A DNA stretch of 64,000 bases from the IMG/VR virus record IMGVR_UViG_3300029258_003221, positions 62,001-126,000 of that record. One strand, 5' to 3'. A program made the translations under genes and the position numbers. Positions 1 through 64,000 of this stretch are shown piece by piece; within the stretch, counting starts at the first letter, position 1; the number at the start of each line of letters is the position of its first letter. The notes under the pieces are model-generated. The model did not search any database and was not told the origin of the DNA. It saw nothing but the letters and a program-made list of their open reading frames with translations.

Positions 1-99
1 CACAGACACTCCTACAACTTCTACGGACTTTCCGTTGTGAAGATCATATCTTTGATCACGTGTCAGACGAATGTTGTGATGAATTGTTAGTGAAAGCAT
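1..99 (-). CDS. partial hypothetical protein running off the window start (MLSLTIHHNIRLTRDQRYDLHNGKSVEVVGVSV...)
   Basis: Open minus-strand frame from ATG at 99 to the window edge; not in the ORF track. Confidence 0.4.
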   Translation of the reverse strand, partial: MLSLTIHHNIRLTRDQRYDLHNGKSVEVVGVSV

Positions 100-111
100 T
101 TGTTTTGTGTT

Positions 112-119
112 CATACATA
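112..119 (+). promoter_or_regulatory. putative late-promoter octamer CATACATA
   Basis: Same or related octamer recurs upstream of eight genes; resembles the T4 late promoter TATAAATA. Confidence 0.5.
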
Positions 120-146
120 CCTTTAGGTCTTAACTGGAGTGTAACC

Positions 147-1106
147 ATGCAAGGAATTCGTGTAAAGTACATTTTGTATCCGATGTCAATCATAATGAGC
201 ATAGTCATGTTAATTGGCATCAGTATAAGAGTGCAAAGAGCAAACGTTCTGGAAATATCTGTTGATAACTCTAATCCAGAATTGACGATGCCTATCGTTG
301 AAAATGACCCTTATGCACACTTGGCTGCAAATGTAGCTCCTGTTCCCAAAAGAGGAATTGAGTATCGAAAATGGTTGCAGGCTTCTGTTAGAATTCGAGT
401 ATCTTATGCATCAGGTTCAGGCACTATTGTCTATTACGATGATAAAACAGGTTGGGCATACATTCAGACATGTGGCCATCTTTGGGGTGGCATGAAAAGC
501 AACATGTCAGCCGAAGAAGGTAAACGAAGAAAAGAAAAATGTCGTATCAATGTTTTTTATCACAACGAAAAGAAACTTGATCAACCAAAAACATACAGTG
601 CAGATGTGTTGTATTACAATAACAGAGGTGGTCCCGGTGGTGGACACGATTGTGCGTTAATTCGATTTAAGCCCGATTGGAAACCAAATTATTTTCCTAT
701 TGCACCTTCAGATTATCGATATAAACCGGGCTCAATGTTACATTCAACTGGATGCGATGGCGCAACAGAAGCTGCACATTATGATGTGCGTGTCATTGGG
801 TTTTCTAATTCTTCTCAGTTTCCAAGTTTGGTCACTACAGAAAACAGTCCAAGACCCGGACGTTCGGGTGGAGGATTGATGAATGACAGTTATTTTGTGG
901 CTATTTGCTGGGGCACTTCAGATCGTTCTGGTAATGGTAACGGGTTCTTTACACCATTGAGTACAGTACGATATTACAACGAAAAAAATGGATTTGGTTG
1001 GCTTAATGATGTTGGAAGTAGTTTGGCAAGACAAATCCCAATTAAAGACAGAAACAACCCTCAAAGAAGGTATGAACCAGATTACATTCCATTGCCGGGA
1101 CGTTAA
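147..1106 (+). CDS. membrane-anchored trypsin-like serine protease
   Basis: GSGT..TCGH, HDCALI and GRSGGG give the His/Asp/Ser triad; N-terminal hydrophobic helix; GGAG before ATG147. Confidence 0.85.
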   Translation: MQGIRVKYILYPMSIIMSIVMLIGISIRVQRANVLEISVDNSNPELTMPIVENDPYAHLAANVAPVPKRGIEYRKWLQASVRIRVSYASGSGTIVYYDDKTGWAYIQTCGHLWGGMKSNMSAEEGKRRKEKCRINVFYHNEKKLDQPKTYSADVLYYNNRGGPGGGHDCALIRFKPDWKPNYFPIAPSDYRYKPGSMLHSTGCDGATEAAHYDVRVIGFSNSSQFPSLVTTENSPRPGRSGGGLMNDSYFVAICWGTSDRSGNGNGFFTPLSTVRYYNEKNGFGWLNDVGSSLARQIPIKDRNNPQRRYEPDYIPLPGR

Positions 1107-1468
1107 ACGTTGTCTCTCCAAGCTTTACCGAGTTCGCCGATGTGATCAGAATGTACAACAGTATCAAAATCCTGTTGTGCTAGTTGGAGCAATTGTCTCG
1201 CATATCCTTGTCGCCTAACATCTGGCATTGTGTAAACATTGGCAATTTGGGCATTAGTTCCATCTCTTGATACAACCTGAAGGGCACTAACAGCCTGCCC
1301 ATCAACCATGTAAATGTATCGATAAGAACCATGCGGTGAGACATACTTCACCGCACCATTCTTAGTGTCACCGCCCAAATTTTCTTCTGGGCCAATCTGA
1401 CTGGTTTGACCTGCTGGACTCAGAAGGTATTGCAGCATTTCATTTTCTAACCAAAGTTTAAACTTCAT
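1103..1468 (-). CDS. GNAT acetyltransferase with capsid-targeting-like N-terminus
   Basis: IANVYTMPDVRRQGYARQLL = acetyl-CoA-binding motif A; starts MKFKLWLENE. Confidence 0.85.
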   Translation of the reverse strand: MKFKLWLENEMLQYLLSPAGQTSQIGPEENLGGDTKNGAVKYVSPHGSYRYIYMVDGQAVSALQVVSRDGTNAQIANVYTMPDVRRQGYARQLLQLAQQDFDTVVHSDHIGELGKAWRDNV

Positions 1469-1480
1469 GCCTTATGTATG

Positions 1481-2287
1481 TCACAAGTTACTCATATCTC
1501 CATCCCATCCAGATTGCTGCGTGGAAAGAGGTTTGTAAAAAGGGCATTTGACACGAAAATCACATCTTTTACAGTGATGACCAACATTTCCCCAAACTTT
1601 ATCCGGGTCAGATTGTTCAATTCTTTTGAATGTCTTCAAAAGCTCTTGTTCAACTTTTATTAATGTTGATTCTGTGAAAGTCGCCGCTACTAAACTTCCA
1701 CCATCCACGTAATACAAACCTGCTTTAATGTTTTCAGGTTCAATTTCAAACTCTCGTTGTACCGCTCTTGCATAAACACACAATTGAAGATCCTGTGTGA
1801 TGGTTTTTCTTGTTTTTCTCCATCGACCTTTCTTGGTTGTTTTGTAATCTATGATCCAAGCTTTGTTGCCTTTAATGATCAAGCGGTCGATAAATCCTTT
1901 GACAAAACGTCCGTGAGGAGGATCAAGATCGTAGTAAATCTCATGTTCAACAATCCCATCTGTCCCCATGCTATCCATCAGTTTTTGAATGGATCTCAAA
2001 TCTTTGTTGAGTCGTCTTTGATATTCTGCTGGAAGCTTTTCAGGGGCTGTAACGCCTTTTTCCAGTTCAATTTTTCCTTTCAAAACATCAGTGGTTACAT
2101 CACCCAAAGGGATTTCTGCTTTGTGCTCAACAAAATGTTCAGCTATTTTGTGTATGATTTTTCCATACGTGAAGTAGAAAGGCTCTTCATCGTCTCTTTC
2201 TACTTTGAGATGATATTGATATTTGTACTTCTGTTGGCATTGATCGTAAGTATTTTTTCGGCTGACCGATATGTGATTGATATCCAT
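1481..2287 (-). CDS. PD-(D/E)XK exonuclease, Cas4/RecB-like (Fe-S)
   Basis: GFIDRL, IIDYKT and QLCVY motifs; N-terminal Cys plus C-terminal CxxCxxxxxC. Confidence 0.88.
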   Translation of the reverse strand: MDINHISVSRKNTYDQCQQKYKYQYHLKVERDDEEPFYFTYGKIIHKIAEHFVEHKAEIPLGDVTTDVLKGKIELEKGVTAPEKLPAEYQRRLNKDLRSIQKLMDSMGTDGIVEHEIYYDLDPPHGRFVKGFIDRLIIKGNKAWIIDYKTTKKGRWRKTRKTITQDLQLCVYARAVQREFEIEPENIKAGLYYVDGGSLVAATFTESTLIKVEQELLKTFKRIEQSDPDKVWGNVGHHCKRCDFRVKCPFYKPLSTQQSGWDGDMSNL

Positions 2288-2317
2288 AGAGTTTCCTAAT
2301 CTTTTTACGAGATGCTA

Positions 2318-2346
2318 TTGCAACATCTCTACGTCATCGATATTAT
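2318..2346 (+). promoter_or_regulatory. sigma70-type promoter for primase
   Basis: TTGCAA-17 nt-TATTAT. Confidence 0.5.
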
Positions 2347-2381
2347 CGTCAATCTTAGAAAAATACACAAGAGGAATTGTA

Positions 2382-3437
2382 ATGGCGGTCGATTATGACT
2401 CGTTTTTAAATTGGGCGACTGATCGCTTTGGGGAATCAAACATCAAATTCCGCAAAGGGGGACGAGAAATTTGCACCCACAGTTTCTTTGTAGACGGTCA
2501 TCCTGATTTTCCTGATGGTGATCACAAATTTAAACTCTGGATGAATCCAGACGGTGGGAAAAACGAGCTTGAAGGAGGAGCTTACCGTTGTTGGTATACA
2601 GATCATATGGGATCATTGATTTCCCTTGTCAGCATTGTTGATAAAGTTCCATATGATGTTGCGGCAGATATTATCTGTGACGAAATTCCCCTTCGAGCTT
2701 TGGAAAAAAAAGTTCATGATTTTTACAGCGTCAAACAAGATGATCCTCAAGAAACCATAGAAGAAATTAAACAAGAGCTGGAATTCCCACCAGACACATA
2801 TAAAATCGAAGAAGTTCGAGGTCATTGGATGGGAGCACGTGCGTTAGAATATCTTGCCAGTCGAAAAATTCCATCTCAGGGATTTTATGTTTGTATTGAC
2901 GGTGATTACAGAAATCGCCTTGTCATTCCATATTACAACAAAGCAGGTGAATTGTTTTATTACAATTGCCGAACATTAGATAAGAACCCAAAAACCTTGA
3001 GGTATATGAAGCCACCTCCTGAAGATGCAGATCAGGAAAATGTTCTTTATTTCCCTGAATGGCCTGCGGCAGGAAGCAAAATTTATATCACAGAAGGTGA
3101 ATTTGATGCTTTCACTTTATGGTTGTCTGGCTTTTATGGCGTTGCCTGTGGCGGAAAATTTCTTTCATCATCACAAATTGAAATGATTCGTGATTACAAA
3201 GTAGTTTTAGCATTTGATAGCGATGATGCAGGTGAACAGGCTTTGTTGAATATTGGTGAAACTTTGTTGGCTGATGGCTTTCAGGACATGCAGTATGTTA
3301 GACCACCTAAAGTTTTCAAAGACTGGAATAAGCTTTTAGAGCAAAGAAATATCGATACCCTAAAAGCTTATATCCAGCGTTTTGAAAAACCGTACAATAG
3401 TTGGACGGTCAATTCGTTGACTGCCAAAAGGCTTTAG
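2382..3437 (+). CDS. DNA primase (TOPRIM; DnaG/T4 gp61-like)
   Basis: YRNRLVIP, YITEGEFDA, FDSDDAG and KDWN motifs; GAGGA RBS before ATG2382. Confidence 0.9.
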   Translation: MAVDYDSFLNWATDRFGESNIKFRKGGREICTHSFFVDGHPDFPDGDHKFKLWMNPDGGKNELEGGAYRCWYTDHMGSLISLVSIVDKVPYDVAADIICDEIPLRALEKKVHDFYSVKQDDPQETIEEIKQELEFPPDTYKIEEVRGHWMGARALEYLASRKIPSQGFYVCIDGDYRNRLVIPYYNKAGELFYYNCRTLDKNPKTLRYMKPPPEDADQENVLYFPEWPAAGSKIYITEGEFDAFTLWLSGFYGVACGGKFLSSSQIEMIRDYKVVLAFDSDDAGEQALLNIGETLLADGFQDMQYVRPPKVFKDWNKLLEQRNIDTLKAYIQRFEKPYNSWTVNSLTAKRL

Positions 3438-3547
3438 CAAGTGCAGTTGTCGCACGAGCATCCATCACAGTGACAATCGACACAGCTACAAACTGTACAG
3501 TCGCCCGAAGTACAGCCTTCGCATTTACAAGTACATTCGTTATTCAT
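3434..3547 (-). CDS. metallothionein-like 37-aa peptide MNNECTCKCEGCTSGDCTVCSCVDCHCDGCSCDNCTC
   Basis: 13 Cys in 37 aa in CxC/CxxC pattern, no Phe/Tyr/Trp; AAGGAG RBS (3554-3559) and ACTAAATA (3566-3573) upstream; below the ORF-track cutoff. Confidence 0.85.
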   Translation of the reverse strand: MNNECTCKCEGCTSGDCTVCSCVDCHCDGCSCDNCTC

Positions 3548-3590
3548 GGGAATCTCCTTTAATCATATTTAGTCTTTACTCTGGTATATT

Positions 3591-4085
3591 ATGCATTCAA
3601 AAACAATAGAACAACTTCAATATTTTGTGGGAAAAGTTTGTACTGTTCTCACCTCACCTGTAAACCGTGAATTTGATGAGCTAAGAGCACGGGAGCATTT
3701 TGTGCTTCGTGTTGGGGCAATTAACCTTGATGGAATCTGGGGAACTCATCCCGGAAGTGGGATGACCAGCTTTTTTCAATGGTCGCCCAGTTTAATTGGG
3801 ATATGTGAAGAAATTGAGCTTGATCCAAATAATCCAGAACATGCTCAAATGATTGAACAATATGAGAAACAAACTGGACAGAAGATCAAAAGCGACATTT
3901 CTTCCCCGGTACCAACTAAGAAAAAAGAAAAAGATTTGGTGCAGCTAAAAGAGCCACCAAAAAAACAAACGGCACCTGATGAACAAGTGCCGTTTGTTGA
4001 CATTTCAAATTTAGAAAAGCTCGCTGCTCAAACTAAAATGCAATATGATCAATATGATTCAGTCAGAGATAAGCTTTCCCCTTAA
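3591..4085 (+). CDS. hypothetical protein
   Basis: 164-aa ORF filling the gap between neighbouring genes. Confidence 0.65.
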   Translation: MHSKTIEQLQYFVGKVCTVLTSPVNREFDELRAREHFVLRVGAINLDGIWGTHPGSGMTSFFQWSPSLIGICEEIELDPNNPEHAQMIEQYEKQTGQKIKSDISSPVPTKKKEKDLVQLKEPPKKQTAPDEQVPFVDISNLEKLAAQTKMQYDQYDSVRDKLSP

Positions 4086-6131
4086 ATCTTTCACTCTTTC
4101 TCCTATTGATTGCGTCCTTCTTCTGACTCGGTCACCTAAAGGGCTACTTGAAGATTGGGGCATTTGAGGAATTGATGATTGCGTTCCACCAACTTCTGAA
4201 GAAGTTTCTGGATCAGTTTCTGATCCGGTTTTTAGTTCTTCAATTTTCTTATCCACTTTGTCATTGATGGCCATTCTTGCTTCGGCATTTTCAAATTCAT
4301 CATATGATTCTTCTTCTAGGTCTTGTATTGCCATTAGAATTTCAAGTTCGAATTCAGGGTCCATTTCGACTCCAGCTTGTTCGAATTCTTCCATTGCACC
4401 TTTGAAGAGATCATGATTTTTGTATTTGCCCCATGGGGTATCATCTTCTTCAGGAGTTTCTTCAGGAACATCTTCTACAGGTTCATTTTCAGAACTTTCT
4501 GAATCTTGAGGCGTAGGCACGCTTTCAGTATCTCCTAAATCTTCAGAAGCTTTCTTTTGTTTTTGTGCTTCTTTTTCCTGATTCATCCTGTCAATTTGTT
4601 TTTCTAAATCGCTTTTTTCAGGCTCTTGTTCATTTGAATCTTCTGGAGCATTTACATTTGTAGTGTTTGCTACTTCTTCGCCTTTATCTTCACCTTTATC
4701 GATAGCTTGTTTTACTGCGACTTCTTCTGGCGTCTTTGCTTTTACATAAGGAATTTTAAACCCATACATTCCAGACACATGACCAAGTAAGCTTAATGCC
4801 CTTGCCTTGGCAGTTCCATTTGGCTCCCATCTCAGTTTATTTCTAGCCGCTTCATGATTTTCAAGTCCATAATGAGCAACTATTGCATCAAGAACAGCAT
4901 TGGTTACTTTGACCCAAGAGGTATTTGTTCCTGCAATAAAACCAGCGGCCCCTTGTTGGAATCTAGGATCATTTGGTGCTATTTTAGCACCAAATTGTTG
5001 AAGTATTTTGTCTACTGCTTGTTTGCTGGTTTTGCCTACAACATGCGGAGACCAATCATCATCGATATCACTTCCAGCCAAAGGTTCTTGAGGCAAATCA
5101 CCTTGTCCATCGCCTTCAATAGGTTCTTCCTCAGCAGCAACATTTATTTTGCTGGGCATAACAGTAGCTCCGGCACTGTCAATAGGTGGATCAACAGGTG
5201 AATCAGGGGAACCTTCAGGCGAAACAGGTGCTGGTGAATCAGGTGTTCCTTCTGGTGAAACAGGTGCTGGTGCATTTGGTGCAGAAGGTGTTGGTGTTGG
5301 TGAGCCAATACCGGCAACAAGCTTTGGCAGTTTTTTATTGACATAGGCAATGAGTGCTTTTTTGACCTTTTCAATTTCACCAACAATGCTGTTGTTTCTT
5401 TCTAACAGAACTTCATTGACGCTTTCCATTGTAGGATCGTCATGAATCAACCTTCTTGCACCACGAGCAATACCTTTGCCAATATTTTTAGCAGAAGCTA
5501 TTGGGTGAGTGAAAAGTTGCTTCCAAAAACTCTTTGCTGGAGTTGACCCTTTGCCAGTAGGACCACCCATTGGTGCAGGGCCTGTAGGCGCAGGGCTACC
5601 AGAGGGAGCTGATCCTCCAGAGGAGGTTGGTCCACCGCCCGTTGGTGCAGGACCAGATGGAGCTGACCCGCCACCCATTGGACTACCTCCAGAAGGTGCT
5701 GGGCCACTGCCCATTGGTCCACCAGATGGTGGAGCACCATAATTTCCCATAGCACTGGAAACTTTTTTGGCAAGATCGTCCATGTATTTTGCAATACGTC
5801 TGTTAAGCTTTTCTCCCCATTTATCGACTTTTGGATTACCTGTTCCGGCAGGAGCAGCATCTTCAAGAAGTGCAATAATGCCTGATCTATGTTCGTCTAT
5901 GATTGAGTAAACCAGATTCTTACATTCACTTTGCTCTTCTGCTAGAAACTTTTCCAAATAAAAATCAGGCAATTTATGTTCTGAAAGAATTGTATTTGGC
6001 AATCTTGTGTTTTCATAGATTTTCAACTTGAGCAAATCCAGATGCATATTAATAGCATCTTCTATACTTACGTTGTTTTGAACTATACTTTCAGAAAGTG
6101 TTTTTTGTCGATATTCAGATAAGCTTAACAT
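4059..6131 (-). CDS. Pro/Gly-rich, acidic low-complexity protein, possibly head core/internal protein
   Basis: GGxAPSG and PAPVSPEG repeats; many LxE-type sites; CATAAATA at 6157-6164. Confidence 0.6.
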   Translation of the reverse strand: MLSLSEYRQKTLSESIVQNNVSIEDAINMHLDLLKLKIYENTRLPNTILSEHKLPDFYLEKFLAEEQSECKNLVYSIIDEHRSGIIALLEDAAPAGTGNPKVDKWGEKLNRRIAKYMDDLAKKVSSAMGNYGAPPSGGPMGSGPAPSGGSPMGGGSAPSGPAPTGGGPTSSGGSAPSGSPAPTGPAPMGGPTGKGSTPAKSFWKQLFTHPIASAKNIGKGIARGARRLIHDDPTMESVNEVLLERNNSIVGEIEKVKKALIAYVNKKLPKLVAGIGSPTPTPSAPNAPAPVSPEGTPDSPAPVSPEGSPDSPVDPPIDSAGATVMPSKINVAAEEEPIEGDGQGDLPQEPLAGSDIDDDWSPHVVGKTSKQAVDKILQQFGAKIAPNDPRFQQGAAGFIAGTNTSWVKVTNAVLDAIVAHYGLENHEAARNKLRWEPNGTAKARALSLLGHVSGMYGFKIPYVKAKTPEEVAVKQAIDKGEDKGEEVANTTNVNAPEDSNEQEPEKSDLEKQIDRMNQEKEAQKQKKASEDLGDTESVPTPQDSESSENEPVEDVPEETPEEDDTPWGKYKNHDLFKGAMEEFEQAGVEMDPEFELEILMAIQDLEEESYDEFENAEARMAINDKVDKKIEELKTGSETDPETSSEVGGTQSSIPQMPQSSSSPLGDRVRRRTQSIGERVKDLRGKLISD

Positions 6132-6171
6132 GTGTTTCCATTCCCCTTTGGGTTTCTATTTATGTCTTTCA

Positions 6172-6654
6172 TTAAGACTTGGGAGGCATATACTCTCCGA
6201 TTTTCTTCAATGCCATTAAATTTGAATCATAAGATTGAAACTGACTAGGCAAGTATTGATATGAAAGCCTGTCAAAAACCTCAGATTTATCCTCTGGCAC
6301 ATCAAAATAAACATGCCTTCCTCTTTTGCCAATTACTTTCAACCCTATGGCGTTTGGTCGATATTCGTGCATGAGAAGATAAGCAGCCACACCAAGATCA
6401 GAAACAACTTTGTTGTTCTCATTTTCTGGTGGTTCACATTCATTGATTTTCTTCAAAAACATCAAGCAGGAATCAAAGGTATAGAATTCATTAGGTGGCT
6501 GGTACTCCAGCACCAAATTGTCAAATTCTACCATTTCTTCTTCACTTGAGCATTCAAAGTAAATCGATCTGCCTTTTTTCCCTATAACGACATATCCATG
6601 CATAAGGATGTACGCTGCCACCCCTAAATCATTCACGAATTTATGTCTTGCCAT
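6172..6654 (-). CDS. protein with two tandem DUF5659-like (putative winged-helix) domains
   Basis: Internal duplication VxDLGVAAYxLMH...VIGKxGRxxYF...FxxxDSxLMxLKKI. Confidence 0.6.
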   Translation of the reverse strand: MARHKFVNDLGVAAYILMHGYVVIGKKGRSIYFECSSEEEMVEFDNLVLEYQPPNEFYTFDSCLMFLKKINECEPPENENNKVVSDLGVAAYLLMHEYRPNAIGLKVIGKRGRHVYFDVPEDKSEVFDRLSYQYLPSQFQSYDSNLMALKKIGEYMPPKS

Positions 6655-6675
6655 TCTTTCCCCTCTTTCTTCTAT

Positions 6676-8802
6676 TCATTCTATTGGCTGACAGTTTTCA
6701 GCAGCAATCAAACAACCTTTTGCCACTGAATAAACTGGATCTTTAGGTCTGATGACACTGCCGATTTCAATTGGAAGATCAGCGTTTTTGAGAACATCTC
6801 TAAACATATCATCAAAACCCGGAGGACTTGATGTGCCACCAGCAACAACAATGTCAACTGGATGATCAAGTCTGGCTTTTTTCTCATGTTCAATTAAACC
6901 CTGTTTGATTCCAGCAACAGTCTTTTGAATCATGAGTTCGTATTGTGTTTTAATTGCTCTTTCGACAAGAGAAACAGGCTCTTTCGATAAATCAATTTTT
7001 GTTTTTTCTTTGTTAATGAAGGCAATTGTTTCACCAGTTGCCTTAGCAGATTGTTTATCAATCCAGTCGCCACTGTTGACAATGGCAAAGGTAAAGACTT
7101 CTGCACCATAAAGTCCGAACGCAACATTAACCATTCCTGCTCCGCAGTTGTGAATAGTCAGTTGTGGACCAGAGAAAGAATGATCTCCCGGAACTTGTAA
7201 ATCGTAAACTTTACCCTCGTATTCTTCGTGTTCAATTGCTTGAACTCTACCGCAGCAAAATCCGTCTTCAAGGAAAATTGATTCTTTGAAACAACCGTTG
7301 TCGCAATTTGTTTCATTCATATTTTGGACAAGTGAAGAACAAATTTTCTTACCAGCAACACTGACCGTCCACTCCATCTTTTTTCCAAAAATGATCCTAT
7401 TTTCTTGTTTAAGAATATGTTCTCTAGGTTCTCTCCAACCGACACTAGATGCAAAACCAATTCTGGAAAATAATTGTTTAGCCAGAAGTATGAGCTTTGT
7501 GTTTGTGTTTCCGAATACGATTTGATCTTCGGAGATCGTTCCATCCGCTCGAACCATTCCACACAGAAGGTTGAAGCATTCTGAGTTTGTCAATCTGTCG
7601 ATTGTCCATGGGTAATGCTTTTCTCCGCTGTCATCGTAACAGTGGTTTTTCATCCAGTTAACCAAGCCTTGACTGTAACACTTCAATCTTGTGACAGACT
7701 CTCCCTTGCTTGTTTCTGTGGAGTTTTTACCAAATCGTTTCGATAAGATTTCTTTGGCATCCTGCACGTAATCTGTTTCGTGTGCTCCAAAGTCAATTTG
7801 AATACAACCTTCTTTTTCACTGATACTTCCATCTCCCATAAAGTATCCCATGAATCTTTGTAGATTTGGCGTAGATTCAATTCTTTTCTTGTTCCATTTC
7901 TTAGAACAAGTTGTTCTTTCGCAGAGATTGATTGAAGGTCTTGTGGCGTTTCTATTTTGCCCAATAATTGGTTCACCAACTATATCTCCAATTTCTATTT
8001 CTTCACAACCAACCCAATTCCATTTCCCGTTTCTTTTGACATACAATTCATGATTATCCACAAATTTGTACTCTTCTGTGTTGTTTGAATAACCTGCGAT
8101 TTGAATTTTTGTCATAATTCCATCAAAAGGCTTGACTATGACTTTGTTAATTTCACTCCATCGACCTTTGTGTGTAATAACCTTATCGCCTTCCTTGACT
8201 TTTTCAATTTCAACAATGCCTTTATCAGTGTATATTTTAGTGCCCGGACATAAACATGAAATGCCGATGCCCGTAAACATCTTTTCTGATAATTCAGAAT
8301 AAACCAGAGCCATTCCTTCATTCAAAGGACGTGCATCTAGTGTCAGCCCTTCTGGTGATTTGTAGGCTTTGAATACAGCTTCAAGAACCTTTGAGTGATA
8401 ATCTGCATCTGTTTCAGCATTGATGGCATTTGCCGGAACGCTGTAGTAGACAAGTTCTTTATCGTTTGTGACATTATCTAACAAACTGTGCATCATGATG
8501 CTCATGATTTGAAAAGCATCGCTTTCGGCTGGGTTAACACAACCGTCTTTCATTGGGCGACTTAGTTCAAGCTGAGTCATTGTGTAAGCCATGTTTATGG
8601 CAGCTTCACCCAATGCATAAGCAGTATTTGCATCTTCTCGTTGAATCAGCGGCACGCCAGCCTTTTTCATCATATTAAAGACAAATGGATTGTCTAATGA
8701 AAACTTCAAAAAGGCATTGACTTCTTTTTTGAAGACAAGATCTTTTTCGTCATTCCTTTTGCAGCTAATCAAATTGTATGTTCCACAATCAAACCCTATC
8801 AA
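6676..8802 (-). CDS. actin-fold ATPase (volactin-like) interrupted by an intein
   Basis: Phosphate-1 GFDCGTYN, connect NEGMALVYSEL, phosphate-2 GIS|CGAG, adenosine VAGGTS, connect-2 YSVAKG; spliced length 338 aa. Confidence 0.88.
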   Translation of the reverse strand: MIGFDCGTYNLISCKRNDEKDLVFKKEVNAFLKFSLDNPFVFNMMKKAGVPLIQREDANTAYALGEAAINMAYTMTQLELSRPMKDGCVNPAESDAFQIMSIMMHSLLDNVTNDKELVYYSVPANAINAETDADYHSKVLEAVFKAYKSPEGLTLDARPLNEGMALVYSELSEKMFTGIGISCLCPGTKIYTDKGIVEIEKVKEGDKVITHKGRWSEINKVIVKPFDGIMTKIQIAGYSNNTEEYKFVDNHELYVKRNGKWNWVGCEEIEIGDIVGEPIIGQNRNATRPSINLCERTTCSKKWNKKRIESTPNLQRFMGYFMGDGSISEKEGCIQIDFGAHETDYVQDAKEILSKRFGKNSTETSKGESVTRLKCYSQGLVNWMKNHCYDDSGEKHYPWTIDRLTNSECFNLLCGMVRADGTISEDQIVFGNTNTKLILLAKQLFSRIGFASSVGWREPREHILKQENRIIFGKKMEWTVSVAGKKICSSLVQNMNETNCDNGCFKESIFLEDGFCCGRVQAIEHEEYEGKVYDLQVPGDHSFSGPQLTIHNCGAGMVNVAFGLYGAEVFTFAIVNSGDWIDKQSAKATGETIAFINKEKTKIDLSKEPVSLVERAIKTQYELMIQKTVAGIKQGLIEHEKKARLDHPVDIVVAGGTSSPPGFDDMFRDVLKNADLPIEIGSVIRPKDPVYSVAKGCLIAAENCQPIE
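7147..8256 (-). mobile_element. 370-aa intein with LAGLIDADG homing endonuclease
   Basis: N-terminus CLCPGT, block B VDNHEL, YFMGDGS and GMVRADGT motifs, VYDLQV...IHN followed by +1 Cys. Confidence 0.95.
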
Positions 8803-9044
8803 TTTTCCTCCTTAACCTCTTTGCCAAAGTTCAAAGTTCCACCTGATATGAAATTAGGAATAATTGGTTTTACCTCTTCATCATCAAGAAATGAGGTCTT
8901 TTTCGTTTCTTTTTGAGTTGTTTCAGCAGAAGCGACAACAAGACCGTCAGCATTGACATTAATTGTAATATCAAGTGAAATTTCTATTTCTCCCTCTTTT
9001 GGGACCACTTTGATCTTTGTGGCTGGTGTATATCTTTGAACCAT
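8799..9044 (-). CDS. small hypothetical protein translationally coupled to the actin gene
   Basis: Stop overlaps the actin start; ACTAAATA (9053-9060) lies 8 nt upstream of ATG9044. Confidence 0.65.
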   Translation of the reverse strand: MVQRYTPATKIKVVPKEGEIEISLDITINVNADGLVVASAETTQKETKKTSFLDDEEVKPIIPNFISGGTLNFGKEVKEEN

Positions 9045-9051
9045 AGTGTAG

Positions 9052-10047
9052 TTATTTAGTTGTATCAGGCCATCTTTCAAACATTTTGTCTACTTGAGTT
9101 AATATCATTTCGCTTGTAATTTCTGTCAGACAGGGTTTTGGGTTCTTTTTCGTCTTAGGGCAATTTCCCCAACTGTAACATGGCCCACACGTCCACGTAG
9201 GATCATCATCTCTGTGTCTTTGAACAAGGAAGAAATCATACCACTCCCCATATTTTTTTCCGTCAGCGAAAGTAAAAATTCCTGTAAGCGGCTTGCCCAT
9301 TCCCCCAGAACAGTGAAATGCCGCCGTGTCCACACTGACCACATAATCAGCTTCATGCAACACAGCCATCCATAAACGCAACTGATGTTGAGTTCCCACG
9401 GTAGGAACATTATTTTGCTCAAGAATCTCTATTGGGAAATAATGAAGACCCAAAGCATAGCAGTTTCTCTCATGCAGTCCGTCAATTAGTCCCATCAACT
9501 GATGATCCAGCAGGTTTTTATTAAACATTGCAGAAACCGGGCAAACAACAACGCAAGGCCCTTCTCGATCACGATATTCTTCGATTAATTCTCTCCCTTT
9601 TGCCTTTTCGTCTTCTGTGAGCTTAATGTGCATGTTGTGCCTTGTCAGCTTCATGCCACAGTGTTCAGACCAGATATCACTTCGGTTAGGTGCGGGAAAA
9701 GGAGCAAGTTTCATTTCCATTCTGCCACAAGCAGTGGTTGTATTGTAATGTGCTATATAATTTCTTCGATCAACCTGTGCACAGTCCAGCACTTTATCAA
9801 TAAAAGGGTGATCTTTAACCGCTGGGTGGTACATGGCGGGACAAGCGAAGTGTATTTCACAATCCGGCATTAACAACTTAATGTCCTCAAACATCATTCG
9901 ATGCATAAAAATATCACCAAGGCCACCTACATTTCTTGTGATCAGAATTCTATTTCGCTTTTCATAAAAATCAAATAAGTTTAGTGTTCGTTTGATTTTG
10001 TCTGGCCGACGACGTTCAACACGTTGACTGATTATTTTTCTTGGCAT
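9052..10047 (-). CDS. GT9 (heptosyltransferase-like) glycosyltransferase
   Basis: GGLGDIF, VVSVDTAAFHCSGGMGKP, C-terminal CxPC...C...C. Confidence 0.85.
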   Translation of the reverse strand: MPRKIISQRVERRRPDKIKRTLNLFDFYEKRNRILITRNVGGLGDIFMHRMMFEDIKLLMPDCEIHFACPAMYHPAVKDHPFIDKVLDCAQVDRRNYIAHYNTTTACGRMEMKLAPFPAPNRSDIWSEHCGMKLTRHNMHIKLTEDEKAKGRELIEEYRDREGPCVVVCPVSAMFNKNLLDHQLMGLIDGLHERNCYALGLHYFPIEILEQNNVPTVGTQHQLRLWMAVLHEADYVVSVDTAAFHCSGGMGKPLTGIFTFADGKKYGEWYDFFLVQRHRDDDPTWTCGPCYSWGNCPKTKKNPKPCLTEITSEMILTQVDKMFERWPDTTK

Positions 10048-10067
10048 GCCCTAATAAGAGTGTGTCA

Positions 10068-10109
10068 ATAAAAAAAGCCGCACAAGTTTAACCTTGTACG
10101 GCTTTGTTT
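10068..10109 (-). terminator. intrinsic terminator
   Basis: AAAGCCGCACAAG/CTTGTACGGCTTT stem with a T-tract on the minus strand. Confidence 0.7.
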
Positions 10110-10123
10110 CATTTGAGTTTCTG

Positions 10124-10732
10124 TTAGCTATTGCAGACAGATCGCACGGATGCGATGACAGTTGCGGTTGCTCCAGAACCCTTGAGTCGAATTTGAGTGA
10201 TGCTGAGGTCACCAGAGTTGAACACCTGAGTTTCGCCGTCAGCAAGTGTGAAGACAACATCAGTGTCGCCGTTCAATTCACCTGTTACTGTAGCACCAGA
10301 AGCCTGAATTTGCAGGAACTTAGCTGGGCCACCATGAGTTGTGACGAAGTCAATTGTGTTAGCAGTTGTGTAACCGGCTGCCAAGGTGTAAGAACCACCA
10401 ACAGCAAACGTGTTTTCTTCAGGAATGTCACTGTAGACAGATCCGTCATCAGTTACAGTTTCGATGAATGCGAATTCACGAGCAACCTGTGGGTAAGCGA
10501 ATCGCTTCCAGTAGTTGCAGTCAGTGAATGTAGCACCATCCACCAGAAGGCGGTTGATCTTACCCGGTCCCATAACATAAACCTGACGCTGCTTTGAATA
10601 GTCGCCAGAGTTAGGGTTGTGAGTACCAAACGCTTCACCAAGAGCACCGTATGTGCTGCTTGAATTGGTTGATGGGTCAAGGTCCAACTGTCCCTGATCA
10701 ATGTTGTTGAGATTTACTCTAAATACAGACAT
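10124..10732 (-). CDS. hypothetical beta-rich protein, probably virion-associated
   Basis: GGAG RBS, CATACATA at 10774-10781, own terminator, T/G/A-rich. Confidence 0.6.
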   Translation of the reverse strand: MSVFRVNLNNIDQGQLDLDPSTNSSSTYGALGEAFGTHNPNSGDYSKQRQVYVMGPGKINRLLVDGATFTDCNYWKRFAYPQVAREFAFIETVTDDGSVYSDIPEENTFAVGGSYTLAAGYTTANTIDFVTTHGGPAKFLQIQASGATVTGELNGDTDVVFTLADGETQVFNSGDLSITQIRLKGSGATATVIASVRSVCNS

Positions 10733-10783
10733 AAATTTCTCCAAAATTTTTAGTCGTTAAGGTCCGTCTTTTTTATGTATGCA

Positions 10784-11395
10784 CTAAAGTTTAATTACAT
10801 CAGAGTTTGGGAACATATTGCGGTATAATCGTTCACCAAGTCCTGTAGGTACTAAAGTTGTTTGTATTCCAAGGCTTGCCGCTTCATAAAGTTTAGTGCT
10901 TTCAACTCCCATCACTAAACCTGCATTGTCTATGCTAATATCCACTTCAGGAACATATCCTTTTTCCCTTGCTATTCTTTTGAGGGTTTCAATTTGCTTT
11001 TGCAAAAGTGGTCTAACTGGGTAAACGCTTTCACTGAGAATCACGCATTGTTCTGTGTGATCTTCTTTGTATGGCACAGGGACTGCGTAACTACTGATTT
11101 GACATTCTTTCATTAGTTTTTCTAAGGGATGTTCTTTGCCATCAAATCTAAGTTCTCTAATGTGTGCAAATTCTGTTTTTCTTTTTCTCATTTCAGAAAT
11201 GGGAATAACATTGTCGCAATCTCGTAAATACTCCATGGATTCATCTTTGCAGCCTAAGTAAATGTTTAATCCGGGAAATTTACGTTCCATAAAGGGCCTG
11301 AGTAGTTTCAACTGTATAAGGTGCTCATTTGCGTTGCCAAAATAGCCTATACAGTAATTATTTTTAATGGATGCGTAATGTTCTAAACCAATCAT
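10784..11395 (-). CDS. degenerate GT9-fold-like protein
   Basis: VMGVESTKLYEAASLGIQT resembles the GT9 xSVDTxxxHxA motif. Confidence 0.5.
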   Translation of the reverse strand: MIGLEHYASIKNNYCIGYFGNANEHLIQLKLLRPFMERKFPGLNIYLGCKDESMEYLRDCDNVIPISEMRKRKTEFAHIRELRFDGKEHPLEKLMKECQISSYAVPVPYKEDHTEQCVILSESVYPVRPLLQKQIETLKRIAREKGYVPEVDISIDNAGLVMGVESTKLYEAASLGIQTTLVPTGLGERLYRNMFPNSDVIKL

Positions 11396-11424
11396 AGGCT
11401 AATAGAGAAAGAATAGACTATATT

Positions 11425-11619
11425 ATGACAAGTGAACGGGAAAAAGCAGAGCTTGGAGCAGCGACACTTCAAACTTTTTTAGAGCAATTTGGCAATGATG
11501 CACATGCTCAAATTGTGCTTGAAATTCTGTTCGAGGAGCTAATGAATGAGAAGACTGTATCTATACTTAGCCAGCAGGAGCAAGAAGGGGATCAAGCTGA
11601 TAACGATACTCCAGAGTAA
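11425..11619 (+). CDS. small hypothetical protein
   Basis: ORF directly after ACTATATT; overlaps the next gene. Confidence 0.35.
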   Translation: MTSEREKAELGAATLQTFLEQFGNDAHAQIVLEILFEELMNEKTVSILSQQEQEGDQADNDTPE

Positions 11620-11911
11620 TGAATCTGTTGCCAGATCTTCAATTACAGATTTGAGAACTTTTGATTTACCTCCAGTTTGGCAAAGAGAAATTCAGCAAAT
11701 CATCCATGATAATCGCATGTTATATGAGCCGATTATGGAATCGGCCAATAATTACAATGAACTTCGTGAAAGACTAAAAGTTCGTGGGTATACGAACTTG
11801 CCAATGGGCGCATCCCAAATGATCAATGTGTTGAAATACGGGCGTCCACCCAGTGCCAATGTCAGTAGTGTAAAATCAAGAAAAATAATGCTGCAAAAAA
11901 GAAAGAATTGA
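11546..11911 (+). CDS. basic hypothetical protein
   Basis: GAGGAG RBS; abuts the GT2-GT9 gene. Confidence 0.7.
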   Translation: MRRLYLYLASRSKKGIKLITILQSNESVARSSITDLRTFDLPPVWQREIQQIIHDNRMLYEPIMESANNYNELRERLKVRGYTNLPMGASQMINVLKYGRPPSANVSSVKSRKIMLQKRKN

Positions 11912-13633
11912 ATGGAACAGGTTCTTTATCCAATACCCGGAAAATACAACTTAAATGACCCCGTTGATGTCTCTGTCATCATTCCTTTGTACAACAGCAG
12001 AAATGTCGTTAAAGATCAAATTCTGAGATGGGTCTCAGATTATGATTTGAAAGTTGAGATCATTTATGTTGATGACAAATGCCCCAAGCAATCAAAAAAT
12101 GCTGTCTATGAATCTTGGAACAAGCGACGTGACAAACATCAATATTTAGTCAAACTTGTTTGCTCTCATGTAAACCGAGGCTATGGCGGTGCCAATAATT
12201 TAGGTGCTCATTTTGCTAAAGGCAAGTATTTGATCTTTTTAAATTCAGATACTGTTGTTACGCCAAACTGGATCAAACCTATGATCGATGTTTTGGAAGA
12301 TGAGTCAGTAGGTATTGTAGGTAACTTGCAGCTCAAAGAAGGTGGACAATGGCACGGCACAATTGACAGTGCTGGTTCTGAGTGGTCTTGGGACCATATG
12401 AATTTCATGCACATTGGTCGTCATATTTACTATGGCAAATTGCTCAAGAGACCAATTGACATCAACAAATGTCCTCCAAAAATTCTTCAACTCGAAGAAC
12501 GAGAAATGGTAACTGGTTGTTGCTTTGGAATTAGAAAAGAACTTTATGATTATATTGGAGGATTCAATCTCAATTACCGAGTAGGTTACTGGGAGGACAG
12601 TGAAATCTGTCTAACAGTTCGATCTCTTGGTTACAAGGTTATGTTCCAGCCAAATTCAGTCATCTATCACAAGCTCCACCATTCAGAATCTGGCGGTCAT
12701 GACTTCCATGATTTCAACAAACAATACTTCTTCAACAAATGGGTGGATACCGGCGAGATCGACAAATACGTGGAGGCCAAACGTCAACTCAAACAAACCA
12801 AGGTCTCCAAGATACTTGTTCAAAGAAAAGGAGCTAATGGAGATGTGTTAGTGGCAACATCAATTCTGCCGGGCTTGAGAGAGAAATACCCTGATGCCAA
12901 AATCGATTTTCACACTGTTTGCCCCAAGGTTTTGATAGACAACCCATACATCGATGAAGTCGTATCAAAAACAAAAGCTGATGCGACCTCCTATCACCTG
13001 AGATATAACCTTGATTATGCCTACGAGAGAATGCCTTTGGTTAACATCAGAGAATCTTATGGCATTGAATCAAACATCGAACCACAAGACCCATTCATTG
13101 GTTATTCTGCTGTTGAAGGTTTGCCTGATGATCCTTATGTGGTTATACACGCAGGAAAAACTGCTTGGGTTGGACGTAACTGGAGTGAAGGGGTTGGGTT
13201 CATCCCTTTATCATCTATGATTGAAAAACAACTAGGATACAAAATTGTTTGGGTTGGAGTCGAAGGAGACAATGGCCTTCATGGTCTATATGATTTTCGA
13301 GGGAAGACGACATTTCAACAATTGGCAACAATCATGAAAAATGCTGCTTTGTTTGTTGGAATTGATTCATTCCCATTTCATGTTGCACAAGCTGTGAATA
13401 CACCGGGAGTGACGTTCTTTGGTTCAATCCTTCCCGAAACAAGAATTTACAGAGAGAACATGAATGCAGTTACTGCTGAGAGCTTGAAATGTTTAGGTTG
13501 TCACCACAGAAAAGTAGCACCAGCCACTGTAACAGATGAATGTGAAACAGGAACTTTAGAATGTGAAACTATGGTTACTCTTTCAAAGTTCTACGGAAAG
13601 ATAAAGGAGAAATTATGCAGCCTGAATGTTTAG
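11912..13633 (+). CDS. GT2-GT9 fusion glycosyltransferase
   Basis: VSVIIPLYN, YVDD, FLNSD, YWEDSE (GT2); GANGDVL, FVGIDSFPFHVA (GT9). Confidence 0.9.
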   Translation: MEQVLYPIPGKYNLNDPVDVSVIIPLYNSRNVVKDQILRWVSDYDLKVEIIYVDDKCPKQSKNAVYESWNKRRDKHQYLVKLVCSHVNRGYGGANNLGAHFAKGKYLIFLNSDTVVTPNWIKPMIDVLEDESVGIVGNLQLKEGGQWHGTIDSAGSEWSWDHMNFMHIGRHIYYGKLLKRPIDINKCPPKILQLEEREMVTGCCFGIRKELYDYIGGFNLNYRVGYWEDSEICLTVRSLGYKVMFQPNSVIYHKLHHSESGGHDFHDFNKQYFFNKWVDTGEIDKYVEAKRQLKQTKVSKILVQRKGANGDVLVATSILPGLREKYPDAKIDFHTVCPKVLIDNPYIDEVVSKTKADATSYHLRYNLDYAYERMPLVNIRESYGIESNIEPQDPFIGYSAVEGLPDDPYVVIHAGKTAWVGRNWSEGVGFIPLSSMIEKQLGYKIVWVGVEGDNGLHGLYDFRGKTTFQQLATIMKNAALFVGIDSFPFHVAQAVNTPGVTFFGSILPETRIYRENMNAVTAESLKCLGCHHRKVAPATVTDECETGTLECETMVTLSKFYGKIKEKLCSLNV

Positions 13634-14466
13634 ACAGATTAAGCCATCCAAAGATGGAATATTATAGAGACACCTATCAAGACAGTGAAAGGTGGAATGG
13701 TGATGATTCACTTGATGGTAAAACTGTTATCGTTTATTGCGAACAGGGCTTTGGTGACAATATTCAGTTTGCCCGTTATATCCCAAGGCTAAAAGAAGAA
13801 AATTGCAAAGTAATTTTGCATTGCTCTTCTTTTCTACATCGATTGTTTGAACAGCTTGAAGTAGATCAAATGATTGATCGTGATAACCCACATATTCCCG
13901 ATCACGATTATCACATTCCTTCAATGAGCCTGCCTTTTCATTTTGATAATCCAGAAGTTAATTTCCCTTACATCTCAGTTCCTGATGTCACGGATTTATC
14001 TGATCTGAATTTGCCAGAAGATTGTTTCAAAGTTGGAATCGGATGGGAAGGCAACCCGGAACATTCTAATAATGATGAGCGATGTTGTTGTCTTAGATTT
14101 TTCAAAGAAAAATTCGCTGACTGGCCTCAGATCAAGCCTTTTGTCCTGCAAAAGACAATTCATGACAAAGAATTGATCTATGGTTGTGAAGATATGGAGC
14201 TTTACGGTAGTGAAATTCAAGATTTTTATGATACTGCCAAAATCATAAATGCTATGGATTTGATCATATCTGTAGACACGTCAATTCTTCATTTGGCGGG
14301 AGCTATGAGCAAGAAATCTATTGGTCTTTTGTCGTTTCGATGCGATCCGAGATGGGAAGTCACAGGAATTGATTGGTATCCAAGTGTTATTTTCTACAGA
14401 CAAAAATATGATGGAGATTGGCAATCGGTGTTTGATGCTATTGACCTCAAAATTGCTTTAAATTAG
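13615..14466 (+). CDS. GT9-like glycosyltransferase (domain usually found C-terminal to TPR repeats)
   Basis: EQGFGDNIQFARY, GIGWEGNP, ISVDTSILHLAGA, WYPS..YRQ...GDW. Confidence 0.85.
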   Translation: MQPECLDRLSHPKMEYYRDTYQDSERWNGDDSLDGKTVIVYCEQGFGDNIQFARYIPRLKEENCKVILHCSSFLHRLFEQLEVDQMIDRDNPHIPDHDYHIPSMSLPFHFDNPEVNFPYISVPDVTDLSDLNLPEDCFKVGIGWEGNPEHSNNDERCCCLRFFKEKFADWPQIKPFVLQKTIHDKELIYGCEDMELYGSEIQDFYDTAKIINAMDLIISVDTSILHLAGAMSKKSIGLLSFRCDPRWEVTGIDWYPSVIFYRQKYDGDWQSVFDAIDLKIALN

Positions 14467-14469
14467 AAT
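14441..14469 (+). promoter_or_regulatory. sigma70-type promoter for ALDH
   Basis: TTGACC-17 nt-TAGAAT. Confidence 0.6.
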
Positions 14470-14490
14470 TAAATAAACCTAAGAAAGGAA

Positions 14491-15975
14491 ATGTCCATGT
14501 ATCAAGGTAAACACTTCATTTCAGGACTTTTTAGCCAAGAATCAGCGAATGCATTTGTTCGTGCACAAAATCCAGCGAATAAAGAAGAGTATGGCCTTTT
14601 TCCCAAGGCAGAAAAACATACAGTTGAAAAAGCTGTTAAAGCTGCAAGAGACGCCTTTCCAGAGTGGAGAAAGTTAAGCCGAGTGAAACGTGCCGAACTC
14701 TTTGATACTTTGGCACAATTGGTTAAGAGAGACCACGACATTCTCAAGAGAATGATCTCCGATGAAACTGGTAAGAATCTCAATGAATCTCACGCTGAAG
14801 TTATTGAGGCTTTGCATATGTGCCAAGTAGCTGCGGCGTCGGGTCGCCAGCCATATGGTGAGTGTATCGCATCTGAAATCAGCGAAAAAGACGCTCGTGT
14901 CATTAGAAAGCCTAAAGGGGTTGTTGCTGTCATTTCCCCTTGGAACTTCCCTTTAGCAATTGGGTCATTTTGGTCTTCTGCACCAGCTTTAGTTGAAGGA
15001 AACACTGTTGTTCATAAGCCTTCTGAACTTACCCCAATGATTGCTCAAAAAATGGCAGAACTTTATGATGAAGCAGGTTTTCCTCCGGGTGTGTTCAATC
15101 TTGTGCATGGAGATGGAGAGACTGGCGATCACTTAGTTAGAGCTGATGTAGAAGTCATTCTATTCACGGGAAGTGCAGAAGTAGGTCAATTGATTCGACA
15201 ACATTGTGCAACCACTTGGAATAAAACATGCAGTACAGAATGTGGATCAAAATCTGCTGTTATTGTGTTTGATGATGCAGATCAAGAATTGGCTTTGAAT
15301 GCTTGTCTTGCGAGTGCTTTTAAACTTTCTGGGCAAAGATGTGTATCTGGCAGTAGAATTCTTGTTCAAAGAGGAATTTTGGATACCTTTGCTAAAAAGT
15401 TTGTAGACAAAGTTAGAATAGAAGCAACAACCGGAGCACCAACTGAAAATAATCCTCCGATGTACGGACCATTGATTAGTGCTGAACAAAAAGACAAAGT
15501 TTTGTTTTATAATAAAATGGTTCGAGATGACGAGGATGCTCAGGTTTTGTATGATGGAAATGAAGCTGGCTCACCTGTAGAAGGTCATTTTTTGAGACCA
15601 TTTGTTTTTCAATGTGAATGGGGCGACAAAAGATTTTTCAAAGAAGAAGTATTTGGACCACATGCTGCAATTATCCCATTTGATTCAGTAGATGATGCTA
15701 TTCGTATTTACAATGATACGGATTTTGGTTTGGCATTAGGTATAATCACAAACGATTACAGAATTCACAGGAAATGTGAACAGGAATGTACGACAGGCAT
15801 GCTGTATATTAATGGCTCTTCAATTGGGGCAGAATCTCATTTGCCGTTTTCTTCATGGAAGAAAAGTGGAAATTCAGCAAGTGCTTCAGCAACATGGAAG
15901 GCAGTTACGCACACAACAGCTATTACAACAAATTATGAAAAAGGAATTACCTTTGCTCAAGGAATGACCATGTAG
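14491..15975 (+). CDS. NAD(P)-dependent aldehyde dehydrogenase
   Basis: PWNFP, KPSE, FTGS, catalytic E (TECGSKS), catalytic C (SGQRC), EEVFGP. Confidence 0.95.
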   Translation: MSMYQGKHFISGLFSQESANAFVRAQNPANKEEYGLFPKAEKHTVEKAVKAARDAFPEWRKLSRVKRAELFDTLAQLVKRDHDILKRMISDETGKNLNESHAEVIEALHMCQVAAASGRQPYGECIASEISEKDARVIRKPKGVVAVISPWNFPLAIGSFWSSAPALVEGNTVVHKPSELTPMIAQKMAELYDEAGFPPGVFNLVHGDGETGDHLVRADVEVILFTGSAEVGQLIRQHCATTWNKTCSTECGSKSAVIVFDDADQELALNACLASAFKLSGQRCVSGSRILVQRGILDTFAKKFVDKVRIEATTGAPTENNPPMYGPLISAEQKDKVLFYNKMVRDDEDAQVLYDGNEAGSPVEGHFLRPFVFQCEWGDKRFFKEEVFGPHAAIIPFDSVDDAIRIYNDTDFGLALGIITNDYRIHRKCEQECTTGMLYINGSSIGAESHLPFSSWKKSGNSASASATWKAVTHTTAITTNYEKGITFAQGMTM

Positions 15976-15990
15976 TAACGATAATAAACC

Positions 15991-16378
15991 ATGCCTTACA
16001 AAGACATTGAAAAACGACGTGAATCAGGTCGAAAATCTGCCAAAAAACGTATTACAAAAAATACATCTCTGATCCTAAAAACAGGCAAAAGAAAGCCGAA
16101 TACATTGGCAGAGTATGAATCTGATCCCGCTAAAATAGCAGCAAAATCTATTAGAAGTAAATTAAGTTACCAAAGAAACAAAGAAAAAGTTAGAATTAGA
16201 CAAAAGAATCGTCGTAAAGAACTACTTGATTTCATGCAACGAGTTGCTTTGCATTATGGTTGTCAAAACTGTTGTAGTGTGTAAAAATTGTCACGCAGAT
16301 ATTCATCATGGTGATGTAAAAGTCGATGAATCCATGCTGTGCAATGTATCTGAAAATTTAGAAATTATCAGGGGATGA
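15991..16378 (+). pseudogene. decayed HNH endonuclease (internal deletion plus frameshift)
   Basis: Basic N-terminus ending GCQNC; the +1 frame from 16271 reads VVVCKNCHADIHHG to TGA16378; the central HNH segment is missing. Confidence 0.7.
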
Positions 16379-16379
16379 A

Positions 16380-16616
16380 ATGAGAAATTATTGGCTAGAA
16401 CAAAGACTGAAGACGCATACTTTTTGGGCTGTAATGCCCAAAGATACCATTTCAAAGAATGATATTTGGATAGACACTTCCACTTCTACTTCTGTTTTTT
16501 CGACTACCAGTTGTTATAGCGACAGTTCAACTTATAGCGACAGTTCAACTTATAGCGACAGTTCATACTTCCCGTTTAATTTTGACGCAGAATCTGGGGA
16601 GCTGAAGAAGTCCTAA
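16380..16616 (+). CDS. small hypothetical protein with YSDSST repeats
   Basis: AGGGGA RBS; in-frame 18-bp repeat. Confidence 0.5.
   Translation: MRNYWLEQRLKTHTFWAVMPKDTISKNDIWIDTSTSTSVFSTTSCYSDSSTYSDSSTYSDSSYFPFNFDAESGELKKS
16514..16566 (+). repeat. 18-bp tandem repeat TTATAGCGACAGTTCAAC, about 3 copies
   Basis: Directly visible in the sequence. Confidence 0.9.
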
Positions 16617-16898
16617 ATCAGTTTCAATTGTAAGCATTTTGCCATTAACTGCTGTAATCACGCCACCGCAATCTGCAAACTCTTCAACCAAATCTTCTAT
16701 GAGAGCATCTTCTGAGATTGCTCTTTTTAGAAGTTTGCCACGACTGACTTTTGCACGAGCTTCTTTGCCGCAATATTCATGTGTTCTTTTATCATGTTTG
16801 GCAGTAATGTCAAAAAAGTCAGATAAATCCTGCTCTGACATCCAACCCTTAAACTCGTGAATTGAAAATGATTCTTCCTGATTATCATTTTGTGACAT
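16563..16898 (-). CDS. hypothetical protein
   Basis: AGGAG RBS; operonic with upstream genes. Confidence 0.7.
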   Translation of the reverse strand: MSQNDNQEESFSIHEFKGWMSEQDLSDFFDITAKHDKRTHEYCGKEARAKVSRGKLLKRAISEDALIEDLVEEFADCGGVITAVNGKMLTIETDLGLLQLPRFCVKIKREV

Positions 16899-16901
16899 TG
16901 T

Positions 16902-17756
16902 TTACTCCTGTGTATCCTCAAAGAAACTAATGATCTCAGTTTCTTTTTCTATATATTGAGCATTTGAATATTCTGCGCAACTAGAATGGTCAGCAATCTC
17001 AACATCTTCTCTTTGTTTATACCAAAATAGATTTGCATCTATGATTTTTTGGCTCTTCAATTGTTGTGGATAAGTCCACAATCCATTAGGAAGTTTTTCT
17101 GCTGCTGACCTTTCGTTTTCAAAAGAATCATCACAACAAAATAACATTAGTTTCTTGGTTTTAAATTGTGCAGCAATTCCTATCGCTGCACAAATGGGAT
17201 TTCTGTAGTCATCAATGTGATATTTTGCTGAATAAGGTGAGCCGAAATCTTTTTGTTGAGATGGTTCGTAAAAATAAGCCTGACCATGGTAATTGTCTAA
17301 AAACTCAGGGCAAGTTCTAATAGATGACACGCATACAGGGTAGTATCTTGTTAAGGAAGGGAGATATTTGGTGCATTCACTATAAGGATTGTTGACAATG
17401 TACAAATTAATTGGTTTAGGATCTTCTCCTAAATGCAAATTCCATTTCGCTAAAGCTCCATTTGTAGCAATTACCGCTACGTCTTGAGGGATCTTTCGAA
17501 GCATTTTGCTTTTGTTTTCAAAGTCATATCCATCAGAAACAATAATGATTTTGTTGAACCAAATCTCTTCTTCATCTATGTTTTGAAGATTTCTTGATCT
17601 ATTAGAAATTTCATTTTTAAGAAGCTTTTGGTATTCTTTTTCGCTGAACATTTTGTTGATGTCAATATGTGGAACACCCTTGTTGTTGAAGTTACGCACC
17701 CAAATTCCATCAGCGTTGATATACTCGTTTCTGTCTTTGCTTTTCTTAATTCTCAT
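16902..17756 (-). CDS. DUF115/Maf/MptE-like Rossmann-fold protein (putative sugar transferase)
   Basis: IIIVSDGYDF, IATNGAL, AAIGIAAQFKTKKLMLFCCD pattern. Confidence 0.55.
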   Translation of the reverse strand: MRIKKSKDRNEYINADGIWVRNFNNKGVPHIDINKMFSEKEYQKLLKNEISNRSRNLQNIDEEEIWFNKIIIVSDGYDFENKSKMLRKIPQDVAVIATNGALAKWNLHLGEDPKPINLYIVNNPYSECTKYLPSLTRYYPVCVSSIRTCPEFLDNYHGQAYFYEPSQQKDFGSPYSAKYHIDDYRNPICAAIGIAAQFKTKKLMLFCCDDSFENERSAAEKLPNGLWTYPQQLKSQKIIDANLFWYKQREDVEIADHSSCAEYSNAQYIEKETEIISFFEDTQE

Positions 17757-18718
17757 TCTTGTCTTTTCTTAAGTTGAAGTCTAATAGTGGATTTTGGAAT
17801 TCCCGTAACTTTAAATATTTCTGTAATGCTTTTTCCGCTATCAAATAGATCATAAATTTTTTGTCGATCAGCGTCTGTTATTTTTCTTCTCTTTTCACCT
17901 TTTCTTTTTCTAACAAATTTTTGAGTAATTCCATTTTGATGAAGTGCAAAACGACTTACTCCTACTTCTTTTTCGATATCTTCCCAATACATCCCTTTTT
18001 CCCGAAGTAGCTTAACCTTTTCAACTATTTCAGGAGTTACTGTTCGGTATGTTTCACGATTAACATTCCCGCCATATTTGTCATCGGCAATTTTAATTCC
18101 TGCTCTGGTTAATTGAGTTTCACTTACGCCAACTGCCTCAGAAATTTCGTTCCATGTCATTCCTTGCTCTCTAAGATTAACCGCTTTTTGTTTTGCCTTT
18201 TTAGTGAGTTTGACAATCTTTCCTTTGCCTTCGTTTTTGTGAAGACCGTTGTGTTCGAGATGTTTGTACACAGCATTTCTACTAACCCCCAACTTTTTTG
18301 CTATTGTGTTTTTGCCAACACCATTTTTTGCCAACTCAATAATTTCTTTGTCTTGTCCTGCCATGCAAATACTAGAACGTTTCCTTCTTGTTTCTTCACT
18401 GTAAACTGGCCTGCCCTCCACATAACGTACAAGATTGTAACCATGTTTTCGATTCCAAGATTTATAATGTTCTATCCAGTGTTCTTCTTTTTCTACAAGA
18501 TTAGACTCATTACATTCTTCTAGGATTTGAAAATCAAAGTTTTTTTCTCCATATTTGTTCCAAGCGTGTTGAAGGTGAGTGTTGTAATGTTCCCCTTTTT
18601 TTAATTGAGGAATATGGTTACTTCTCCACCTGTATTTTATTTGCTTAGAAGACCCTATGTAACGCTTTCCATTTGTCTTATTGATGATGGCATAGATGCC
18701 GCTAATTTTCTTTTTCAT
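17753..18718 (-). CDS. GIY-YIG homing endonuclease with tandem HTH domains
   Basis: GIYAIINKTNGKRYIGSS, HLQHAWNKYGE, GYNL; about four HTH repeats. Confidence 0.92.
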   Translation of the reverse strand: MKKKISGIYAIINKTNGKRYIGSSKQIKYRWRSNHIPQLKKGEHYNTHLQHAWNKYGEKNFDFQILEECNESNLVEKEEHWIEHYKSWNRKHGYNLVRYVEGRPVYSEETRRKRSSICMAGQDKEIIELAKNGVGKNTIAKKLGVSRNAVYKHLEHNGLHKNEGKGKIVKLTKKAKQKAVNLREQGMTWNEISEAVGVSETQLTRAGIKIADDKYGGNVNRETYRTVTPEIVEKVKLLREKGMYWEDIEKEVGVSRFALHQNGITQKFVRKRKGEKRRKITDADRQKIYDLFDSGKSITEIFKVTGIPKSTIRLQLKKRQE

Positions 18719-18754
18719 ACCTTACAGTAGTAAGGCAACGACATTTTTGCACTT

Positions 18755-20569
18755 TTATTTATTGCACGGAACGATCATCACACATTGGTTTCCATTGTCA
18801 TCTTTTGAAACCATTTCATCCATGCTTATCTTTAAGTCAATTGGACTGCCTCGATAGACCATTTCAACTGTTGGCATTTCTTCAGGGAAGATTAATGGAA
18901 TGCCAATGTCTTCTGGAATAACCAAATCAATTCCTTCAGGGAATCCCTGAACCTCAACTGTTGTAAACACATCAACTTTAATTGGATCTGGTTGTTCAAT
19001 TGGTATCTTTCCTTCAAATTCCAATTTGATTGACTGAGGGGTTTGTATTTCAACTTCAACAGGAATTGATTGCCCTTTATATACGAGTTCGATTTCATCA
19101 GGAATATCCTGTCCCACTAAATCAATTTGAGTCGGTATAGGAGATTCTGGCCCATGAATTTTGATGTCAGTTGGAATATTGGCTTCTGATGTATCAAGTT
19201 TGATGTCTTTGATCATATTCTCCAGACCTTTTGAGTCTATTTCGACTTTTGGCATTTTGTCTGGAGCTACGATTTGAATTTCTTCTGGCAAACCTACCGT
19301 TTCATATTCAATTTTGGATGTTTGTTGAGCTTCAAAAATGTCTGCAAACTCTTCACCAAATTCGCTTGCCTCAAAGTCATTGCTGGAAAACATACGAGGA
19401 GTTTCTACTGGTCGTACCATTGTCATTTGAACTTCCATCTGAGGAATTGACGCTGGATCAATTTGCAGCATAGGAAATTCAATATCATCGACATTCAAAG
19501 AAATTTGCGATTCCGGTGGAATAATCACAATCGTTGGTGGGATCGGTGGATCAATCACAATTGTTGGTGGAATTGGTGGATCAACTACAATAATAGAAGG
19601 AATTCCAGTAACAATAATCTGACTTGGGATATCTCCGGGAATGTCAGTGGTGATTTGATCTGGAATATTGATGTCTCCGATAGAGATGTTTACCCCTTCT
19701 GTTACATCAGCACAAGGCAATACAATTGGTGGAATTTGAATTTCTGGCTCAGGCACATCACATGGAACAAAAGTGAAATCTGGAACAAGGACAGGGTCTG
19801 GAAATGGAACTTCAAATTCATCATCAATAGGAGGTGGCGGTTCTGCTGGATTGTCTCTTTCAATTGGTGTTTGAATGATCTGACACTTGTCATTTGAGAC
19901 TGTTACCACTGGATCAATAGTGGCATTGATGGCATAAGTGTGCGTTCCAGATAATTCTGTTGTTGTAAATTCTCCATCGCCAAAATCGAGTCTAAAAGAC
20001 GTTGAAAGAGTTGTTGCACTGATTTCAACAATGTATGTCGCTAAAACACCTGCTTCATTGTCAATTTCAGTTGTGTTGAATGTGAAGTTGACATCTGGAC
20101 AGGAAAAGTCATCAAATATGATTGCCAGTTCTTCAAGGTTTCTAATCCGCCAATCAAGTGTTCTTTGTCGTTCATCAAAATTGATTCCTGTAAAATCCTC
20201 CATTTTCAGGATGGAGTCTACCAACTGATTGTGATGTTCAGCTACAACATAACTTCTAACCCAAGTTCCTTTCCTGTTCCATTTAGATGGACTGCCGCCT
20301 AATTCTCTGGCACAATCTTTGAGCTTATAGACCTTTCCATCAGAGTTCTTTTCAACTGAATCGTAATAAAACAATTCTCCATTGATGTTGCCAAAGCCAT
20401 TATCGGCCCAAATTTCAGGCTTGTCTGATTTGACAGGTATAATTTCAATTTCCTGAGACCATGCCGGATTTTCTACGCATATCTTTGTCTCTGTAGTGTT
20501 GTAGACAAGATACAAAGTTGAATCATCGTCAATTGCTTTTGGATATAATGGTACAGGAGGAAAAGCCAT
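18755..20569 (-). CDS. virion tail/baseplate-associated protein (HHN domain, PKD-like, PxIP repeats)
   Basis: VVAEHHNQL, LDFGDG, DPPIPPTIV repeats; paralogous to the two adjacent genes. Confidence 0.65.
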   Translation of the reverse strand: MAFPPVPLYPKAIDDDSTLYLVYNTTETKICVENPAWSQEIEIIPVKSDKPEIWADNGFGNINGELFYYDSVEKNSDGKVYKLKDCARELGGSPSKWNRKGTWVRSYVVAEHHNQLVDSILKMEDFTGINFDERQRTLDWRIRNLEELAIIFDDFSCPDVNFTFNTTEIDNEAGVLATYIVEISATTLSTSFRLDFGDGEFTTTELSGTHTYAINATIDPVVTVSNDKCQIIQTPIERDNPAEPPPPIDDEFEVPFPDPVLVPDFTFVPCDVPEPEIQIPPIVLPCADVTEGVNISIGDINIPDQITTDIPGDIPSQIIVTGIPSIIVVDPPIPPTIVIDPPIPPTIVIIPPESQISLNVDDIEFPMLQIDPASIPQMEVQMTMVRPVETPRMFSSNDFEASEFGEEFADIFEAQQTSKIEYETVGLPEEIQIVAPDKMPKVEIDSKGLENMIKDIKLDTSEANIPTDIKIHGPESPIPTQIDLVGQDIPDEIELVYKGQSIPVEVEIQTPQSIKLEFEGKIPIEQPDPIKVDVFTTVEVQGFPEGIDLVIPEDIGIPLIFPEEMPTVEMVYRGSPIDLKISMDEMVSKDDNGNQCVMIVPCNK

Positions 20570-20570
20570 A

Positions 20571-22859
20571 TCAATAAACACTCATAATAAATTGAGTTCC
20601 TTCAGGACGACTGCCCAGTGAAGAGAACGTTAAATCAATCTCACTAAACTTCAGAAAAGCTTCAGCACTGTAATCAAATGAAATGTATGCTCTACGATCA
20701 CCATCTGAGTCCAGCAATAAAGTGTTTGCTGGATCATCAAAGCCAGCTACTGTCGTGTCCTGAAGACTTCGATAAAGAACAGAATTCACGCCCGGACCAC
20801 CAGTACTCCAAGTCTCTGCACTATTGTTCCAAGCTGAAATTGAACCAGAGTTATTTATGAAGTAGATACCGGAAATCAAATCTGTGAATTCGCCCTCTTC
20901 TTTGGTCGGTCCTTGAATGTCCTGAAGCTTTCTAAATGTTTGAACTGTAGAGCCCAAAGTCCCTTCTGTTCTGTAAAAACTCTTCAGCCTAAAGAATGGT
21001 CCCACTCCGTCATTTCTACAGAAATAACCAGTGTTGTCCTGAGACGCAGAGCGATATGTGCTGAAGTGTCCGTAAGTTGAAACTCCATCATCGTCATAAG
21101 CCGATGGATTTTGTTTCAGCTCCGTTGCCCCACTTAGAAGATCGCTATCAGTTAAAGTGTCTGTTGTTACACTCAAAGAGGTTAAATTGACAGATTGACT
21201 AACTAAATTTGTTGGCGAAACACTTGGTGCAATAGCATCCGTTGTTCCTCCAAAAGCGAAATAAAGCTGTTGGTTAGAGTTAAAACTAACCCAGTTCCAT
21301 GGTCTTGAAATAGGGGACCGAGAAATATAAGTGCCACCAAATCCTTCGAATTCAGTAACTGTAATTTCTTCATCTGAAGCTGAGTCTGATCCAGATCTAC
21401 CAGAAGCCCAATACAAAAGAACACTTCCTTGTTTCCCGGAAGCAGTTGAGCCTCTCTGGGCATAGCCAGCATTCTTTCTGAACTCCTGCTTTTGCTTAGT
21501 TTCTTCTGCTACTCCATCCAAGAAAGAATCATCACGAGTTAATGTCAAAGTCGGAACAGTGGTTGTTTTGAAAGTTTCACTAATCAATCCATATTCATAG
21601 TGTCTTGTTGTTACAGAATCTGTATAGATCCACATCCACAGGTTCGTGTTTTCGATGATGTCTATCGAATCTTCATACGTTGTAATTCTGTAAGCTCCAA
21701 ATTCAGTATCTACTCTGAGCTTCAAATCGTAAATTCCACCAATGCTAAACAAAGCTTTTGTGAGTCTGCTGTTTTCGTGTTGTAGGTCATCGCTGATTCC
21801 CCAAATGTAACTCGTGATAGGATCAATGGCATTTCCGCTTTCATTTAAAGCTTCTCCTCCAAAGCTGATATTTGGAGTTGCTGCATTCTCACCTTCTGGC
21901 ACTTCGATATTGATGATTTCATTGATTGGAGATCTGATTTTGGGTGGAGTAGTAAAAGGCCCATCAGAAGGCACACCAGCTTCTTGAGATTGACTTGCTG
22001 TAATTGGAGTGTATCTGATAACGGCTTCATCTGGAGCTGTGACACGAGCTTTGATTAAATCTTCAAAGACCACAGTGTCTTCTCCAAAGTCGTTAGAAGC
22101 AGTTAATTTAACGGTGTACAAGCCCGGTGAATTGTAAGTTTTTTCAATTGAACCACCATCTTCATCCAAGACAAGAAAATTTTCATATCCATCTGGGACT
22201 TCATCTGTAGCACTGATGATAGAAACAAGAGATACAACAGAAGTGTCATTGTCTCCGAAGTCCCAAATCAAAGTAATATTTCCTGCTGTGCCATCTGTAC
22301 CCAGCCTGAAACTCATATCTGTAAATTCAACTGTCAAGGGAACTAATCCCACTCTTTTGTTCATTCTAAACCAAGCTCTTGGACGCAGTACTAATTGTCT
22401 TAGGAAATTGATTCTTCCTTCAAGAGTTGGTCCAAAAGGCTGAGTGTCTACTGTTCCCTCAATTCCCAAAAATTCCTGAATGGCAATCAAAGCATCTTTC
22501 AGATGGTTGTGGTGACGAGCCATTACGTTTTGAGTAACATTTGTTATTCTTTTAGGCTTAATCACATCAGTGAAATTAGGAAGTATTTCTAAACCTTCAA
22601 ATTTGAAGTCTTCTTGATTTACACTTGAGTAATAGAACGATATGGCACGATCTTCTACGTCGCTACATTGTTCTGTGAGCGTTATAATTCCAGTTTCGGG
22701 AAAACGACTTAAAACTAAAGCATCTCCAGTAACTGTGATTGATGTATCTCCGGGATTATAATCTTCTGCCAAAGTCATTCTAAGACCATCATGAACAACA
22801 AAAAGATTGTCATCGGTATCGAATGCTTCTGGGTAGTTTGAGCTTGTGGGGACCGCCAT
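20571..22859 (-). CDS. PKD-domain tail/baseplate protein
   Basis: VMARHHNHLKDAL, WDFGD, YTVKLTASN; structural-gene context. Confidence 0.75.
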   Translation of the reverse strand: MAVPTSSNYPEAFDTDDNLFVVHDGLRMTLAEDYNPGDTSITVTGDALVLSRFPETGIITLTEQCSDVEDRAISFYYSSVNQEDFKFEGLEILPNFTDVIKPKRITNVTQNVMARHHNHLKDALIAIQEFLGIEGTVDTQPFGPTLEGRINFLRQLVLRPRAWFRMNKRVGLVPLTVEFTDMSFRLGTDGTAGNITLIWDFGDNDTSVVSLVSIISATDEVPDGYENFLVLDEDGGSIEKTYNSPGLYTVKLTASNDFGEDTVVFEDLIKARVTAPDEAVIRYTPITASQSQEAGVPSDGPFTTPPKIRSPINEIINIEVPEGENAATPNISFGGEALNESGNAIDPITSYIWGISDDLQHENSRLTKALFSIGGIYDLKLRVDTEFGAYRITTYEDSIDIIENTNLWMWIYTDSVTTRHYEYGLISETFKTTTVPTLTLTRDDSFLDGVAEETKQKQEFRKNAGYAQRGSTASGKQGSVLLYWASGRSGSDSASDEEITVTEFEGFGGTYISRSPISRPWNWVSFNSNQQLYFAFGGTTDAIAPSVSPTNLVSQSVNLTSLSVTTDTLTDSDLLSGATELKQNPSAYDDDGVSTYGHFSTYRSASQDNTGYFCRNDGVGPFFRLKSFYRTEGTLGSTVQTFRKLQDIQGPTKEEGEFTDLISGIYFINNSGSISAWNNSAETWSTGGPGVNSVLYRSLQDTTVAGFDDPANTLLLDSDGDRRAYISFDYSAEAFLKFSEIDLTFSSLGSRPEGTQFIMSVY

Positions 22860-22869
22860 TTATAATCTC

Positions 22870-23910
22870 CTACAACACCGTCAAAAGATCGGTAAGTTCT
22901 ACTTTCTTTAATCGACCATCACTGAAAATAACCAACAGGGTTACAGTGTATTCACCCGGATTGGTAAAGATGTGAGACGTTTCATGTATGTCTGCATCTT
23001 CCTGAGTCTCACTTTCTCCGTCTCCAAAAACCCAGTTTCTTTGAACGATTTCACCATCAGTCTGATCTACAAAAACAAACTCTTTTGGAGAAGTAGGTGT
23101 TCCAGCAGCGGTTAATTCTGAGGCTGTTTTGACAGAGTAGGGGCTGCTGGTGCTTTCAACATAAAAGAATGGAATTGATTCATCATTATTTACTTCTATG
23201 TATTCAGTTTTTGTAGCTACACCCTGAGCACCAGTTGAGGTAATAACATTGAGTTTAACGGTGTATTTACCTTCTGTGTTATATTGATGAGTAGGACTGC
23301 GTTCTAGTGAAGTGCTTCCATCGCCAAAGTCCCAAAGATAACGAACAGCATGTCCTGTTGAAAAGTTTTGAAAACGAACTTTCATGGGAGCTGGTCCTTT
23401 GATTGGAAAAGCTCTGAATTGAGGTTTTGGTGCCAAGAATCTAACTTCCTGAGCTTTCAAAATTCCATTAAGAGACTCAGCTTCTGGGTTTTCTTCTAGG
23501 CCCGCATTGGTCTGCATGTTGATAATTGCATCTTTGATAGCATTATGATGTTCAGCAACAACTGAATTTGTGACAAAGTTCTCCTGACCAGCCCACATAT
23601 TTTGTCGTGAGCCCGCAAATCCTCTTTTGAGATTTTGGAAAGTGTGTGCTGTTTTCTTCTCATAAACTATGAGTTCAAAAGCTCCATCACCTTCTGGTGC
23701 ACCGCCAATTCTAATTTGACCTTTTTCAGGAAACCCTTCAGTTGATTCCACAACTACAATTTTGCCATTATATGGCAATGTTTGTTTTAATATGGTTTTA
23801 GAGTTATTTGTTGCTTCCCAGAGTGTCTCTTTGTCATCCAAAGCTTCTGGGAACAAAGATAGATCACCTGTGACGTAATCGTCATCTAAAGATGAAATTT
23901 TATCAATCAT
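22870..23910 (-). CDS. protein with two PKD domains, tail/baseplate-associated
   Basis: YLWDFGDG..SPTHQY..GKYTVKL; WVFGDG..HIFTNPGEYTVTL. Confidence 0.8.
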   Translation of the reverse strand: MIDKISSLDDDYVTGDLSLFPEALDDKETLWEATNNSKTILKQTLPYNGKIVVVESTEGFPEKGQIRIGGAPEGDGAFELIVYEKKTAHTFQNLKRGFAGSRQNMWAGQENFVTNSVVAEHHNAIKDAIINMQTNAGLEENPEAESLNGILKAQEVRFLAPKPQFRAFPIKGPAPMKVRFQNFSTGHAVRYLWDFGDGSTSLERSPTHQYNTEGKYTVKLNVITSTGAQGVATKTEYIEVNNDESIPFFYVESTSSPYSVKTASELTAAGTPTSPKEFVFVDQTDGEIVQRNWVFGDGESETQEDADIHETSHIFTNPGEYTVTLLVIFSDGRLKKVELTDLLTVL

Positions 23911-24647
23911 TTTTTATTCACCCTGCCTTGTGCTCTTCCTTCCAATTTGACCTTCGGCTTTAATTTCTCAAGCGCCTTTTCATTGTTTTCTATCATGCTG
24001 TGTTGTACTTTTTGTAACATAACAGAAAGGTGCTTTTTGACAGGTGAATTGTCATTTAACGCCATGATTGTTTTAACAAGTTCAGGATCAAGAGGTTTGC
24101 GAAGTAAAATTCTAAGATTGAATTCTTCAAGCAATTTTTCATTCCAATACTCAGCTTGTGCTTCAGAATCGTCCATTGGCTTTAATTTTTCAATCTTTTC
24201 TAATTCCTCAAACGCAGATAGAAAATATGCAGATTCCTCCTGAGTGAATTTGATTTTTTGCTTCACCTTTTCTGTGGATTCCTCTAAGTGTTTCTTTTCA
24301 CGTTCGAGCTTTCTCTTATTTATCTCAGCTTCCTTAATATTTAAAGGATCAAGGGATGTCTGATGCTCAAATACAGAATTTGATAGCTTTCCATTGATAA
24401 TACGATCCTGTCTTTCGATTTGAATATCCATGAGGTCCATGTTGTCAGCAGCATCTTCGAGCTGTTTTGTCAAGGATTCCACAGTTTCTTTTCTTGCTTT
24501 TAATTCTCTGACAATTTGCCAAAGTTGTCCTTGAACTGTGCATTCCTTGCCTATGATGAACTTTTTGATCTGAAAATAACTGTGTCTGTCCGGGAGTTCA
24601 GATCGTTCTAAGATTTCATCTGTTTTCGTAATAAGTTCTCTGGACAT
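23907..24647 (-). CDS. coiled-coil hypothetical protein
   Basis: AAGGAG RBS; heptad-rich sequence. Confidence 0.7.
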   Translation of the reverse strand: MSRELITKTDEILERSELPDRHSYFQIKKFIIGKECTVQGQLWQIVRELKARKETVESLTKQLEDAADNMDLMDIQIERQDRIINGKLSNSVFEHQTSLDPLNIKEAEINKRKLEREKKHLEESTEKVKQKIKFTQEESAYFLSAFEELEKIEKLKPMDDSEAQAEYWNEKLLEEFNLRILLRKPLDPELVKTIMALNDNSPVKKHLSVMLQKVQHSMIENNEKALEKLKPKVKLEGRAQGRVNKK

Positions 24648-24705
24648 CAATTTCTCCTTGTGATATTCTTGCTTTTTCTATTAGAGTAAAAAATGGAGCA
24701 GAATT

Positions 24706-25275
24706 ATGGGTAAGTTAGATGAAGCAACAGCGTATTTGAGTGGTCCAATGGAGTTTGTGGCTGACCATGGCGTTGCTTGGAGAAGAAAATTCATCAAGCT
24801 TTCAAATGCGGCTGGATTGAACATCCACTACATTGATCCCACTAATAAACCGGGTGGGCTTGAAATGCAAATTGGGGAAGACAAAGAAACACAAGTGAGG
24901 CTACAAAACGAAGGCCGCTTCGAAAAGCTCAGGTCTTATGTCGGGGATTATAGACGCTATGACCTTCGTTTCGTAGACCTCTCAGACTTCCTTGTTGCAG
25001 TCGTCGATCCATCTGTCCCCCAATGGGGAACTGCCAACGAGGTTTATGTTGCAGAAATGCAGCACAAACCCCGCTTCTGCATAATCGAAGGAGGAATGCA
25101 TAAACTCCCTCGATGGCTATTCGATGTCTTTTCTGATGAAGAAATCTTCGAATCAGTCGAAGATGTAATCTCTCACCTTGTTAAATTAGATTCGGGCGAG
25201 ATAGATCTTGACAAACGTTGGGTGTTGGTAAGGAAGTACATTCGCCTACAGCAGGAGAATTACAAGACTTCTTGA
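24706..25275 (+). CDS. nucleoside 2-deoxyribosyltransferase / dNMP N-glycosidase-like protein
   Basis: YLSGPM..WR..IDP..DLRFVDLSD..GTANE. Confidence 0.75.
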   Translation: MGKLDEATAYLSGPMEFVADHGVAWRRKFIKLSNAAGLNIHYIDPTNKPGGLEMQIGEDKETQVRLQNEGRFEKLRSYVGDYRRYDLRFVDLSDFLVAVVDPSVPQWGTANEVYVAEMQHKPRFCIIEGGMHKLPRWLFDVFSDEEIFESVEDVISHLVKLDSGEIDLDKRWVLVRKYIRLQQENYKTS

Positions 25276-26143
25276 CAACAATTTCAAGTGAACTCCAATC
25301 AATGTCTGCTCTTTCTTCATTTGTCAATTCACTCCAATGAGGAATTTTAGTAAGGGGACATATAATCTGTCCCCAAACCTCAAACATTCCATTCGATTCA
25401 CGCAATTCAAGCTTTTCAAACTTTCGAGGCTTAGGAGTCCAAGTTACTGGACTCTGGTAATTCACATCTTTCTTTTTCTTAGGATAAAGAGTCTCTTTGT
25501 CCTCTTTTGATTCTGGGTACAAATTAAAATCAAAGTTAAAGTTGTAGTTGAGTATTTCCCCAGTCTCTGTTTTTTCAGACACACGTTCATCAATTTTTTT
25601 GATAGCCATTTGAAATTCTGGGGATTCTATGAACTCTCGTTCTTCTTTTGTTCGCTCGCAATGACTTTTGTCGCTTTTCATAATTTCTTGCCTCTTATTT
25701 CTGATTTTGTCAATTAGGTCTGAGTCTCTTTTGTCAAATGATTTATCAAAATCTGCATAGCTTATTTTGATTTCAACTTTGGAAAACTTGTTTCCAGAGC
25801 TATCAAGTTTTCCAAAGTTAACTTCTTTTACACATGCCTCATTAAGAGTCCATCTTTCTATGAGATTGTGGCAACCATCATGTGAATTTAAAACTACACG
25901 GTTGATATCATAGAGCCTCTCAGGGAGGAGAATCTCATTTAATTTTGTGCATTCTAAATTAAAATAAGTGACAGTAAGTTCCTTATCTAAAAGATTTGGT
26001 CTATTGCTTAATTGCACAAAAGCTTTGGAGCAAACACGGTTACCTTCTTGATCAAACGCTTCGAATATCCATTGAAAACTGTTTACAAATTTAATTTTAT
26101 AGTTTTCAATTTTCCATATTCCCGTAATGGGTTTTTTGTTCAT
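25181..26143 (-). CDS. hypothetical protein with a tail-tube (gp19)-like N-terminal domain
   Basis: RWTLNEACVKEVNFGKLDSSG...VEIKISY resembles the tube-protein C-terminal motif. Confidence 0.5.
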   Translation of the reverse strand: MNKKPITGIWKIENYKIKFVNSFQWIFEAFDQEGNRVCSKAFVQLSNRPNLLDKELTVTYFNLECTKLNEILLPERLYDINRVVLNSHDGCHNLIERWTLNEACVKEVNFGKLDSSGNKFSKVEIKISYADFDKSFDKRDSDLIDKIRNKRQEIMKSDKSHCERTKEEREFIESPEFQMAIKKIDERVSEKTETGEILNYNFNFDFNLYPESKEDKETLYPKKKKDVNYQSPVTWTPKPRKFEKLELRESNGMFEVWGQIICPLTKIPHWSELTNEERADIDWSSLEIVVKKSCNSPAVGECTSLPTPNVCQDLSRPNLI

Positions 26144-26158
26144 TAATTCTCCTTGTGA

Positions 26159-26566
26159 TTAGAATCCATAAACCTTCCACGGAATGTTTTCAGGCTCTGG
26201 TTTTTGAAATATATGATGAGGGCTTTGATGTTCAGATTCGTCATAGGCCCAAGTGGCTTCGGTGATTATTGTGCCGGTGCTTGAGAGTGTATGTTGAAAA
26301 GATATAAGATTGGCTTCTCGATATGTATTACTTGCAGGTCCGACCTGAAGTATTATGTCAACTGGAGTTCTGTCATTTAAACATTGTTCTATGTCTTGCC
26401 GACCATGTTCACGACAGAATAAAATCTCTATTCTTAGAGAAATTGTTTCTCTTTGAACTCCATCTCCAAAATGAATGGGTGTCCGTTCAGAACGGGTGTG
26501 CCAATTTAACATTGGTATCCAATCGTAACCCGGTCTTTCTGGATTGATTAGTTTGAAATAATTCAC
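26159..26566 (-). CDS. hypothetical protein
   Basis: Operonic ORF, GTG start. Confidence 0.6.
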   Translation of the reverse strand: MNYFKLINPERPGYDWIPMLNWHTRSERTPIHFGDGVQRETISLRIEILFCREHGRQDIEQCLNDRTPVDIILQVGPASNTYREANLISFQHTLSSTGTIITEATWAYDESEHQSPHHIFQKPEPENIPWKVYGF

Positions 26567-27094
26567 TTAGCAAATTCTCATTCCAGCAATGGCTTTGAAG
26601 ACAGCTCCTTGTTCTAATGCTTTACAACTCCATAGAAACTTAGAGACTTCAAATTCATTGTACTCAGAGCGTTTAATGCAGGGGAATTCCCCTACTGAAT
26701 CAAAAAACTCTTTGTTCAATAATATACCATCACTGGAGCCTTCATCAAAGGTCGTTTTTCCATTGACAATAGGAAAAGCTATATCTTTTTCACTGTTGAT
26801 GAAGGAAGGAAGTTTTCGGTGAATATTTGTTTTGACTCTGCTGCCAGCGAATACTATGAAGCCCCATTTGTGCTTCAGTTTCTTCATGCCAGCATTAATT
26901 AGTGAAGTGATTGTGTCCTGCCCTTTGTAAACAGGACATATTTCTTTCATTGGCTTAGTCTCTTTGGGAGACGTGTCCTTGGCTACGATACAGATCGTAT
27001 CGTAATTTGCACAACAAAGTGTGTTTGTAGTAATCCTTAGCCCATCGAAATCTCTATCTGGGTTAAGAACTATAAATCCAATGTCTAAATCCAT
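26567..27094 (-). CDS. degenerate GT-A (GT2-like) fold protein
   Basis: IGFIVLN...SLINAGMKKLKHKWGFIVF...GILLNKEFFDSVGEF; no DxD motif. Confidence 0.5.
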   Translation of the reverse strand: MDLDIGFIVLNPDRDFDGLRITTNTLCCANYDTICIVAKDTSPKETKPMKEICPVYKGQDTITSLINAGMKKLKHKWGFIVFAGSRVKTNIHRKLPSFINSEKDIAFPIVNGKTTFDEGSSDGILLNKEFFDSVGEFPCIKRSEYNEFEVSKFLWSCKALEQGAVFKAIAGMRIC

Positions 27095-27096
27095 TG

Positions 27097-27876
27097 TTAA
27101 ACTAAAGATGTATCGAAATCAATTCTAATGACATCATCTTCTGAAATTGCTGCCGACAATGCGAATGTCCCACTGGCGGGGGTCGGCGTGAATTTAAGTA
27201 AACTCCAAGGATCATCTACTAAAGGTCCGGGCACATAAATAGACACATCTGAAAATATCCTGATTCCATTTACATAAACACGAAGAGACCCGCTAACAAA
27301 AGCAGTGGATGTTGAATTTACCTTGTAGTTAATATAGTCAGGTTCAACCAAATCTGAATGAACTGGTTCGAGACCATAGTAATGTCGATGAGCGGCTGCT
27401 GTATCAAATCCTAAATTGAACTTAACGATATTAGGAGATTCAAGCTCAACATCTACTGAAGATGTTGATTGAAATACCACTTCGCCACTGGTAAGATTCA
27501 CAGGATCGTCTTCGGTGTTGTCAATTTGAAGTGTGATATCACTAGCTTCATCAGCAATTAATGCTAATTTATCTGATTCAGCTTTGGTCATGCGAACATA
27601 ATCGTCTGAATCAGTGTGTTGTTCAATGCTATGAGCGGCATCATCGATAGCGGTCGATTTCAAACTGCCATCAGCCGATATTGATTGGTTTAATCTATTT
27701 GCCACAGACCCCTGTGTGCCAATAGCATCTCTCATCTCTTCAATTACATCATCCAATGCTAAATTAATTAGCTCTTGACGTGTCATCAAAGCCTGTAATG
27801 GAATATTATCATATTCGTAATGATAGGGGTCATTAGGACCAAAAAGCGGTACGTCAATTAATTCTACACGTGGAAT
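27097..27876 (-). CDS. putative tail/virion structural protein with apparent ATT start
   Basis: GGAGG 6 nt upstream of in-frame ATT27876; SLRVYVNGIR and DVIRIDF beta-sandwich motifs. Confidence 0.65.
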   Translation of the reverse strand: MPRVELIDVPLFGPNDPYHYEYDNIPLQALMTRQELINLALDDVIEEMRDAIGTQGSVANRLNQSISADGSLKSTAIDDAAHSIEQHTDSDDYVRMTKAESDKLALIADEASDITLQIDNTEDDPVNLTSGEVVFQSTSSVDVELESPNIVKFNLGFDTAAAHRHYYGLEPVHSDLVEPDYINYKVNSTSTAFVSGSLRVYVNGIRIFSDVSIYVPGPLVDDPWSLLKFTPTPASGTFALSAAISEDDVIRIDFDTSLV

Positions 27877-27901
27877 GATACACCTCCGGCCAATATTTTA
27901 A

Positions 27902-28375
27902 TTACACGAAATTTAAGCGCCAGTTGAAGGTGAGCTGCATGTCTGCTGTTTTACTTAAATCCGGGAATGTTGTCATGCTGTACAAATCACCACTTGCCAT
28001 TTTAAGTCCCATCTCGTTGATGGCAACTCCTACAAGTTCATCAAAGGCAACCACTGAAGTTAGAATAACCTGTTCTGGCACAGAACTATCTATGTTTGCC
28101 ACCACAGGCTTTGAAAGTCTTGTAACGCCAAAAAGACCAGTTCGTCCCGCATCTACAAATTTTTTGACCCCACCTTGTGTACCACCATCACCAAATTCTA
28201 TTCTGGTAATGTAGAAGTCAAATCCATCTCCAAGGTCATTGGCTAATGTTTTTGCTAAGGCTTGGCGACCCTTTCTTAATACGGTATTAGGGAAATCGAT
28301 AAACTCAATTTCACCATTTTTGTGCTCAACAATGATTTCCACGTCACCTTTAGTTTCAATGCTTGTTTGTATCAT
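27902..28375 (-). CDS. baseplate / tail-collar fibre attachment protein
   Basis: GRQALAK..ITRIEFGDGG..INEMGL..FPDLSKT..LTFNW pattern. Confidence 0.65.
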   Translation of the reverse strand: MIQTSIETKGDVEIIVEHKNGEIEFIDFPNTVLRKGRQALAKTLANDLGDGFDFYITRIEFGDGGTQGGVKKFVDAGRTGLFGVTRLSKPVVANIDSSVPEQVILTSVVAFDELVGVAINEMGLKMASGDLYSMTTFPDLSKTADMQLTFNWRLNFV

Positions 28376-31300
28376 AAATCGCCCTCTTCTGTTTCTCCAT
28401 TGCTCCATTCAACTGAGTAGGAGATGTTTTCTTCTTGTGTAACATGTTCTAATACTTGGCTTCCACTCCCGCCAGACTGCAATATATTAATAGCTACAGT
28501 CCCAGCGGCAGAATCCAAAATTTGACGTTCAACAATGTCATGTCCATCTCTATCGATTTGATCGAATGCATCGAATTTGATTTCGTAAGAATTCTTTTCA
28601 AAATGAAGAACATCATATGTAACGGCTGTTCCACCATTATCTGTGGTTGTCCAATCTTGGTGTTGACCTTCCAGAATTACTTCATCTCCGCTGATGAAAG
28701 CAATCTTGTAATAATCATCATCAATCTTAAACAAGTAATTCTGATAAAAGTTACTGTCATCTGTGATCAAATCTTCATCAGAAGGAGCATTATTTCCATT
28801 CAAAATGCCTAAACCAGATTCATGATCTGCTGCTGTTGTAAGCGTCAAGCCTCGATATCCAAAATATCCAACTTTGTTTCTAACAAGTCTTTTCCTGATA
28901 GATATGTCTGCCCCTGCTGCATCCCCATCAGAATAGCCAATAATGTAAATATTATTGCCATCAAATTCCGAAATTTCATACTCTTCATCGTCGTATTCAA
29001 TGTAATCGCCAATGTTAGCAACTTCAGCAATATCCAGCAAAAAAGCATCATTTAGGTTAATCAATGCACGATCTGTGACATCGAGTTCACCTGTTGTACT
29101 TGTTGCCACCGTTTCAGCATCATCATTTAAAAGCGTGTATGTAATTCCAGAAGCGTCACTTGATGGCAAAGTTCCATCATCTACTAAGAAAACTATGCCA
29201 TTTGGGTCAATTGATTCGATGTCATAAGTTGATCCATAAGCAGGGATATTTACAGTCCAAGCAGATCCTGTATAATCAGGAGTGTTGTCAACATCCCAAA
29301 TAGACTTGGCATTAAGGCCAGCAAAATCAACATTAGCATCTGTTAATTGAAACAGATTGCTTTGTGTGATTGTGGAGCTTGTGCTGGTGTATGTTACATT
29401 AGATAAATGAAATGTAAATTGCGATTGATTAATTGGTTCACTGATTGCTGAAATAATTCGTGCTGTGTTTTTATCAAACAAGTCAATTAAGTATGTTCCC
29501 GCATGAACATGTGGAGACAAAACTTCAAATATGTGATAGCTTGGTATTATTCCTAAATTATCAAAATTAACATCTGGAGCTACTACAGAAATATGTTGAT
29601 TGTATCCTGTACCACTCAAGCCACTTAAAACAGTTGTTTGTTCTGCCAAATCATCTCTGGCAACTTTAAACGCATCTAAAAGCCCATCTGGGATCACTCT
29701 ATGGAAGATTGGATTGAAGTTACCAGACAAAACTTTTTCTGTCATTGAAATCAAAACAAGAGTTTCTATTGTTTCTACAGGTGGTTGAATATATTCTGAT
29801 ACTTCTCCTGAGAAATTAATGGAATGAACAACGGAATGAAAAGGAGTGTATTCATCCAAAATCTCCTGCGTCTCTACCATTCGCTCATTTGATAACTCTT
29901 TGACAGAAACATCTACGGTAATTTTACTGCTGATGCAACTGCCACAAGGATCTCTGAATGATTTGTCGATGTAACACGGATCTGTAGAATCACGTGTAGA
30001 TCCATTGTATTCTTCCATGTTGTAAATATTTTCACTGTATGGAAACTCGGTTCTAATTTGACCGAAAATCAATGGTTCTTGAAATGGATGTCTTACTGGT
30101 ATGACGACATCGAACATTACATCATCTTCTTCAATCAATCTCACATTCCAGTTTTTTGGAGGATAGGTTTGGTCAGCTTCATCCCTTTGATCTGCAAGAG
30201 GCAGAGTCAAAATGTAATCTTCGATATTTTGCTCAAGACTACTTGGGACTTCTTTGTATTTGTACCTTACTCTAACAATGTCCCCTACAGCAAGGGCCAC
30301 AGGGTTTGCTGAAAGGTCTTCTCCGATCCAAGTCATAAACCAAGTACAATCATCTTCTGAAAAAGACACGTAGTCTTTTGAAAATTCAACATACTCATCT
30401 GTTCCATCATACCGAACATAAAGAGAAAAGTTCTCTTCATCAATTGGAGTGATTACATCTTTTTCTAATTCAAAGACAACGCTATCAGTAACCTCAAATG
30501 ATTCTTCCCAAGTATACTGAGAAACTACCTGCCAGTATTGAGTCAGCTTATCCAGTGTCATGCCTGCTTGAGAGAAAGCTTCACGCAATCCAGTGATTGT
30601 GCCTTTTCTTTTAAAGACAGGGACAGCACGTTTAATTTGCCTTCTCCACAAAGTGGAATCTGTTGATTTCAATTTAAGTGCAAACAGGTTTGACAGATAT
30701 ACAAGCAAAGATTGATGCAGTACATTTGCATCGTACAAATCGATGATTTGATTTGCCAAATCTTCTATAAGCGTAAATCCTTCTGCGACAGAAGCATTGA
30801 ATTTCTCAAGTGTATCCGGGGTCAAATCTCCATCGCAGAGAATTTGCTTGTACATTTCAGGAAGATATCGTTCCAGCAAAGTTGTATATTTATCATCCAC
30901 TGTCTGGTGTTTAGGTAAAGTTGATACTGATTTAGGATCAGTCCCAACGCTGAAAGAAATGTGGGATGATAATGTTCCGCCAGCGATATTTGGCGTCCAT
31001 GTCCAGCAAAGAAAATAATCACCTTCTTTTGCATCTCCATCAGGCGTCCAATCATAATTGAAAACACCCGTCATTTCATTGCCATCTTCATCCTCTGCTT
31101 TTGAAATTAAGGCATTTTCTGTATCAGTCGAAAGCCATGCAGGGAAAAGCTCAGTACCAATTACCTTCTGAGGGTATCTATCTTTGAAATAGAACGTATT
31201 TGTCTTTTTAGATGATTCCAGTTGTTCTCTTAATCTGGTGGCATTAAGGATGTTCTCATCAGTGGGACTTTGACAAACTAAAGCATCTGCTGCAATGCTG

Positions 31301-31503
31301 GAAGCCAATAATTCATCATCATAAGTTGTTTTATCGTAACTTCCATAATTAAGCTTCTGATAATCTCTTTCAACGAAGTAGATTACCAAGCTGTCAACTT
31401 TGTATGGATCGGCAACAAAACAACCGCTTGCATTCGGTGTTTCAATTTCAAATCGAATAGTGTCCGTAATTTTCGGACTTTCATTTATTGTTTTTAATGC
31501 CAT
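28372..31503 (-). CDS. baseplate wedge protein (T4 gp7 / P2 gpI-like)
   Basis: LLVYLSNLF...RRQIKRAVPVFKRKGTITGL; follows the gp6-like gene. Confidence 0.8.
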   Translation of the reverse strand: MALKTINESPKITDTIRFEIETPNASGCFVADPYKVDSLVIYFVERDYQKLNYGSYDKTTYDDELLASSIAADALVCQSPTDENILNATRLREQLESSKKTNTFYFKDRYPQKVIGTELFPAWLSTDTENALISKAEDEDGNEMTGVFNYDWTPDGDAKEGDYFLCWTWTPNIAGGTLSSHISFSVGTDPKSVSTLPKHQTVDDKYTTLLERYLPEMYKQILCDGDLTPDTLEKFNASVAEGFTLIEDLANQIIDLYDANVLHQSLLVYLSNLFALKLKSTDSTLWRRQIKRAVPVFKRKGTITGLREAFSQAGMTLDKLTQYWQVVSQYTWEESFEVTDSVVFELEKDVITPIDEENFSLYVRYDGTDEYVEFSKDYVSFSEDDCTWFMTWIGEDLSANPVALAVGDIVRVRYKYKEVPSSLEQNIEDYILTLPLADQRDEADQTYPPKNWNVRLIEEDDVMFDVVIPVRHPFQEPLIFGQIRTEFPYSENIYNMEEYNGSTRDSTDPCYIDKSFRDPCGSCISSKITVDVSVKELSNERMVETQEILDEYTPFHSVVHSINFSGEVSEYIQPPVETIETLVLISMTEKVLSGNFNPIFHRVIPDGLLDAFKVARDDLAEQTTVLSGLSGTGYNQHISVVAPDVNFDNLGIIPSYHIFEVLSPHVHAGTYLIDLFDKNTARIISAISEPINQSQFTFHLSNVTYTSTSSTITQSNLFQLTDANVDFAGLNAKSIWDVDNTPDYTGSAWTVNIPAYGSTYDIESIDPNGIVFLVDDGTLPSSDASGITYTLLNDDAETVATSTTGELDVTDRALINLNDAFLLDIAEVANIGDYIEYDDEEYEISEFDGNNIYIIGYSDGDAAGADISIRKRLVRNKVGYFGYRGLTLTTAADHESGLGILNGNNAPSDEDLITDDSNFYQNYLFKIDDDYYKIAFISGDEVILEGQHQDWTTTDNGGTAVTYDVLHFEKNSYEIKFDAFDQIDRDGHDIVERQILDSAAGTVAINILQSGGSGSQVLEHVTQEENISYSVEWSNGETEEGDL

Positions 31504-33059
31504 TATTCAAATATGAAGTTGATTGTAGTATTAGAAGGTCTAATGATTTCATAAAACTTAGCGACAACAAGTTCGCCAGAGTTATCTGCATCATCTGTTT
31601 CAAAGTCCACAGTCACACTTTTTATTTCCCTGATATCTGCCAGTGATGTAATTAAATCAACACTTTTTAAGTCTTTATTGTATTCCCAGTTATTGAGATT
31701 GTAGAATGAGTTCACTCTTCTTTGAATTCTTTCATCAAATTCATCCTTGAACTTTTTGTAAAACTTATCCATAATCACATCGATAGACGTGTCTACTTCA
31801 ATGACCACTCCATCTTTAATGCAAAGATAATCTGTGATCATTTTCTTAGTATCAAACATTTCCTGAAGAGCTACTTTCAATTGATCATTGGCTTCTATGA
31901 GATTGGTTTCGCCATCTCTGGCCAAAACATACAAATCGACAATGTTTGCTGCACATCCATAGTTTCTGAGAATCGCTGTCGATTTTCCAATTTGACCATT
32001 GAATTCAGTTGCAAACTGATCAGCAAGGGTTTTGTAATCTTCTCCAGCTACAGCTCTATCTTGTGTTCTTAAATACTGAGGTAATTTTCTTCTGATGTCA
32101 TCTATTGTATCGCCAGCATATCCAAATTCGCCTTTAGTGTAGTTGATAAAAGACACTGGGATTCGAAAATCAAATCCGGGCACCAAAAAGGTTCTTTGAA
32201 TTTCAACTGATCCTGTAACGATATTGCCTGCTGTTCCGCCGCCAGTTCGATAAGTAATTCTAATTTCTGCTCCATCGTATGGAATTAGCCCTGCCTTTGA
32301 TCCACCAAATAATACAAAACCATTGTAATCAGGATCAAAATCCACTCTAAATTCTCTGCGTTTTTCAGAGTCAGTGAAGTAATCTACTTTTTCCCATTCA
32401 ATTCCGTCAATGAAAACACGAACAGAGTTCCAAATTACCGGCCCATATGTCAATGGAACAATTTGACTTACTGCTCCACTTCCTTGTGTTGTTTGATCTC
32501 TGCTTCTTCCTTCAAGTCCGACAACGCTTGTGTTTACGAAGTTGCCAGCAGAAATTTCTATGTTGTCATCAAAAATAGGATTGTTGTCTGAATCGGCAGG
32601 ATACAACTCTATTGTTCTTGGCCCATCGTCTGTGGATATGTCAATTGTGACAGGCGTGGGAATAACCATGTCTGTTTCAAGCACATTGTTAATTGTAACC
32701 GACCATAAAGAACGTGCGGCAATTGGAGGTTGTGGAGTAAATCCTACCAACAAGCACAAGCGAAATGCATTATCTACTTCAGAAACTGTATCAATGAATA
32801 TTTCGTTAGCAATTTGGTCAATTTTGAATGACAATGTGTCAGCTATGAATGCCCAGTTTTCAATGAGCATAACAGCTAAATCAGATTCGACAAAGTCATT
32901 AAAGCTATCTGCAAAGTTTGTCTTAATGTAACCAACCAGTCTGCTTTTCATAGACCAAAAATCTTGGTTGGTATAATTAGTGTTAATCAAATTTGGCGTT
33001 CTAACTAAATTTGATTCATCAAAGGGGGTTACATCAAATGGACAATTTTCCAACGGCAT
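31503..33059 (-). CDS. baseplate wedge protein (T4 gp6 / baseplate J-like)
   Basis: YTNQDF, FNDFVESD, YRTGGGTAGN, QDRAVAGEDY. Confidence 0.9.
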   Translation of the reverse strand: MPLENCPFDVTPFDESNLVRTPNLINTNYTNQDFWSMKSRLVGYIKTNFADSFNDFVESDLAVMLIENWAFIADTLSFKIDQIANEIFIDTVSEVDNAFRLCLLVGFTPQPPIAARSLWSVTINNVLETDMVIPTPVTIDISTDDGPRTIELYPADSDNNPIFDDNIEISAGNFVNTSVVGLEGRSRDQTTQGSGAVSQIVPLTYGPVIWNSVRVFIDGIEWEKVDYFTDSEKRREFRVDFDPDYNGFVLFGGSKAGLIPYDGAEIRITYRTGGGTAGNIVTGSVEIQRTFLVPGFDFRIPVSFINYTKGEFGYAGDTIDDIRRKLPQYLRTQDRAVAGEDYKTLADQFATEFNGQIGKSTAILRNYGCAANIVDLYVLARDGETNLIEANDQLKVALQEMFDTKKMITDYLCIKDGVVIEVDTSIDVIMDKFYKKFKDEFDERIQRRVNSFYNLNNWEYNKDLKSVDLITSLADIREIKSVTVDFETDDADNSGELVVAKFYEIIRPSNTTINFIFE

Positions 33060-33487
33060 TATACTGCTCCCAACGGCACTTCTAGTACTAGAGAATCTAT
33101 TTTGGTAATATCTTCTGGATCGACGATATCAATTTTGATGCCAAGAATAGCATCTAACTCATCTTGTGTATCATCTTTATTTAGATCATTTTTATTAAAG
33201 TTAGAAGTTACTTGAATTGCATCAACTACAACCCTTGGTTCCCATCTTTCGATAGATTCCACAATCATACCTCGTGCTTGCTGCTCAAGTGTAAAATCAT
33301 TAGGCTCAAAGATTAATCTCCTTAAAGGAGTGCCAAATTCCGGCAACATAACTCTTTCTCCGGGATTTGTTAGAAGTAATTGCAATAAATCAGCTTTGAT
33401 TTGATCAACACCGCTCTTTTGAGCCATGATTCCTCTTGGTGTTTTGACCAAGGGGTATTGCAAGCCTATGAATTTTTTATCTGCCAT
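33059..33487 (-). CDS. baseplate protein gp25 / GPW family
   Basis: LLLTNPGERVMLPEFG..LIFEP..IERWEPRV. Confidence 0.93.
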   Translation of the reverse strand: MADKKFIGLQYPLVKTPRGIMAQKSGVDQIKADLLQLLLTNPGERVMLPEFGTPLRRLIFEPNDFTLEQQARGMIVESIERWEPRVVVDAIQVTSNFNKNDLNKDDTQDELDAILGIKIDIVDPEDITKIDSLVLEVPLGAV

Positions 33488-33498
33488 TTAAATTACCT

Positions 33499-35697
33499 CT
33501 ATGACCCTGTTGCTGTTACAACACCGGCACCGGTGTCAATTTCTGTTTCTCCAAATTCATTGTCACATGGTGGACCTTCAGCACCCGCCATTGCTGACTC
33601 GTATTCACTGCAATCTCCCCCACTACAATCTGGTGGATCTTGACAAGGGTGATGACCTGAAGCAAAAACTCTTTCGCTAATAGCTTTTTCTGTCCAGTGT
33701 GTAATTCCTGTCAAAGGACAAATAACTGGACATCGAGCAATAATGACCGGATAAAGACAAGGGCCTTTGCAACGTTTGCCCTCTTGAGGTGGGCAGTCTC
33801 GACCAGCCATAAGCAAAATTTGTTTCTCTGCGAAGAATATATGTAGTTCTCCAGAATAACGAAAATGCACATCTTCTGTAGCTGTAATGAACATTTTTGA
33901 CACATACGTGAATTTGTCTGATGGGTTTTTCTCTTTGTCTCCAACTAAAACAATATCCATGTCATATGTGCTTCTGATAGAATGCCCACCAGCTCTTAAG
34001 AAAATTACACCCGGCTCTCCTTGTGGACGACCCTGAAATCTCATGAAGTGAGGCCCACGTTCAATATTTGCTTTTGGATCAGCTCCGCTTCTTGCTTGTT
34101 GTGGATGTAATATCTGAATGTACTGACGTTCTGTTTGTTCCTGAGAGTTATCATCATTCCAACGAGTCTCAAGACCATAACCGGAAATCAATTGAACATA
34201 AGCTTGAGTCGCTTTAGCGACTGGTGTTCCACCTTCTTTTCTTGGTGGGCTACACTGTTCATTTAATTCATCAACCATATGAATTTCGTGTTTGCTTGTG
34301 CTCTCAAGATGAATTCCTCTTCTTGGTCCGGCATAGCAACTGTCAGAAGATTCCCCAGCAGGCAAAACTGTTTCATCATTCATTTCAATTTTGTTGCCGG
34401 TTGCAGTCAAAAGTTCAATTTTGTTTTGAACGCCTCGAAGCTCTGTTTCTTCTTCAATGTCATTCATCTCGAACTTATGACCAGTAGCGGTCTTCATTTC
34501 AATTTTGCCCAAGAACTTATCATTACATCCGAAATCAAAAGACTCTAATGAACGTTCCCAAATTGGAGTTTTTCTGGGCTCTTCAACTGAATCATCCATC
34601 AGGAAGCTTTGACCGCTAATTGAAATAAACTGAATGCCTGTTTGTGGTAAATCCAATTTGTTGTTTTGTGGCGTACCCGGACCTTTCACAGGTCTACATT
34701 CGTTTTGGTGTTTAAAGAATGGGTTTGCTCCTGATTGTGACCCTTCGTATTTTGTTCCTTTAGGTGTTCTTGGGTGACCACCCAAAATTCTTTCACAACT
34801 TTCTCCAGACTGCTGTGCACAATTGGGCTTACAAAGCTGTTCTCCTTCAATTGGATTTCCATGAACATCGGTCAGATAAGGGAATTGCCCACTGTGTTCT
34901 GAACATTGATTTACATCTCCACCAACACCACAATTTGGATGAGCCCATTGACCACCGTAATGCATGTGGTCATCTTTGAAAATCATGTAGTTTCCACGAC
35001 TTGATTGAATTTCCAATCGTTTCCAGCGACGATTACATTTCGCATTGCCATCAACCATTTTCAACATATGTTTTTCTGGCGTTTTGAAACCATAGATGTT
35101 TGGATACGTTGTTCTTTTTTGTTCATTTGGGTCCAGAATAAATTCTGTAGTTGTATCGATGTCTCTACCATTATAACTCTCAGTATTCCATGGAGGATAA
35201 ACTTGAGATTCGTCATTTGGGCCTACGGCATAACCTTTTCTGTGCCCTTGATAAACAGCTTCATATTCTCTGTTAGGAAACTGATTTAAGAGATCCCTAC
35301 CACCCGGACCTCTGTCTCTGTGCCAAGTGGTGCCCAGATAATAAGGGGCATCTCTGTTGCCGTTGTCAAATATAATGCACAAAGTGCTTCCGGCAGGTGG
35401 CACCCAGTTTAAACCACTGTCATCAAAACCACCCATGGGATTGATTGGTGTAGCAAAAGGCAAAGAGAGAAAATTAGTTTCTGGATCATGTAATTTGGGA
35501 TGATAGAACCTAACTCTGTTTTCTTTCCAAGGATCAATTGTTTCAATACAAAGAGCACGAGTCATTCCATCCAGACTTACAGTTTGAGTCTTTGATGGAA
35601 AAGCCCTTCGTTTTGTTTCTTGCAAAGTGGTCCCAAGATGAGTAACCATCATCTCAAGTTCTTCTATTCTTTTTTGTAACTGTTCAAGTACATTCAT
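33499..35697 (-). CDS. baseplate central spike (gp5/VgrG-like, OB-fold)
   Basis: DPWKENRVRF..WVPPAGS..FDNGNRDAPYYLG; TATGHKFEMND-type beta repeats; Cys-rich. Confidence 0.85.
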   Translation of the reverse strand: MNVLEQLQKRIEELEMMVTHLGTTLQETKRRAFPSKTQTVSLDGMTRALCIETIDPWKENRVRFYHPKLHDPETNFLSLPFATPINPMGGFDDSGLNWVPPAGSTLCIIFDNGNRDAPYYLGTTWHRDRGPGGRDLLNQFPNREYEAVYQGHRKGYAVGPNDESQVYPPWNTESYNGRDIDTTTEFILDPNEQKRTTYPNIYGFKTPEKHMLKMVDGNAKCNRRWKRLEIQSSRGNYMIFKDDHMHYGGQWAHPNCGVGGDVNQCSEHSGQFPYLTDVHGNPIEGEQLCKPNCAQQSGESCERILGGHPRTPKGTKYEGSQSGANPFFKHQNECRPVKGPGTPQNNKLDLPQTGIQFISISGQSFLMDDSVEEPRKTPIWERSLESFDFGCNDKFLGKIEMKTATGHKFEMNDIEEETELRGVQNKIELLTATGNKIEMNDETVLPAGESSDSCYAGPRRGIHLESTSKHEIHMVDELNEQCSPPRKEGGTPVAKATQAYVQLISGYGLETRWNDDNSQEQTERQYIQILHPQQARSGADPKANIERGPHFMRFQGRPQGEPGVIFLRAGGHSIRSTYDMDIVLVGDKEKNPSDKFTYVSKMFITATEDVHFRYSGELHIFFAEKQILLMAGRDCPPQEGKRCKGPCLYPVIIARCPVICPLTGITHWTEKAISERVFASGHHPCQDPPDCSGGDCSEYESAMAGAEGPPCDNEFGETEIDTGAGVVTATGS

Positions 35698-35707
35698 GTT
35701 CTATTCC

Positions 35708-37216
35708 TCACGGACAAGGTGGGGGCTGCCATGCACAAGGGTCTCCACCAAGTGTATTATCGATATCCAAATCTGTTCCCGGCATTGGTAGAAACAGGGA
35801 AAATGTTGTTGTGTAATTCCCATCTTCAATCTTGTGGGTAACCGCTTCTATCTCCCATGATCTATTAGTTAAAATTTCATTTCTTACATCTGGTTTCACT
35901 GTCCAATCACCACATTCGCCTCCATCTGATGGCAATAAGTGGAATGGATTTATGAAAACTATGCTTATGGTTTTATTATAGACTGAATTTTTTGGTCTTA
36001 CATCCGGCTTTCCTATCACCACTAAATCTGCCTTGATAGGTTCAAAATTTAATTTCATAGCACGTAATTGTTCTGCTTGTGCCTCTGATGCTCTCTTTTC
36101 AGCTTCATCAGGATGTCTATCATTCAAATTTCTATCAGCAGCAGCAGACATTTCAGAACCTGCTTGTTTGTAAGGCTTATTTTCTCTTTTAAATGTTTTT
36201 GACCTTTTAACTCCGGGGTTTTTACCCTGAGTATCCTTAAGACCACCATCTATAGTTCTTCCCCCTTGTTGACCACCAGCAATTCCCAAAGAGAGAAAGT
36301 TTGATTTGATAGATGGGTTAAATTGTATTACAGCACTTTCTTTGCCGCCATTAACAATATACGTTCCTATACATCTTGTGTTTACGTTTTCCTGTTTATC
36401 TGAAGGGTGAGGTTTTGGGTCTTCCCAAAAGATGATTTCACCGCCTTCTATTCCACATGAATTATGTTGAGGAATCCATCCGTGTCCATTTTCTGTTGGG
36501 AATTTAACGAGCCAATCTTTAGCTGTGTTAAGTTTATCACGCAGATTCCCTTCCCAAACACCTCTAGGGCCTTTGAATTTATCTCCGTCATGATCCTCGA
36601 AACCAACAGGGCTAATTGTTTCTCCGTTGCTTTTTAAAAAGCTAACTGTTGACACATTAGGTGGGTATCTTGGATCAGTTAACAGTGTTCTAATTGCATC
36701 TGTGAGAAACATGCTGTTATTTCCATCTTCACCTTTAATTTCTTCAACTTGACCAGAGTTGGATATCATTGTGTGTCCAGTGTCCAAAGCTGTTATGGTA
36801 TACATGAATTTACCGCCATCAAAGTTAGTTTCAACTTCAATGGGCGTCATGTAATATGTGCAACTTTCCAAAGGAATGCCGCCTGATTGACAAACTGAAT
36901 TAACCCAGCCGAATTCAACAGACATAGAAGCTTGAGCCGCAGCACAAGCCAAGTCTTTCAACAAATTCTCCATGAAGATGGTGAAGTTACTCCCTTTTTG
37001 ATCGTGAATGGCAATTCTACATTCATGACCATCAGAAAAACCAAATTCAAAAGACTTGATGACGGCTGTATTATCGGGTGGAGAAGATTGATTTCCAACT
37101 GTAATTGTTTTACCACCAGACAACAGTTCAATTCTAACCCATGGAGAAAGAACTTCTCCATCAGGTGGTTTGATAACAGCACATTTTCCTACATCTTCAC
37201 AACCTACAAGTGGCAT
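35708..37216 (-). CDS. baseplate hub (gp27 / late control D-like)
   Basis: Lies between the gp53-like and gp5-like genes; ADLVVIGKP..WEIEAVTHKIEDGNYTT. Confidence 0.7.
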   Translation of the reverse strand: MPLVGCEDVGKCAVIKPPDGEVLSPWVRIELLSGGKTITVGNQSSPPDNTAVIKSFEFGFSDGHECRIAIHDQKGSNFTIFMENLLKDLACAAAQASMSVEFGWVNSVCQSGGIPLESCTYYMTPIEVETNFDGGKFMYTITALDTGHTMISNSGQVEEIKGEDGNNSMFLTDAIRTLLTDPRYPPNVSTVSFLKSNGETISPVGFEDHDGDKFKGPRGVWEGNLRDKLNTAKDWLVKFPTENGHGWIPQHNSCGIEGGEIIFWEDPKPHPSDKQENVNTRCIGTYIVNGGKESAVIQFNPSIKSNFLSLGIAGGQQGGRTIDGGLKDTQGKNPGVKRSKTFKRENKPYKQAGSEMSAAADRNLNDRHPDEAEKRASEAQAEQLRAMKLNFEPIKADLVVIGKPDVRPKNSVYNKTISIVFINPFHLLPSDGGECGDWTVKPDVRNEILTNRSWEIEAVTHKIEDGNYTTTFSLFLPMPGTDLDIDNTLGGDPCAWQPPPCP

Positions 37217-37539
37217 TAGATGAACTCCTCTGGCAGAATGATTGTACGACCTGTTTCAAAGTCCATAATATCAAACATGCCATTGACTTCTAATATTTTC
37301 CACCAAAGATCAGGAGAGCCATAAACATCGTATGAAACTAAATCAGGACGATATTCTACACCTTTGGTGATTACCATGGATTTTTCATCACCTGATACAA
37401 CATAAGGTGCTCTAAGATAAGTGTCGAACGTCAGTATTCTTTGCTCGCCATAATATATTGGAGTTTGCTTTCTGTATCGACTTAAGCCAGAAATGATTCT
37501 ATCTCTGGCAACAGAAGCTTCTTCTATAGGAACAGCCAA
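37216..37539 (-). CDS. baseplate wedge gp53-like (LysM-like) protein
   Basis: YRPDLVSYDVYGSPDLWWKILEVNG. Confidence 0.88.
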   Translation of the reverse strand: MAVPIEEASVARDRIISGLSRYRKQTPIYYGEQRILTFDTYLRAPYVVSGDEKSMVITKGVEYRPDLVSYDVYGSPDLWWKILEVNGMFDIMDFETGRTIILPEEFI

Positions 37540-37540
37540 G

Positions 37541-38080
37541 TTACCTCCCTGATTTTATTATTTGATCTTGATTAGGCAGCCTGTCACTTGTGTAAACAAC
37601 AAGCCAATTTGTATCTACATCAAATCTGTAGGGACAATATGTTTCTTCGTCCCAAGCAACATCGGTGGGAAACTTAACTGAGTATTGTTGTAACACCATA
37701 CACAAAGGGCCATCTGCCAAAAGCTGCCTGCATTCAAATTTACAAATAACAGGTGGTTTGAAAGGAGCACCACCTTCTTCACCTTCTCTTGGATAAACGG
37801 CACTTTGTATTTTTCTAAGATCGTTTAAGTTTTCTGTTGCATCTTCTTTCTTTGTTACAAAGAAGTGAAATTGAATATTGATACTTCTATCATTAGAGTA
37901 ATGATAAGTGTATAAAGGAAAAGAACGACCCATAATTGCTTCATTGTTATAAACAGCCGATTTAGAGTCGCTTATTTCAGGTAAGTTGTTTAAAGTAATG
38001 GTTCCTGCATTGGGAATGATCAATTCACAATTTTCAATAGGATTTAAATCACCAGTTCTGGGATTAGTTGAAAGTGTCAT
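37541..38080 (-). CDS. tail tube initiator (gp48/gp54-like)
   Basis: ISDSKSAVY..IMGRSFP..RSINIQF..YPR..PPVI; follows the tape measure gene. Confidence 0.75.
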   Translation of the reverse strand: MTLSTNPRTGDLNPIENCELIIPNAGTITLNNLPEISDSKSAVYNNEAIMGRSFPLYTYHYSNDRSINIQFHFFVTKKEDATENLNDLRKIQSAVYPREGEEGGAPFKPPVICKFECRQLLADGPLCMVLQQYSVKFPTDVAWDEETYCPYRFDVDTNWLVVYTSDRLPNQDQIIKSGR

Positions 38081-41000
38081 TATTTCCTCCTGCCGTCACC
38101 AGTCACATTTCCTTGTGAGTAAGCACCCGGTTGAAGCTCCCAGTTGCCCACTAGGTTACCACGAGCAATTCGTTTCAACATAGTTCTTTGTCGCAAAGGT
38201 GAACCAGCTTCTGGTGGATTGACTGAATTATTTGATCCACCAATTCCATCTGATCGAATTCCAACAAGTTCTTCTATGATTCTGTCAAGCTTTTCACTTT
38301 GTGTTCCTATCAGATAATCTGAAATAGAAGCCATGCTTGGCACAACAGACGTTTGGCCACTTTCAGAACCGTATTTTTCTCTTTCCATATATGTTTCGGC
38401 ATCATCTTGAGAATACATTGCTGGAGAAACAAAAGCAGATGCTTTCTCTTCGTAGTCCATTTGATTTGGAATGATTGCTGTTTGTTCTTTTTTCTTTTCT
38501 CCTCTTGCATCCAACATAGCTCTGGCTTGTGTGTCTAATGCTTTTGCAGCCTGTAATCCATCAAACAAACCTTCATTAGATAAACTCATCCTAGCTGCAA
38601 CTTCTGCACTGGCTGGAGCAACAGAATCTTCCTGTTGTTCTTTCAACATTCTTTCATAGTTGGCTTTGTCTTTGGGGGTAGCTGTTCCTGCATCTATCTT
38701 TCTCTTTAAGCCATGTAAGCCGATGTCGTATCCGAGATCTTTATGTTTGTCTTTGACCTTCTTGAGTTCTTCATCAACTTTACCCATGTTGCCCAACACA
38801 TAATCTTTAACATAAGTGTAAGCATTACCAATGCCTTCTCCAACTTTTTCACCAGCCCAACTAAATATGCCACTAAGATAAGTAAAGCCTTTTGTCAATT
38901 TACCATCTGGCCCAAGACCAATTGCTTCAGTTAGACTAAAGTTGTAAAGCCAATCCGGCACTTGCATGCCAGTCAATGTTTCAAAACCCCAAACTCCTAA
39001 ATCTTTCACAGCATCAACTAAATCTGTTGACAATCCAGCTACAGCTCCTGCAAAAAAGTTTGCACCTCTTGCTCCACCTTTTTGTGCTTCTGTCATTTCG
39101 TTCCAAGATTTACCATATACAGAAGCCATTCTATCAAGCTGCTCTGCATCTTGTGTAAAGCCTCTTGTTATACCTCCGAGAGCAGCAGCCAATGGACGAA
39201 TGGCTTTGCCTGCCATTTGACCCGCTGCCGCTAATTTTGAAAAACCTAAAGCTTTGCCTCCAATACCCGCCACATCCGTCATTACAGCACCAGTTAAAGC
39301 TGCACCTAAGCCAGCTTCCGCAGCACCAACAGCATTTTCTGCTGTTGTTGGTGCCGCAGCAGGTGGTCCATCTGTATAATTTCCTGCTGCCGTTGCTGCC
39401 GTACCACCTCCACCAGTAGCAAGAGCGGCAACGTCTCCTCCAAGACAACGACACAAATCTTCCCAGTTAACAACGAAAACTGGCGTTGCATCTCCTTCCA
39501 TTGGTAAATCATCGCCGCCACCACTAAACTTTGAGCTAAGCCAAGCTCCTGCTCCAGCAGCTAATCCTAATCCAGCAGCCAATGCACCAAATCGACCTCT
39601 TGCTCGTGGGGCTCTTCTGGGTGCCCTTGGTGCTCTTCTTGGTCCAGATCTACCTGTGGCTTGTCTCCATCTTCTTCTTCCCATTGTACCGGCTCTTCTT
39701 CGCCAGCCTCCACGAGCACGGCCAGCAGCACCAGCGGCACCTGCCCCTGCACCAGCACCTCCCAAGAAGCCACCGCCACCGCCACCGCCACCGCCACCAA
39801 ACATTCCACGAACAGCACCGATTGCTCTAAGTGCCGCAATTGCCGTTAGAATGGAAGCAAGTAAAGTTGCAGCCAATTCAACGCCTATCAAAATTTGCAA
39901 ACCTTTCTCAGTTAACCAAGCTCTAATTTGCGTGAGTATTTCATGGATTTTTCCATTCCATTTCTGTATTTCAAAAATAGCATCCGTTACAGGGTCTTCA
40001 GCTTTCTTTTCTGCTGTGGCCAATTGTTGCTGAATTTCCTGAAGTGCTATATTGGCAGCTTCATCTCCTTTTGACAAAGCATCTTTAAATTGATCAACGC
40101 TATCAAAACCTTTACCTTTCAACATGTCGGCAAAGCTTTCACCGGATTCTGTGGCTTTCTGAGAGAACAACTGAAGCATTGTGTCCAATTGACCTTCTAT
40201 GCCAGCTCCTCTAAATTGCTTTGCAAAATCTTCACCGTATTTTGCAGTCAGTTCTTTATCCCAAAGCTCCATAGATTTTTTAGTCATGCCTCCACCGTCT
40301 TTTACGATTTGAGACAAAGAACTAAATGAATCCATCAAAGCTGTTTCTTGATATTCTCTTAGACGTTTGTTGGCTTCTTTTGCAGCGTCCGTACCTCTTC
40401 CTTGAGCATCAAGTCCACCTGCTGCTTTTATTTCATCTTGAATTGCTTTTACATTTTCTTCGTAAGTTCTGGATGATGCTTGGAATCCTTGAATTACCCT
40501 TGCCATTTCACCCGGTTTCATTCCATAAAACTGACCAAACAAAGTATCAAGTCGAGCAGCTTTATCTCTATCTGCTGCATCACCTGCTCTCAACCTTTGA
40601 ATTAATGTATCAATGTTGGCAATATCAAATCCTCCTTTGATTCCATACTGCGATTCAATTACTTGATCTGTAAGACCCATGCTTGCAAACATCTTCTTCA
40701 TTTGATTTGCAGCATTGTCGGCAAACATTCTTGTGTCTTGTCTTGTGTCAAGCAATGTACCCTGATAAAGTTTTCTTTGTATGTCAGGATTAGTTGAACT
40801 ACCTGCAAGTAATGTCAATAACTTAATTGTTTTAGGGTCAGCAGAAAAGAATTCAGATCGACCTGACATGGCTTGAATTAATGGTGAAGCAGCATCTCCT
40901 ACTCCAAGTTTTTCCATAGATGCAGAAATAGCAATAAGGTTGTTGGCTGCTTCGGCTGTCAAGGCACCCGAGTCACGCATGAGTTTCAAATACTTTTCTG

Positions 41001-42210
41001 CATTTTTAACAGCATGCTCAAGAGCCTTACCTGTTACCCCAGTAGCTCTGGCGGTTTGTTGCATTCCACGACTTATTTTGCCAAGTTCAATGGCTGAAAG
41101 ACCTAATTCCAAATGCCAATCCATAAACATGTCACCCATAACCTCAGCATTCATGCTAAGTTGATGAGCGGTATGTAAAGCAGTAACAGCAATTGCTTTT
41201 TGTCTTTTGTGTCTTAACTTATATCTTCTATCTTCAAGCTCCTGCCTTTTCTGCATTGTTTTGGCATTTTTTAAATTTTCTTTATGCAAAAGTCTTTGAG
41301 CTTTAGTTTCTGCTTCAAAGCCTCTTTGCACATTTTTCATGTGCTGTTTTTCATATTCAGTAGCCCACAAACCAGTCATTTCTACTACGTCTGATAAATC
41401 TAACCATTCTTTTTCCATGGCTTTATTCAACTTGCCATGACCTTGAACTTCAAAAAGAGTGGCTCGTATATTTCGAACAAAAGTATCTGGACCTGTAATG
41501 GCATCTCGGAATATATCTGTGAAATTAATTCCTACTGCTGAACGTATTCCTCCTAGAAAATCACCTATCCAACTTAAAGCACTTGCGGCAAAAGCAGTTC
41601 CATAAGCACCCAGTGGGTTTCCTCCAGAAGGTGCACCACCCCCACCAGAACCTCCCATGCCTCTACCACCACCGCCACCTACTGGTGGCAATTTACTTCG
41701 TCCAGCAATTGGTGCAATTGGTGGTGCACTTACTTTTGTGTCTCTTGCACAACACTGTCTTACAATTGTTTCGTTTAACATTGTTGCCATTTGATGCATG
41801 GCTTTGTTGTCAAACTTAGACAGACCGACCCAAATGGTGTTTTTGCTTTTTGCTTCAGCAAGAAGTGTTGATGTTGAATCGGCAATTACTTTGAGAAGCT
41901 TACCTTCAACGCTTCCTGATTTGCCGCCACCTTTGACTTTTTGATTTTTGGATTTTCTTTTTCCTTCTATGTCTTTTTTAACATCAACGACTTTTTTGGT
42001 CCATTCTTTTGTGGATTTCAACATAGAATCCAAAGACATGTTTTCTATTTTATCGGACAATGCATCAACGCTGTCACGTATTTGAGCCATGGCATCAGTT
42101 TGCTGTGAATCTGAAACCTGCATGACAACATTGTTTGAGTTTGACAGCATTCCCTGAGAGAGAGCCTCAGCAGAAATGCCTTGTGATGATCTTCCGAATA
42201 GGTCTGCCAT
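38080..42210 (-). CDS. tail tape measure protein
   Basis: 1376-aa A/G-rich helical protein with hydrophobic segments in the canonical position. Confidence 0.85.
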   Translation of the reverse strand: MADLFGRSSQGISAEALSQGMLSNSNNVVMQVSDSQQTDAMAQIRDSVDALSDKIENMSLDSMLKSTKEWTKKVVDVKKDIEGKRKSKNQKVKGGGKSGSVEGKLLKVIADSTSTLLAEAKSKNTIWVGLSKFDNKAMHQMATMLNETIVRQCCARDTKVSAPPIAPIAGRSKLPPVGGGGGRGMGGSGGGGAPSGGNPLGAYGTAFAASALSWIGDFLGGIRSAVGINFTDIFRDAITGPDTFVRNIRATLFEVQGHGKLNKAMEKEWLDLSDVVEMTGLWATEYEKQHMKNVQRGFEAETKAQRLLHKENLKNAKTMQKRQELEDRRYKLRHKRQKAIAVTALHTAHQLSMNAEVMGDMFMDWHLELGLSAIELGKISRGMQQTARATGVTGKALEHAVKNAEKYLKLMRDSGALTAEAANNLIAISASMEKLGVGDAASPLIQAMSGRSEFFSADPKTIKLLTLLAGSSTNPDIQRKLYQGTLLDTRQDTRMFADNAANQMKKMFASMGLTDQVIESQYGIKGGFDIANIDTLIQRLRAGDAADRDKAARLDTLFGQFYGMKPGEMARVIQGFQASSRTYEENVKAIQDEIKAAGGLDAQGRGTDAAKEANKRLREYQETALMDSFSSLSQIVKDGGGMTKKSMELWDKELTAKYGEDFAKQFRGAGIEGQLDTMLQLFSQKATESGESFADMLKGKGFDSVDQFKDALSKGDEAANIALQEIQQQLATAEKKAEDPVTDAIFEIQKWNGKIHEILTQIRAWLTEKGLQILIGVELAATLLASILTAIAALRAIGAVRGMFGGGGGGGGGGFLGGAGAGAGAAGAAGRARGGWRRRAGTMGRRRWRQATGRSGPRRAPRAPRRAPRARGRFGALAAGLGLAAGAGAWLSSKFSGGGDDLPMEGDATPVFVVNWEDLCRCLGGDVAALATGGGGTAATAAGNYTDGPPAAAPTTAENAVGAAEAGLGAALTGAVMTDVAGIGGKALGFSKLAAAGQMAGKAIRPLAAALGGITRGFTQDAEQLDRMASVYGKSWNEMTEAQKGGARGANFFAGAVAGLSTDLVDAVKDLGVWGFETLTGMQVPDWLYNFSLTEAIGLGPDGKLTKGFTYLSGIFSWAGEKVGEGIGNAYTYVKDYVLGNMGKVDEELKKVKDKHKDLGYDIGLHGLKRKIDAGTATPKDKANYERMLKEQQEDSVAPASAEVAARMSLSNEGLFDGLQAAKALDTQARAMLDARGEKKKEQTAIIPNQMDYEEKASAFVSPAMYSQDDAETYMEREKYGSESGQTSVVPSMASISDYLIGTQSEKLDRIIEELVGIRSDGIGGSNNSVNPPEAGSPLRQRTMLKRIARGNLVGNWELQPGAYSQGNVTGDGRRK

Positions 42211-42839
42211 TATTCTATGCTATTTGAATTTGGTTGTATTAAATTTCGATCCACTCCTCCCTGAATGATATCTTGGGCACCTTGGACCTTTCTGTCCAAA
42301 CTTATCTGTTGCCCTTTAAGCAAAGCATTTCTGAAATCTTCATAAGAAGTAAGTTCTTCAGCTTTAGCTTGTAATCTTGATTGTATTTGTGCTCGTATTT
42401 GATCTTGTAATTTTTGTAGTTCACTTTCAGAAAAGGATCGGACAGCTCCCATGACCTGAAGCAACCAATCACAATCCATTCTTTTTACTCGTCGCATACC
42501 CATTCGATTATACATTCGAAAAGATCCGGCAACGTACTTGTCAGACTTGATACTAGAGTAGGAAAAACCTGTATTATCACAATGTGCTTGTAATAATCTT
42601 TTGATGAATGGAAATGTCAAATAGTGTAAATTGACGCCACGAACAAAAGTTGGCCAAATATCAGTGACAATTACCATAGGGTAAGGATCATGTATGATGT
42701 TTGGTGTTCGCTTGGCATAAGAAATAGGATAATTAAAAGCAATTAAAGAACCACGTGCAATTTTCTTAACACTTGGCCCATATTGATTGGCAGCAAGTTG
42801 GTTTACAGGATCAAAATCTTTGAACAAACCTTCTGCCAT
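42210..42839 (-). CDS. DNA end protector (T4 gp2-like)
   Basis: DPYPMVIV..RGVNLHYL motif. Confidence 0.7.
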   Translation of the reverse strand: MAEGLFKDFDPVNQLAANQYGPSVKKIARGSLIAFNYPISYAKRTPNIIHDPYPMVIVTDIWPTFVRGVNLHYLTFPFIKRLLQAHCDNTGFSYSSIKSDKYVAGSFRMYNRMGMRRVKRMDCDWLLQVMGAVRSFSESELQKLQDQIRAQIQSRLQAKAEELTSYEDFRNALLKGQQISLDRKVQGAQDIIQGGVDRNLIQPNSNSIE

Positions 42840-42854
42840 GCCTTTCCTTATTTT

Positions 42855-43361
42855 TTATGATTTGCTATGAACAAGTGAGCTGTAATCAGTCCCTGTTGTT
42901 CTCACCAGAACATTACCAGCGTGCTCAGGATCACCTTCAACAGTTGCTTTTCTTTCGTCTCGTTCAGCATCAATACTTTTCTCAAAGAATTTTTTGACTT
43001 CCTTGCCAACCATTTCTATGACTCTTTCACCAGCTTTTTTCTGATCTACATTTTCATCGCTGAGAAGGTCATGAAACATTTCTTCGACATTTAAAGGATA
43101 TGCTGTGCCATAAGGGTGGGTTTGGCTTTCTTTCTGAATACGAAAGGCGAGACGATCTCCAACTCTATATATGCGGATGCCGTCAAAACTCGCTCCTCCC
43201 ATTGGGTTAAGACAAAAAATGTAAGGATCATCTTTTTCATCTGTTTCAAGATGACTCTCTACTTTCATTCCATTGCGTTCAAAAAGTTTCTTCAACAAAC
43301 CTAGTTGTTTCAAAGTATCTCTTTGTTTCTTGTCTATGAAATCTCCAAATGTTTTACGCAT
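42855..43361 (-). CDS. hypothetical protein
   Basis: GAGG RBS; starts MRKTFGDFID. Confidence 0.7.
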   Translation of the reverse strand: MRKTFGDFIDKKQRDTLKQLGLLKKLFERNGMKVESHLETDEKDDPYIFCLNPMGGASFDGIRIYRVGDRLAFRIQKESQTHPYGTAYPLNVEEMFHDLLSDENVDQKKAGERVIEMVGKEVKKFFEKSIDAERDERKATVEGDPEHAGNVLVRTTGTDYSSLVHSKS

Positions 43362-43368
43362 TATTACC

Positions 43369-44664
43369 TCAGCAGTTTCTCATAATCATTTCAGGAGTTG
43401 ATGGGACACACCGTTTGATTCTCAAAAGATCAGTTGGGTTTCCATTGTATGGAGCTTCTTGAACAATCATTCCCTGTAAAGACATAGATGCCTCTTTGAT
43501 CAAAGACAATTGTGCTGAAAGATACAATACGCCATCTCTATGATCGATAAATTCCAGTTCTTCTGTGTTTGGTCTCCCTTCAATGTCAATTTCCCCATCT
43601 TCCTTGACATAATAAATACTCATATTAGGAATTGGAATGATTGAACCCTGTTCATCAATAAATGCCTCTTTGGCATCTGAGTTTTTAGATCGAACAACCA
43701 ATTTTCCATCTAAGTAAGCACTTTTGAGAGATGTCCCTAAATCCCAACCCAGATGTTGAACTGTACCATCACTTCCAACAACATTAATGATGAAGGCTCT
43801 TTCTCTGAAGTGTTCAGCAATTGATTCAATCACAACACGCCTGCGAAGAACATCTTTTTCTTCAGGGCTTCCATTTTCCAAACGTTCGAGTTCAGCTTCT
43901 TTGAGATACCGTTCAGGATCATCTTCTTTCAAAAACCAACGTCCCAAATTAACATCGCCCCACTTAGACAAAAATCTAGTAGACATTCGGATGGAATAAT
44001 CAGACTCTTCAAATACAAGGTCTTCATTAACGCCACCACTACCGACTTGAACAGAACCTGTTAAAGCTCCAATGAACTTTCTGTGTTGATCCATTTTGCC
44101 GCCACCCAAGCCGGAAATTTTGATGAAAACATCATTCATCATTGGGTTTTGTTCTAAGACCTGAACAATGTGAGCCAATACAGATGTTGCTGGATTGGTT
44201 CTGTCCAAATCTTTTTTGATCAATTTTCGAATTTCATTTGATGATTGAAACACATTTGAGTTTTGTCTCACAAAGTTAATTTGAAGATTGTCTTCAACAA
44301 ACTTGCGAGGATTTGGCTCTAAATCACGATCTCGAATTTCTCCAATCATAGAGATCAACTTTTCCGGGTCTCCTTTGATTGATTCCTGAATGTATTTGAC
44401 TTTCCAGATTTCGAAATCATCTTCCTCGTTTTCTTCGGGCATGTCCGGGTATTGAGGATCATCTGTAATATCATCAAGTCCCTGTTGGTCAACAGACATT
44501 TGATTTGGATCTGGTGGCATAGCCGATTGATCTCCCGTGCCCATTGGGTCACCGGGACCACCCGGTTGACTCATAGGCGGTCCACCAGCACCCATGTCTG
44601 GTTGACCACCAGCAGGTGGGATGTCAAATTCAACTAGCCAATCTTCAAGGTTTCTATTTCCCAT
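43369..44664 (-). CDS. hypothetical morphogenesis-region protein with P/G/M/Q-rich N-terminus
   Basis: 431-aa operonic ORF. Confidence 0.7.
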   Translation of the reverse strand: MGNRNLEDWLVEFDIPPAGGQPDMGAGGPPMSQPGGPGDPMGTGDQSAMPPDPNQMSVDQQGLDDITDDPQYPDMPEENEEDDFEIWKVKYIQESIKGDPEKLISMIGEIRDRDLEPNPRKFVEDNLQINFVRQNSNVFQSSNEIRKLIKKDLDRTNPATSVLAHIVQVLEQNPMMNDVFIKISGLGGGKMDQHRKFIGALTGSVQVGSGGVNEDLVFEESDYSIRMSTRFLSKWGDVNLGRWFLKEDDPERYLKEAELERLENGSPEEKDVLRRRVVIESIAEHFRERAFIINVVGSDGTVQHLGWDLGTSLKSAYLDGKLVVRSKNSDAKEAFIDEQGSIIPIPNMSIYYVKEDGEIDIEGRPNTEELEFIDHRDGVLYLSAQLSLIKEASMSLQGMIVQEAPYNGNPTDLLRIKRCVPSTPEMIMRNC

Positions 44665-45181
44665 TGTTTTTCGCCTTTTCCTCCAACTGCTTCAAAAAAT
44701 CCCTTTTGCCGCTGCCATCAAATACAATTTTGTTGTTCTGCTGGGATGCTAGGTATCTAGGGAATGTATCTCGTTCCTTCAACTTGATGCGTGTCATTAA
44801 ATCAGCGATCTTGGTCATTTTGTCAGAGATGTCTGATTTAACCTTCATAAGATTCACAATTGCTTCTTTGCTCGCAGATGAACTTTCTCCGTCATTTAAC
44901 ACCATGTTGACAAAATTCGCCAAAAGATCATCTGATTGTTCTCTGTCATTACGAGCGTTTTCTAATATCTCTTCATAGAGACCTACGAGTACTTCATCTC
45001 CTACAATACACTCCTGAGTATCGTCAGGAGCACATTTCACTTCCATTTTTGGAACAAGATCTTCAATCTCAATGTCTATTTCCTCAGCAGTTTCTGCTGT
45101 GTCTTCAATTTCAGGATTGACTTCTTCTTGTTCCTCATTTGGAACATTTACATCTTCTGGATTGTTCTTTTCTTCTGTCAT
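44654..45181 (-). CDS. acidic helical protein (possibly terminase small subunit-like)
   Basis: CATATATA 5 nt upstream; helical core; function is a guess. Confidence 0.55.
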   Translation of the reverse strand: MTEEKNNPEDVNVPNEEQEEVNPEIEDTAETAEEIDIEIEDLVPKMEVKCAPDDTQECIVGDEVLVGLYEEILENARNDREQSDDLLANFVNMVLNDGESSSASKEAIVNLMKVKSDISDKMTKIADLMTRIKLKERDTFPRYLASQQNNKIVFDGSGKRDFLKQLEEKAKNNGK

Positions 45182-45225
45182 GATGGTATATATGAGTGAA
45201 AGCCCGGAATAATAAGGAATAGAGC

Positions 45226-45615
45226 ATGGGAGAAGATCTTTCAGTACAAATACTATCTCAGACTTCTGACAACATCCAAAAGTTATTCGATCTTAGTACT
45301 CGAATTGACGAACGGGTGAAATCCATGCAGAACAAACAGCGGGATTTAAACACTAGAATAGACAATATTGTGAATGCTCATAATGAATTGATGCAATCAG
45401 TTGCTGTTCTTAAATCCAGTGCAAATACTGTCAGTATAGAAGAGTGCAAAAGGCAAATTGTGGATTTGGATAAAAGGCTGTCCAGTGTTGAGCAAAAGTC
45501 TGAAGGTATGGAAAATAGATGGACAAGTATCTTTAAGTTCATCGTTCAGATTATTTGGCTCGTTGTTGGAGCTTGGATATTGTTCAAATTAGGGCTCACA
45601 CCTCCTCCATTGTAA
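45226..45615 (+). CDS. coiled-coil protein with C-terminal transmembrane helix (holin/XhlA-like)
   Basis: Heptads followed by FIVQIIWLVVGAWILF. Confidence 0.6.
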   Translation: MGEDLSVQILSQTSDNIQKLFDLSTRIDERVKSMQNKQRDLNTRIDNIVNAHNELMQSVAVLKSSANTVSIEECKRQIVDLDKRLSSVEQKSEGMENRWTSIFKFIVQIIWLVVGAWILFKLGLTPPPL

Positions 45616-45682
45616 GCTTTTTGTTTCTTAATTATTCAAGACTATTGCTATAGATATAGGCAAGCTAATAGTGGAGATGCAA

Positions 45683-47137
45683 ATGAAAAAGTTTCATGAA
45701 TACATTGAACTCAAAGAAGCAACTGAGGAAAAGAAGTCATCTGGACCTGATCCTTTGAATGCAAAAATAACACTTGGTGATGGCAATGACTATGAGCCAT
45801 TTACAGTAAGTGATGATCCAAATAGTGAAAACTACGGAAAAAACAGAGGTCTTGCCCCAATTATTCGTGCTTTCAAAAAGGGCGGAAACTGGGGTTGGAG
45901 CAAGGATGACAAAACTGGAGAAGACAAACCAGTTAAAATCAGCGGTAAGAAGCTTTACCTGACAGGCGGTGCTGTTCGTGACCACCTTGCAGGCAAGACT
46001 CCCAGAAACATAGAACTCGCCACTAACGCATCTCCTGACGAGGTCTATCATATTCTGAAACAAAACAACTTCACGTTCTCAGATGGTGAAACTAAAGGCA
46101 AGAAAACAAACCAGTTCTCTGTAAAGTCAAAAGATCCAAATGGAAGACCATTTGCATTTGAAATTAATGTTGGTGATGACACATATGAACTGGAAATCTT
46201 CACCAAAACTCCAAAAGGAAGCGAAGAGCCAGAACCCGGCACACAATCGGATGATGCCGCAGGTCGTGATTTCACCATGAATGCTATGTCGATTCTTCTG
46301 TCAACTGACAATGGTGACAACAAAGAACTTCATGATTTCTATGGTGGTATGCACCATTTAGCCAATGGTAAAGTTCAAACGATTGGTGATATGGAAACCA
46401 GTTTTTCTGATGATCCAAAGCGAATGCTGAGATTCGGTAGAATGGTTTCTGGATATGGCGATCCAGCGAAAATTACTGATGATGAAAAAGCAACTGTTCA
46501 AAAACTTGCTTCTTTGATTTCAAAACTTGATCCAAATGATGTTATGGATGATTTTGATAAAGGCATGAAAAAAGATGATTGTGATCCTCGTAAACACCTT
46601 CAGATTTTTGGTGACCTTGGACTTTTAGGTGCAATTTTCCCGGATATGTCCGTAGATGAATCTTTCCCCAAAGAACTCACAGAACTTGGTGACAGAAACA
46701 TGGCTCTTGCTTGGATGTTGCGACACAACCACCCAGCAAGACTTAATGAAATTGGACTCGGTCCAGATGATGAAAAGATTGCTTTCTTGGTTCGCTCTTT
46801 GAATCTTGGGTTGGGACTTGATGAACATATGCTCGATCAGGCAACCACAAGCTTCACTCGATCAGGTGTGTCAGCCAGAAAATTAAAGAAATGGCTGACT
46901 GTTATGGGCAAAGTTGATGAAGGAACAGTCGATGCATTTTTGAAGCATGCTACTTCACCACGAGTCAAAGTTTATGTAATGAAGGATGATGGCTCAGAGG
47001 GTGTTCGAGAAGAGTTTGAAGATCTGTTTGATCCATTCACGGGACAACCGACTAACCATCAAATGCTTGAAAACCGCAAACGTGAAATGGAGTACAAGAA
47101 CTATCTGAAACACGTTGAGTTCTGTAAACCTGCTTAG
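45683..47137 (+). CDS. class II tRNA nucleotidyltransferase (CCA/polyA) homolog with altered catalytic residues
   Basis: YLTGGAVRD, RDFTMNA, DFYGG, DDPKRMLR; the DxD motif reads NIE. Confidence 0.85.
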   Translation: MKKFHEYIELKEATEEKKSSGPDPLNAKITLGDGNDYEPFTVSDDPNSENYGKNRGLAPIIRAFKKGGNWGWSKDDKTGEDKPVKISGKKLYLTGGAVRDHLAGKTPRNIELATNASPDEVYHILKQNNFTFSDGETKGKKTNQFSVKSKDPNGRPFAFEINVGDDTYELEIFTKTPKGSEEPEPGTQSDDAAGRDFTMNAMSILLSTDNGDNKELHDFYGGMHHLANGKVQTIGDMETSFSDDPKRMLRFGRMVSGYGDPAKITDDEKATVQKLASLISKLDPNDVMDDFDKGMKKDDCDPRKHLQIFGDLGLLGAIFPDMSVDESFPKELTELGDRNMALAWMLRHNHPARLNEIGLGPDDEKIAFLVRSLNLGLGLDEHMLDQATTSFTRSGVSARKLKKWLTVMGKVDEGTVDAFLKHATSPRVKVYVMKDDGSEGVREEFEDLFDPFTGQPTNHQMLENRKREMEYKNYLKHVEFCKPA

Positions 47138-47145
47138 GAGAATTG

Positions 47146-47445
47146 ATGAAAACATTTGAACAATGGTTTGAATCAAAACAACGACAATATGAAAGCAAGC
47201 CTTTTCAAAACTTGCGACATTTTTATGGCTTCATGGAAAAATTCTTTCCTGATCTTGATGCAAAAAGCATTGATTTTCATAGGAATCTGCCTGATTTAGA
47301 ACACATGCACGGAGTGTTGAATGGTCCCTTTGGTAGAAAGTGGATCAATTCTGCTCGAAATAAACTGTTTGGAATGGGAGCACGACAGAAAGTAACAGGT
47401 GCCAATGTAGGAAACATAGAATTAGGGCCGAAAGTAATACGATAA
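47146..47445 (+). CDS. small protein with capsid-targeting-like N-terminus
   Basis: Starts MKTFEQWFES; AGGAG RBS. Confidence 0.7.
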   Translation: MKTFEQWFESKQRQYESKPFQNLRHFYGFMEKFFPDLDAKSIDFHRNLPDLEHMHGVLNGPFGRKWINSARNKLFGMGARQKVTGANVGNIELGPKVIR

Positions 47446-47457
47446 AAATCTCAGTCT

Positions 47458-47940
47458 ATGAATTTTAAGAAATGGATAGAATCTGTTTGGTATCACGGCA
47501 CGCAGAGTGGAAATGAAATTCGCCAGTCTGGTCAAATTGATATTTCAACTTCTGGTGGCGGGCAACGTGGTTTAAAAGGCGTTTGGCTCACAAGAGATCC
47601 ATCTTACGCTAATCTTTACGCCAAAGCATCAAGAGAAAATCCCAGACAACCTGAAATTTTACAAGTTGAAGTTCCCGACAACCTCAACATTGCCGATTTT
47701 TATGCTATTCAAAATTCTCTTGGCATAAATGATGCAGAAAGAGCTATGTGGAAATTTGTCGGGTTTGATGTTGATGATTTTGCATCCATGCAACCTGTGC
47801 GTGATATGCAGCCATTTGCTATGACTAAATTACTTCAACAACAAGGGTATGATGGGGCTTTAATTCCAAATACCATACAAAAAGGCGGGGAACCTGAATT
47901 GGTTATTTTTAACCCCGGAAATGTTCGATTGATTGCATAA
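47458..47940 (+). CDS. ADP-ribosyltransferase-like protein (ART-PolyVal type)
   Basis: WYHGT, GVWLT..YA..YA, GYDG, ELVIFNP; starts MNFKKWIES. Confidence 0.7.
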   Translation: MNFKKWIESVWYHGTQSGNEIRQSGQIDISTSGGGQRGLKGVWLTRDPSYANLYAKASRENPRQPEILQVEVPDNLNIADFYAIQNSLGINDAERAMWKFVGFDVDDFASMQPVRDMQPFAMTKLLQQQGYDGALIPNTIQKGGEPELVIFNPGNVRLIA

Positions 47941-47972
47941 AAAAAACCTCGATAAGAAAACTTATCGAGGTT
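47939..47972 (-). terminator. intrinsic terminator between convergent genes
   Basis: Perfect 12-bp stem AACCTCGATAAG/CTTATCGAGGTT with adjacent A/T tract. Confidence 0.8.
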
Positions 47973-47992
47973 ACGATTCTTGCCACAAAAGC

Positions 47993-48418
47993 TTAGCGGA
48001 CAGGTGCTGGAGCTTCGTTGATGTTTGCTTCGGCTGGTTCACTTGCCGGTGCTGGTGCCACTTTCACTGCATTAACAGATTCACTGACTGGTCCAGCAAC
48101 AGATTCTCTGACTGGAGCAGGGGCAGATTCTCTAACTACAGTGTTAGATTTCACAGTTTCTGTTGATCCCGCTGGTGGAAAACAAATTCCATTCTTGCAG
48201 TTCGGTCGAACAACAGGTTTTGACTGGATGACACGTGAGCTTATCACACGTGGCTGGTGATAAATGATTCTGGATGGCTGACACCTGTAATAGGTGCGAC
48301 AGCTATTGTATGTGTAGCAACTGTTAGATCGATAACAGGAGCTAGGACAATTTCCAGCTTCAGCGAACGAAGGCAGCGCAAACAACATCGCTGCCGCCAT
48401 GGTAATTCCAAATTTCAT
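47993..48418 (-). CDS. secreted Cys/Pro/Ala-rich small protein
   Basis: GGAGG RBS, signal peptide ending AEA, CKNGIC motif. Confidence 0.7.
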   Translation of the reverse strand: MKFGITMAAAMLFALPSFAEAGNCPSSCYRSNSCYTYNSCRTYYRCQPSRIIYHQPRVISSRVIQSKPVVRPNCKNGICFPPAGSTETVKSNTVVRESAPAPVRESVAGPVSESVNAVKVAPAPASEPAEANINEAPAPVR

Positions 48419-48616
48419 GTTTTCCTCCGTGGGAGTTTTTGACAAAGAGCCTTTTGCTCTCAACTGTAGTTAGTGGTTCTTAAACAAGAAACCACACGTC
48501 AGTTCAATTTAGTTTGTCCTTTGAGGCACGACAACCCTTCAGCATTGAAATTTTTGATTTATCTGGTAACTTACTCTAAAGAAGATGTGTCTTTAAAAGA
48601 CAATCAGGAGAACACA

Positions 48617-49258
48617 ATGCAAAAATTGCAAATTTTCGATTTTGACGGCACCCTTGTCTTCACGCCTACCGATAACGCAAAAACTCGGAAATTGTTTGAA
48701 GATGAAACTGGCATTCCATGGGTAATTGACAAAAAACTTGCCAGAAAGCTTACAAATCGACTGGGAAGACCCATCACAATGCGTAAGGGATGGTTTGGGC
48801 GCAAAGAAACCCTTGAACCACCACTTGTTCCCAATCCAACACCAGATGAAATGATCAATCGAAGTGTTTGTGATCTTTTTCTACAGTCAAAACAAGACGA
48901 AAATGCTCTAACTGTCATGATGACTGGTCGTCATGAAGGTTTGCGATCTCACGTTCTTCGTATTTTGAATGATGTTGGATTGGTTGACGTAAAATATGAA
49001 GATGGCAAAGCAATTCAAACTGATTCCGATGTCGTTTGCTATTTAAATGGCAATAATGGTCCAGCTCCAGAGATCGTTGGACAAAAGCCGCATGAAACAC
49101 ATCCATGGAAAATCTGGATTCTCGAACAGCTCATTCATGTTGGAAATTATGATTTGATTGAGATTTGGGAAGATCGTAAGAAGTATATCAAACCATTTGA
49201 AGAATTTGGTGAAAGTATTGAAGAGGACTTTGTCGTTCACTTTGTGGAGGGAAATTGA
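48617..49258 (+). CDS. HAD phosphatase, Swiss-Army-Knife RNA-repair type (HAD_SAK_1-like)
   Basis: FDFDGTL, MTGR, K, IWEDR; AGGAG RBS. Confidence 0.8.
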   Translation: MQKLQIFDFDGTLVFTPTDNAKTRKLFEDETGIPWVIDKKLARKLTNRLGRPITMRKGWFGRKETLEPPLVPNPTPDEMINRSVCDLFLQSKQDENALTVMMTGRHEGLRSHVLRILNDVGLVDVKYEDGKAIQTDSDVVCYLNGNNGPAPEIVGQKPHETHPWKIWILEQLIHVGNYDLIEIWEDRKKYIKPFEEFGESIEEDFVVHFVEGN

Positions 49259-49566
49259 GAAACGATTGGTTAAAACGAAGTTGGAAATTACATTGTTGGA
49301 CAGATAGACTTGTTTTACACATTTGCAAAGGTCCATATAGATATTCAGTGCCTGTTGATTCATTGCGGCATCTTAGAAATCAATTTGGCCTTAGTCCTAT
49401 AATTGAACTTGCATATACTGCAAAAACACAACTTATTGGAGGTTCATTTGGGCTTCCTTCAAGGGCAAGTGTTTCAAAAGAAGAATTTCAAAAGATCATT
49501 AAAGTCATTCATTCATTTAATGAAACGGTTGATGGGAAAATTATTCCCTGTCCACAATGGCCTTAA
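49255..49566 (+). CDS. hypothetical protein
   Basis: Coupled start (TTGA overlap) after GGAGG. Confidence 0.55.
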   Translation: MRNDWLKRSWKLHCWTDRLVLHICKGPYRYSVPVDSLRHLRNQFGLSPIIELAYTAKTQLIGGSFGLPSRASVSKEEFQKIIKVIHSFNETVDGKIIPCPQWP

Positions 49567-50084
49567 TCATCCCATGGCATTTTCGAACGCCGGATTTGAT
49601 CTGGCGTTATATCACTTTGCCAACGCTGAAACATATTTTGAATTGCATCTTTTGGTACGCCATGTTTATTGCGTTGTGCTAAAACTTCAGCAGCCGAATC
49701 TAAGGCCGATTGATCCTTTCTGCTCATTGCATCTTTGATGTTGTTCCAAATATCACTTTGTGGTTCTTGGATTCTAATATCATAGTCAAATTTGTCAGCA
49801 AGTAAAACATAGGGTTTTGCTTCCCAAGCTTCGATATTTGTATTGTCTACAATAATTGGAGAAACGCTTTTCTTCATAGCTTCTGCGACACGATTCACAT
49901 TCCATTGATGAGCTTCAGGTAATTTTTCTGGATCAAAGTTATATTCTTTTCCAAAAAAATCATCAGTGGAAAAAGATTGCCCACCTAAAGTTTGAGAGAT
50001 CGTTGACTTTCCTGTGCCACTCGGGCCACGAATGATGTAAACGATCTTCTCAACATCTTCTAACCATGTACGGAATGAGTTCAT
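49563..50084 (-). CDS. N4BP2/CNPase-like P-loop polynucleotide kinase (AAA_33)
   Basis: IRGPSGTGKST, STDDFF, IVDNTN..WE..PY, RNKHGVP; starts MNSFRTWLED. Confidence 0.88.
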   Translation of the reverse strand: MNSFRTWLEDVEKIVYIIRGPSGTGKSTISQTLGGQSFSTDDFFGKEYNFDPEKLPEAHQWNVNRVAEAMKKSVSPIIVDNTNIEAWEAKPYVLLADKFDYDIRIQEPQSDIWNNIKDAMSRKDQSALDSAAEVLAQRNKHGVPKDAIQNMFQRWQSDITPDQIRRSKMPWDD

Positions 50085-50347
50085 TTGCCCACAGGTGCTA
50101 CAGGTTTACAGTTTTTCTTCGATGCTGTGACTTTGAATGGCCAGACAGTTCCCATATGACCGCAAGGATCTTTGTAGTCATCGCTCATATCCTTACGGAC
50201 ATCACGAGCACCCGCAAATTTCTCTTTGTGATTGATCTTTTTCTTTTTGTCACCACAGTCACTTTCATTTACCTTCCAAGCCACTGTGCCATCTTCTGAA
50301 ATGTCAATCAAATCCTTCTCTTCACACCAGTTTACGAAATCTCGCAT
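50081..50347 (-). CDS. small protein with capsid-targeting-like N-terminus
   Basis: Starts MRDFVNWCEE; AGGAGG RBS; TCTATATA upstream. Confidence 0.65.
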   Translation of the reverse strand: MRDFVNWCEEKDLIDISEDGTVAWKVNESDCGDKKKKINHKEKFAGARDVRKDMSDDYKDPCGHMGTVWPFKVTASKKNCKPVAPVGK

Positions 50348-50393
50348 TGTTAATTTCCTCCTGCTTTATATAGAGTGAAATCACTGTTTTTGC

Positions 50394-50422
50394 TTTACAG
50401 TCCACGTTTTTCAACGTAGAAT
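50394..50422 (+). promoter_or_regulatory. sigma70-type promoter
   Basis: TTTACA-17 nt-TAGAAT. Confidence 0.6.
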
Positions 50423-50463
50423 CATGATGAATCAATTGAAAGGCAATTTGCCAAGGAATCATC

Positions 50464-53460
50464 ATGGAACCCGGATACTACCGATACATCAAACCTCTCA
50501 ATGAGCTAGAAGAAGATGGCTGTGAAATTGGGCAACTTTGGTATTTGCTCAATGTTTATGGGGATGTTGTGGAAGCAGTCCGTGGCTCTTCAACATGGGA
50601 ATTCAATTTTGAAGACTTTGAGGATTGCTTTGAATTCGCCCCAGAAGGACTCATGGAACGACAAAATGAGTTCGTGCAGGCCACAAACGAAATGCATCAG
50701 ATCGGCAGCAAAGCCGATACACTACGCATTGCCACAAGCCATGTTCCGGCTATCGAAATGCATTCTGAAAAACCTGAAGATGTTGAGTTTTCAACTGAAA
50801 CTCAGGAACCTATTGATCCCGGCACGGAAATCTCAGTGCCTAATACAAAAGATCTTGCAACCGTAAAGACAAACATCAAACGGTCAAAGTCTCTTGCCGC
50901 CAGAGTAAAAAAGCAAGTTGCCAAAAAACAAACCGCCCTCAAAGAGTTCATGGAAGAACAGGCGATTATTCTTAGAGCTAAGACTCATGCTCTGTCTAAG
51001 GTCGTAAAACAAGCTGAACAAGCCATCTACGTCCTCAATGCCTATCTGGGACAGGATGAAGAGATTATTCAGATTGCTGATGGCGAGCCTGCACCTGCTG
51101 ATACAAAAATTGTAATGCGGCAGCTTGTTCTGTTTATGGATGAAGAATGTGCTGCTGCCAACAATCTTGCCAAAAGAGGTGGTATTGATTTTCAAAACAT
51201 CAATGAGTTTGGTGAATGGGTTTGTAACCCCGATCACCTCAAACAAGTCTTGCCTGAAGAAAAAGGTGTCGTTGCTATTAAGCCAAGACGCAATGAAAAG
51301 TTTTATTCAGACAACCCTTTAGAAAATCAGGCACTTAACAGAGAAAATAAATGCCTTTATATTCTGATTCGCAACGGTGAAAAATTGTTTCGAATTTACA
51401 CAACCCTTTGGCTTCAGGATGTGTTCTTCCCACGGAAAGATGAGTTTGAACATCACTTCTATGATCGTTGGGATCGTGACAAAAAGTATCGCCCCGGTTC
51501 TAAAGCTTACATGCAGGCCATGGAAGCTGTTGAGGATGACCAACGTCGTTACTATACCGTTCTAATCCTTCTTCAGGGTCTTTTGGATCGAACTAAAGTC
51601 TTTGAGCCAATTCCTGAAACGGCTGCACGAATCAATCTGCTCAACCTTCATGAGTCAGAAAAACATGTGACGTTTCTGTATGATGCAGAGATGATCCTTG
51701 GTGATGGTCGCCCTTCATACTCAGATTGGCACGAAGAAGCCAATTCAACTATTGATATTGGTTGTCGGGTCATCCTTGAAGATGCACCTTATCCAAGTGA
51801 ACACGACCGCAAAAGAATATATCCGAAATACGCACGCCGACCAGACCTTCTGGCCCTTCATAGAATTGAAAAAAGAGATGATGAAGAAGGGTGGTTCAAA
51901 TTCTATTACTCCCGAGAAGGAGAAACTGTGTATCATGGTTGGGGTGATTTCGAAGGGCAACCTGCTAAAAACAGAGCTAGTTATCTTATAGATGTCAATG
52001 ACCCATTTGTGCTCAATTTTGATGCTGTGACTATTGAGGAAATGGAATACTACCTCAATAGTCGCCTGCACCGACATGAGTATGAAAACATGGTGCCCTT
52101 GATGAAAAGGGCCATTGAACTCAAGAAAGAAGAAGCCAAAGCTGAAGCTCCGTTTTGTCAGTTGCTTATTGGCGAAATTATCAAGAAACATAAAGTTTCT
52201 ATTGATGAAGCAGAGACCAGAATCGATGAACTCATCAAATGGTGGAAGTTCAAGAATCGTAACCACCGAGCACTCAGTGAAGATGATGCCAAGGCAATCC
52301 GTATGATTGTCTCCGAATTCGGAAAAAGACAAAAGTTAGACGAAGCCAGTGACCGTTTACAGAAACTGCACGACGATATTGTTGAACAACTTCGGGACAG
52401 TGAACCAAACTCTCTTTCGATCTGGCACAAAAAAGACAATCAGTATGCTGTCTATCTTTGGCACAATGACCGCAATGTCTTTGTGACTGAGGAGATTTGG
52501 GAACTCAAAAAACATCAACTTTCATGTGTCTCACAGAAAGAGTGGAAAGTCGTTGATGCTCGACATGAAGGGTGGAATTGCCTTTGGAAGCATGATCGAT
52601 GGGATGAATGGGAAATTGGTGCCCTTGCCAATGACCATCTCACCGATCCTGAATTGGTTGAAGCATTCGACTTTGGACTGAAGGCTGTTGCAGACCTCCA
52701 GTTTTATGAAAACAACAGAGACAAGAAAGGTCGTCTCTGGCGTGTACCGCTTTGTGCCATGTTGAACACATCAGGCAATGTCAAAATCTATTTCCTGAAA
52801 CGACATGCTTATATCCCCAAAAAGAACATTCTTTCAGACAGCGCCAATACTGCAAGCATTGGTATGCTTCAAGTCAATTGGGAAAAGAAACGAACTGGCG
52901 TTACTCATCGAATCAAAAACCAGAGTAACCATGTAATTGAATGGGGAAATTTGCCTTGGTCAGAAGATTTCGATGATCGGTATCGTCGTGGTGAACCTCT
53001 GTATGTTCACAAAGTCTATGAAAAGAACATCGAAAAAGCCAGAGCCGAAAATGAAAAGGTGATGGAGTTTCGCCGTGAAGTTAGGAAACTCACAGAACCA
53101 CTGAGAAACCTTAATTCTCAGGTGCGTGAAGCTATGATTGAAGTGTTTTACAGAGAAGAGAAGGAAAAGTTTGACGAACAATACTTTGATGAAGATGGTG
53201 ATCTCTGGGAAGATCATAAAGAAGAACTCAAGAAACCTGAATACCCCAGATGGGTAAATGATGCGGCTGCTCTTCTTGTGGAGCGTAACATTGATGTCAA
53301 TGGTATGTCTCTTGAAGAAATGGTTTCAAAAGCCAAAAAGTTTGAATTTGAGTTTAGATCTGATTTCGAGGAAGACTGGTTTAATAAAGTCAAAGATTTT
53401 GTTTTGGAGGTTAATCCTGTTGACATCGACGACGATGATGACTTCGATGAAGATTGGTAA
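50464..53460 (+). CDS. 998-aa hypothetical protein (coiled coils, acidic C-terminus)
   Basis: Long ORF with AAGGA RBS; no recognised catalytic motif. Confidence 0.8.
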   Translation: MEPGYYRYIKPLNELEEDGCEIGQLWYLLNVYGDVVEAVRGSSTWEFNFEDFEDCFEFAPEGLMERQNEFVQATNEMHQIGSKADTLRIATSHVPAIEMHSEKPEDVEFSTETQEPIDPGTEISVPNTKDLATVKTNIKRSKSLAARVKKQVAKKQTALKEFMEEQAIILRAKTHALSKVVKQAEQAIYVLNAYLGQDEEIIQIADGEPAPADTKIVMRQLVLFMDEECAAANNLAKRGGIDFQNINEFGEWVCNPDHLKQVLPEEKGVVAIKPRRNEKFYSDNPLENQALNRENKCLYILIRNGEKLFRIYTTLWLQDVFFPRKDEFEHHFYDRWDRDKKYRPGSKAYMQAMEAVEDDQRRYYTVLILLQGLLDRTKVFEPIPETAARINLLNLHESEKHVTFLYDAEMILGDGRPSYSDWHEEANSTIDIGCRVILEDAPYPSEHDRKRIYPKYARRPDLLALHRIEKRDDEEGWFKFYYSREGETVYHGWGDFEGQPAKNRASYLIDVNDPFVLNFDAVTIEEMEYYLNSRLHRHEYENMVPLMKRAIELKKEEAKAEAPFCQLLIGEIIKKHKVSIDEAETRIDELIKWWKFKNRNHRALSEDDAKAIRMIVSEFGKRQKLDEASDRLQKLHDDIVEQLRDSEPNSLSIWHKKDNQYAVYLWHNDRNVFVTEEIWELKKHQLSCVSQKEWKVVDARHEGWNCLWKHDRWDEWEIGALANDHLTDPELVEAFDFGLKAVADLQFYENNRDKKGRLWRVPLCAMLNTSGNVKIYFLKRHAYIPKKNILSDSANTASIGMLQVNWEKKRTGVTHRIKNQSNHVIEWGNLPWSEDFDDRYRRGEPLYVHKVYEKNIEKARAENEKVMEFRREVRKLTEPLRNLNSQVREAMIEVFYREEKEKFDEQYFDEDGDLWEDHKEELKKPEYPRWVNDAAALLVERNIDVNGMSLEEMVSKAKKFEFEFRSDFEEDWFNKVKDFVLEVNPVDIDDDDDFDEDW

Positions 53461-53509
53461 ACTTTACGCTATTACCATGTAGATAAAATAGCTTGTAAGG
53501 AGAAAAGCT

Positions 53510-54229
53510 ATGCGAAAAGCTGCATTGTATGTTCACGGACGTGTTGTTGTCGCTGATAGTCATCTGGCAGCATTTCAAGCACTAACCATCGAAGAACGTC
53601 GTGAATACATAGTATCAGGATTTATTGATGATGAAACGGGTGAGTTCGACAGCGATCTTGCCCGTGATCATTTTTACAATAAGGAAATTTATCTTGTTAG
53701 ACATGGCGAGGTAGAAAACAAAGATGCTCCTGATCCTCCTATTACAGAAATAGGAATCGAACAAGCAGAATGTGTAGCTGAAGAATTAACAGATGTAGAT
53801 CTTTCTGGGTTTACCTGTCGCACAAGTCCTTATCTTCGTTGTCTTCAAACAGCACAGGTTTTCTCAAGAATTTGCAATCTTGAATTTACGGTTGATCTTT
53901 CTTTGATGGAAACTCCTATGTTCCTTTCAAATAATCAATCTTTCAGATTGAAGAATCGCCACAAAGAATTCCCTCAGTTCAATTGGCCCACTAACCATGA
54001 TTGGCTGATTCCTTTTGAGGGAAAAAACAAATTCGCTGTTCGTGTCAAAAACGTATTGCAGGATTTGCCTATCCATAGCATTCTAATATCACATTTTGGC
54101 GTAATCACAAATATGGCCAGCATGGCTTTGTGTGACGAAAAGGCAATGGAATATGGCGTTCCAACTGCATCTCTCACACACATAGACAATCAAGAAGTTA
54201 AATGTCTGGGTTGGACTTGCAAAAATTGA
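53510..54229 (+). CDS. histidine phosphatase family protein
   Basis: YLVRHGE, TSPYLRCLQTA, ISHFGVI. Confidence 0.88.
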   Translation: MRKAALYVHGRVVVADSHLAAFQALTIEERREYIVSGFIDDETGEFDSDLARDHFYNKEIYLVRHGEVENKDAPDPPITEIGIEQAECVAEELTDVDLSGFTCRTSPYLRCLQTAQVFSRICNLEFTVDLSLMETPMFLSNNQSFRLKNRHKEFPQFNWPTNHDWLIPFEGKNKFAVRVKNVLQDLPIHSILISHFGVITNMASMALCDEKAMEYGVPTASLTHIDNQEVKCLGWTCKN

Positions 54230-54236
54230 GATGCAG

Positions 54237-54265
54237 TTGACTTTTACCTCAAAATTTTTTACTCT
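54237..54265 (+). promoter_or_regulatory. sigma70-type promoter
   Basis: TTGACT-17 nt-TACTCT. Confidence 0.6.
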
Positions 54266-54271
54266 GTTGTC

Positions 54272-54399
54272 AATGAGTGGCCGGTGGTGAAAAACCCTGA
54301 TCCAGCTCGCAGTGGGGAAGGTCCACAACGAATACCGGGACGGGCGAGTACGAGCATCAATAACATACGTTGTTGGGGTGCTGGGTCAATTTACTCATT
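54272..54399 (+). ncRNA. candidate structured RNA or 5' leader, family not recognised
   Basis: GC-rich island with nested helices and a possible pseudoknot, starting at the predicted TSS. Confidence 0.5.
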
Positions 54400-54423
54400 T
54401 TCAATTACTTTATGGATGGTGAC

Positions 54424-54714
54424 ATGAACGACACAAACAGCCTGATAGGAATGATTCCTTTTTTGATCATCATTGGATTGATGCTCATTTTAGTCTTCAA
54501 AAAAACTTCAGATTATCTTCGTGAAAGAAAATCACGAAATACATTTTTGAAACACTACAAAGAATCAGGCGGCTTGCCTTACATCAGCAAAATAAGATGG
54601 AGCAACAAAGAAGACACTGAATCTTCTTGGGAAGACCGACAACAAAAAAACGAGAATTGTCGCAACACAGCAAGATATAAAACAAAGTCTGAAATTGGCT
54701 ATTGTTATGAGTAA
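54424..54714 (+). CDS. small membrane protein
   Basis: N-terminal transmembrane helix. Confidence 0.6.
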   Translation: MNDTNSLIGMIPFLIIIGLMLILVFKKTSDYLRERKSRNTFLKHYKESGGLPYISKIRWSNKEDTESSWEDRQQKNENCRNTARYKTKSEIGYCYE

Positions 54715-55018
54715 AAAACAATTCTACGACCCTCATCCGGGACTTCTTGGTTGCATTGAACCTCTCCCTGAAGCCGTTAGACTCAAAGCAGCAGATATGG
54801 ATGGCAATTTCTTCACTGTCGATGAAGCAATTGCCATGATCAAAGAAGTCGCACCTGAAGATTATGAAGTCAAAGCACATGACAGCTTCATATCTCTGAG
54901 TGGTGGTGAATTCATTGATGTGCCAACAAAGCCGCCAATGCAAACAAGATCATTCAATTGGCGTGTTTTGCGATTTCGTGAAGTTGAATCCAAAAATTGT
55001 TCTGGAGATGAAAAATGA
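54707..55018 (+). CDS. hypothetical protein
   Basis: Operonic ORF. Confidence 0.65.
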   Translation: MSKKQFYDPHPGLLGCIEPLPEAVRLKAADMDGNFFTVDEAIAMIKEVAPEDYEVKAHDSFISLSGGEFIDVPTKPPMQTRSFNWRVLRFREVESKNCSGDEK

Positions 55019-55389
55019 AACGTCGAGAGGCATTGAAGATCATAGGTGCCACTGTCGTTGTCAGCAATTTTTTGCCTGAAGTTCAAGGTTCACAAGAAAA
55101 ACCTTTGAGCCCTTTAAGGCCCATAATGATGCATATTGATCGTGACAGGTCATGGAGAATTCATGGTGAATATCATATGGCATCAATTGGACCTAGCCCT
55201 CGATCTGATTGTTTAGAATCTCTCAAAATCATTACCAATGATGGAAGAACCTTTGAGTTTCATACCAAAGATACAGATGGGTTTAGTTTCCGAGAATCAG
55301 TTGATGATGGATTACTGAAGCTCAATTATATTGATACCGGTCATTTCTCTGTCATGATCATTCCAAGATACAGATGGAAGCAACTATGA
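55015..55389 (+). CDS. protein with twin-arginine (Tat)-like leader
   Basis: MKRREALKIIGATVV. Confidence 0.6.
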   Translation: MKRREALKIIGATVVVSNFLPEVQGSQEKPLSPLRPIMMHIDRDRSWRIHGEYHMASIGPSPRSDCLESLKIITNDGRTFEFHTKDTDGFSFRESVDDGLLKLNYIDTGHFSVMIIPRYRWKQL

Positions 55390-55772
55390 ATAACAAACAG
55401 AAACAAAATTGGTCTAATCTAACGAATGATTGGAAGAATCAAAACGTCCGAAGCTCTTGGCAACACAGGAAAAACCGACCAATTGAGCCCATACCAATGA
55501 GCTTCTTCTATTGGTTCTTTGGACTGATTTTCTTTTTCATTATCTTGTCTGCATTAAGCTCTGCTTTCCCTTTGATTGCGGGCATTGTGTTTGCAACAGG
55601 CATTGGATTAACTTTTATTATCCTGCCAACCATGATGTTTTTTGGTTACATGCAGGAAAGAAGAGAAAATAAATTGTGGGTGCCGTGCAGCATCATAACC
55701 ATCATGGATTTATCTTCCTTTGTCTGGAAGAAAAAATGGCATGATGACAACGAGATAGGCCCTACCAAATAA
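55386..55772 (+). CDS. membrane protein (2 TM)
   Basis: Two hydrophobic segments. Confidence 0.65.
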   Translation: MNNKQKQNWSNLTNDWKNQNVRSSWQHRKNRPIEPIPMSFFYWFFGLIFFFIILSALSSAFPLIAGIVFATGIGLTFIILPTMMFFGYMQERRENKLWVPCSIITIMDLSSFVWKKKWHDDNEIGPTK

Positions 55773-55935
55773 CACTTGCTGTATTTGGACCATCAGCCTC
55801 TTCAATTGGAGGCTCTGTAAACTCAGTGTCGTAATCATCCTGTTGATCAAAAGCTTTTTTGCTTTGATATCCCGCAACATTAACGATTGCCATTAACACT
55901 AAAAGCAATAAAATCCAAAGATGCTTTATTTTCAC
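55762..55935 (-). CDS. small exported/membrane peptide
   Basis: AGGAGG before GTG55935; hydrophobic leader. Confidence 0.5.
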   Translation of the reverse strand: MKIKHLWILLLLVLMAIVNVAGYQSKKAFDQQDDYDTEFTEPPIEEADGPNTASVIW

Positions 55936-56015
55936 TCTCGCCTCCTTTCTTATTGGGCTAATAACCATTGATTATTTACTACTGTAGTTAGTAAATTTTT
56001 AGCCCGAGGTGAGAT

Positions 56016-56204
56016 ATGTTTGAAAAGTACACATTCCCTATCAGCACAGTCTATAATTGTCGTGTTAAAGAAGGCGGCGTTTCATGTGGAGGAAACGCCG
56101 AAAATGAAGTTATTGCCAAGAGAACTTCTGAAATTATCAACAAGGGTGTTCACGAATGGCATGCAAATGTCAAATCAAAACAACTTGTGGAAATTTCTGA
56201 CTAA
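56016..56204 (+). CDS. small hypothetical protein
   Basis: GAGGT RBS. Confidence 0.45.
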   Translation: MFEKYTFPISTVYNCRVKEGGVSCGGNAENEVIAKRTSEIINKGVHEWHANVKSKQLVEISD

Positions 56205-56287
56205 AACACTACACATTCAGCTTTACAACCAAACTTCAAAACATAAAATCAAAACTCAGTCTTTTAATTCCCAAATGGAGAGTGGCT

Positions 56288-56980
56288 ATGAGCTGGGCGC
56301 TTTTGATTGCAGCAGTTGAAGCAATTAATTGGTGGTATGTTTTGACAGTGTTGTTTGGCATAGGAGGTGCCAGTGGTATTTTACACGCATTTCACAATCA
56401 TACAAAAAGCTTACCGCCAGAAACTGACCTTGAAAAAAGTCAAGGTTGGAAGCGTGGAAAATTAGATGTAGTTGTTAGTGGAAATCAAACTCAATCAGAA
56501 ATTGATTGGGATGATTGGATGGATGCTCATTGGCATACATTCAAAGGAATGAAATACAAATACCTTAAAGGTGGCAAGCCCACAGACACAAGACAAATAC
56601 ACGTCAACCCACACGCTATTCGCACAAATGCAATTCACGGAACTGACTATCCAACAATTATCGTTGTAGAAAATGGAGTTGAATCTCAATACCACGCAGT
56701 CAAATGTCACGGTTCATCACAAATGACATATCACAGTGATCCTGATGTTAAAGCAAATGTTTACATGGAAACACTTGAGGATATCTCTGTGTACAGAAAT
56801 CCTAATTCTCCACAATTTCACCCTCGTCATCCAATGAATTCCGGCTCATTGACAAAGTCCACCAAAATATTTCTCGAAGCTGTATTTGTGAGCCCTGTAA
56901 AAAGAGTTTTGGCTGGATTTGGATTTGTTGCCAGAAAAACGCCACTGCTTTCTTGCGTAATTTATGGCGAACAACATTGA
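56288..56980 (+). CDS. membrane-anchored hypothetical protein
   Basis: GGAG RBS, N-terminal transmembrane helix. Confidence 0.65.
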   Translation: MSWALLIAAVEAINWWYVLTVLFGIGGASGILHAFHNHTKSLPPETDLEKSQGWKRGKLDVVVSGNQTQSEIDWDDWMDAHWHTFKGMKYKYLKGGKPTDTRQIHVNPHAIRTNAIHGTDYPTIIVVENGVESQYHAVKCHGSSQMTYHSDPDVKANVYMETLEDISVYRNPNSPQFHPRHPMNSGSLTKSTKIFLEAVFVSPVKRVLAGFGFVARKTPLLSCVIYGEQH

Positions 56981-57043
56981 TCCGCAAAACAACATTGCTC
57001 GTTCTAAAGAGTATTCTGAATTGCTTTTGAACGGAGAAATAAA

Positions 57044-57370
57044 ATGCCAAGAGACGTTGAATTTGAAGTAAATTCCAAATTCTCAGAAGAATTCATCATG
57101 CACCGACTCGCACAAATTGTGCGTGGTCGAGCAAATCGTCACTTCGACGAAAATTTCAATGAGAAGAAGGAAGAAGACCAGAGCAACAGCGATGTGCCTT
57201 GGAAAAAAGAAAACGATTCTTGGCAGCTTGATCATGGCAATGATTGGTTTGGCCTCCGGTTGGAAGTTGGCGGCGGCATTCTGAAAAAGAAAGCAAGATA
57301 CCGCTTGTCACATCGATATAATGCACCTGTTGAAGGTCTCAAAGAGTTTCTCGAATACATGTTCGATTGA
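57044..57370 (+). CDS. hypothetical protein
   Basis: GGAG RBS; followed by a terminator. Confidence 0.7.
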   Translation: MPRDVEFEVNSKFSEEFIMHRLAQIVRGRANRHFDENFNEKKEEDQSNSDVPWKKENDSWQLDHGNDWFGLRLEVGGGILKKKARYRLSHRYNAPVEGLKEFLEYMFD

Positions 57371-57371
57371 C

Positions 57372-57407
57372 AAAAAACCAGTCTCAAAAACTGAGACTGG
57401 TTTTTTT
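57372..57407 (+). terminator. intrinsic terminator
   Basis: AAAAAACCAGTCTCA/TGAGACTGGTTTTTTT. Confidence 0.85.
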
Positions 57408-57438
57408 GTTTACACACTACATCATATTGGAGAATATC

Positions 57439-58002
57439 ATGAGACTAGATCATATCGCTTTTCGTGTCAGCGACAGGCAAAAAGCTGCACAATTCTGGAT
57501 TGATGCTTTCGGATATAAAGTTCAAACCACATTTAAACCTAAATTTCCCGATGGAACTTCGCAAGGTGTAAAATGCATTGCCTTAGAACCACCAGAAAAA
57601 ATTGAAAATGCTCCATGGGATCATGTTATGCTTCCTGACAGAGACCTCATTGGAGTTCAGGAAGTTACTGAATATCACATGGCCCCTGAAATTTTCATCT
57701 CTGATGGTCCACCTGAATCCATTGTTGGCAAATGGGTTGCTGAACGTAATGGAACAGGTGGTATTCATCACATGGCTTACCAAGTTGATGATGTTCAGAA
57801 AACAATGGATTTGTGGATGGAAAAAGGGTGGGCAGAATTCCTAAGTAATAAACCACTCACCTGTCCCGGATTGACACAGGTGTTCACGAAACCAAATCAT
57901 CTTGGTGTCATCTTTGAATTTATCGAACGTGAAAAACACGGCTTCTGTGAAGACAACGTCGGGGCACTTATGGAATCAACAAAGGATATCAATGGAAGTT
58001 AA
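57439..58002 (+). CDS. VOC/glyoxalase-fold protein resembling the HPPD C-terminal domain
   Basis: LDHIA, GGIHHMAY, TQVFT, FEFIER..GF..N..AL.ES. Confidence 0.8.
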   Translation: MRLDHIAFRVSDRQKAAQFWIDAFGYKVQTTFKPKFPDGTSQGVKCIALEPPEKIENAPWDHVMLPDRDLIGVQEVTEYHMAPEIFISDGPPESIVGKWVAERNGTGGIHHMAYQVDDVQKTMDLWMEKGWAEFLSNKPLTCPGLTQVFTKPNHLGVIFEFIEREKHGFCEDNVGALMESTKDINGS

Positions 58003-58243
58003 ACAAGCAGCGACACTCGCTTTCAAAAACAGAGAAGCACTTGAAGAAGTTAATTTTTGTAGCTGTTACCAGTGTGCTAAAAAATTCACAATTGAAGACA
58101 TCAAAGAATGGACAGACGGAAATGTCACAGCCATCTGTCCGCATTGTGGAGTTGATTCTGTGTTGCCGGGAAACATAACAGATGAAACTCTTAAACAAAT
58201 GAAAGAGTATTGGTTTGGTAACGCAGATAAACAGAACGTTTAA
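57992..58243 (+). CDS. small zinc-ribbon protein
   Basis: CSCYQC...TAICPHCGVDSVL. Confidence 0.75.
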   Translation: MEVKQAATLAFKNREALEEVNFCSCYQCAKKFTIEDIKEWTDGNVTAICPHCGVDSVLPGNITDETLKQMKEYWFGNADKQNV

Positions 58244-58337
58244 GCTCAAAAGCTGAAGGGTTTCGCTTGTGATTGATTGCTATTTATGGTAAAAGAAGCG
58301 ATCAATCAATCTCAGGAGGTAAATGTTAAAAATCTGT

Positions 58338-58360
58338 GCCCGATTTGTCGGGCGTTTTTT
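58338..58360 (+). terminator. intrinsic terminator
   Basis: GCCCGA-TTTG-TCGGGC followed by TTTTTT. Confidence 0.6.
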
Positions 58361-58414
58361 ATTTGCTCTTGGAGATTTTTTTTACAAACATCAAACTGGA
58401 AAGGGATCATTCCA

Positions 58415-58795
58415 ATGAGTGACCACACAGAGCTGAAGCGACTTCAGGTTCAACTTTCAAGAGAAAGAGATAGCCTCGATTCAGTTAAAAAAGATATTAA
58501 TGAAGCCAAGCAAAAAATCTCACAACACGAAAACAGAATCAATTCACTCAAAAAGAACATATCAAGAATCACAGAGGGAGAGAAAAAAGTTATTGTCAGC
58601 GAACATGCCATTTTGAGATACTTCGAAAGAGTTCTGGGTTTTGACATTAATGACATCAAAAAATTTGTTCTCCCGGAAGATGTTCAAAAGGCAGTTATTG
58701 AACTTGGAGGAAAAGGGAGATTCCCTGTTAAAAACCAAAATGGAAAACAACACACCTTGATTATTGAAAATCATGTTGTTAAAAGTGTGACATAA
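58415..58795 (+). CDS. coiled coil plus a putative RelE/BECR-fold domain
   Basis: VSEHAILRYFER...VVKSV. Confidence 0.55.
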   Translation: MSDHTELKRLQVQLSRERDSLDSVKKDINEAKQKISQHENRINSLKKNISRITEGEKKVIVSEHAILRYFERVLGFDINDIKKFVLPEDVQKAVIELGGKGRFPVKNQNGKQHTLIIENHVVKSVT

Positions 58796-59068
58796 GTGTT
58801 CTGCAAACTATTTACAGCAATCAAAAACATGATTACAATCCCATGTGATTACCGTCACCCACAAGGGACATACTGTAAAGATGGCCAAGTCCTGATTTAC
58901 GGTGAAATGGGCGGGCGACTTCCTGAAACAATTGTCTGCCCAAAGTGTCAAGGTGAAAACTATATTCAAACTGAAAGATCAATGATCGAAGAAATGATCA
59001 AAGATCTTGAAGAAGAAAGAGATGAAATTTCAGAAGAGATTGCCCGACTGAAATCTTATCTGACCTAG
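58796..59068 (+). CDS. small zinc-finger plus coiled-coil protein
   Basis: C...C..G...CPKCQG. Confidence 0.6.
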   Translation: MFCKLFTAIKNMITIPCDYRHPQGTYCKDGQVLIYGEMGGRLPETIVCPKCQGENYIQTERSMIEEMIKDLEEERDEISEEIARLKSYLT

Positions 59069-59079
59069 AATGGATTCAA

Positions 59080-59328
59080 ATGTGTCTTGGGAATTGTTTG
59101 TGTTGGTCAGTGATTATGTGGTTTATCCACGGTGGAAAGATCATGACCACTGAGCATGAACTGGGAGAACAAGGTAGGAACATACGACATTTTGTCCTCA
59201 AAGATCGAACAGGAAAGTTGAGACACTTCAAGAGAGTGTTTGACTTCCTACCTCCACCTTTGTGTTACCTTGTCTTCATCGGGAAATTTGAAACGTCTGG
59301 GAACAAAGGCCGAAAGAGACATGTTTAA
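59080..59328 (+). CDS. hypothetical protein
   Basis: Operonic ORF. Confidence 0.55.
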   Translation: MCLGNCLCWSVIMWFIHGGKIMTTEHELGEQGRNIRHFVLKDRTGKLRHFKRVFDFLPPPLCYLVFIGKFETSGNKGRKRHV

Positions 59329-59560
59329 TCTGAAACCAACTGATCTTGTAGAAGATCGTCGAATAAAGAAGGTCTTCCCAAAAGTTGGTGACACAGAGAG
59401 ATACTCTGGTATTTTCGGTGAGGTCATTAAAGTCACCAAAACAGGATTCAGAGTTCAGTGGTTTGATGATTATGAAATGGGATACAGTTGGGGGGTTTTT
59501 GGCAATGATGCCATAGCAAAGGTTGAAGCACGAAGAAGGGCGAGTAGCTCAGTTGGTTAG
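59321..59560 (+). CDS. small SH3-like hypothetical protein whose 3' end overlaps the tRNA
   Basis: KVGD..GEVIKV..RVQW; TAG stop lies in the tRNA D-arm. Confidence 0.55.
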   Translation: MFNLKPTDLVEDRRIKKVFPKVGDTERYSGIFGEVIKVTKTGFRVQWFDDYEMGYSWGVFGNDAIAKVEARRRASSSVG

Positions 59561-59851
59561 AGCAGAGAACTTAAAGGAAAAAAGATCTAAACATCTTTTT
59601 GTATGATCTTTTTTCGTTGGGTTGCCTTTGGTTTTCAATTGGAGACCTTTGGTAGAATTCGTCAAATTCGGGGAAGGCTAAACTCAAATGAGCATGCTAA
59701 TCCCGAGCCAAGCCCGAAAGGGAAGGTGTAGAGGCCAGACGGCGAACCCGAAAGGGAAGGGATGGTCCAGACTACAAACCCGAAAGGGGCAGCGAAAGCT
59801 GTAGTAGTAAGCATAATTCTTTGGTCGGGGGTTCGAGTCCCTCCTCGCCCA
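59538..59851 (+). tRNA. tRNA with CAT anticodon (Ile2 or elongator Met), intron-split; exons 59538-59571 and 59812-59851
   Basis: Acceptor GGGCGAG/CTCGCCC, D-arm GCTC/GAGC, anticodon arm GAGAA-CT|CATAA-TTCTT, T-loop TTCGAGT, discriminator A, no encoded CCA. Confidence 0.92.
59572..59811 (+). ncRNA. 240-nt group I self-splicing intron (IC3-like, no ORF)
   Basis: Follows U33 and ends in G; P (AAATTCGGGGA), Q (AATCCCGAG), R (TAGAGGCCA), S (AAGGGATGGTCC); GAAA tetraloop hairpins; guide GGTT pairs with exon AACT. Confidence 0.9.
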
Positions 59852-59915
59852 TTTTGGACTTGATATTGCAAAATCAACAAAGTAAACTTTGGCTTTACAA
59901 TTGAAAGGAGTCAAC

Positions 59916-60014
59916 ATGTGGAGTTTGGAAATCCTCATTGCTTTGAATGAAAAGCAAGCAAGAAAAGAACAAGAAAAGAAACGCAAAGAAGAGAAGAAAC
60001 AAGCAGTTGCCTGA
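59916..60014 (+). CDS. 32-aa charged peptide MWSLEILIALNEKQARKEQEKKRKEEKKQAVA
   Basis: GAAAGGAG RBS; TTGATA-17 nt-TAAACT upstream; not in the ORF track. Confidence 0.6.
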   Translation: MWSLEILIALNEKQARKEQEKKRKEEKKQAVA

Positions 60015-60025
60015 AAGGAATTAAA

Positions 60026-60583
60026 ATGAACACCGCTCTTGCAATAATCGTGAGTGGGTGGATAGGGCAATTTCCTGTCTACGAATACTGCCCTCCTGTC
60101 ATTGTGTGTCCTCCCGTTGTTGAAACCATACCGCCAGCTCCAGAAATTCGGTGGCGTTTTCATATGAAGAAAAGTGATGTCTTTGAAGCAACAAAAATTG
60201 ACATCATCACCCCTCATGGAGAAGTCTATCAAGATGTTTGGGTGCTCAATGGATACCTCCCCCAAATCACCACCGAAAAAGACAAATGGGGAAGACCAAA
60301 AGTAAGACACTTTTGGTATGGAGCAAAAAGAAAACACAACGGAAAGAAAGTGGTTAGGTATTATCACGCCAAAGAACAAAGCATTGTCCGTGATTATCCA
60401 AAGCCTGACAGTTTCGCACCCGCACCATCACGTGACACAAGTTCCAGAAAAGCTCCACCTGTGGAAAGGGATTTGCCCCCATTGCCACCAGAACACAGGC
60501 CAGCACCAGCATTGATTCTTCCTTCTGAAGAACAAGTTCCGTCCGAAGATGATTCTCACCTGTTTCGTGACTTAGACGAATAA
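60026..60583 (+). CDS. Pro-rich hypothetical protein, probably exported
   Basis: AAGGA RBS; short hydrophobic leader. Confidence 0.65.
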   Translation: MNTALAIIVSGWIGQFPVYEYCPPVIVCPPVVETIPPAPEIRWRFHMKKSDVFEATKIDIITPHGEVYQDVWVLNGYLPQITTEKDKWGRPKVRHFWYGAKRKHNGKKVVRYYHAKEQSIVRDYPKPDSFAPAPSRDTSSRKAPPVERDLPPLPPEHRPAPALILPSEEQVPSEDDSHLFRDLDE

Positions 60584-60614
60584 TCCTCTTTCGAACCATT
60601 AATGGAGTAATCAA

Positions 60615-61070
60615 ATGTCCATAGAAAGAAAAATGGACTTTTACTTTGGTGGCCTTCTTGTGTTTATAGCGATCAACATGTTTGTGGTTGGTTGTGGTAC
60701 GCCACCTGAAGAAAATGGCAAAGTCCCATTGAATCGTGTGAGTTTCAAGCTTGAAATTTCACCTGAGAACCATTCAGGATGGGTTGCTTTTAGAAATTTC
60801 AAAGTAAATCCAGAAGGTGTCCTCTTTGTTAAAAATGACGCTATTCTGAATATCGATTTACAAGAGAAATCTCTTCTTGTTGAAAAGACAGAGGAAGGTT
60901 TGAATGTTTATGTCCCCAATGAATATGACATGAGATGGGGGCAAGTAGAAGAAAATCAAGAACTCACTGAATACACAAAAGTTACAGGATACCATGAAGT
61001 TAAAGCTAGTCAGAATGGAATTGATCAAGCACGACGTGAAGGTATCATCGATCAACTCGTCAACTTTTAA
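60615..61070 (+). CDS. putative lipoprotein, paralog 1
   Basis: Lipobox-like VVGC; C-terminal GIDQARREG. Confidence 0.7.
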   Translation: MSIERKMDFYFGGLLVFIAINMFVVGCGTPPEENGKVPLNRVSFKLEISPENHSGWVAFRNFKVNPEGVLFVKNDAILNIDLQEKSLLVEKTEEGLNVYVPNEYDMRWGQVEENQELTEYTKVTGYHEVKASQNGIDQARREGIIDQLVNF

Positions 61071-61091
61071 GCTTCACAAAGGAGTGAACCT

Positions 61092-61601
61092 ATGAAAAAA
61101 CTTTTAGAAAACATCCTTGAAATGTCAACGGATGCAATCGTTGTTTTGATGCCTCTGTCAGTGGTGATAGCAACAACTGTATGTTCTGGTTGTGCCGTTG
61201 AAGGAATTCAAGCACCTCTCGATCAGGTTATTTACACAGCAAAAAATGCACCCGATGGATATGAAGGGTGGATGGAAGGCACGTGTTTCAAAGCAAGCAA
61301 CCAAGGGGTTTTTTGTGTTGAGAAATCAGCGACCATTCATCCTTTCTCAGAAGACTTTAAAGCACCTGTCTTTGTAAGAAAAATAGGTGATGAATTTGGT
61401 ACACTTCAAGTCTTTAGTCCACAGGAAGCACACAATGTTACTTGGGTTGCTAGTGGGCATTTAACTGAAGATTCGCATGTTGGCGTTTCGGAATATACCA
61501 AAGTTGACATGGAAGCCAAAGGACTGGATCAAGCTATGAGAGAAGGCATCACAGAAACAGAATTGGCCTCTCTTGAACTTATTCAGGAGAAGAATCAGTG
61601 A
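61092..61601 (+). CDS. putative lipoprotein, paralog 2
   Basis: CSGC; C-terminal GLDQAMREG. Confidence 0.7.
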   Translation: MKKLLENILEMSTDAIVVLMPLSVVIATTVCSGCAVEGIQAPLDQVIYTAKNAPDGYEGWMEGTCFKASNQGVFCVEKSATIHPFSEDFKAPVFVRKIGDEFGTLQVFSPQEAHNVTWVASGHLTEDSHVGVSEYTKVDMEAKGLDQAMREGITETELASLELIQEKNQ

Positions 61602-62179
61602 TTGAAAAAACAATTTCATTGATCCCCAAAGTAATTATAGCATTCGTCTGCATTGCATTATTTGTATTTTGTTCTCTTTGTTTTGCTGCATTTTTTAATG
61701 CTCTTTTTAATGCTCTTTTTACACCTCGTGGTGGAGTCAATGTAGAAAATAAAATCTACAAAGAGCCATGGATTAAAAAGATCATGCACTCTGAAGAAGA
61801 AGACCAAGGTTGGACTCATTTAAGTGCGTTTTGTGCCAGCAAATTCAATGAACTGATCGTTGATGAAACTAAGTTCTTCTTTGAAAAACGTGGAGAAGAC
61901 AATGTTTTGATTTACAAAGAAGATGGCAAATATAAAATCATCATGCCATCAAATCTTGAAAATCATCAATGGACCAGTTATGAAAAAGTTAACAACTTCT
62001 CAAATGCAAAATTTGATCCCGTTGTAGCTTTGCATTGCTCTATTTTGAATGAGGCTGAATTGGATCGAGCCTTTAAGGAAGGATTGAAAGCATCGGAGAT
62101 CATTTCATCTGAAGTGAACCTTGCCCAGAGATATGTGTCTGATCAAACACTGGCTTTAATTCAACATACAGGAGATTAG
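61598..62179 (+). CDS. membrane-anchored protein, paralog 3
   Basis: N-terminal transmembrane helix; ELDRAFKEG. Confidence 0.65.
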   Translation: MIEKTISLIPKVIIAFVCIALFVFCSLCFAAFFNALFNALFTPRGGVNVENKIYKEPWIKKIMHSEEEDQGWTHLSAFCASKFNELIVDETKFFFEKRGEDNVLIYKEDGKYKIIMPSNLENHQWTSYEKVNNFSNAKFDPVVALHCSILNEAELDRAFKEGLKASEIISSEVNLAQRYVSDQTLALIQHTGD

Positions 62180-62184
62180 AAAAA

Positions 62185-62823
62185 ATGAAACGACGTGATG
62201 CACTCAAAACATTGGGATTTTTTCCTCTGGCTGGAAGCCCTCTAGCGGCCCTCGGCCAAACCTCGTCTATTAACGAAGACCCCAAGCCAAAGTCGATTTG
62301 GGATTATCAGGTCAAACACTTCCTGATCGATGCCCACCATGAATTCCTCTTCATCAAACACAATGACAGCAAAGCCGTTGCCTTCCTTGAAGAAGATACC
62401 GGTGACCTGATTGTGGCTCGAAATCGAGACAAACTCTCTGAATGCAGACCTGAACGATTCTCTCCAAAAGAAGCCAGAATCGTCAAAGAAAATGAGACAA
62501 TGCTCCTGCACCTTGAACAAGGGTCTTATTCTGTCTCAATTGGCCGATCTGAACTCGCCCTCCCAAGAGTTGAATACCGCAAGATCAATGACCAATACTT
62601 CTGGCGGTTGACAATAAACAGAGCAGGAGTGGAATTCGAACCTTGTGAAATCCCAGAGTTTGCACATATCTCCTACAAAGGGCCTTCCTACGGAACCCGT
62701 GAATACAATGAGTGGGGGTTTAATTTCACAAACCACAAAACAACCAGAAATCTTCCCTTCGAACTTCAGGTTTGTCAGGGGCATTTACCACGTGATAAAT
62801 TTTTTCATAATCTACCCATTTAA
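62185..62823 (+). CDS. protein with twin-arginine (Tat)-like leader
   Basis: MKRRDALKTLG...PLAALG. Confidence 0.65.
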   Translation: MKRRDALKTLGFFPLAGSPLAALGQTSSINEDPKPKSIWDYQVKHFLIDAHHEFLFIKHNDSKAVAFLEEDTGDLIVARNRDKLSECRPERFSPKEARIVKENETMLLHLEQGSYSVSIGRSELALPRVEYRKINDQYFWRLTINRAGVEFEPCEIPEFAHISYKGPSYGTREYNEWGFNFTNHKTTRNLPFELQVCQGHLPRDKFFHNLPI

Positions 62824-62835
62824 AGGATTGGAATA

Positions 62836-64000
62836 ATGAATTTAATTGAACTACTTTCGGTTGGAGGTGTACTTTACTTTACCAATCAGGCAATGAATTC
62901 TTACTTTGCTTCTCGTGGCAAAAATATATCTAAACGTCCTGAATTTTCTGAAAGCCAAAAGAACGAATACCTACAAGCCATTGGCAGAAATCGACGACCG
63001 CTGACCGAAAAGGAAAAGAAGTCCCTCGACAATCTGAAAAGCATGTGGGAAAAAGAGATGAAGGATCATCTTGCTGCTCCCCAATACCCAACAACACAAT
63101 CATTCCAATTCCAACTCAGCTCAGAACATTTAACAGAGAAAATTAACGCCTTCAGAAATCGTTACAAGACCACTGAAAACTATACCCATGGCGTTCTTCC
63201 CGGCACTGTCGAAGAGAAGTGTTCTCCTTTTTCTCTAACCAGAGAAGAGAGAGACTCCGGGATCGTTGAAATCTGGAGGAACAAGGAAGGACAATACCAC
63301 CGAGAAGATGGTCCTGCGGTCATCTATGCCAGTGGAGCAGAAGAATGGTATTGGGAAGACAAATTCACACCCGGTCCTACAGAAAGACATGACAACAAAC
63401 TCGTCTGGAGAGACGACAAAGGCGATTGTCATCGAGAATATGGTCCCGCCATTCTCTACAAGAATGGGAAGAGAACTTGGTGCCAGAACGGTGAATTTCA
63501 TCGGGTAGATGGTCCTGCTATCATTCACAGAGATAGATCGGAAGAATGGTGGTGGGAAGGCACACGAACTCCTGCTCCAGAAACTAAAGATTCCGCTCTA
63601 GTTTGGAAAGACGCCAATGGTGATTATCACCGAAACCATGGACCTGCTATCATTTCCAAAGATGGAAATCTTAGATGGTATAAACACGGAAAACGCCATC
63701 GTGTGAATGGACCTGCTGTTGTTTACTCCAGTGGAATTGAATTTTGGTATTGGGAAGGCAATAAAACGCCTGCTCCCATTCGTGAAAATAATCGCTACAT
63801 TTGGGAAAATGAAAACGGTCAATTCCATCGTGAACATGGGCCTGCTATTGTTTACAACAATGGCAAATTAGTTTGGTATAAAAACAACAAACGTCATCGG
63901 GTAGATGGACCTGCTGTTATTTATGCCGATGGCGAAGAAAAATGGTATTGGGAAGGTAATCAAACCCCTACTCCTGTTCGTGAAGGTAATCGTTACGTCT
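62836..64000 (+). CDS. partial HRxDGPA-repeat (MORN/YwqK-like) protein, truncated by the window end
   Basis: Open frame from ATG62836 to the end with seven HRxxGPA repeats; missing from the ORF track because it has no stop. Confidence 0.85.
   Translation, partial: MNLIELLSVGGVLYFTNQAMNSYFASRGKNISKRPEFSESQKNEYLQAIGRNRRPLTEKEKKSLDNLKSMWEKEMKDHLAAPQYPTTQSFQFQLSSEHLTEKINAFRNRYKTTENYTHGVLPGTVEEKCSPFSLTREERDSGIVEIWRNKEGQYHREDGPAVIYASGAEEWYWEDKFTPGPTERHDNKLVWRDDKGDCHREYGPAILYKNGKRTWCQNGEFHRVDGPAIIHRDRSEEWWWEGTRTPAPETKDSALVWKDANGDYHRNHGPAIISKDGNLRWYKHGKRHRVNGPAVVYSSGIEFWYWEGNKTPAPIRENNRYIWENENGQFHREHGPAIVYNNGKLVWYKNNKRHRVDGPAVIYADGEEKWYWEGNQTPTPVREGNRYV

What the first reader, a model, noticed from the sequence alone, without database searches (positions are those of the whole stretch)
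7147..8256. Homing intein inserted in the phosphate-2 loop of an actin
Seen: a full LAGLIDADG intein between GIGIS and CGAG, inside the ATP-binding motif, using the Cys as +1 nucleophile. Known: inteins concentrate in replication and nucleotide-metabolism enzymes and terminases; cytoskeletal hosts are unusual. Inference: the actin is conserved and important enough in this lineage to sustain homing, and splicing could gate its activity.
Basis: partly seen in the sequence, partly recalled or inferred. Interest (0 to 1): 0.65.

Follow-up and report, generated by a model that had tools for sequence, protein, structure and literature searches.

The report
Homing intein in phage actin-like protein
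A mobile, self-splicing protein insert (a LAGLIDADG homing intein) interrupts the ATP-binding loop of an actin-like protein in a huge bacteriophage; comparison with hundreds of related phage genes shows the insert still moves between them, so it is an ordinary kind of element in a host gene I found no paper describing.

Summary
Window 7147-8256 (minus strand) encodes a 370-residue class-1 intein, from Cys1 to His-Asn, followed by Cys+1. It has two LAGLIDADG motifs and lies in frame in a 708-codon ORF (6676-8802).

- **Host gene.** The exteins match Pfam Volactin (PF25216) seamlessly: profile positions 3-172, then 174-321. An intein-less homologue folds as a MamK/MreB/actin-type ATPase. The insertion falls between the Asp-equivalent Ser and the next residue of the phosphate-2 motif.
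- **Genome.** It is a fragment (234,631 bp, 44% complete) of a huge phage.
- **Distribution.** About 120 protein clusters (90% identity) carry this intein at the same site. At least 2,822 relatives lack it.
- **Evidence for homing.**
  - Presence is scattered on the extein tree (at least 24-35 gains or losses).
  - Inteins 97.5% identical sit in hosts only 35% identical.
  - Phages about 97% identical at the DNA level differ by one clean 1,101-nt insertion, with a hyper-divergent 265-nt tract just 3' of it (p = 1e-10). That tract is the expected mark of co-conversion.
- **The +1 position.** Empty alleles mostly have Phe. All invaded alleles have Cys, as do a scattered minority of empty ones, which are probably loss scars.

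Splicing, DNA cleavage and any gating of the host protein are untested. I found no paper on an intein in an actin-like protein. I rate it a new member of a known kind, of moderate interest.

The parts
6676..8802 (-). Precursor gene: 708 codons plus stop, encoding an actin-like (Volactin-family) protein interrupted by an intein. TTG start with AAGGAGG 4-5 nt upstream.
8257..8802 (-). N-extein, aa 1-182, ending TGIGIS. It carries the phosphate-1 motif (GFDCGT).
   Evidence: Pfam Volactin profile 3-172, E = 5e-31; coordinates checked.
7147..8256 (-). Intein, 370 aa (aa 183-552 of the precursor), class 1: Cys1 ... His369-Asn370.
7942..8256 (-). N-terminal splicing (HINT) region, about intein aa 1-105. 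It holds block A (CLCPGTK, 8236-8256) and the block B Thr28-His29 (8170-8175).
   Evidence: Hint_2 hit on aa 1-40. His29 is conserved in 102/104 alleles (that call's printed intein numbers are one too low). Beta-rich in the model. The domain border is approximate.
7297..7941 (-). LAGLIDADG homing-endonuclease domain, about intein aa 106-320. Motif 1 is FMGYFMGDG (7828-7854, Asp142). Motif 2 is LLCGMVRADG (7540-7569, Asp238).
   Evidence: LAGLIDADG_3 E = 7e-12. The Asp residues are conserved in 100/104 and 101/104 alleles. I-DmoI-like fold. PI-PkoII profile hit. The domain border is approximate.
7147..7296 (-). C-terminal splicing region with blocks F and G: GKVYDLQVPGDH (7180-7215) and the end LTIHN.
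   Evidence: Intein_splicing hit. Asp352 104/104, His359 97/104, Asn370 104/104, penultimate His 83/104.
7144..7146 (-). Cys+1 codon (TGC), the first residue of the C-extein and the predicted nucleophile of the second splicing step. Most intein-less alleles have Phe (TTT/TTC) at this position.
6679..7146 (-). C-extein, aa 553-708, starting CGAGMVNV (the rest of phosphate-2). It carries the adenosine motif VVAGGTSSPPGF. The stop codon is 6676-6678.
   Evidence: Pfam Volactin profile 174-321, E = 1e-28; alignment to MamK.

Best explanation
The ORF 6676-8802 encodes the precursor of a phage actin-like ATPase (Pfam Volactin family, MamK/MreB-like fold). It is interrupted by a canonical class-1 intein that carries a two-motif LAGLIDADG homing endonuclease.

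**Inferred mechanism (standard intein chemistry).**
1. Cys1 makes an N-S acyl shift at the Ser182-Cys183 bond.
2. Cys+1 (aa 553) attacks that thioester.
3. Asn370 cyclises and releases the intein.
4. An S-N shift leaves a 338-residue actin-like protein that reads ...TGIGIS-CGAGMVN... across the phosphate-2 hairpin.

**Consequence for the host protein.** The insert sits one residue before the Gly-rich turn that should hold the nucleotide phosphates. The unspliced precursor is therefore very probably inactive, and the gene works only because the intein splices.

**Mobility.** The freed intein, or the precursor, is predicted to cut intein-less alleles at the same conserved site. Repair from the intein-bearing copy during co-infection then copies in the intein together with some flanking sequence, including the Cys+1 codon. 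This turns the usual Phe into Cys.

**What is shown and what is inferred.** Shown here are the anatomy, the fold, the site, the distribution among alleles, lateral transfer and a co-conversion tract. Inferred are splicing, DNA cleavage and the activity of this particular copy.
For: **Anatomy.** All splicing residues are conserved across 104 full-length alleles: Cys1, Asn370 and Cys+1 in 104/104, block-B His in 102/104, and the two LAGLIDADG Asp in 100 and 101 of 104.

**Folds.**
- The intein model has pLDDT 93.8. Its best PDB matches are the TliVMA, PI-SceI, PI-PkoII and PI-PfuI inteins, plus I-DmoI for the endonuclease part.
- The model of the intein-less homologue P0117 has pLDDT 93.7. Its best matches are MamK, MreB, BeeR and actin.
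- In that model the site lies at the end of strand 181-186, before the turn at 187-190. It aligns with MamK VD|IGAGTTD.

**The host gene is still under constraint.** Twenty columns, including D6, G8, T9, S185, G187, G189, N192, G288 and G289, are invariant across 98 sequences, 40 of which carry the intein.

**Mobility.**
- About 120 clusters carry the intein at the identical site (107 full-length rows checked; further hits). At least 2,822 relatives lack it.
- Intein presence needs at least 35 changes on the extein tree, 24 of them forced by well-supported branches.
- Between the two deep host clades the exteins are 32% identical on average (maximum 39%), but the inteins average 51%. P0024 and P0076 share a 97.5% identical intein in exteins only 34.7% identical, and both exteins of each protein belong to its own clade.
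- Loci L144-L146 (with intein) and L066/L067 (without) are about 97% identical over 6-8 kb and differ by one 1,101-nt insertion. The 265 nt just 3' of the intein hold 31 mismatches (11.7%), against 2.7% elsewhere, p = 1e-10.
- Amino-acid differences within 10 residues of the junction are enriched in pairs of an intein allele and a Phe allele: 10.5% against 4.4% in controls, p = 3e-4.
- Four measured mini-inteins of 140-163 aa (P0075, P0078, P0112, P0113), and two more judged from protein length and Pfam domains (P0250, P0251), mark the decay stage of the homing cycle.
Against: - No experiment shows splicing or cleavage.
- For the window's own copy, the nearest other intein is only 77% identical. 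I found no nearly identical phage with an empty site, so this copy could be an old, vertically inherited resident with a dead endonuclease.
- Block B reads I-T-H rather than the textbook TxxH spacing.
- All comparison data are metagenomic assemblies.
- The trees are FastTree only.
- dS is saturated, so no dN/dS ratio could be calculated.
- The divergent tract 3' of the intein could in principle reflect unrelated recombination, although it abuts the intein exactly.
Confidence: 0.9

Rival explanations
1. The window's copy is a resident intein that still splices but no longer homes. On this view it is inherited vertically in this phage lineage, and its endonuclease is inactive or has no targets left.
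For: The closest other inteins are 72-77% identical, and their exteins diverge about as much (window against L021: intein 0.77, extein 0.75). That pattern fits co-descent within this sub-clade. I found no nearly identical empty allele for this phage. In its clade every allele, with or without the intein, already has Cys at +1.
Against: Both catalytic Asp residues and both LAGLIDADG helices are intact. The endonuclease domain is conserved across more than 100 alleles although dS is saturated. In the window's own clade, intein-bearing and empty Cys alleles are interleaved as sisters: L019 with P0034, L027 with P0006, L015 with P0041. That points to recent gain or loss there as well.
Confidence: 0.25
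2. The intein is kept because splicing is conditional, for example sensitive to redox state or metals through Cys1, Cys3 and Cys+1. In that case it would time the assembly of the phage actin-like protein during infection.
For: The site lies in the nucleotide-binding hairpin, so the precursor should be inactive. Both nucleophiles are Cys, and the N-terminus of the window's intein reads C-L-C; many alleles read C-L-C too. Conditional splicing of Cys/Cys inteins is established for other hosts (general knowledge, not tested here).
Against: At least 2,822 relatives, including nearly identical phages, do without the intein. Mini-inteins and at least 24 gains or losses show the turnover of a selfish element rather than a retained regulator. 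Cys3 is often replaced by Val in other alleles. No data bear on regulation.
Confidence: 0.1
3. The host is an actin-fold ATPase that does not form filaments, such as a chaperone-like or kinase-like enzyme. In that case 'cytoskeletal host' would be a misnomer.
For: Sequence similarity to solved actins is weak: E = 0.2 by single sequence, and the MamK family only at E = 5e-9 against a 400-bit cut-off. The canonical phosphate-2 Asp is an invariant Ser. No polymerisation data exist.
Against: Pfam Volactin scores 203 bits against a 35-bit cut-off. Volactin itself forms dynamic filaments in Haloferax volcanii (PMC10869688). The best Foldseek matches listed (50 rows) are nearly all filament formers: MamK, MreB, BeeR, ParM, actin, FtsA and actin-related proteins. 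No Hsp70 or sugar kinase appears among them.
Confidence: 0.15
4. The feature is an artefact: an assembly chimera, or a free-standing endonuclease gene mis-joined to two gene halves.
For: The sequence comes from a metagenomic assembly.
Against: The reading frame is continuous, with canonical junctions. The identical protein occurs on independent contigs. The same architecture occurs in more than 100 clusters from JGI, ENA, Logan and NCBI sources.
Confidence: 0.01

Closest known systems
VMA-type and archaeal polymerase inteins with LAGLIDADG endonucleases (PI-SceI, TliVMA/PhoVMA, PI-PkoII, PI-PfuI)
   Same: The two-part architecture is the same: a HINT splicing domain split by a two-motif LAGLIDADG endonuclease. 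The Cys1 ... His-Asn / Cys+1 chemistry is the same. Like them, it sits in a nucleotide-binding motif of an ATPase or polymerase. These are the best structural matches (7qsu E = 7e-17, 1vde, 2cw7, 1dq3) and the best profile match (2cw7 E = 2e-12).
   Different: Foldseek sequence identity is only 11-16%, and single-sequence phmmer finds no PDB relative. The host protein (actin fold) and the insertion site are different. At 370 aa it is more compact than PI-SceI (454 aa) or PI-PkoII (537 aa).
Phage inteins in portal, terminase, NrdD and methylase genes
   Same: All are phage-borne homing inteins. The closest inteins in deposited phage genomes lie in these genes. The window's own genome also has an intein in its T4-like portal gene.
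   Different: They are only 20-24% identical to this intein. No deposited phage record has an intein in an actin-like gene. Every relative of this intein at E < 1e-38 sits in a Volactin-family host.
Volactin (HVO_2015, Haloferax volcanii), MamK and MreB: prokaryotic actin homologues
   Same: The exteins score well above the Pfam Volactin cut-off. The fold matches MamK, MreB, BeeR and actin. The phosphate-1, phosphate-2 and adenosine motifs are recognisable.
   Different: The gene is encoded by huge phages, on contigs up to 673 kb, not by haloarchaea. Ser replaces the phosphate-2 Asp. The function in infection is unknown, and filament formation is untested. Volactin's described role is in disk-shape formation (PMC10869688).
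The homing cycle of selfish endonuclease elements (invasion, fixation, decay, loss, re-invasion)
   Same: All stages are visible among alleles of one gene: empty sites, full inteins, inteins with altered catalytic residues, mini-inteins and probable loss scars.
   Different: Here the +1 codon acts as a visible marker. Phe in naive alleles becomes Cys on invasion, and Cys seems to persist after loss. This reading is an inference from the codon spectrum and the tree.

Membership tests
Class-1 intein (HINT superfamily) | Cys or Ser as the first residue (block A) | tested here: met
   Cys183 of the precursor (codon 8254-8256); Cys in 104/104 alleles.
Class-1 intein (HINT superfamily) | Block B with a conserved His (textbook TxxH) | tested here: met
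   Thr28-His29 (8170-8175). His in 102/104 and Thr in 100/104 alleles. The Thr is adjacent to the His, not three residues before it, so the spacing departs from the textbook.
Class-1 intein (HINT superfamily) | C-terminal His-Asn (block G) followed by Cys, Ser or Thr at +1 | tested here: met
   The junction reads ...TIHN|C. Asn in 104/104, Cys+1 in 104/104, penultimate His in 83/104 (Lys 12, Ser 8, Arg 1).
Class-1 intein (HINT superfamily) | In-frame insertion in a conserved host protein that also has intein-less homologues | tested here: met
   The Volactin profile is interrupted between positions 172 and 174. Empty alleles include L001, L012-L020, L066 and at least 2,822 clusters.
Class-1 intein (HINT superfamily) | HINT fold | tested here: met
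   AlphaFold model with pLDDT 93.8; Foldseek matches to the TliVMA intein (E = 7e-17) and PI-SceI.
Class-1 intein (HINT superfamily) | Protein splicing demonstrated | not testable with these tools
   Indirect only: the exteins of intein-bearing alleles keep all invariant host residues.
LAGLIDADG homing endonuclease (monomeric, two motifs) | Two LAGLIDADG helices, each ending in a catalytic acidic residue | tested here: met
   FMGYFMGDG (Asp142) and LLCGMVRADG (Asp238). Asp in 100/104 and 101/104 alleles.
LAGLIDADG homing endonuclease (monomeric, two motifs) | Pseudo-dimeric alpha-beta-beta-alpha-beta-beta-alpha fold | tested here: met
   Foldseek matches to I-DmoI (E about 1e-5, target TM 0.57-0.61) and to the endonuclease domains of PI-SceI and PI-PkoII; Pfam LAGLIDADG_3.
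LAGLIDADG homing endonuclease (monomeric, two motifs) | Site-specific cleavage of the empty allele | not testable with these tools
The candidate targets are listed.
LAGLIDADG homing endonuclease (monomeric, two motifs) | Genetic mobility: sporadic distribution, lateral transfer, co-conversion of flanks | tested here: met
   At least 24-35 changes on the extein tree. A 97.5% identical intein in 35% identical hosts. A divergent 265-nt tract abutting the intein in phages about 97% identical, p = 1e-10.
Pfam Volactin (PF25216) / prokaryotic actin homologues | Score above the family's curated cut-off | tested here: met
   202.8 bits for the precursor, and 108.7 and 101.1 bits for the two exteins separately, against a 35-bit cut-off.
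Pfam Volactin (PF25216) / prokaryotic actin homologues | Actin fold with phosphate-1, phosphate-2 and adenosine motifs | tested here: met
   The model of intein-less P0117 has pLDDT 93.7 and matches MamK, MreB, BeeR and actin with TM 0.65-0.75. D6/G8/T9, G187/G189 and G288/G289 are invariant. The phosphate-2 Asp is an invariant Ser in this group.
Pfam Volactin (PF25216) / prokaryotic actin homologues | ATP-dependent filament formation | not testable with these tools
   Known for volactin itself (PMC10869688); not known for the phage proteins.

The most novel reading that the evidence does not exclude
Splicing of this intein is conditional. For instance, a Cys1/Cys3/Cys+1 redox or metal switch could keep the phage actin-like protein inactive until a set point in infection. 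On this reading, some huge phages would have co-opted a selfish element as a post-translational timer of a viral cytoskeleton. In addition, the Phe-to-Cys scar left in the phosphate-2 hairpin would alter nucleotide handling by the filament.
Probability: 0.1. Interest if true: 0.75.

Novelty: new member of a known kind. Interest (0 to 1): 0.5.

Why it matters
**A new kind of host gene.** Inteins are known mostly from replication, repair, nucleotide-metabolism and packaging proteins. An intein family dedicated to an actin-fold protein extends that list. It also fits the rule that inteins settle in the most conserved nucleotide-binding motifs.

**A natural data set for intein dynamics.** The data hold more than 100 invaded alleles and thousands of empty ones, along with mini-inteins, a cross-clade transfer between hosts only 35% identical, and nearly identical phage pairs with a measurable co-conversion tract. 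The +1 codon (Phe against Cys) appears to record invasion and loss. Together these make the homing cycle directly testable in uncultured huge phages.

**A conserved phage gene of unknown function.** The finding also draws attention to a widely conserved actin-like gene of huge phages, and it gives a handle on that gene. If the intein can be shown to splice, the precursor is a natural 'off' form.

**Practical value.** A compact 370-aa Cys/Cys intein and its 140-163-aa mini relatives may interest protein engineers.

Tried and rejected
- **PHROGs on the exteins:** no family.
- **Single-sequence PDB searches:** nothing significant for the intein-less homologue P0117 or for the intein.
- **PDB profile search with A1:** the profile kept the intein columns, so intein and actin hits came out mixed. 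It was still useful for the MamK alignment.
- **dN/dS on four intein-bearing loci:** dS was saturated, so no ratio could be calculated.
- **IMG/VR pairs for co-conversion:** the closest pair of an intein-bearing and an empty locus is only about 79% identical in DNA, too divergent to map a tract.
- **DNA of P0044:** not retrievable. An IMG/VR scan with its N-extein found only empty alleles at 100% identity. I solved this through cluster members P0262 and P0260.
- **P0109 (609 aa):** considered as a different insertion. It is an empty Phe allele run on into a terminase-like ORF, so a gene-call or frameshift artefact.
- **The ~810-aa proteins (P0082 and others):** considered as double-intein alleles. 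They have a roughly 100-aa N-terminal extension.
- **Literature:** six searches (intein with actin-like, MreB, actin homolog, huge phages) found no description of an intein in an actin-like protein. The intein registries themselves are not available here.
- **Off-by-one references:** my extein and intein references (1-183, 554-708, region 184-553) were one residue off the true borders (182|183 and 552|553). This does not affect any result.
- **Joined exteins:**, the exteins were never joined for any search or fold. They were searched apart, by reference, and a natural intein-less homologue was folded instead. The trees used full-length alignments with the intein columns dropped.
- **Not used:** the exhaustive representative search, the reads tools and the complex prediction.
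Full report
**What is there**

The minus strand of window 6676-8802 is one open frame of 708 codons. It starts at a TTG that follows an AAGGAGG ribosome-binding site. They begin CLCPGTK and end LTIHN, and they are flanked by ...TGIGIS and CGAGMVNV....

Pfam finds LAGLIDADG_3 (E = 7e-12), Intein_splicing (1e-8) and Hint_2 (2e-6) in the insert. The two flanks, searched separately by reference, match Volactin (PF25216) at profile positions 3-172 and 174-321 of 321 (E = 5e-31 and 1e-28). The host profile is therefore interrupted without loss or gain of residues.

**The intein**

It has every element of a class-1 intein:
- Cys1.
- Block B Thr28-His29.
- Block F, with YDL and DHSF.
- The terminal His369-Asn370.
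- Cys at +1.

Two LAGLIDADG motifs lie between the splicing halves: FMGYFMGDG with Asp142, and LLCGMVRADG with Asp238.

Conservation in 104 full-length alleles:

| Residue | Alleles that keep it |
|---|---|
| Cys1, Asn370, Cys+1 | 104/104 each |
| Block-B His | 102/104 |
| LAGLIDADG Asp142 / Asp238 | 100/104 and 101/104 |
| Penultimate His | 83/104 (Lys 12, Ser 8, Arg 1) |

An AlphaFold model built on 77 sequences has pLDDT 93.8. Its best PDB matches are endonuclease-bearing inteins: TliVMA 7qsu (E = 7e-17), PI-SceI, PI-PkoII and PI-PfuI. The middle domain matches I-DmoI. A profile search also reaches PI-PkoII at E = 2e-12.

**The host protein and the site**

The genome is an IMG/VR virus record of 234,631 bp, judged 44% complete, so it is a fragment of a huge phage. 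Two deposited huge-phage genomes hold intein-less homologues:
- LR756511, 595 kb, 58% identity over the N-extein.
- LR745208, 485 kb, 29% identity.

The intein-less homologue P0117 is the LR756511 protein. It was modelled on 98 sequences and has pLDDT 93.7. It matches MamK, MreB, BeeR, ParM and actin with TM 0.65-0.75. NCBIfam gives a weak MamK-family hit.

In the model the insertion point, between Ser185 and residue 186, is at the end of strand 181-186. The Gly-rich turn at 187-190 and strand 191-197 follow it. The profile alignment puts S|[C/F]GAGMVN on MamK D-I-G-A-G-T-T-D. The intein therefore sits inside the phosphate-2 motif, right after the residue that replaces the canonical Asp. In this family that residue is an invariant Ser.

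'Actin' should be read as a phage actin-like ATPase of the Volactin/MamK/MreB kind. Volactin itself is a dynamic filament former in Haloferax volcanii (PMC10869688). Polymerisation of the phage protein is untested.

**How common the allele is**

- A word search with the precursor returned 112 other Volactin-family clusters (90% identity). Nearly all are 670-810 aa long.
- In a MAFFT alignment of the 107 full-length ones, 106 carry the insert at the same place (S|CL...N|CG). P0108 is displaced by two codons (see the end of this report). Of the other four hits, two are fragments, P0109 has no intein, and P0108 is that oddity.
- A search restricted to the intein found 15 more clusters. Every hit at E < 1e-38 has a Volactin host. 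The nearest intein in another host, a glycosyltransferase, is 24% identical.
- In deposited phage genomes the nearest inteins are 20-24% identical. They lie in portal, terminase, NrdD and methylase genes.
- At least 2,822 clusters are intein-less relatives, on contigs of up to 673 kb.
- Four mini-inteins measure 140-163 aa (P0075, P0078, P0112, P0113). P0250 and P0251 look the same by protein length and Pfam domains.

**Evidence that it homes**

1. *Scattered distribution.* On a FastTree tree of 264 extein sequences, with the intein and +1 columns dropped, intein presence needs at least 35 changes. Well-supported branches alone force 24 of them. Many sister pairs have one invaded and one empty allele.
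2. *Lateral transfer.* The hosts fall into two deep clades separated by a 100%-supported branch. Between them the exteins are 32% identical on average (maximum 39%), while the inteins average 51%. On the intein tree the clade label changes at least 10 times. P0024 and P0076/P0077 share inteins 97.5% identical in exteins 34.7% identical. Both exteins of each protein belong to its own clade, so these are not junction chimeras.
3. *Nearly identical phage pairs.* Loci L144-L146 (with intein) and L066/L067 (without) have the same gene map. They are about 97% identical over 6-8 kb and differ by a single 1,101-nt insertion. The 265 nt immediately 3' of the intein hold 31 mismatches (11.7%), against 2.7% elsewhere (Fisher p = 1e-10). 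A second pair gives p = 2e-5. At the protein level, P0044 and P0179 are identical over the whole N-extein. All eight of their differences lie in the first 94 residues after the intein. This is the expected footprint of co-conversion during double-strand-break repair from a divergent donor.
4. *Differences near the junction.* In independent close pairs, differences within 10 residues of the junction are enriched when an intein allele is compared with a Phe allele (10.5%). The rate is 4.4% in pairs of empty alleles (p = 3e-4) and 3.4% in comparisons with Cys alleles.

**The +1 position**

- Of 120 empty alleles sampled around LR756511, 109 have Phe, 7 Cys, 3 Tyr and 1 Ala at +1.
- All invaded alleles have Cys.
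- The empty alleles closest to the window (74-80% identical over the N-extein) all have Cys.
- In DNA, the +1 codons of empty alleles are TTT 53, TTC 10, TGT 18, TGC 5, TGG 2 and GCT 1. None encodes Leu, Ile, Val or Ser, although each is one step from Phe.
- Empty Cys alleles are scattered over the tree (17 changes for 23 rows) and often sit next to intein alleles.

My inference is that invasion converts Phe to Cys by co-conversion, and that precise loss of the intein leaves Cys as a scar. The scar may later drift back to an aromatic residue. This is not proven.

**How it most likely works**

The mechanism is standard class-1 splicing: a Cys1 acyl shift, attack by Cys+1, Asn370 cyclisation and an S-N shift. 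It would restore a 338-residue actin-like protein. Forty intein-bearing alleles keep all 20 invariant host residues, which argues that they are spliced and functional. A 370-residue domain inside the phosphate-2 hairpin should block nucleotide binding, so the precursor is probably inactive. That step is inferred.

Nothing here speaks for or against regulated splicing. The rapid turnover and the many intein-free relatives make a selfish element the better reading.

For the window's own copy, current endonuclease activity is uncertain. Both catalytic Asp residues are intact. However, its nearest intein relative is only 77% identical, and I found no nearly identical empty allele.

**Novelty**

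Six full-text searches found no paper describing an intein in an actin-like protein. JGI's automatic annotation does label some copies 'intein/homing endonuclease/actin-like ATPase'. The intein registries could not be consulted.

The element is mechanistically ordinary. What is new is the host family and the insertion site, together with an unusually complete natural record of the homing cycle. I rate it a new member of a known kind, with interest 0.5.

**Method notes**

- The exteins were never joined for a search or a fold. They were searched apart, by reference, and a natural intein-less homologue was folded.
- The trees used full-length alignments with the intein columns removed. Fragments P0071, P0079, P0097 and P0103 and the fused P0109 were left out.
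- My early references were one residue off the true borders, which has no effect on any result.

**One oddity among the intein alleles**

In P0108 the intein seems to sit two codons upstream of the usual site (...TGIS|intein|CGFGAGM...). The native Phe is kept, and the invariant Ser position is replaced.

Noticed in passing
Outside the window: G000:C1:48343-48993 (locus L006, ORF 1-2487 minus, runs off the locus): The same phage genome carries a second intein (Intein_splicing E = 5e-15) inside its T4-like portal protein gp20 (Portal_T4 E = 2e-73). The phage therefore hosts at least two inteins and has a T4-type portal.
   Followed up: partly
Outside the window: G000:C1:33842-34210 (locus L009, ORF 517-2508 minus, 663 aa): Another ORF has a LAGLIDADG_3 match (E = 3e-7) and no other Pfam domain. 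It may be a third intein or an inserted homing endonuclease in an unknown host protein.
   Followed up: partly
window 6172-6654 (-): A 160-aa protein lies directly downstream of the actin-like gene. It is made of two tandem ~75-aa repeats (DLGVAAY.LMH...GK.GR.IYF...LKKI). A 46% identical homologue holds the same position next to the actin-like gene in L066 and L144, but not in L001. The only lead is a DUF5659-like Atlas hit at 0.85. It could be a partner or adaptor of the actin-like protein.
   Followed up: partly
window 4059-6131 (-): A 690-aa low-complexity protein with Pro/Gly/Ser-rich repeats (APSGG..., PAPVSPEG[TS]PDS twice) and an acidic C-terminal part. It has no Pfam hit. L001 encodes a 543-aa protein with a Pro/Ala/Gly-rich stretch two genes downstream of its actin-like gene; I did not test whether the two are related.
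   Followed up: no
window 9052-10047 (-) and 11912-13633 (+): Two glycosyltransferase genes: one GT9-like (weak, E = 2e-4) and one GT2 plus GT9 fusion. The GT9-like gene and a small ORF (8799-9080) keep their place upstream of the actin-like gene in L001, L066 and L144.
   Followed up: partly
window 1481-2287 (-) and 2277-3437 (+): A PD-(D/E)XK nuclease (E = 2e-28) and a Toprim-domain protein (E = 7e-14), probably replication or recombination genes of the phage.
   Followed up: no
Protein P0108 (metagenomic, 702 aa): In this one allele the intein appears shifted two codons upstream (...TGIS|intein|CGFGAGMVN). The native Phe is kept, and the otherwise invariant Ser position is overwritten. It could be an ectopic or slipped repair event.
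   Followed up: partly
Proteins P0029, P0034, P0039, P0041 and others: Twenty-one of 104 alleles replace the penultimate His of the intein with Lys, Ser or Arg, while Asn370 and Cys+1 stay invariant. This suggests sub-lineages that differ in how the Asn cyclisation step is assisted.
   Followed up: no
Loci L012-L143: The +1 codon spectrum of empty alleles is TTT/TTC 63, TGT/TGC 23, TGG 2 and GCT 1, with no Leu, Ile, Val or Ser codons. This suggests that Cys in empty alleles is a scar of intein loss rather than ordinary drift. Trp (TGG) is one step from Cys.
   Followed up: partly
window-wide: Eight of the ten large ORFs tested have no PHROG family at E <= 1e-5, including ORFs of 1,376, 1,043 and 998 aa. 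The only hits were phrog_15577 (14491-15975) and a GtrB-like match (11912-13633).
   Followed up: no

What the first reader, a model, noticed from the sequence alone, without database searches (positions are those of the whole stretch)
45683..47137. CCA-adding enzyme homolog with rewired catalytic and templating motifs
Seen: motif A reads GGAVRD..PRNIELAT, so the metal-binding DxD is N-x-E (46007-46015). RRD reads GRD, and the EDxxR template reads DDPKR. It also has a capsid-targeting-like N-terminus. Known: DxD is essential in class II nucleotidyltransferases. Inference: a pseudo-enzyme or altered-specificity enzyme, such as a tRNA-end binding or shielding protein or a nucleotide sponge. The phage's own tRNA lacks an encoded CCA, so it needs an active enzyme from elsewhere if this one is dead.
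Basis: partly seen in the sequence, partly recalled or inferred. Interest (0 to 1): 0.65.

Follow-up and report, generated by a model that had tools for sequence, protein, structure and literature searches.

The report
Phage CCA-enzyme homolog lacking catalytic aspartates
A huge marine phage carries a full-length look-alike of the enzyme that adds CCA to tRNA ends, but its metal-binding residues were replaced long ago and kept that way across hundreds of related phages, so it most likely binds nucleic-acid ends or nucleotides rather than extending them, and may be delivered inside the virion.

Summary
ORF 45683-47137(+) encodes a 484-aa class II tRNA-nucleotidyltransferase homolog. Its motifs read N109-I-E111 for DxD, G194-R-D for RRD and D243-D-P-K-R for EDxxR.

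The gene is not decaying.
- 120 orthologs at 49-76% identity keep N (88%) and E (94%), and none has RRD.
- Synonymous sites are saturated while pN is 0.15-0.34.
- A sister clade of about 240 proteins reads NxD/NRD/EDxxT.
- All lie in one conserved position beside head and tail genes of huge phages.
- Only one ortholog, in megaphage LR756511, keeps DxD/RRD/EDxxR, and that phage has no second copy.
- Two relatives with the altered form (G001, 91% complete; G005, 64%) also carry a separate canonical CCA-adding enzyme.

The predicted structure (pLDDT 91) matches whole CCA-adding enzymes (Z up to 24.7). It adds a very conserved N-terminal elaboration of the head domain.

The first 12 residues closely resemble the T4 internal-protein capsid-targeting sequence. 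The genome also encodes a T4-type prohead protease.

Best reading: a conserved, non-polymerising or rewired CCA-enzyme derivative that still binds nucleotides or 3' ends, possibly ejected with the DNA. It sits next to RNA-end-healing genes (HAD_SAK_1, AAA_33 kinase). Function was not tested. This is a new variant of a known kind.

The parts
45683..47137 (+). ORF of the class II nucleotidyltransferase homolog (484 aa, P0001). The stop is TAG at 47135-47137, followed by GAG AAT TGA.
45683..45718 (+). Residues 1-12, MKKFHEYIELKE: T4-type capsid-targeting-like leader ending in L-x-E before Ala.
   Evidence: F4 is conserved in both clades. The family consensus is MxxKSFxEYxxLREA and the sister clade has the same leader. 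Compared with T4 ipI/ipII/ipIII. The roles of positions 4, 7, 8 and 10 come from PMC9026906.
45719..45751 (+). Residues 13-23: variable, low-confidence linker.
   Evidence: pLDDT is under 50 at residues 17-21. Length and composition vary in the alignment.
45752..45958 (+). Residues 24-92: lineage-specific elaboration of the head domain (two beta-hairpins around the canonical first helix). It holds the clade-specific SDDPxSExYGKN loop and the NWGWS motif.
   Evidence: Mean column identity is 83% against 60% for the whole protein. pLDDT is about 90 in the full model but 58.6 when folded alone. Structural alignments of CCA enzymes start at model residue 25-59.
45953..46375 (+). PolyA_pol head domain (residues 91-231).
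46007..46015 (+). N109-I-E111 in place of the metal-binding DxD.
46187..46189 (+). E169, the counterpart of the Glu in the canonical 'xEvatfR' strand. It is not conserved in the family.
   Evidence: E61 S19 T19 D13 N3 K2 of 120. Aligned to the EFEIATFR of canonical copies.
46262..46270 (+). G194-R-D in place of RRD (motif B).
   Evidence: G85 S32 and never R in 120 sequences.
46334..46360 (+). Motif C, DFYGGMHHL (canonical D..GG..DL).
46409..46423 (+). D243-D-P-K-R, counterpart of the EDxxR nucleotide template.
45226..45615 (+). XhlA/hemolysin-like coiled-coil protein with a C-terminal membrane helix. It lies directly upstream in the syntenic loci L002-L017.
47146..47445 (+). 99-aa protein with a leader of the same type (MKTFEQWFES). 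It appears translationally coupled (GGAG at 47137-47140).
47458..47940 (+). ART-PolyVal-like ADP-ribosyltransferase candidate (below the Pfam cut-off) with a MNFKKWIES leader.
   Evidence: 29.7 bits against a cut-off of 31.2. It lies directly after the focal gene in L036.
48617..49258 (+). HAD_SAK_1 phosphatase with an intact FDFDGTL motif. It is the recurrent downstream neighbour.
49563..50084 (-). AAA_33 P-loop kinase with a MNSFRTWLED leader.
42210..42839 (-). DNA end protector-like gene (T4 gp2 type). It is part of the conserved structural block next to the focal gene.

Best explanation
The gene encodes a conserved derivative of a phage CCA-adding enzyme that no longer works as a two-metal polymerase.

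What it keeps and adds: the complete head-neck-body-tail architecture and most of the nucleotide cradle (GGxVRD, D191, R195-D196, D218-x-x-GG, D244, R247). It adds a highly conserved elaboration of the head domain.

What it has lost: the first metal-binding Asp, the first Arg of RRD, and a fixed third carboxylate.

Most likely action: it binds a nucleotide and/or the 3' end of a structured nucleic acid (tRNA-like acceptor end) without extending it. It probably acts alongside the adjacent end-healing genes (HAD_SAK_1 phosphatase, AAA_33 kinase). CCA synthesis itself is left to a separate canonical phage enzyme or to the host.

Likely delivery: its leader suggests that it is packaged into the head through a T4-type capsid-targeting sequence, trimmed by the prohead protease after L-K-E12, and ejected with the DNA.

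Shown: the fold, the residue changes, their conservation and age, the synteny, the second canonical copy in relatives, and the presence of the protease.

Inferred: loss of polymerase activity, the ligand, packaging, and the link to RNA-end repair.
For: Fold:
- Pfam and PHROG assignments.
- AF2 model pLDDT 91.
- Full-length structural matches to class II CCA-adding enzymes: Z = 24.7, 358 residues aligned to 4x4w; Z = 20.5 to 1miv.

Residue changes:
- The changes were fixed by profile alignment.
- In 120 orthologs, position 109 is N105/D9/H4/T1 and position 111 is E113/Q5/D1.
- Position 194 is never R, and E169 is acidic in only 74/120.
- Full-length orthologs reading NxQ, DxQ and TxQ exist, so two carboxylates are dispensable.

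Selection:
- pS is 0.75-0.92 (saturated) against pN 0.15-0.34.
- dN/dS is about 0.035 for the nearest pair.
- The N and E codons vary synonymously: AAC/AAT and GAA/GAG.

Age:
- The sister clade (237 hits) is mostly NxD/NRD/EDxxT.
- It has the same synteny.
- One loss in the common ancestor is compatible with the tree.

Division of labour:
- G001 (459 kb, 91% complete) and G005/G006 have a second copy with DxD/RRD/EDxxR. In G001 it is fused to an HD domain.
- LR756511, whose syntenic copy is canonical, has no other copy.

Experimental background:
- In E. coli CCA-adding enzyme, DxA and AxA variants are inactive.
- Randomising the second Asp to D/E/G/V/A returned only Asp, 15 of 15 (PMC6468291).

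Leader:
- Compared with T4 leaders, and the functional positions come from PMC9026906.
- It is conserved in both clades and followed by a hypervariable linker.
- A Peptidase_S77 prohead protease is present at 93.6 bits.

Context: HAD_SAK_1, AAA_33 and His_Phos_1 genes are nearby.
Against: - No activity or binding was measured.
- The motif A stretch (LxGGAVRDHLxGKxxRNxELxT) is among the most conserved parts of the protein, and N109 itself is selected. This would also fit an enzyme with altered chemistry rather than a non-enzyme.
- Asn and Glu can still ligate one metal.
- Nine orthologs read DxE, and PMC6468291 states that DxD or DxE is the signature of these enzymes.
- The invariant D44-D45 of the clade-specific loop could in principle supply carboxylates. 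I could not inspect model coordinates to check this.
- The leader type also occurs on about a dozen other genes and on the canonical CCA enzyme of G001. Its enrichment over internal Met positions is only about 4-fold, so it may not mean packaging.
- No RNA ligase was found in the 44%-complete record.
- The complex prediction with the HAD protein gave no verdict.
Confidence: 0.55

Rival explanations
1. It is still an active nucleotidyltransferase. Its metal site has been rebuilt from N109, E111 and possibly acidic residues of the new N-terminal loop (D44, D45, E49). It adds nucleotides to tRNA or another RNA 3' end, perhaps with a different metal or different specificity.
For: - The active-site stretch is extremely conserved, and N109 and E111 are kept through synonymous codon changes.
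- The nucleotide-template residues D244 and R247 are kept in this clade.
- His, Asp and Thr alternate with Asn at position 109, and all of them can act as ligands.
- The SDDPxSExYGKN loop exists only in the NxE clade.
- The N-terminal part folds confidently only together with the head domain.
- DxE is an accepted signature (PMC6468291).
Against: - NxQ, TxQ and DxQ orthologs exist.
- The sister clade at the same locus has one carboxylate at most, lacks the SDD loop, and has lost the template Arg.
- The first Arg of RRD is never present.
- Relatives keep a separate canonical enzyme.
- In E. coli even Asp-to-Glu at the second position was not recovered in selection.
Confidence: 0.25
2. It is chiefly a virion component. 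It would be an internal head or ejection protein that uses the acceptor-stem-binding surface of the CCA-enzyme fold to hold the ends of the phage DNA, or another low-copy target, at the start of infection. It would have no role in tRNA metabolism.
For: - It holds a fixed position at the edge of the structural block, next to a gp2-type DNA end protector, in the syntenic loci L002-L018 of both clades.
- It has a T4-like leader and the genome encodes the prohead protease.
- In T4, ipI lies close to genes 2 and 4.
- The family is essentially absent from cellular genomes: 1 small contig in 185,579 genomes.
Against: - There is no virion proteome.
- Nucleotide-binding motifs are kept, which such a role would not need.
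- RNA-end-healing genes recur downstream.
- The protein is acidic, pI 5.45.
Confidence: 0.12
3. It is a nucleotide sponge or sensor. It would sequester or sense a nucleotide (an NTP or a defence signal) in the retained pocket.
For: The GGxVRD, RD, D218 and D244/R247 pocket residues are conserved. Pseudo-nucleotidyltransferases that only bind nucleotides are known from general knowledge (for example MiD51).
Against: - The pocket of this family is built for CTP and ATP, which are millimolar in cells.
- The whole tRNA-binding body and tail are conserved too.
- The sister clade lost the template Arg.
Confidence: 0.05
4. It is a decaying gene whose catalytic substitutions are private accidents.
For: None, beyond the loss of canonical residues.
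Against: - There are 515 + 237 homologs with the same changes.
- Mean column identity is 60%.
- dN/dS is far below 1.
- Frames are intact everywhere.
- Identical DNA recurs in seawater and sediment metagenomes of at least 5 studies.
Confidence: 0.01

Closest known systems
Class II CCA-adding enzymes / poly(A) polymerase I (Pfam PolyA_pol; e.g. human TRNT1 4x4w, B. stearothermophilus 1miv, E. coli PcnB 3aqk)
   Same: - The head domain matches by sequence.
- The whole head-neck-body-tail fold matches (Z 20-25).
- The GGxVRD, RD-FT-N, D..GG and (E)DxxR motifs are shared.
   Different: - DxD is NxE.
- RRD is G/S-RD.
- The Glu of the xEvatfR strand is not conserved.
- GGxxDL is GGxHHL.
- There is an extra conserved elaboration of about 65 residues plus a leader peptide.
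- The family is phage-only and sits in a fixed position in a structural gene block.
Canonical phage CCA-adding enzymes of jumbo phages (RNA-repair set described in PMC7824862). Here these are the second copies in G001 (HD-fused, L026) and G005 (L027), and the syntenic ortholog in megaphage LR756511.
   Same: Same superfamily and same phage lineage. LR756511's gene is the positional ortholog and shares the leader, the N-terminal extension and GGxHHL.
   Different: Those proteins keep DxD, RRD and EDxxR. The focal clade and its sister clade do not.
T4 internal proteins IPI/IPII/IPIII and Alt (head-packaged, protease-trimmed, ejected proteins)
   Same: - An N-terminal MK-x-[FY]-x-E-[FY]-I leader ends in Glu before Ala.
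- The genome has a gp21-type protease.
- An ADP-ribosyltransferase-like gene with a similar leader lies two genes downstream.
   Different: The mature proteins share no sequence relationship. Packaging is not shown here. The leader type is also found on many other genes of this phage.
Pseudo-nucleotidyltransferases of the Pol-beta fold (general knowledge: MiD49/51, NF45/NF90 DZF domain, N-terminal domain of TUT4/7)
   Same: An NTase fold kept under selection after loss of catalytic carboxylates. NF90-NF45 appears as a weak structural match (Z 4.5).
   Different: These are unrelated subfamilies in eukaryotes. None derives from a class II CCA-adding enzyme.

Membership tests
PolyA_pol / class II nucleotidyltransferase superfamily (fold membership) | Head domain matches Pfam PF01743 above the gathering score. 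| tested here: met
   63.4 bits against a cut-off of 23, residues 91-231.
PolyA_pol / class II nucleotidyltransferase superfamily (fold membership) | Head-neck-body-tail architecture. | tested here: met
   The AF2 model (pLDDT 91) aligns over residues 25-476 to full-length CCA-adding enzymes, Z 18-25.
CCA-adding enzyme (functional family) | Motif A with two metal-binding carboxylates (DxD or DxE). | tested here: not met
   N109-I-E111. The family has N in 105/120, and NxQ and TxQ variants exist.
CCA-adding enzyme (functional family) | Motif B, RRD. | tested here: not met
   G194-R-D. Position 194 is G85/S32 and never R.
CCA-adding enzyme (functional family) | Motif D, EDxxR amino-acid template. 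| tested here: inconclusive
   The query reads DDPKR, so Asp and Arg are kept and Glu is replaced by Asp. The family consensus is EDPxR. Near relatives read KDPKR and the sister clade reads EDxxT.
CCA-adding enzyme (functional family) | Score above NCBIfam equivalog cut-offs. | tested here: not met
   The best score is 94 bits against 438.8 (TIGR02692). The canonical phage copy L026 also fails (131.5 against 290), so this test discriminates poorly.
CCA-adding enzyme (functional family) | CTP/ATP incorporation onto tRNA 3' ends. | not testable with these tools
   Needs a biochemical assay.
T4-type capsid-targeted, protease-processed head proteins | N-terminal targeting sequence with aromatic residues at positions 4 and 7 and a processing site [LI]-x-E. 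| tested here: met
   The query has F4, Y7, I8 and L10-K11-E12|A13, against T4 MKTYQEFIAE|A. The positions come from PMC9026906. The leader is conserved in both clades.
T4-type capsid-targeted, protease-processed head proteins | Genome encodes a gp21-type prohead protease. | tested here: met
   PF03420, 93.6 bits, at record positions 41375-41794.
T4-type capsid-targeted, protease-processed head proteins | Protein present in virions with a trimmed N-terminus. | not testable with these tools
   There is no cultured relative and no proteome.
Phage RNA-end repair modules (HAD_SAK / kinase / ligase / CCA enzyme; PMC7824862) | Linked end-healing phosphatase and kinase. | tested here: met
   HAD_SAK_1 lies directly downstream in L035, L006 and L010, and within 2.5 kb here. 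AAA_33 kinase lies next to it.
Phage RNA-end repair modules (HAD_SAK / kinase / ligase / CCA enzyme; PMC7824862) | RNA ligase in the genome. | tested here: inconclusive
   No Rnl1, Rnl2 or RtcB match was found in the 234.6-kb record, which is only 44% complete. The Rnl1 control rang nowhere.

The most novel reading that the evidence does not exclude
A whole lineage of huge marine phages packages a catalytically disarmed CCA-adding-enzyme derivative into the capsid and ejects it with the DNA, possibly together with other leader-bearing enzymes (kinase, ADP-ribosyltransferase-like protein). Inside the host it would clamp a specific 3' end, either a tRNA-like target of a host defence system or the ends of the incoming genome, before any phage gene is expressed. 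This would be a new class of ejection protein and the first pseudo-enzyme derived from a class II tRNA nucleotidyltransferase.
Probability: 0.2. Interest if true: 0.8.

Novelty: new variant of a known kind. Interest (0 to 1): 0.6.

Why it matters
Phage CCA-adding enzymes are routinely annotated as tRNA-repair enzymes. JGI names many members of this family 'tRNA nucleotidyltransferase/poly(A) polymerase'.

This family has at least about 750 cluster representatives in huge-phage contigs of up to 670 kb. It lacks the residues needed for that reaction, yet it is a strongly constrained gene at a conserved position in its lineage. The annotation is therefore probably wrong for these proteins, and a different function is being selected.

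If the protein is ejected from the virion, it would point to an unrecognised early-infection activity aimed at nucleic-acid 3' ends. It would also be a natural example of how a template-independent polymerase is converted into a binding protein or a different enzyme.

The question is directly testable with one recombinant protein.

Tried and rejected
- Complex prediction of the focal protein with the HAD_SAK_1 neighbour: no verdict (score 0.00). This is not evidence either way. I removed it and did not send it elsewhere.
- Folding residues 24-92 alone gave pLDDT 58.6, too poor for a fold search. I take this only as a hint that the part depends on the head domain.
- ESM Atlas search with residues 22-92 gave no usable lead.
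- No tRNA (ARAGORN) and no Rfam family in the window.
- Rnl1, Rnl2 and RtcB were not found in the partial record.
- The first FastTree suggested two independent losses of DxD, with LR756511 nested in the sister clade. A better model on 39 rows gave a trichotomy compatible with a single loss, so I do not claim repeated loss.
- pI analysis was uninformative.
- Literature searches found no description of a DxD-less phage CCA-enzyme family or of a virion-borne one. The held library is incomplete.
- I did not run the large representative-protein search, because the word search already gave hundreds of relatives.
- I did not lay reads. No RNA run holds the stretch.
Full report
**1. What is there.** The window is bases 62001-126000 of a 234.6-kb virus record that CheckV rates 44% complete. 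That points to a phage genome of roughly half a megabase. Near-identical DNA occurs in seawater and sediment metagenomes from at least five studies.

The ORF 45683-47137(+) encodes 484 residues. ATG 45683 has a GGAG 6 nt upstream, and homologs start at the same point. The stop is TAG, followed two codons later by TGA. The next gene starts at ATG 47146 behind its own GGAG.

**2. The observation.**
- Pfam finds a PolyA_pol head domain at residues 91-231 (63.4 bits, cut-off 23).
- PHROGs gives tRNA nucleotidyltransferase.
- A profile of the family aligned to E. coli poly(A) polymerase I places N109 and E111 on the two aspartates of DxD. It places G194 on the first Arg of RRD. It aligns GGMHHL with GGMKDL and DDPKR with EDPVR.

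**3. Fold.** AlphaFold2 with 120 homologs gives pLDDT 91 and pTM 0.83. The model matches whole class II CCA-adding enzymes and PcnB:
- Foldseek E down to 4e-13.
- VIA Z = 24.7 over 358 residues for human TRNT1 and Z = 20.5 for the B. stearothermophilus enzyme, spanning model residues about 25-476.

So the entire tRNA-enzyme architecture is kept. Residues 24-92 elaborate the canonical first helix with two beta-hairpins. This part is the best conserved of the protein (83% mean column identity against 60% overall). It folds confidently only in the context of the head domain.

**4. The substitutions are old and selected.** The word search gave 515 relatives. In 120 of them, at 49-76% identity:
- position 109 is N105/D9/H4/T1
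- position 111 is E113/Q5/D1
- position 194 is G85/S32 and never R
- E169, the counterpart of the Glu in the canonical xEvatfR strand, is acidic in only 74

On the tree, D, H and T replace N in several separate tips, and DxQ, NxQ and TxQ forms occur in otherwise normal orthologs.

Synonymous sites are saturated (pS 0.75-0.92) while pN is 0.15-0.34. The nearest pair gives dN/dS of about 0.035. The N and E codons themselves change synonymously. Decay is excluded.

DDPKR, in contrast, is a local variant. The family consensus is EDPxR.

**5. Orthology and the wider clade.** The gene always follows the same block:
- a large protein of about 1400 residues
- a gp2-type DNA end protector
- three conserved minus-strand genes
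- a plus-strand XhlA-like gene

This holds in the syntenic loci L002-L018, down to 31% identity.

A second search starting from one such distant ortholog found 237 more proteins. They are mostly NxD / NRD / EDxxT, so they have also lost the template Arg.

The single exception found is the positional ortholog in megaphage LR756511, which reads DxD, RRD, EDxxR. A mixture-model tree leaves it in a trichotomy with the two altered clades, so one ancient loss is sufficient.

Only one tiny contig among 185,579 cellular genomes holds a family member.

**6. A second, intact enzyme.**
- The 234.6-kb record has no other PolyA_pol gene, but more than half of the genome is missing.
- G001 (459 kb, 91% complete) carries the NxE ortholog, 12 tRNAs, and a separate 720-residue protein. 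That protein has an HD domain fused to a canonical CCA-adding enzyme with DxD, RRD and EDxxR.
- G005/G006 carry the NxD form and also have a canonical copy.
- LR756511, whose syntenic copy is canonical, has no other copy in its 595 kb.

With only three lineages this is suggestive, not proven. It fits a division of labour in which CCA synthesis is done elsewhere.

The only tRNA in the present record is a suppressor tRNA(CUA) without encoded CCA. It lies outside the window.

**7. Why loss of polymerase activity is likely.**
- The two-carboxylate motif is the signature of these enzymes.
- In the E. coli enzyme, DxA and AxA variants are inactive.
- Selection from D/E/G/V/A at the second position returned only Asp (PMC6468291).
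- Here the first carboxylate is gone, the second can be Gln, and the third is not fixed.
- The sister clade at the same locus has one carboxylate at most.

Against a simply dead site, the motif A stretch is one of the most conserved segments in both clades, and the nucleotide-cradle residues persist. I therefore commit to a protein that still uses this pocket for binding a nucleotide or a 3' terminal residue but does not polymerise (0.55). I keep a rebuilt active site as the main rival (0.25). The clade-specific invariant loop S43-D44-D45...E49 is the obvious candidate to supply carboxylates. I could not check its position because model coordinates are not exposed.

**8. Leader and possible packaging.** Residues 1-12, MKKFHEYIELKE followed by Ala, resemble the leaders of T4 IPIII/IPII (MKTYQEFIAE|A) and IPI (MKTFKEF...), which I read from the T4 record.

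In T4 the first ten residues suffice for head targeting. Positions 4 and 7 matter for targeting and positions 8 and 10 for processing, and cleavage follows Glu (PMC9026906).

The leader is conserved in both clades and is followed by a linker of very variable length and composition. The genome encodes a gp21-type prohead protease (93.6 bits).

Similar leaders sit on the next two genes (one is ART-PolyVal-like, recalling T4 Alt). They also sit on the AAA_33 kinase and on the canonical CCA enzyme of G001. Enrichment over internal Met positions is about 4-fold (12 of 271 ORFs against 1.06%). Packaging is thus plausible but unproven.

If the protein is delivered in tens to hundreds of copies, a stoichiometric tRNA shield or NTP sponge is unlikely. 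A low-copy target would be expected instead.

**9. Context.** Downstream genes recur across relatives:
- HAD_SAK_1 phosphatase with intact FDFDGTL (52.3 bits). It is directly adjacent in L035, L006 and L010.
- AAA_33 kinase.
- His_Phos_1.

These are the usual end-healing partners of phage RNA repair (PMC7824862). A predicted complex with the HAD protein gave no verdict. No RNA ligase was found in the partial record.

The gene belongs to a large, phage-restricted, strongly constrained branch of the class II nucleotidyltransferase superfamily that has given up the canonical catalytic set. It fails the defining residue tests of a CCA-adding enzyme, so it should not be filed as one, although it clearly descends from one.

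I found no description of such a family in the held literature. I rate it a new variant of a known kind, with interest 0.6.

Noticed in passing
record G000:C1:5677-5751 (outside the window, 56 kb upstream of its start): This is the only tRNA of the 234.6-kb record. It is a suppressor tRNA with anticodon CUA and no encoded CCA. TAG is the rarest stop (37 of 271 long ORFs). The focal gene ends in TAG, followed two codons later by TGA. This hints at possible late TAG read-through or recoding, but orthologs end at the same place with TAA or TGA.
   Followed up: partly
window 47146-47445(+), 47458-47940(+), 49563-50084(-), 42855-43361(-), 1103-1468(-); L026 721-2883(-): There is a recurring N-terminal motif M-x-x-[FW]-x-x-[FYW]-x-E, like the T4 capsid-targeting sequence. 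It occurs on about a dozen genes. These include an ART-PolyVal-like protein, an AAA_33 kinase and, in a relative, the canonical HD-fused CCA-adding enzyme. It may mark a set of head-packaged enzymes. Enrichment over internal Met positions is only about 4-fold.
   Followed up: partly
window 47458-47940(+): A 160-aa protein matches ART-PolyVal (ADP-ribosyltransferase of polyvalent, injected proteins) just below the Pfam cut-off (29.7 against 31.2 bits). It lies directly after the focal gene in locus L036.
   Followed up: partly
window 48473-49258(+), 49563-50084(-), 53510-54229(+): This is a cluster of end-healing-type enzymes: HAD_SAK_1 phosphatase, AAA_33 kinase and a histidine phosphatase. 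For the HAD gene, the true start is probably ATG 48617, not GTG 48473. The HAD and His_Phos genes recur downstream of the focal gene in relatives.
   Followed up: partly
window 45226-45615(+): An XhlA/hemolysin-like coiled-coil protein with a C-terminal membrane helix. It lies directly upstream of the focal gene in the syntenic loci L002-L017. Its relation to the focal gene is unknown.
   Followed up: no
window 47993-48463(-): A small protein with a signal-peptide-like N-terminus and a Cys-, Tyr- and Ser-rich segment. It is inserted between the focal gene and the HAD gene and has no counterpart in the related loci.
   Followed up: no
window 38080-45181(-) compared with T4 (L037): The conserved minus-strand block includes a gp2-type DNA end protector. 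In T4, ipI lies near genes 2 and 4 in a similar arrangement, so the neighbourhood of an internal-protein gene and the DNA end protector may be ancient.
   Followed up: no
L038 (JAKQFZ010000652.1, 2.5-kb contig): This is the only family member in 185,579 cellular genomes. It sits on a short contig binned into a Candidatus Omnitrophota MAG. It is probably a mis-binned phage fragment and at most a weak host hint.
   Followed up: no
L020-L024 (IMG/VR contigs): Another, more distant group of phage PolyA_pol proteins also shows non-canonical first positions in motif A (SxD, ExD, YxD) and SRD instead of RRD. Loss of the first Asp may therefore be commoner among phage homologs than assumed. The alignment is less certain at this distance.
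   Followed up: no

What the first reader, a model, noticed from the sequence alone, without database searches (positions are those of the whole stretch)
54237..54399. Unrecognised 128-nt structured RNA starting at a predicted transcription start
Seen: TTGACT-17 nt-TACTCT predicts +1 near 54272, where AATGAGT (54272-78) pairs with ACTCATT (54393-99). Inner pairings: TGATCCAGC (54298-306)/GCTGGGTCA (54380-88), CTCGC/GCGAG, a GTGG/CCAC hairpin, an AATAAC/GTTGTT hairpin, and a crossing CCGGT (54281-85)/ACCGG (54334-38) pseudoknot. GCTCG/CGAGC offers an alternative pairing. The segment is GC-rich in an AT-rich genome, and I could not match it to a riboswitch or ribozyme consensus I know. Inference: a new sRNA, ribozyme or switch leading an early operon.
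Basis: partly seen in the sequence, partly recalled or inferred. Interest (0 to 1): 0.68.

Follow-up and report, generated by a model that had tools for sequence, protein, structure and literature searches.

The report
Conserved structured leader RNA in huge phage
A 128-base stretch just after a promoter in an uncultivated huge phage is kept almost unchanged in a second, diverged phage, and its few changes preserve base pairs, so it is very likely a real folded RNA of a family not in Rfam, with function still unknown.

Summary
Folding energy alone does not single the element out: z = -1.66 against shuffles, and 17% of same-GC windows in this genome fold as well. Comparison with a relative does.

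A second phage lineage (type B; L055, L057-L059) carries the same 128-nt element at 93% identity. Flanking genes are 74% identical with saturated silent sites, and the other shared intergenic region is about half identical with a 69-nt indel.

All nine differences are transitions. Against a structure fixed before type B was found, none breaks a pair, two pairs changed on both sides (U-A to C-G, A-U to G-C) and two changed through G-U wobbles (simulated P about 0.001). Conservation starts and ends exactly at helix P1. The -35 and -10 positions and the 17-nt spacer are kept while the spacer sequence drifted.

There is no Rfam match for either type, no tRNA or tmRNA call, no second copy in the genome, and no copy in 36 related phage records. 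No terminator follows the element; a strong one lies 3 kb downstream.

Best reading: a new, narrowly distributed, plus-strand structured 5' leader RNA acting in cis. Riboswitch-like, protein-binding and polymerase-modifying mechanisms cannot be separated. Only two distinct sequences exist and there is no RNA data.

The parts
54237..54242 (+). -35-like hexamer TTGACT (type B has TTGATT at the same place)
   Evidence: 5 of 6 positions conserved, while the 17-nt spacer is only 7/17 identical
54260..54265 (+). -10-like hexamer TACTCT (type B: TATCAT); T1, A2 and T6 are conserved, and it lies 6 nt before the first base of P1
   Evidence: the ~99% strain X6 differs only at 54247, 54267 and 54270, outside both hexamers
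54272..54399 (+). 128-nt conserved structured RNA element (type A); 119/128 identical to type B at L057:1406-1533
54272..54280 (+). P1 5' strand, pairs with 54391-54399; invariant; conservation begins here
54391..54399 (+). P1 3' strand; conservation ends 1-2 nt after it
54281..54286 (+). Pseudoknot 5' strand (CCGGUG), pairs with 54333-54338; five pairs are invariant, and the sixth is G-U in type A and G-C in type B
   Evidence: post hoc; otherwise untested
54333..54338 (+). Pseudoknot 3' strand (UACCGG); 54333 is U in type A and C in type B
54298..54306 (+). P2 5' strand, pairs with 54380-54388 (9 bp, invariant). The last two pairs compete with an extended P3
54380..54388 (+). P2 3' strand
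54307..54310 (+). P3 5' strand, pairs with 54344-54347. 54307/54347 is U-A in type A and C-G in type B (compensatory). A possible extension is 54305-06 with 54348-49 (G-U to G-C)
54344..54347 (+). P3 3' strand
54312..54326 (+). P3a hairpin (54312-16 with 54322-26, loop GAAGG), invariant
54358..54375 (+). P4 hairpin (54358-64 with 54369-75, loop AUAC). 54359/54374 is A-U to G-C (compensatory); 54358 is C-G to U-G; 54361 is U-G to C-G
54412..54714 (+). First ORF after the element in type A: a small protein with one membrane helix, with ATG at 54412 or 54424. It is absent from type B
   Evidence: no Pfam or PHROG match
54710..55018 (+). ORF of 102 aa. Its 98-aa homolog (75-79% aa identity) starts 14 nt after the element in type B. 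It belongs to a wide family with no Pfam match (291 representatives)
55374..55772 (+). Membrane-protein ORF shared with type B (37% aa identity)
57369..57410 (+). Strong intrinsic terminator hairpin with a U-run; the likely end of the ~3.1-kb transcription unit that the element heads
   Evidence: z = -7.4 for the 128-nt window

Best explanation
A new, narrowly distributed structured RNA domain forms the 5' end of a transcript started by a sigma-70-type promoter at about 54272.

Fold: terminal helix P1 closes a junction of P2, P3 (with hairpin P3a) and P4, and the long P1-P2 joiner probably forms a pseudoknot with the loop inside P3.

Most likely it acts in cis as a leader of the downstream small-protein operon (54412 to the terminator at about 57400). 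It would sense a ligand or factor, or act on the transcribing polymerase or the ribosome, to set expression of the genes behind it.

Shown:
- sequence conservation far above that of the flanks;
- pair-preserving substitutions;
- plus-strand specificity;
- a conserved promoter position;
- no terminator directly behind the element.

Inferred: transcription from this promoter, action in cis, and the regulatory mechanism.
For: - Homolog in a diverged lineage found and aligned.
- Element identity is 119/128, against 74% nt identity in the flanking genes with 4-fold sites only 34-48% identical, and about 50% identity plus a 69-nt indel in another shared intergenic region.
- The structure was fixed, before type B was seen. 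Against it: 0 broken pairs, 2 double-compensatory pairs and 2 wobble changes. Random placement of 9 transitions gives this with P about 0.0013.
- The structure contains 5 invariant G-U pairs, which would be C-A mismatches on the minus strand. The minus strand also folds worse.
- Promoter hexamer positions and spacing are conserved while the spacer drifted.
- Conservation stops at both ends of P1.
- A start codon lies 12 nt (type A) or 14 nt (type B) after P1.
- No terminator follows the element, but the phage does use a canonical one 3 kb downstream.
- No match to 4227 Rfam families.
Against: - Only two distinct sequences exist, so P1, P2, P3a and the pseudoknot never vary and are untested.
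- No RNA-seq run holds the phage, so neither the transcript nor its ends have been seen.
- MFE is ordinary for the element's GC content.
- No conserved expression platform: the sequence after P1 and the first downstream gene differ between the two lineages.
- The downstream genes are unknown small proteins, not metabolic genes.
- Read-through from the upstream gene is possible, so the RNA need not start at P1.
- High identity could partly reflect recent exchange between the two phages.
Confidence: 0.45

Rival explanations
1. A stand-alone stable small RNA (trans-acting regulator, RNP component or decoy). Its paired 5' and 3' ends in P1 would protect it, and it would be released from the longer transcript by processing.
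For: - The promoter places +1 at the first base of P1, and conservation is bounded exactly by P1.
- The function appears independent of what follows, because the downstream gene differs between lineages.
- Nearly every nucleotide is constrained, as in RNAs with tertiary folds or protein partners.
Against: - No intrinsic terminator after P1, although the phage has a canonical one at 57369-57410.
- No RNA data.
- No target or partner identified.
Confidence: 0.27
2. A self-cleaving ribozyme that processes the operon transcript.
For: It is a compact multi-helix fold with a possible pseudoknot and highly conserved unpaired nucleotides. Such ribozymes occur in phage and metagenome DNA (general knowledge).
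Against: - No match to any Rfam ribozyme family, even at E<=10.
- A dedicated promoter right at P1 is not expected for a processing ribozyme.
Confidence: 0.06
3. Not a functional RNA. The segment was recently exchanged between the two phages, or is a small mobile DNA element with terminal inverted repeats, and its identity simply reflects youth.
For: - It sits at the edge of a hyperplastic island.
- It has 8-9-bp terminal inverted repeats.
- It is absent from the other relatives.
- Its GC content is above the genome mean.
Against: - A single copy per genome.
- The upstream promoter context is homologous in both lineages, so these are not independent insertions.
- Nine substitutions did accumulate, and all keep pairing.
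Confidence: 0.1
4. A small protein-coding gene. The frame of the upstream gene stays open for 66 codons after its TGA stop, and a GTG ORF runs from 54284 to 54427.
For: An open frame exists in both lineages, and the pseudo-protein is 80% identical.
Against: - The substitutions fall at codon positions 1, 2 and 3 as 4, 1 and 4, giving 5 amino-acid changes in 42 codons.
- Silent-site divergence would be far below the saturated neighbours.
- The C-terminal parts differ completely.
- No Shine-Dalgarno sequence.
- No gene was called there in any of the contigs.
Confidence: 0.04

Closest known systems
Riboswitch aptamers and 'orphan' riboswitch candidates (5'-UTR multi-helix junctions closed by P1, often with a pseudoknot)
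   Same: - Size of about 130 nt, with P1 closing a junction.
- Very conserved unpaired nucleotides and a possible pseudoknot.
- Position between a promoter and a start codon 12-14 nt after P1.
- Helices that can pair in more than one way.
   Different: - No match to any Rfam riboswitch; RF00174 was tested on its own.
- No conserved terminator or Shine-Dalgarno-sequestering platform.
- Downstream genes are unknown small membrane or secreted proteins.
- Known from only two phage lineages.
Phage HK022 put RNAs and other cis-acting processive-antitermination RNAs (named from my own knowledge, not tested)
   Same: A promoter-proximal structured RNA of a phage whose action would not need any particular adjacent sequence. 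This fits the differing downstream genes, and it heads a multi-gene unit ending at a strong terminator.
   Different: put is about 70 nt with two stem-loops, whereas this element is a 128-nt junction fold. No sequence similarity is known, and no internal terminators were shown to be read through.
Autoregulatory protein-binding leaders such as the T4 gene 32 5' pseudoknot (from my own knowledge)
   Same: A structured, possibly pseudoknotted 5' end of a phage mRNA, upstream of the regulated start codon.
   Different: No RNA-binding protein has been identified. The gene directly downstream is not the same in the two lineages.
Promoter-plus-stem-loop cassettes at the borders of hyperplastic regions in T4-type phages (PeSL; from my own knowledge)
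   Same: A promoter followed by a structured segment at the edge of a variable gene island.
   Different: PeSLs are short, repeated many times per genome and act as recombination substrates. This element is single-copy, is 128 nt long, and shows selection for a complex fold.

Membership tests
Any Rfam 15 family (4227 models) | Covariance-model score at or above the family's gathering score | tested here: not met
   0 hits in the window; at E<=10 there are only noise hits of 10-18 bits (snoRNAs, D12-methyl), for both type A and type B.
Cobalamin riboswitch (RF00174) | Match to the family model. I had recalled a similar order of short motifs: GGUGAAAAACC, GCAGUG, GGGAAGG, GAAUACC | tested here: not met
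   no match at E<=10 in the whole 234-kb record, while the control genomes matched.
Riboswitch (generic) | Conserved aptamer fold supported by covariation | tested here: met
   two compensatory pairs and no broken pair, but from only two sequences.
Riboswitch (generic) | Expression platform (terminator or Shine-Dalgarno-sequestering helix) coupled to P1 | tested here: inconclusive
   No terminator follows the element, and folding with the downstream sequence gives no shared alternative structure. A start codon lies 12 or 14 nt after P1, so steric control remains possible.
Riboswitch (generic) | Specific binding of a small ligand | not testable with these tools
   Needs in-line probing or ITC.
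Terminator-made bacterial or phage sRNA | An intrinsic terminator forming the 3' end | tested here: not met
   none within 100 nt after P1. A canonical terminator exists only at 57369-57410.
tRNA / tmRNA | Cloverleaf or tmRNA fold detected by ARAGORN | tested here: not met
   none at this place.
Known self-cleaving ribozymes (hammerhead, twister, twister-sister, hatchet, pistol, HDV-like, glmS) | Match to the family model | tested here: not met
Known self-cleaving ribozymes (hammerhead, twister, twister-sister, hatchet, pistol, HDV-like, glmS) | Site-specific self-cleavage | not testable with these tools
   Needs in vitro transcription.
MITE-like mobile element or repeat | Several dispersed copies | tested here: not met
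   one copy in 234 kb; none in 36 related records.
Protein-coding gene | Substitutions concentrated at silent codon positions, with a start signal | tested here: not met
   changes fall at codon positions 1/2/3 as 4/1/4, there is no Shine-Dalgarno sequence, and the C-terminal parts differ.

The most novel reading that the evidence does not exclude
The element founds a new class of phage-borne regulatory RNA. It would be a riboswitch for an unknown ligand, or a put-like RNA that reprograms the host polymerase, carried by huge phages at the head of a fast-changing accessory-gene cassette. Its above-average GC would then hint at capture from a host.
Probability: 0.3. Interest if true: 0.75.

Novelty: new variant of a known kind. 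Interest (0 to 1): 0.5.

Why it matters
Structured RNAs of huge phages are almost unexplored. This is a compact RNA under stronger constraint than the proteins around it. It heads a gene cassette that is being rewired between close relatives: ClpP lost, a peptidase truncated, ORFs gained. It is therefore a concrete, clonable candidate for a new regulatory RNA class.

If it senses a ligand or acts on RNA polymerase, it would show how such phages control accessory genes. If it proves to be only a stabilising 5' structure, it is a modest addition to the catalogue. The case also shows that folding energy would have dismissed an element that comparison with a relative supports.

Tried and rejected
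- Rfam at gathering score and at E<=10 for both variants: nothing.
- The cobalamin riboswitch idea, from motif order recalled from memory: rejected by RF00174. Resemblances I recalled to TPP, SAM-I, THF, ykkC and 16S rRNA pieces were not backed by any Rfam hit, so I dropped them.
- Ro/Y-RNA idea: no TROVE protein in the record.
- Searches with a single-sequence covariance model found no further copy. I searched 40 related loci, L049 and L050, 36 whole related phage records, the phage's own genome, and contexts of distant ORF98 relatives. The weak hits were a gene end plus terminator or coding sequence.
- DNA pattern scans of viral contigs returned only the near-identical contig that also carries the element, plus one chance hit in a coding region. 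The genome scan gave a chance hit inside an Oceanobacillus oxidoreductase gene.
- blastn against phages and plasmids: nothing.
- Island proteins as guides: the 124-aa ORF has no relatives.
- Remnant-of-ClpP or other gene idea: six-frame comparison with all loci found nothing.
- Sequencing runs are DNA only. The ~99% strain X6 has no change in the element, which is not significant on its own.
- TAG recoding, suggested by a tRNA-CUA: TAG ends 28 of 212 long ORFs, so there is no sign of it here.
- What worked: translating the element as a pseudo-protein, so that the search for related loci scanned six degenerate patterns at once.

Full report
**Setting.** The window is bases 62001-126000 of a 234,631-bp IMG/VR virus record, judged 44% complete. 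The record is 42% GC. It carries T4-like baseplate genes and occurs in sediment and seawater metagenomes.

The finding lies in the 182-nt gap between two genes. Upstream is a histidine-phosphatase gene (53510-54229, Pfam His_Phos_1). Downstream is a small ORF with one membrane helix, starting at ATG 54412 or 54424. All neighbouring genes from 50464 to 59560 are on the plus strand.

**Observation.** The -10 hexamer, TACTCT, matches the consensus at only 3 of 6 positions, and the tool's promoter scan did not report the site.

The element is 52% GC in a 42% GC genome, and about 95 similar GC islands exist in the record. 'GC-rich in an AT-rich genome' is therefore overstated.

Thermodynamics alone is unremarkable:
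- MFE is -41.4 kcal/mol with z = -1.66, and 10 of 200 shuffles fold as well.
- The minus strand gives z = -0.5.
- In a scan of the whole record, 120 of 691 windows of similar GC fold at least as well.

**Known families.** Rfam 15 gives nothing at gathering score in the whole window. At E<=10 on the element itself, in either variant, it gives only noise. ARAGORN finds no tRNA or tmRNA here.

A resemblance in motif order to cobalamin riboswitches, which I recalled from memory, was tested with RF00174 and rejected. No TROVE/Ro protein is encoded.

**Search for relatives.**
- Near-identical copies exist in a 55.7-kb contig of the same sample.
- A ~99% strain (run X6) has no change in 54271-54443. 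It has three changes just upstream, at 54247, 54267 and 54270, all outside the promoter hexamers. This is not significant on its own.
- The conserved 998-aa neighbour has hundreds of relatives in huge phages. A covariance model of the element (R1, structure fixed) found nothing in 40 related loci, in two closer contigs, in 36 whole related records, or elsewhere in the phage's own genome.
- Comparison with the 58% relative L049 showed that window 54230-57366 is a variable island.
- DNA pattern scans and blastn found nothing real.

The successful step was to hand the element, read as a pseudo-protein, to the search for related loci. This scans several degenerate patterns at once. It returned metagenome contig Ga0180431_10025541 (L055; in full as L057) with a diverged copy. 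Two further contigs from other samples carry the same variant (L058, L059).

**The second lineage (type B).** The gene order in L057 is: histidine phosphatase, ClpP, promoter plus element (1406-1533), a 98-aa ORF starting 14 nt after the element, a membrane-protein ORF, then an M14 peptidase on the other strand.

The window keeps the element, the 98-aa ORF's homolog (54710-55018, 75-79% aa identity) and the membrane protein (37% aa). It differs in three ways:
- it has lost ClpP;
- it retains only a 60-68-aa remnant of the peptidase (55762-55968, minus strand);
- it has gained the small membrane ORF and a 124-aa ORF that has no relatives.

More distant relatives place the 84-aa homolog directly after ClpP with no gap (L063), or lack it altogether (L049). 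The promoter-element unit is therefore confined to these two lineages. The 98-aa family itself is wide (291 representatives) and has no Pfam match. It occurs without the element elsewhere.

**Evidence of selection.** Between the two lineages:
- the flanking genes are 74% identical at the nucleotide level, with 4-fold degenerate sites only 34-48% identical, so they are saturated;
- another shared intergenic region is about half identical and carries a 69-nt indel;
- the 45 nt upstream of the element are 24/45 identical;
- the element is 119/128 identical with no indel, and identity begins at the first base of P1 and ends 1-2 nt after its last base.

All nine differences are transitions. Against the structure fixed before type B was known (33 pairs):

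| Window position(s) | Helix | Type A | Type B | Kind of change |
|---|---|---|---|---|
| 54307 / 54347 | P3 | U-A | C-G | both sides (compensatory) |
| 54359 / 54374 | P4 | A-U | G-C | both sides (compensatory) |
| 54358 | P4 | C-G | U-G | one side, via wobble |
| 54361 | P4 | U-G | C-G | one side, via wobble |

No pair is broken. Random placement of nine transitions gives no broken pair together with at least two double changes in about 0.13% of trials.

A slightly adjusted fold places all nine changes in pairs that are kept, with 42 pairs 100% paired in both sequences. It uses P3 at 54305-10/54344-49, P4 extended to 54356/54379, and the pseudoknot extended by G15-U62 becoming G15-C62. This fold is post hoc and counts only as a hypothesis.

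Five invariant G-U pairs would be C-A mismatches on the other strand, so the structure belongs to the plus strand.

The open frame across the element is not a good gene. Changes fall at codon positions 1, 2 and 3 as 4, 1 and 4, the C-terminal parts differ, there is no Shine-Dalgarno sequence, and no gene was called there.

**Promoter and transcription unit.** Type B has TTGATT, 17 nt, TATCAT, then 6 nt before the same first base of P1. Type A has TTGACT, 17 nt, TACTCT, then 6 nt. The -35 hexamer (5/6) and the three key -10 positions (T1, A2, T6) are kept, while the spacer (7/17) and the six bases after the -10 (2/6) drifted. This is what a working sigma-70-type promoter would show.

No terminator follows the element. 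Folding with the downstream sequence shows no shared alternative structure. A strong canonical terminator lies at 57369-57410, right after the last island gene. The island therefore looks like one ~3.1-kb unit, bounded by this promoter-leader and that terminator.

**Interpretation.** I put about 0.8 on this being a real, selected, plus-strand structured RNA.

Its mode of action is inferred. I favour a cis-acting leader (0.45) for three reasons:
- it sits between a promoter and a start codon 12-14 nt after P1;
- it has no terminator of its own;
- it has the build of an aptamer-like domain, with a junction, a possible pseudoknot and very conserved unpaired bases.

Within that reading, riboswitch-like, protein-binding and put-like antitermination mechanisms cannot be told apart. 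The put-like mechanism would explain why the downstream sequence is free to change.

Rivals:
- A processed stand-alone small RNA is the main one (0.27), favoured by the exact coincidence of +1, the conservation limits and P1.
- Ribozyme: 0.06.
- Recently exchanged or mobile DNA without an RNA function: 0.10.
- Small protein: 0.04.

**Limits.** There are only two distinct sequences. P1, P2, P3a and the pseudoknot never vary. No RNA run holds the phage. The metagenome and genome scans were capped at one each, so absence elsewhere is weak evidence.

Noticed in passing
window 57369-57410: The best GC-adjusted fold in the whole 234-kb record: a long hairpin with A-run and U-run arms (a bidirectional-looking intrinsic terminator) right after the ORF ending at 57370; z = -7.4. 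The tool's terminator scan missed it because the U-run is absorbed into the stem.
   Followed up: partly
window 54200-54271 versus L057 1330-1405: The window lineage has lost the ClpP gene that sits between the histidine phosphatase and the element in relatives. The 3' ends of the two genes share a stretch about 19/25 identical, which may have mediated the deletion. The window's phosphatase is 11-13 aa shorter at its C-terminus.
   Followed up: partly
window 55762-55968 (minus strand): A 60-68-aa ORF with a signal-peptide-like start and a good Shine-Dalgarno sequence. It is the N-terminal remnant of the 328-aa M14 peptidase of the relatives (39% identity over 46 aa).
   Followed up: yes
G000:C1:5677-5751 (outside the window): A tRNA with anticodon CUA (amber suppressor; ARAGORN labels it Pyl). 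TAG still ends 28 of 212 long ORFs, so this fragment shows no sign of TAG recoding.
   Followed up: partly
G000:C1:134421-134560, minus strand (outside the window): ARAGORN calls a tmRNA with tag peptide DNEKRPMFRSCLG. This is unverified, and Rfam was not run on that part.
   Followed up: no
window 54227-54427: After the TGA stop of the phosphatase gene, the same frame stays open for 66 codons across the whole element. This could mislead gene callers or suggest read-through. No support for translation was found.
   Followed up: partly
window 55015-55389: A 124-aa ORF with a twin-arginine-like signal (MKRREALK...). It has no relative in 5.8 billion proteins apart from its own strain variants, and it is absent from type B.
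   Followed up: partly
window 55969-55990 and L057 ~3290-3312: A short block (about TATTTACTACT) is the only conserved piece of the otherwise diverged intergenic region upstream of the shared 62-aa ORF. It may be a phage promoter motif; TTTACT also occurs at the element's -10 in type A.
   Followed up: no
window 54710-55018; proteins P0122-P0272: The 98-102-aa protein behind the element belongs to a wide family with no Pfam match (FYDPHPG ... WRVLRFR; 291 representative clusters). The family includes multi-repeat giants (one of 2639 aa with 8 copies) and one fusion to a YunG domain.
   Followed up: partly
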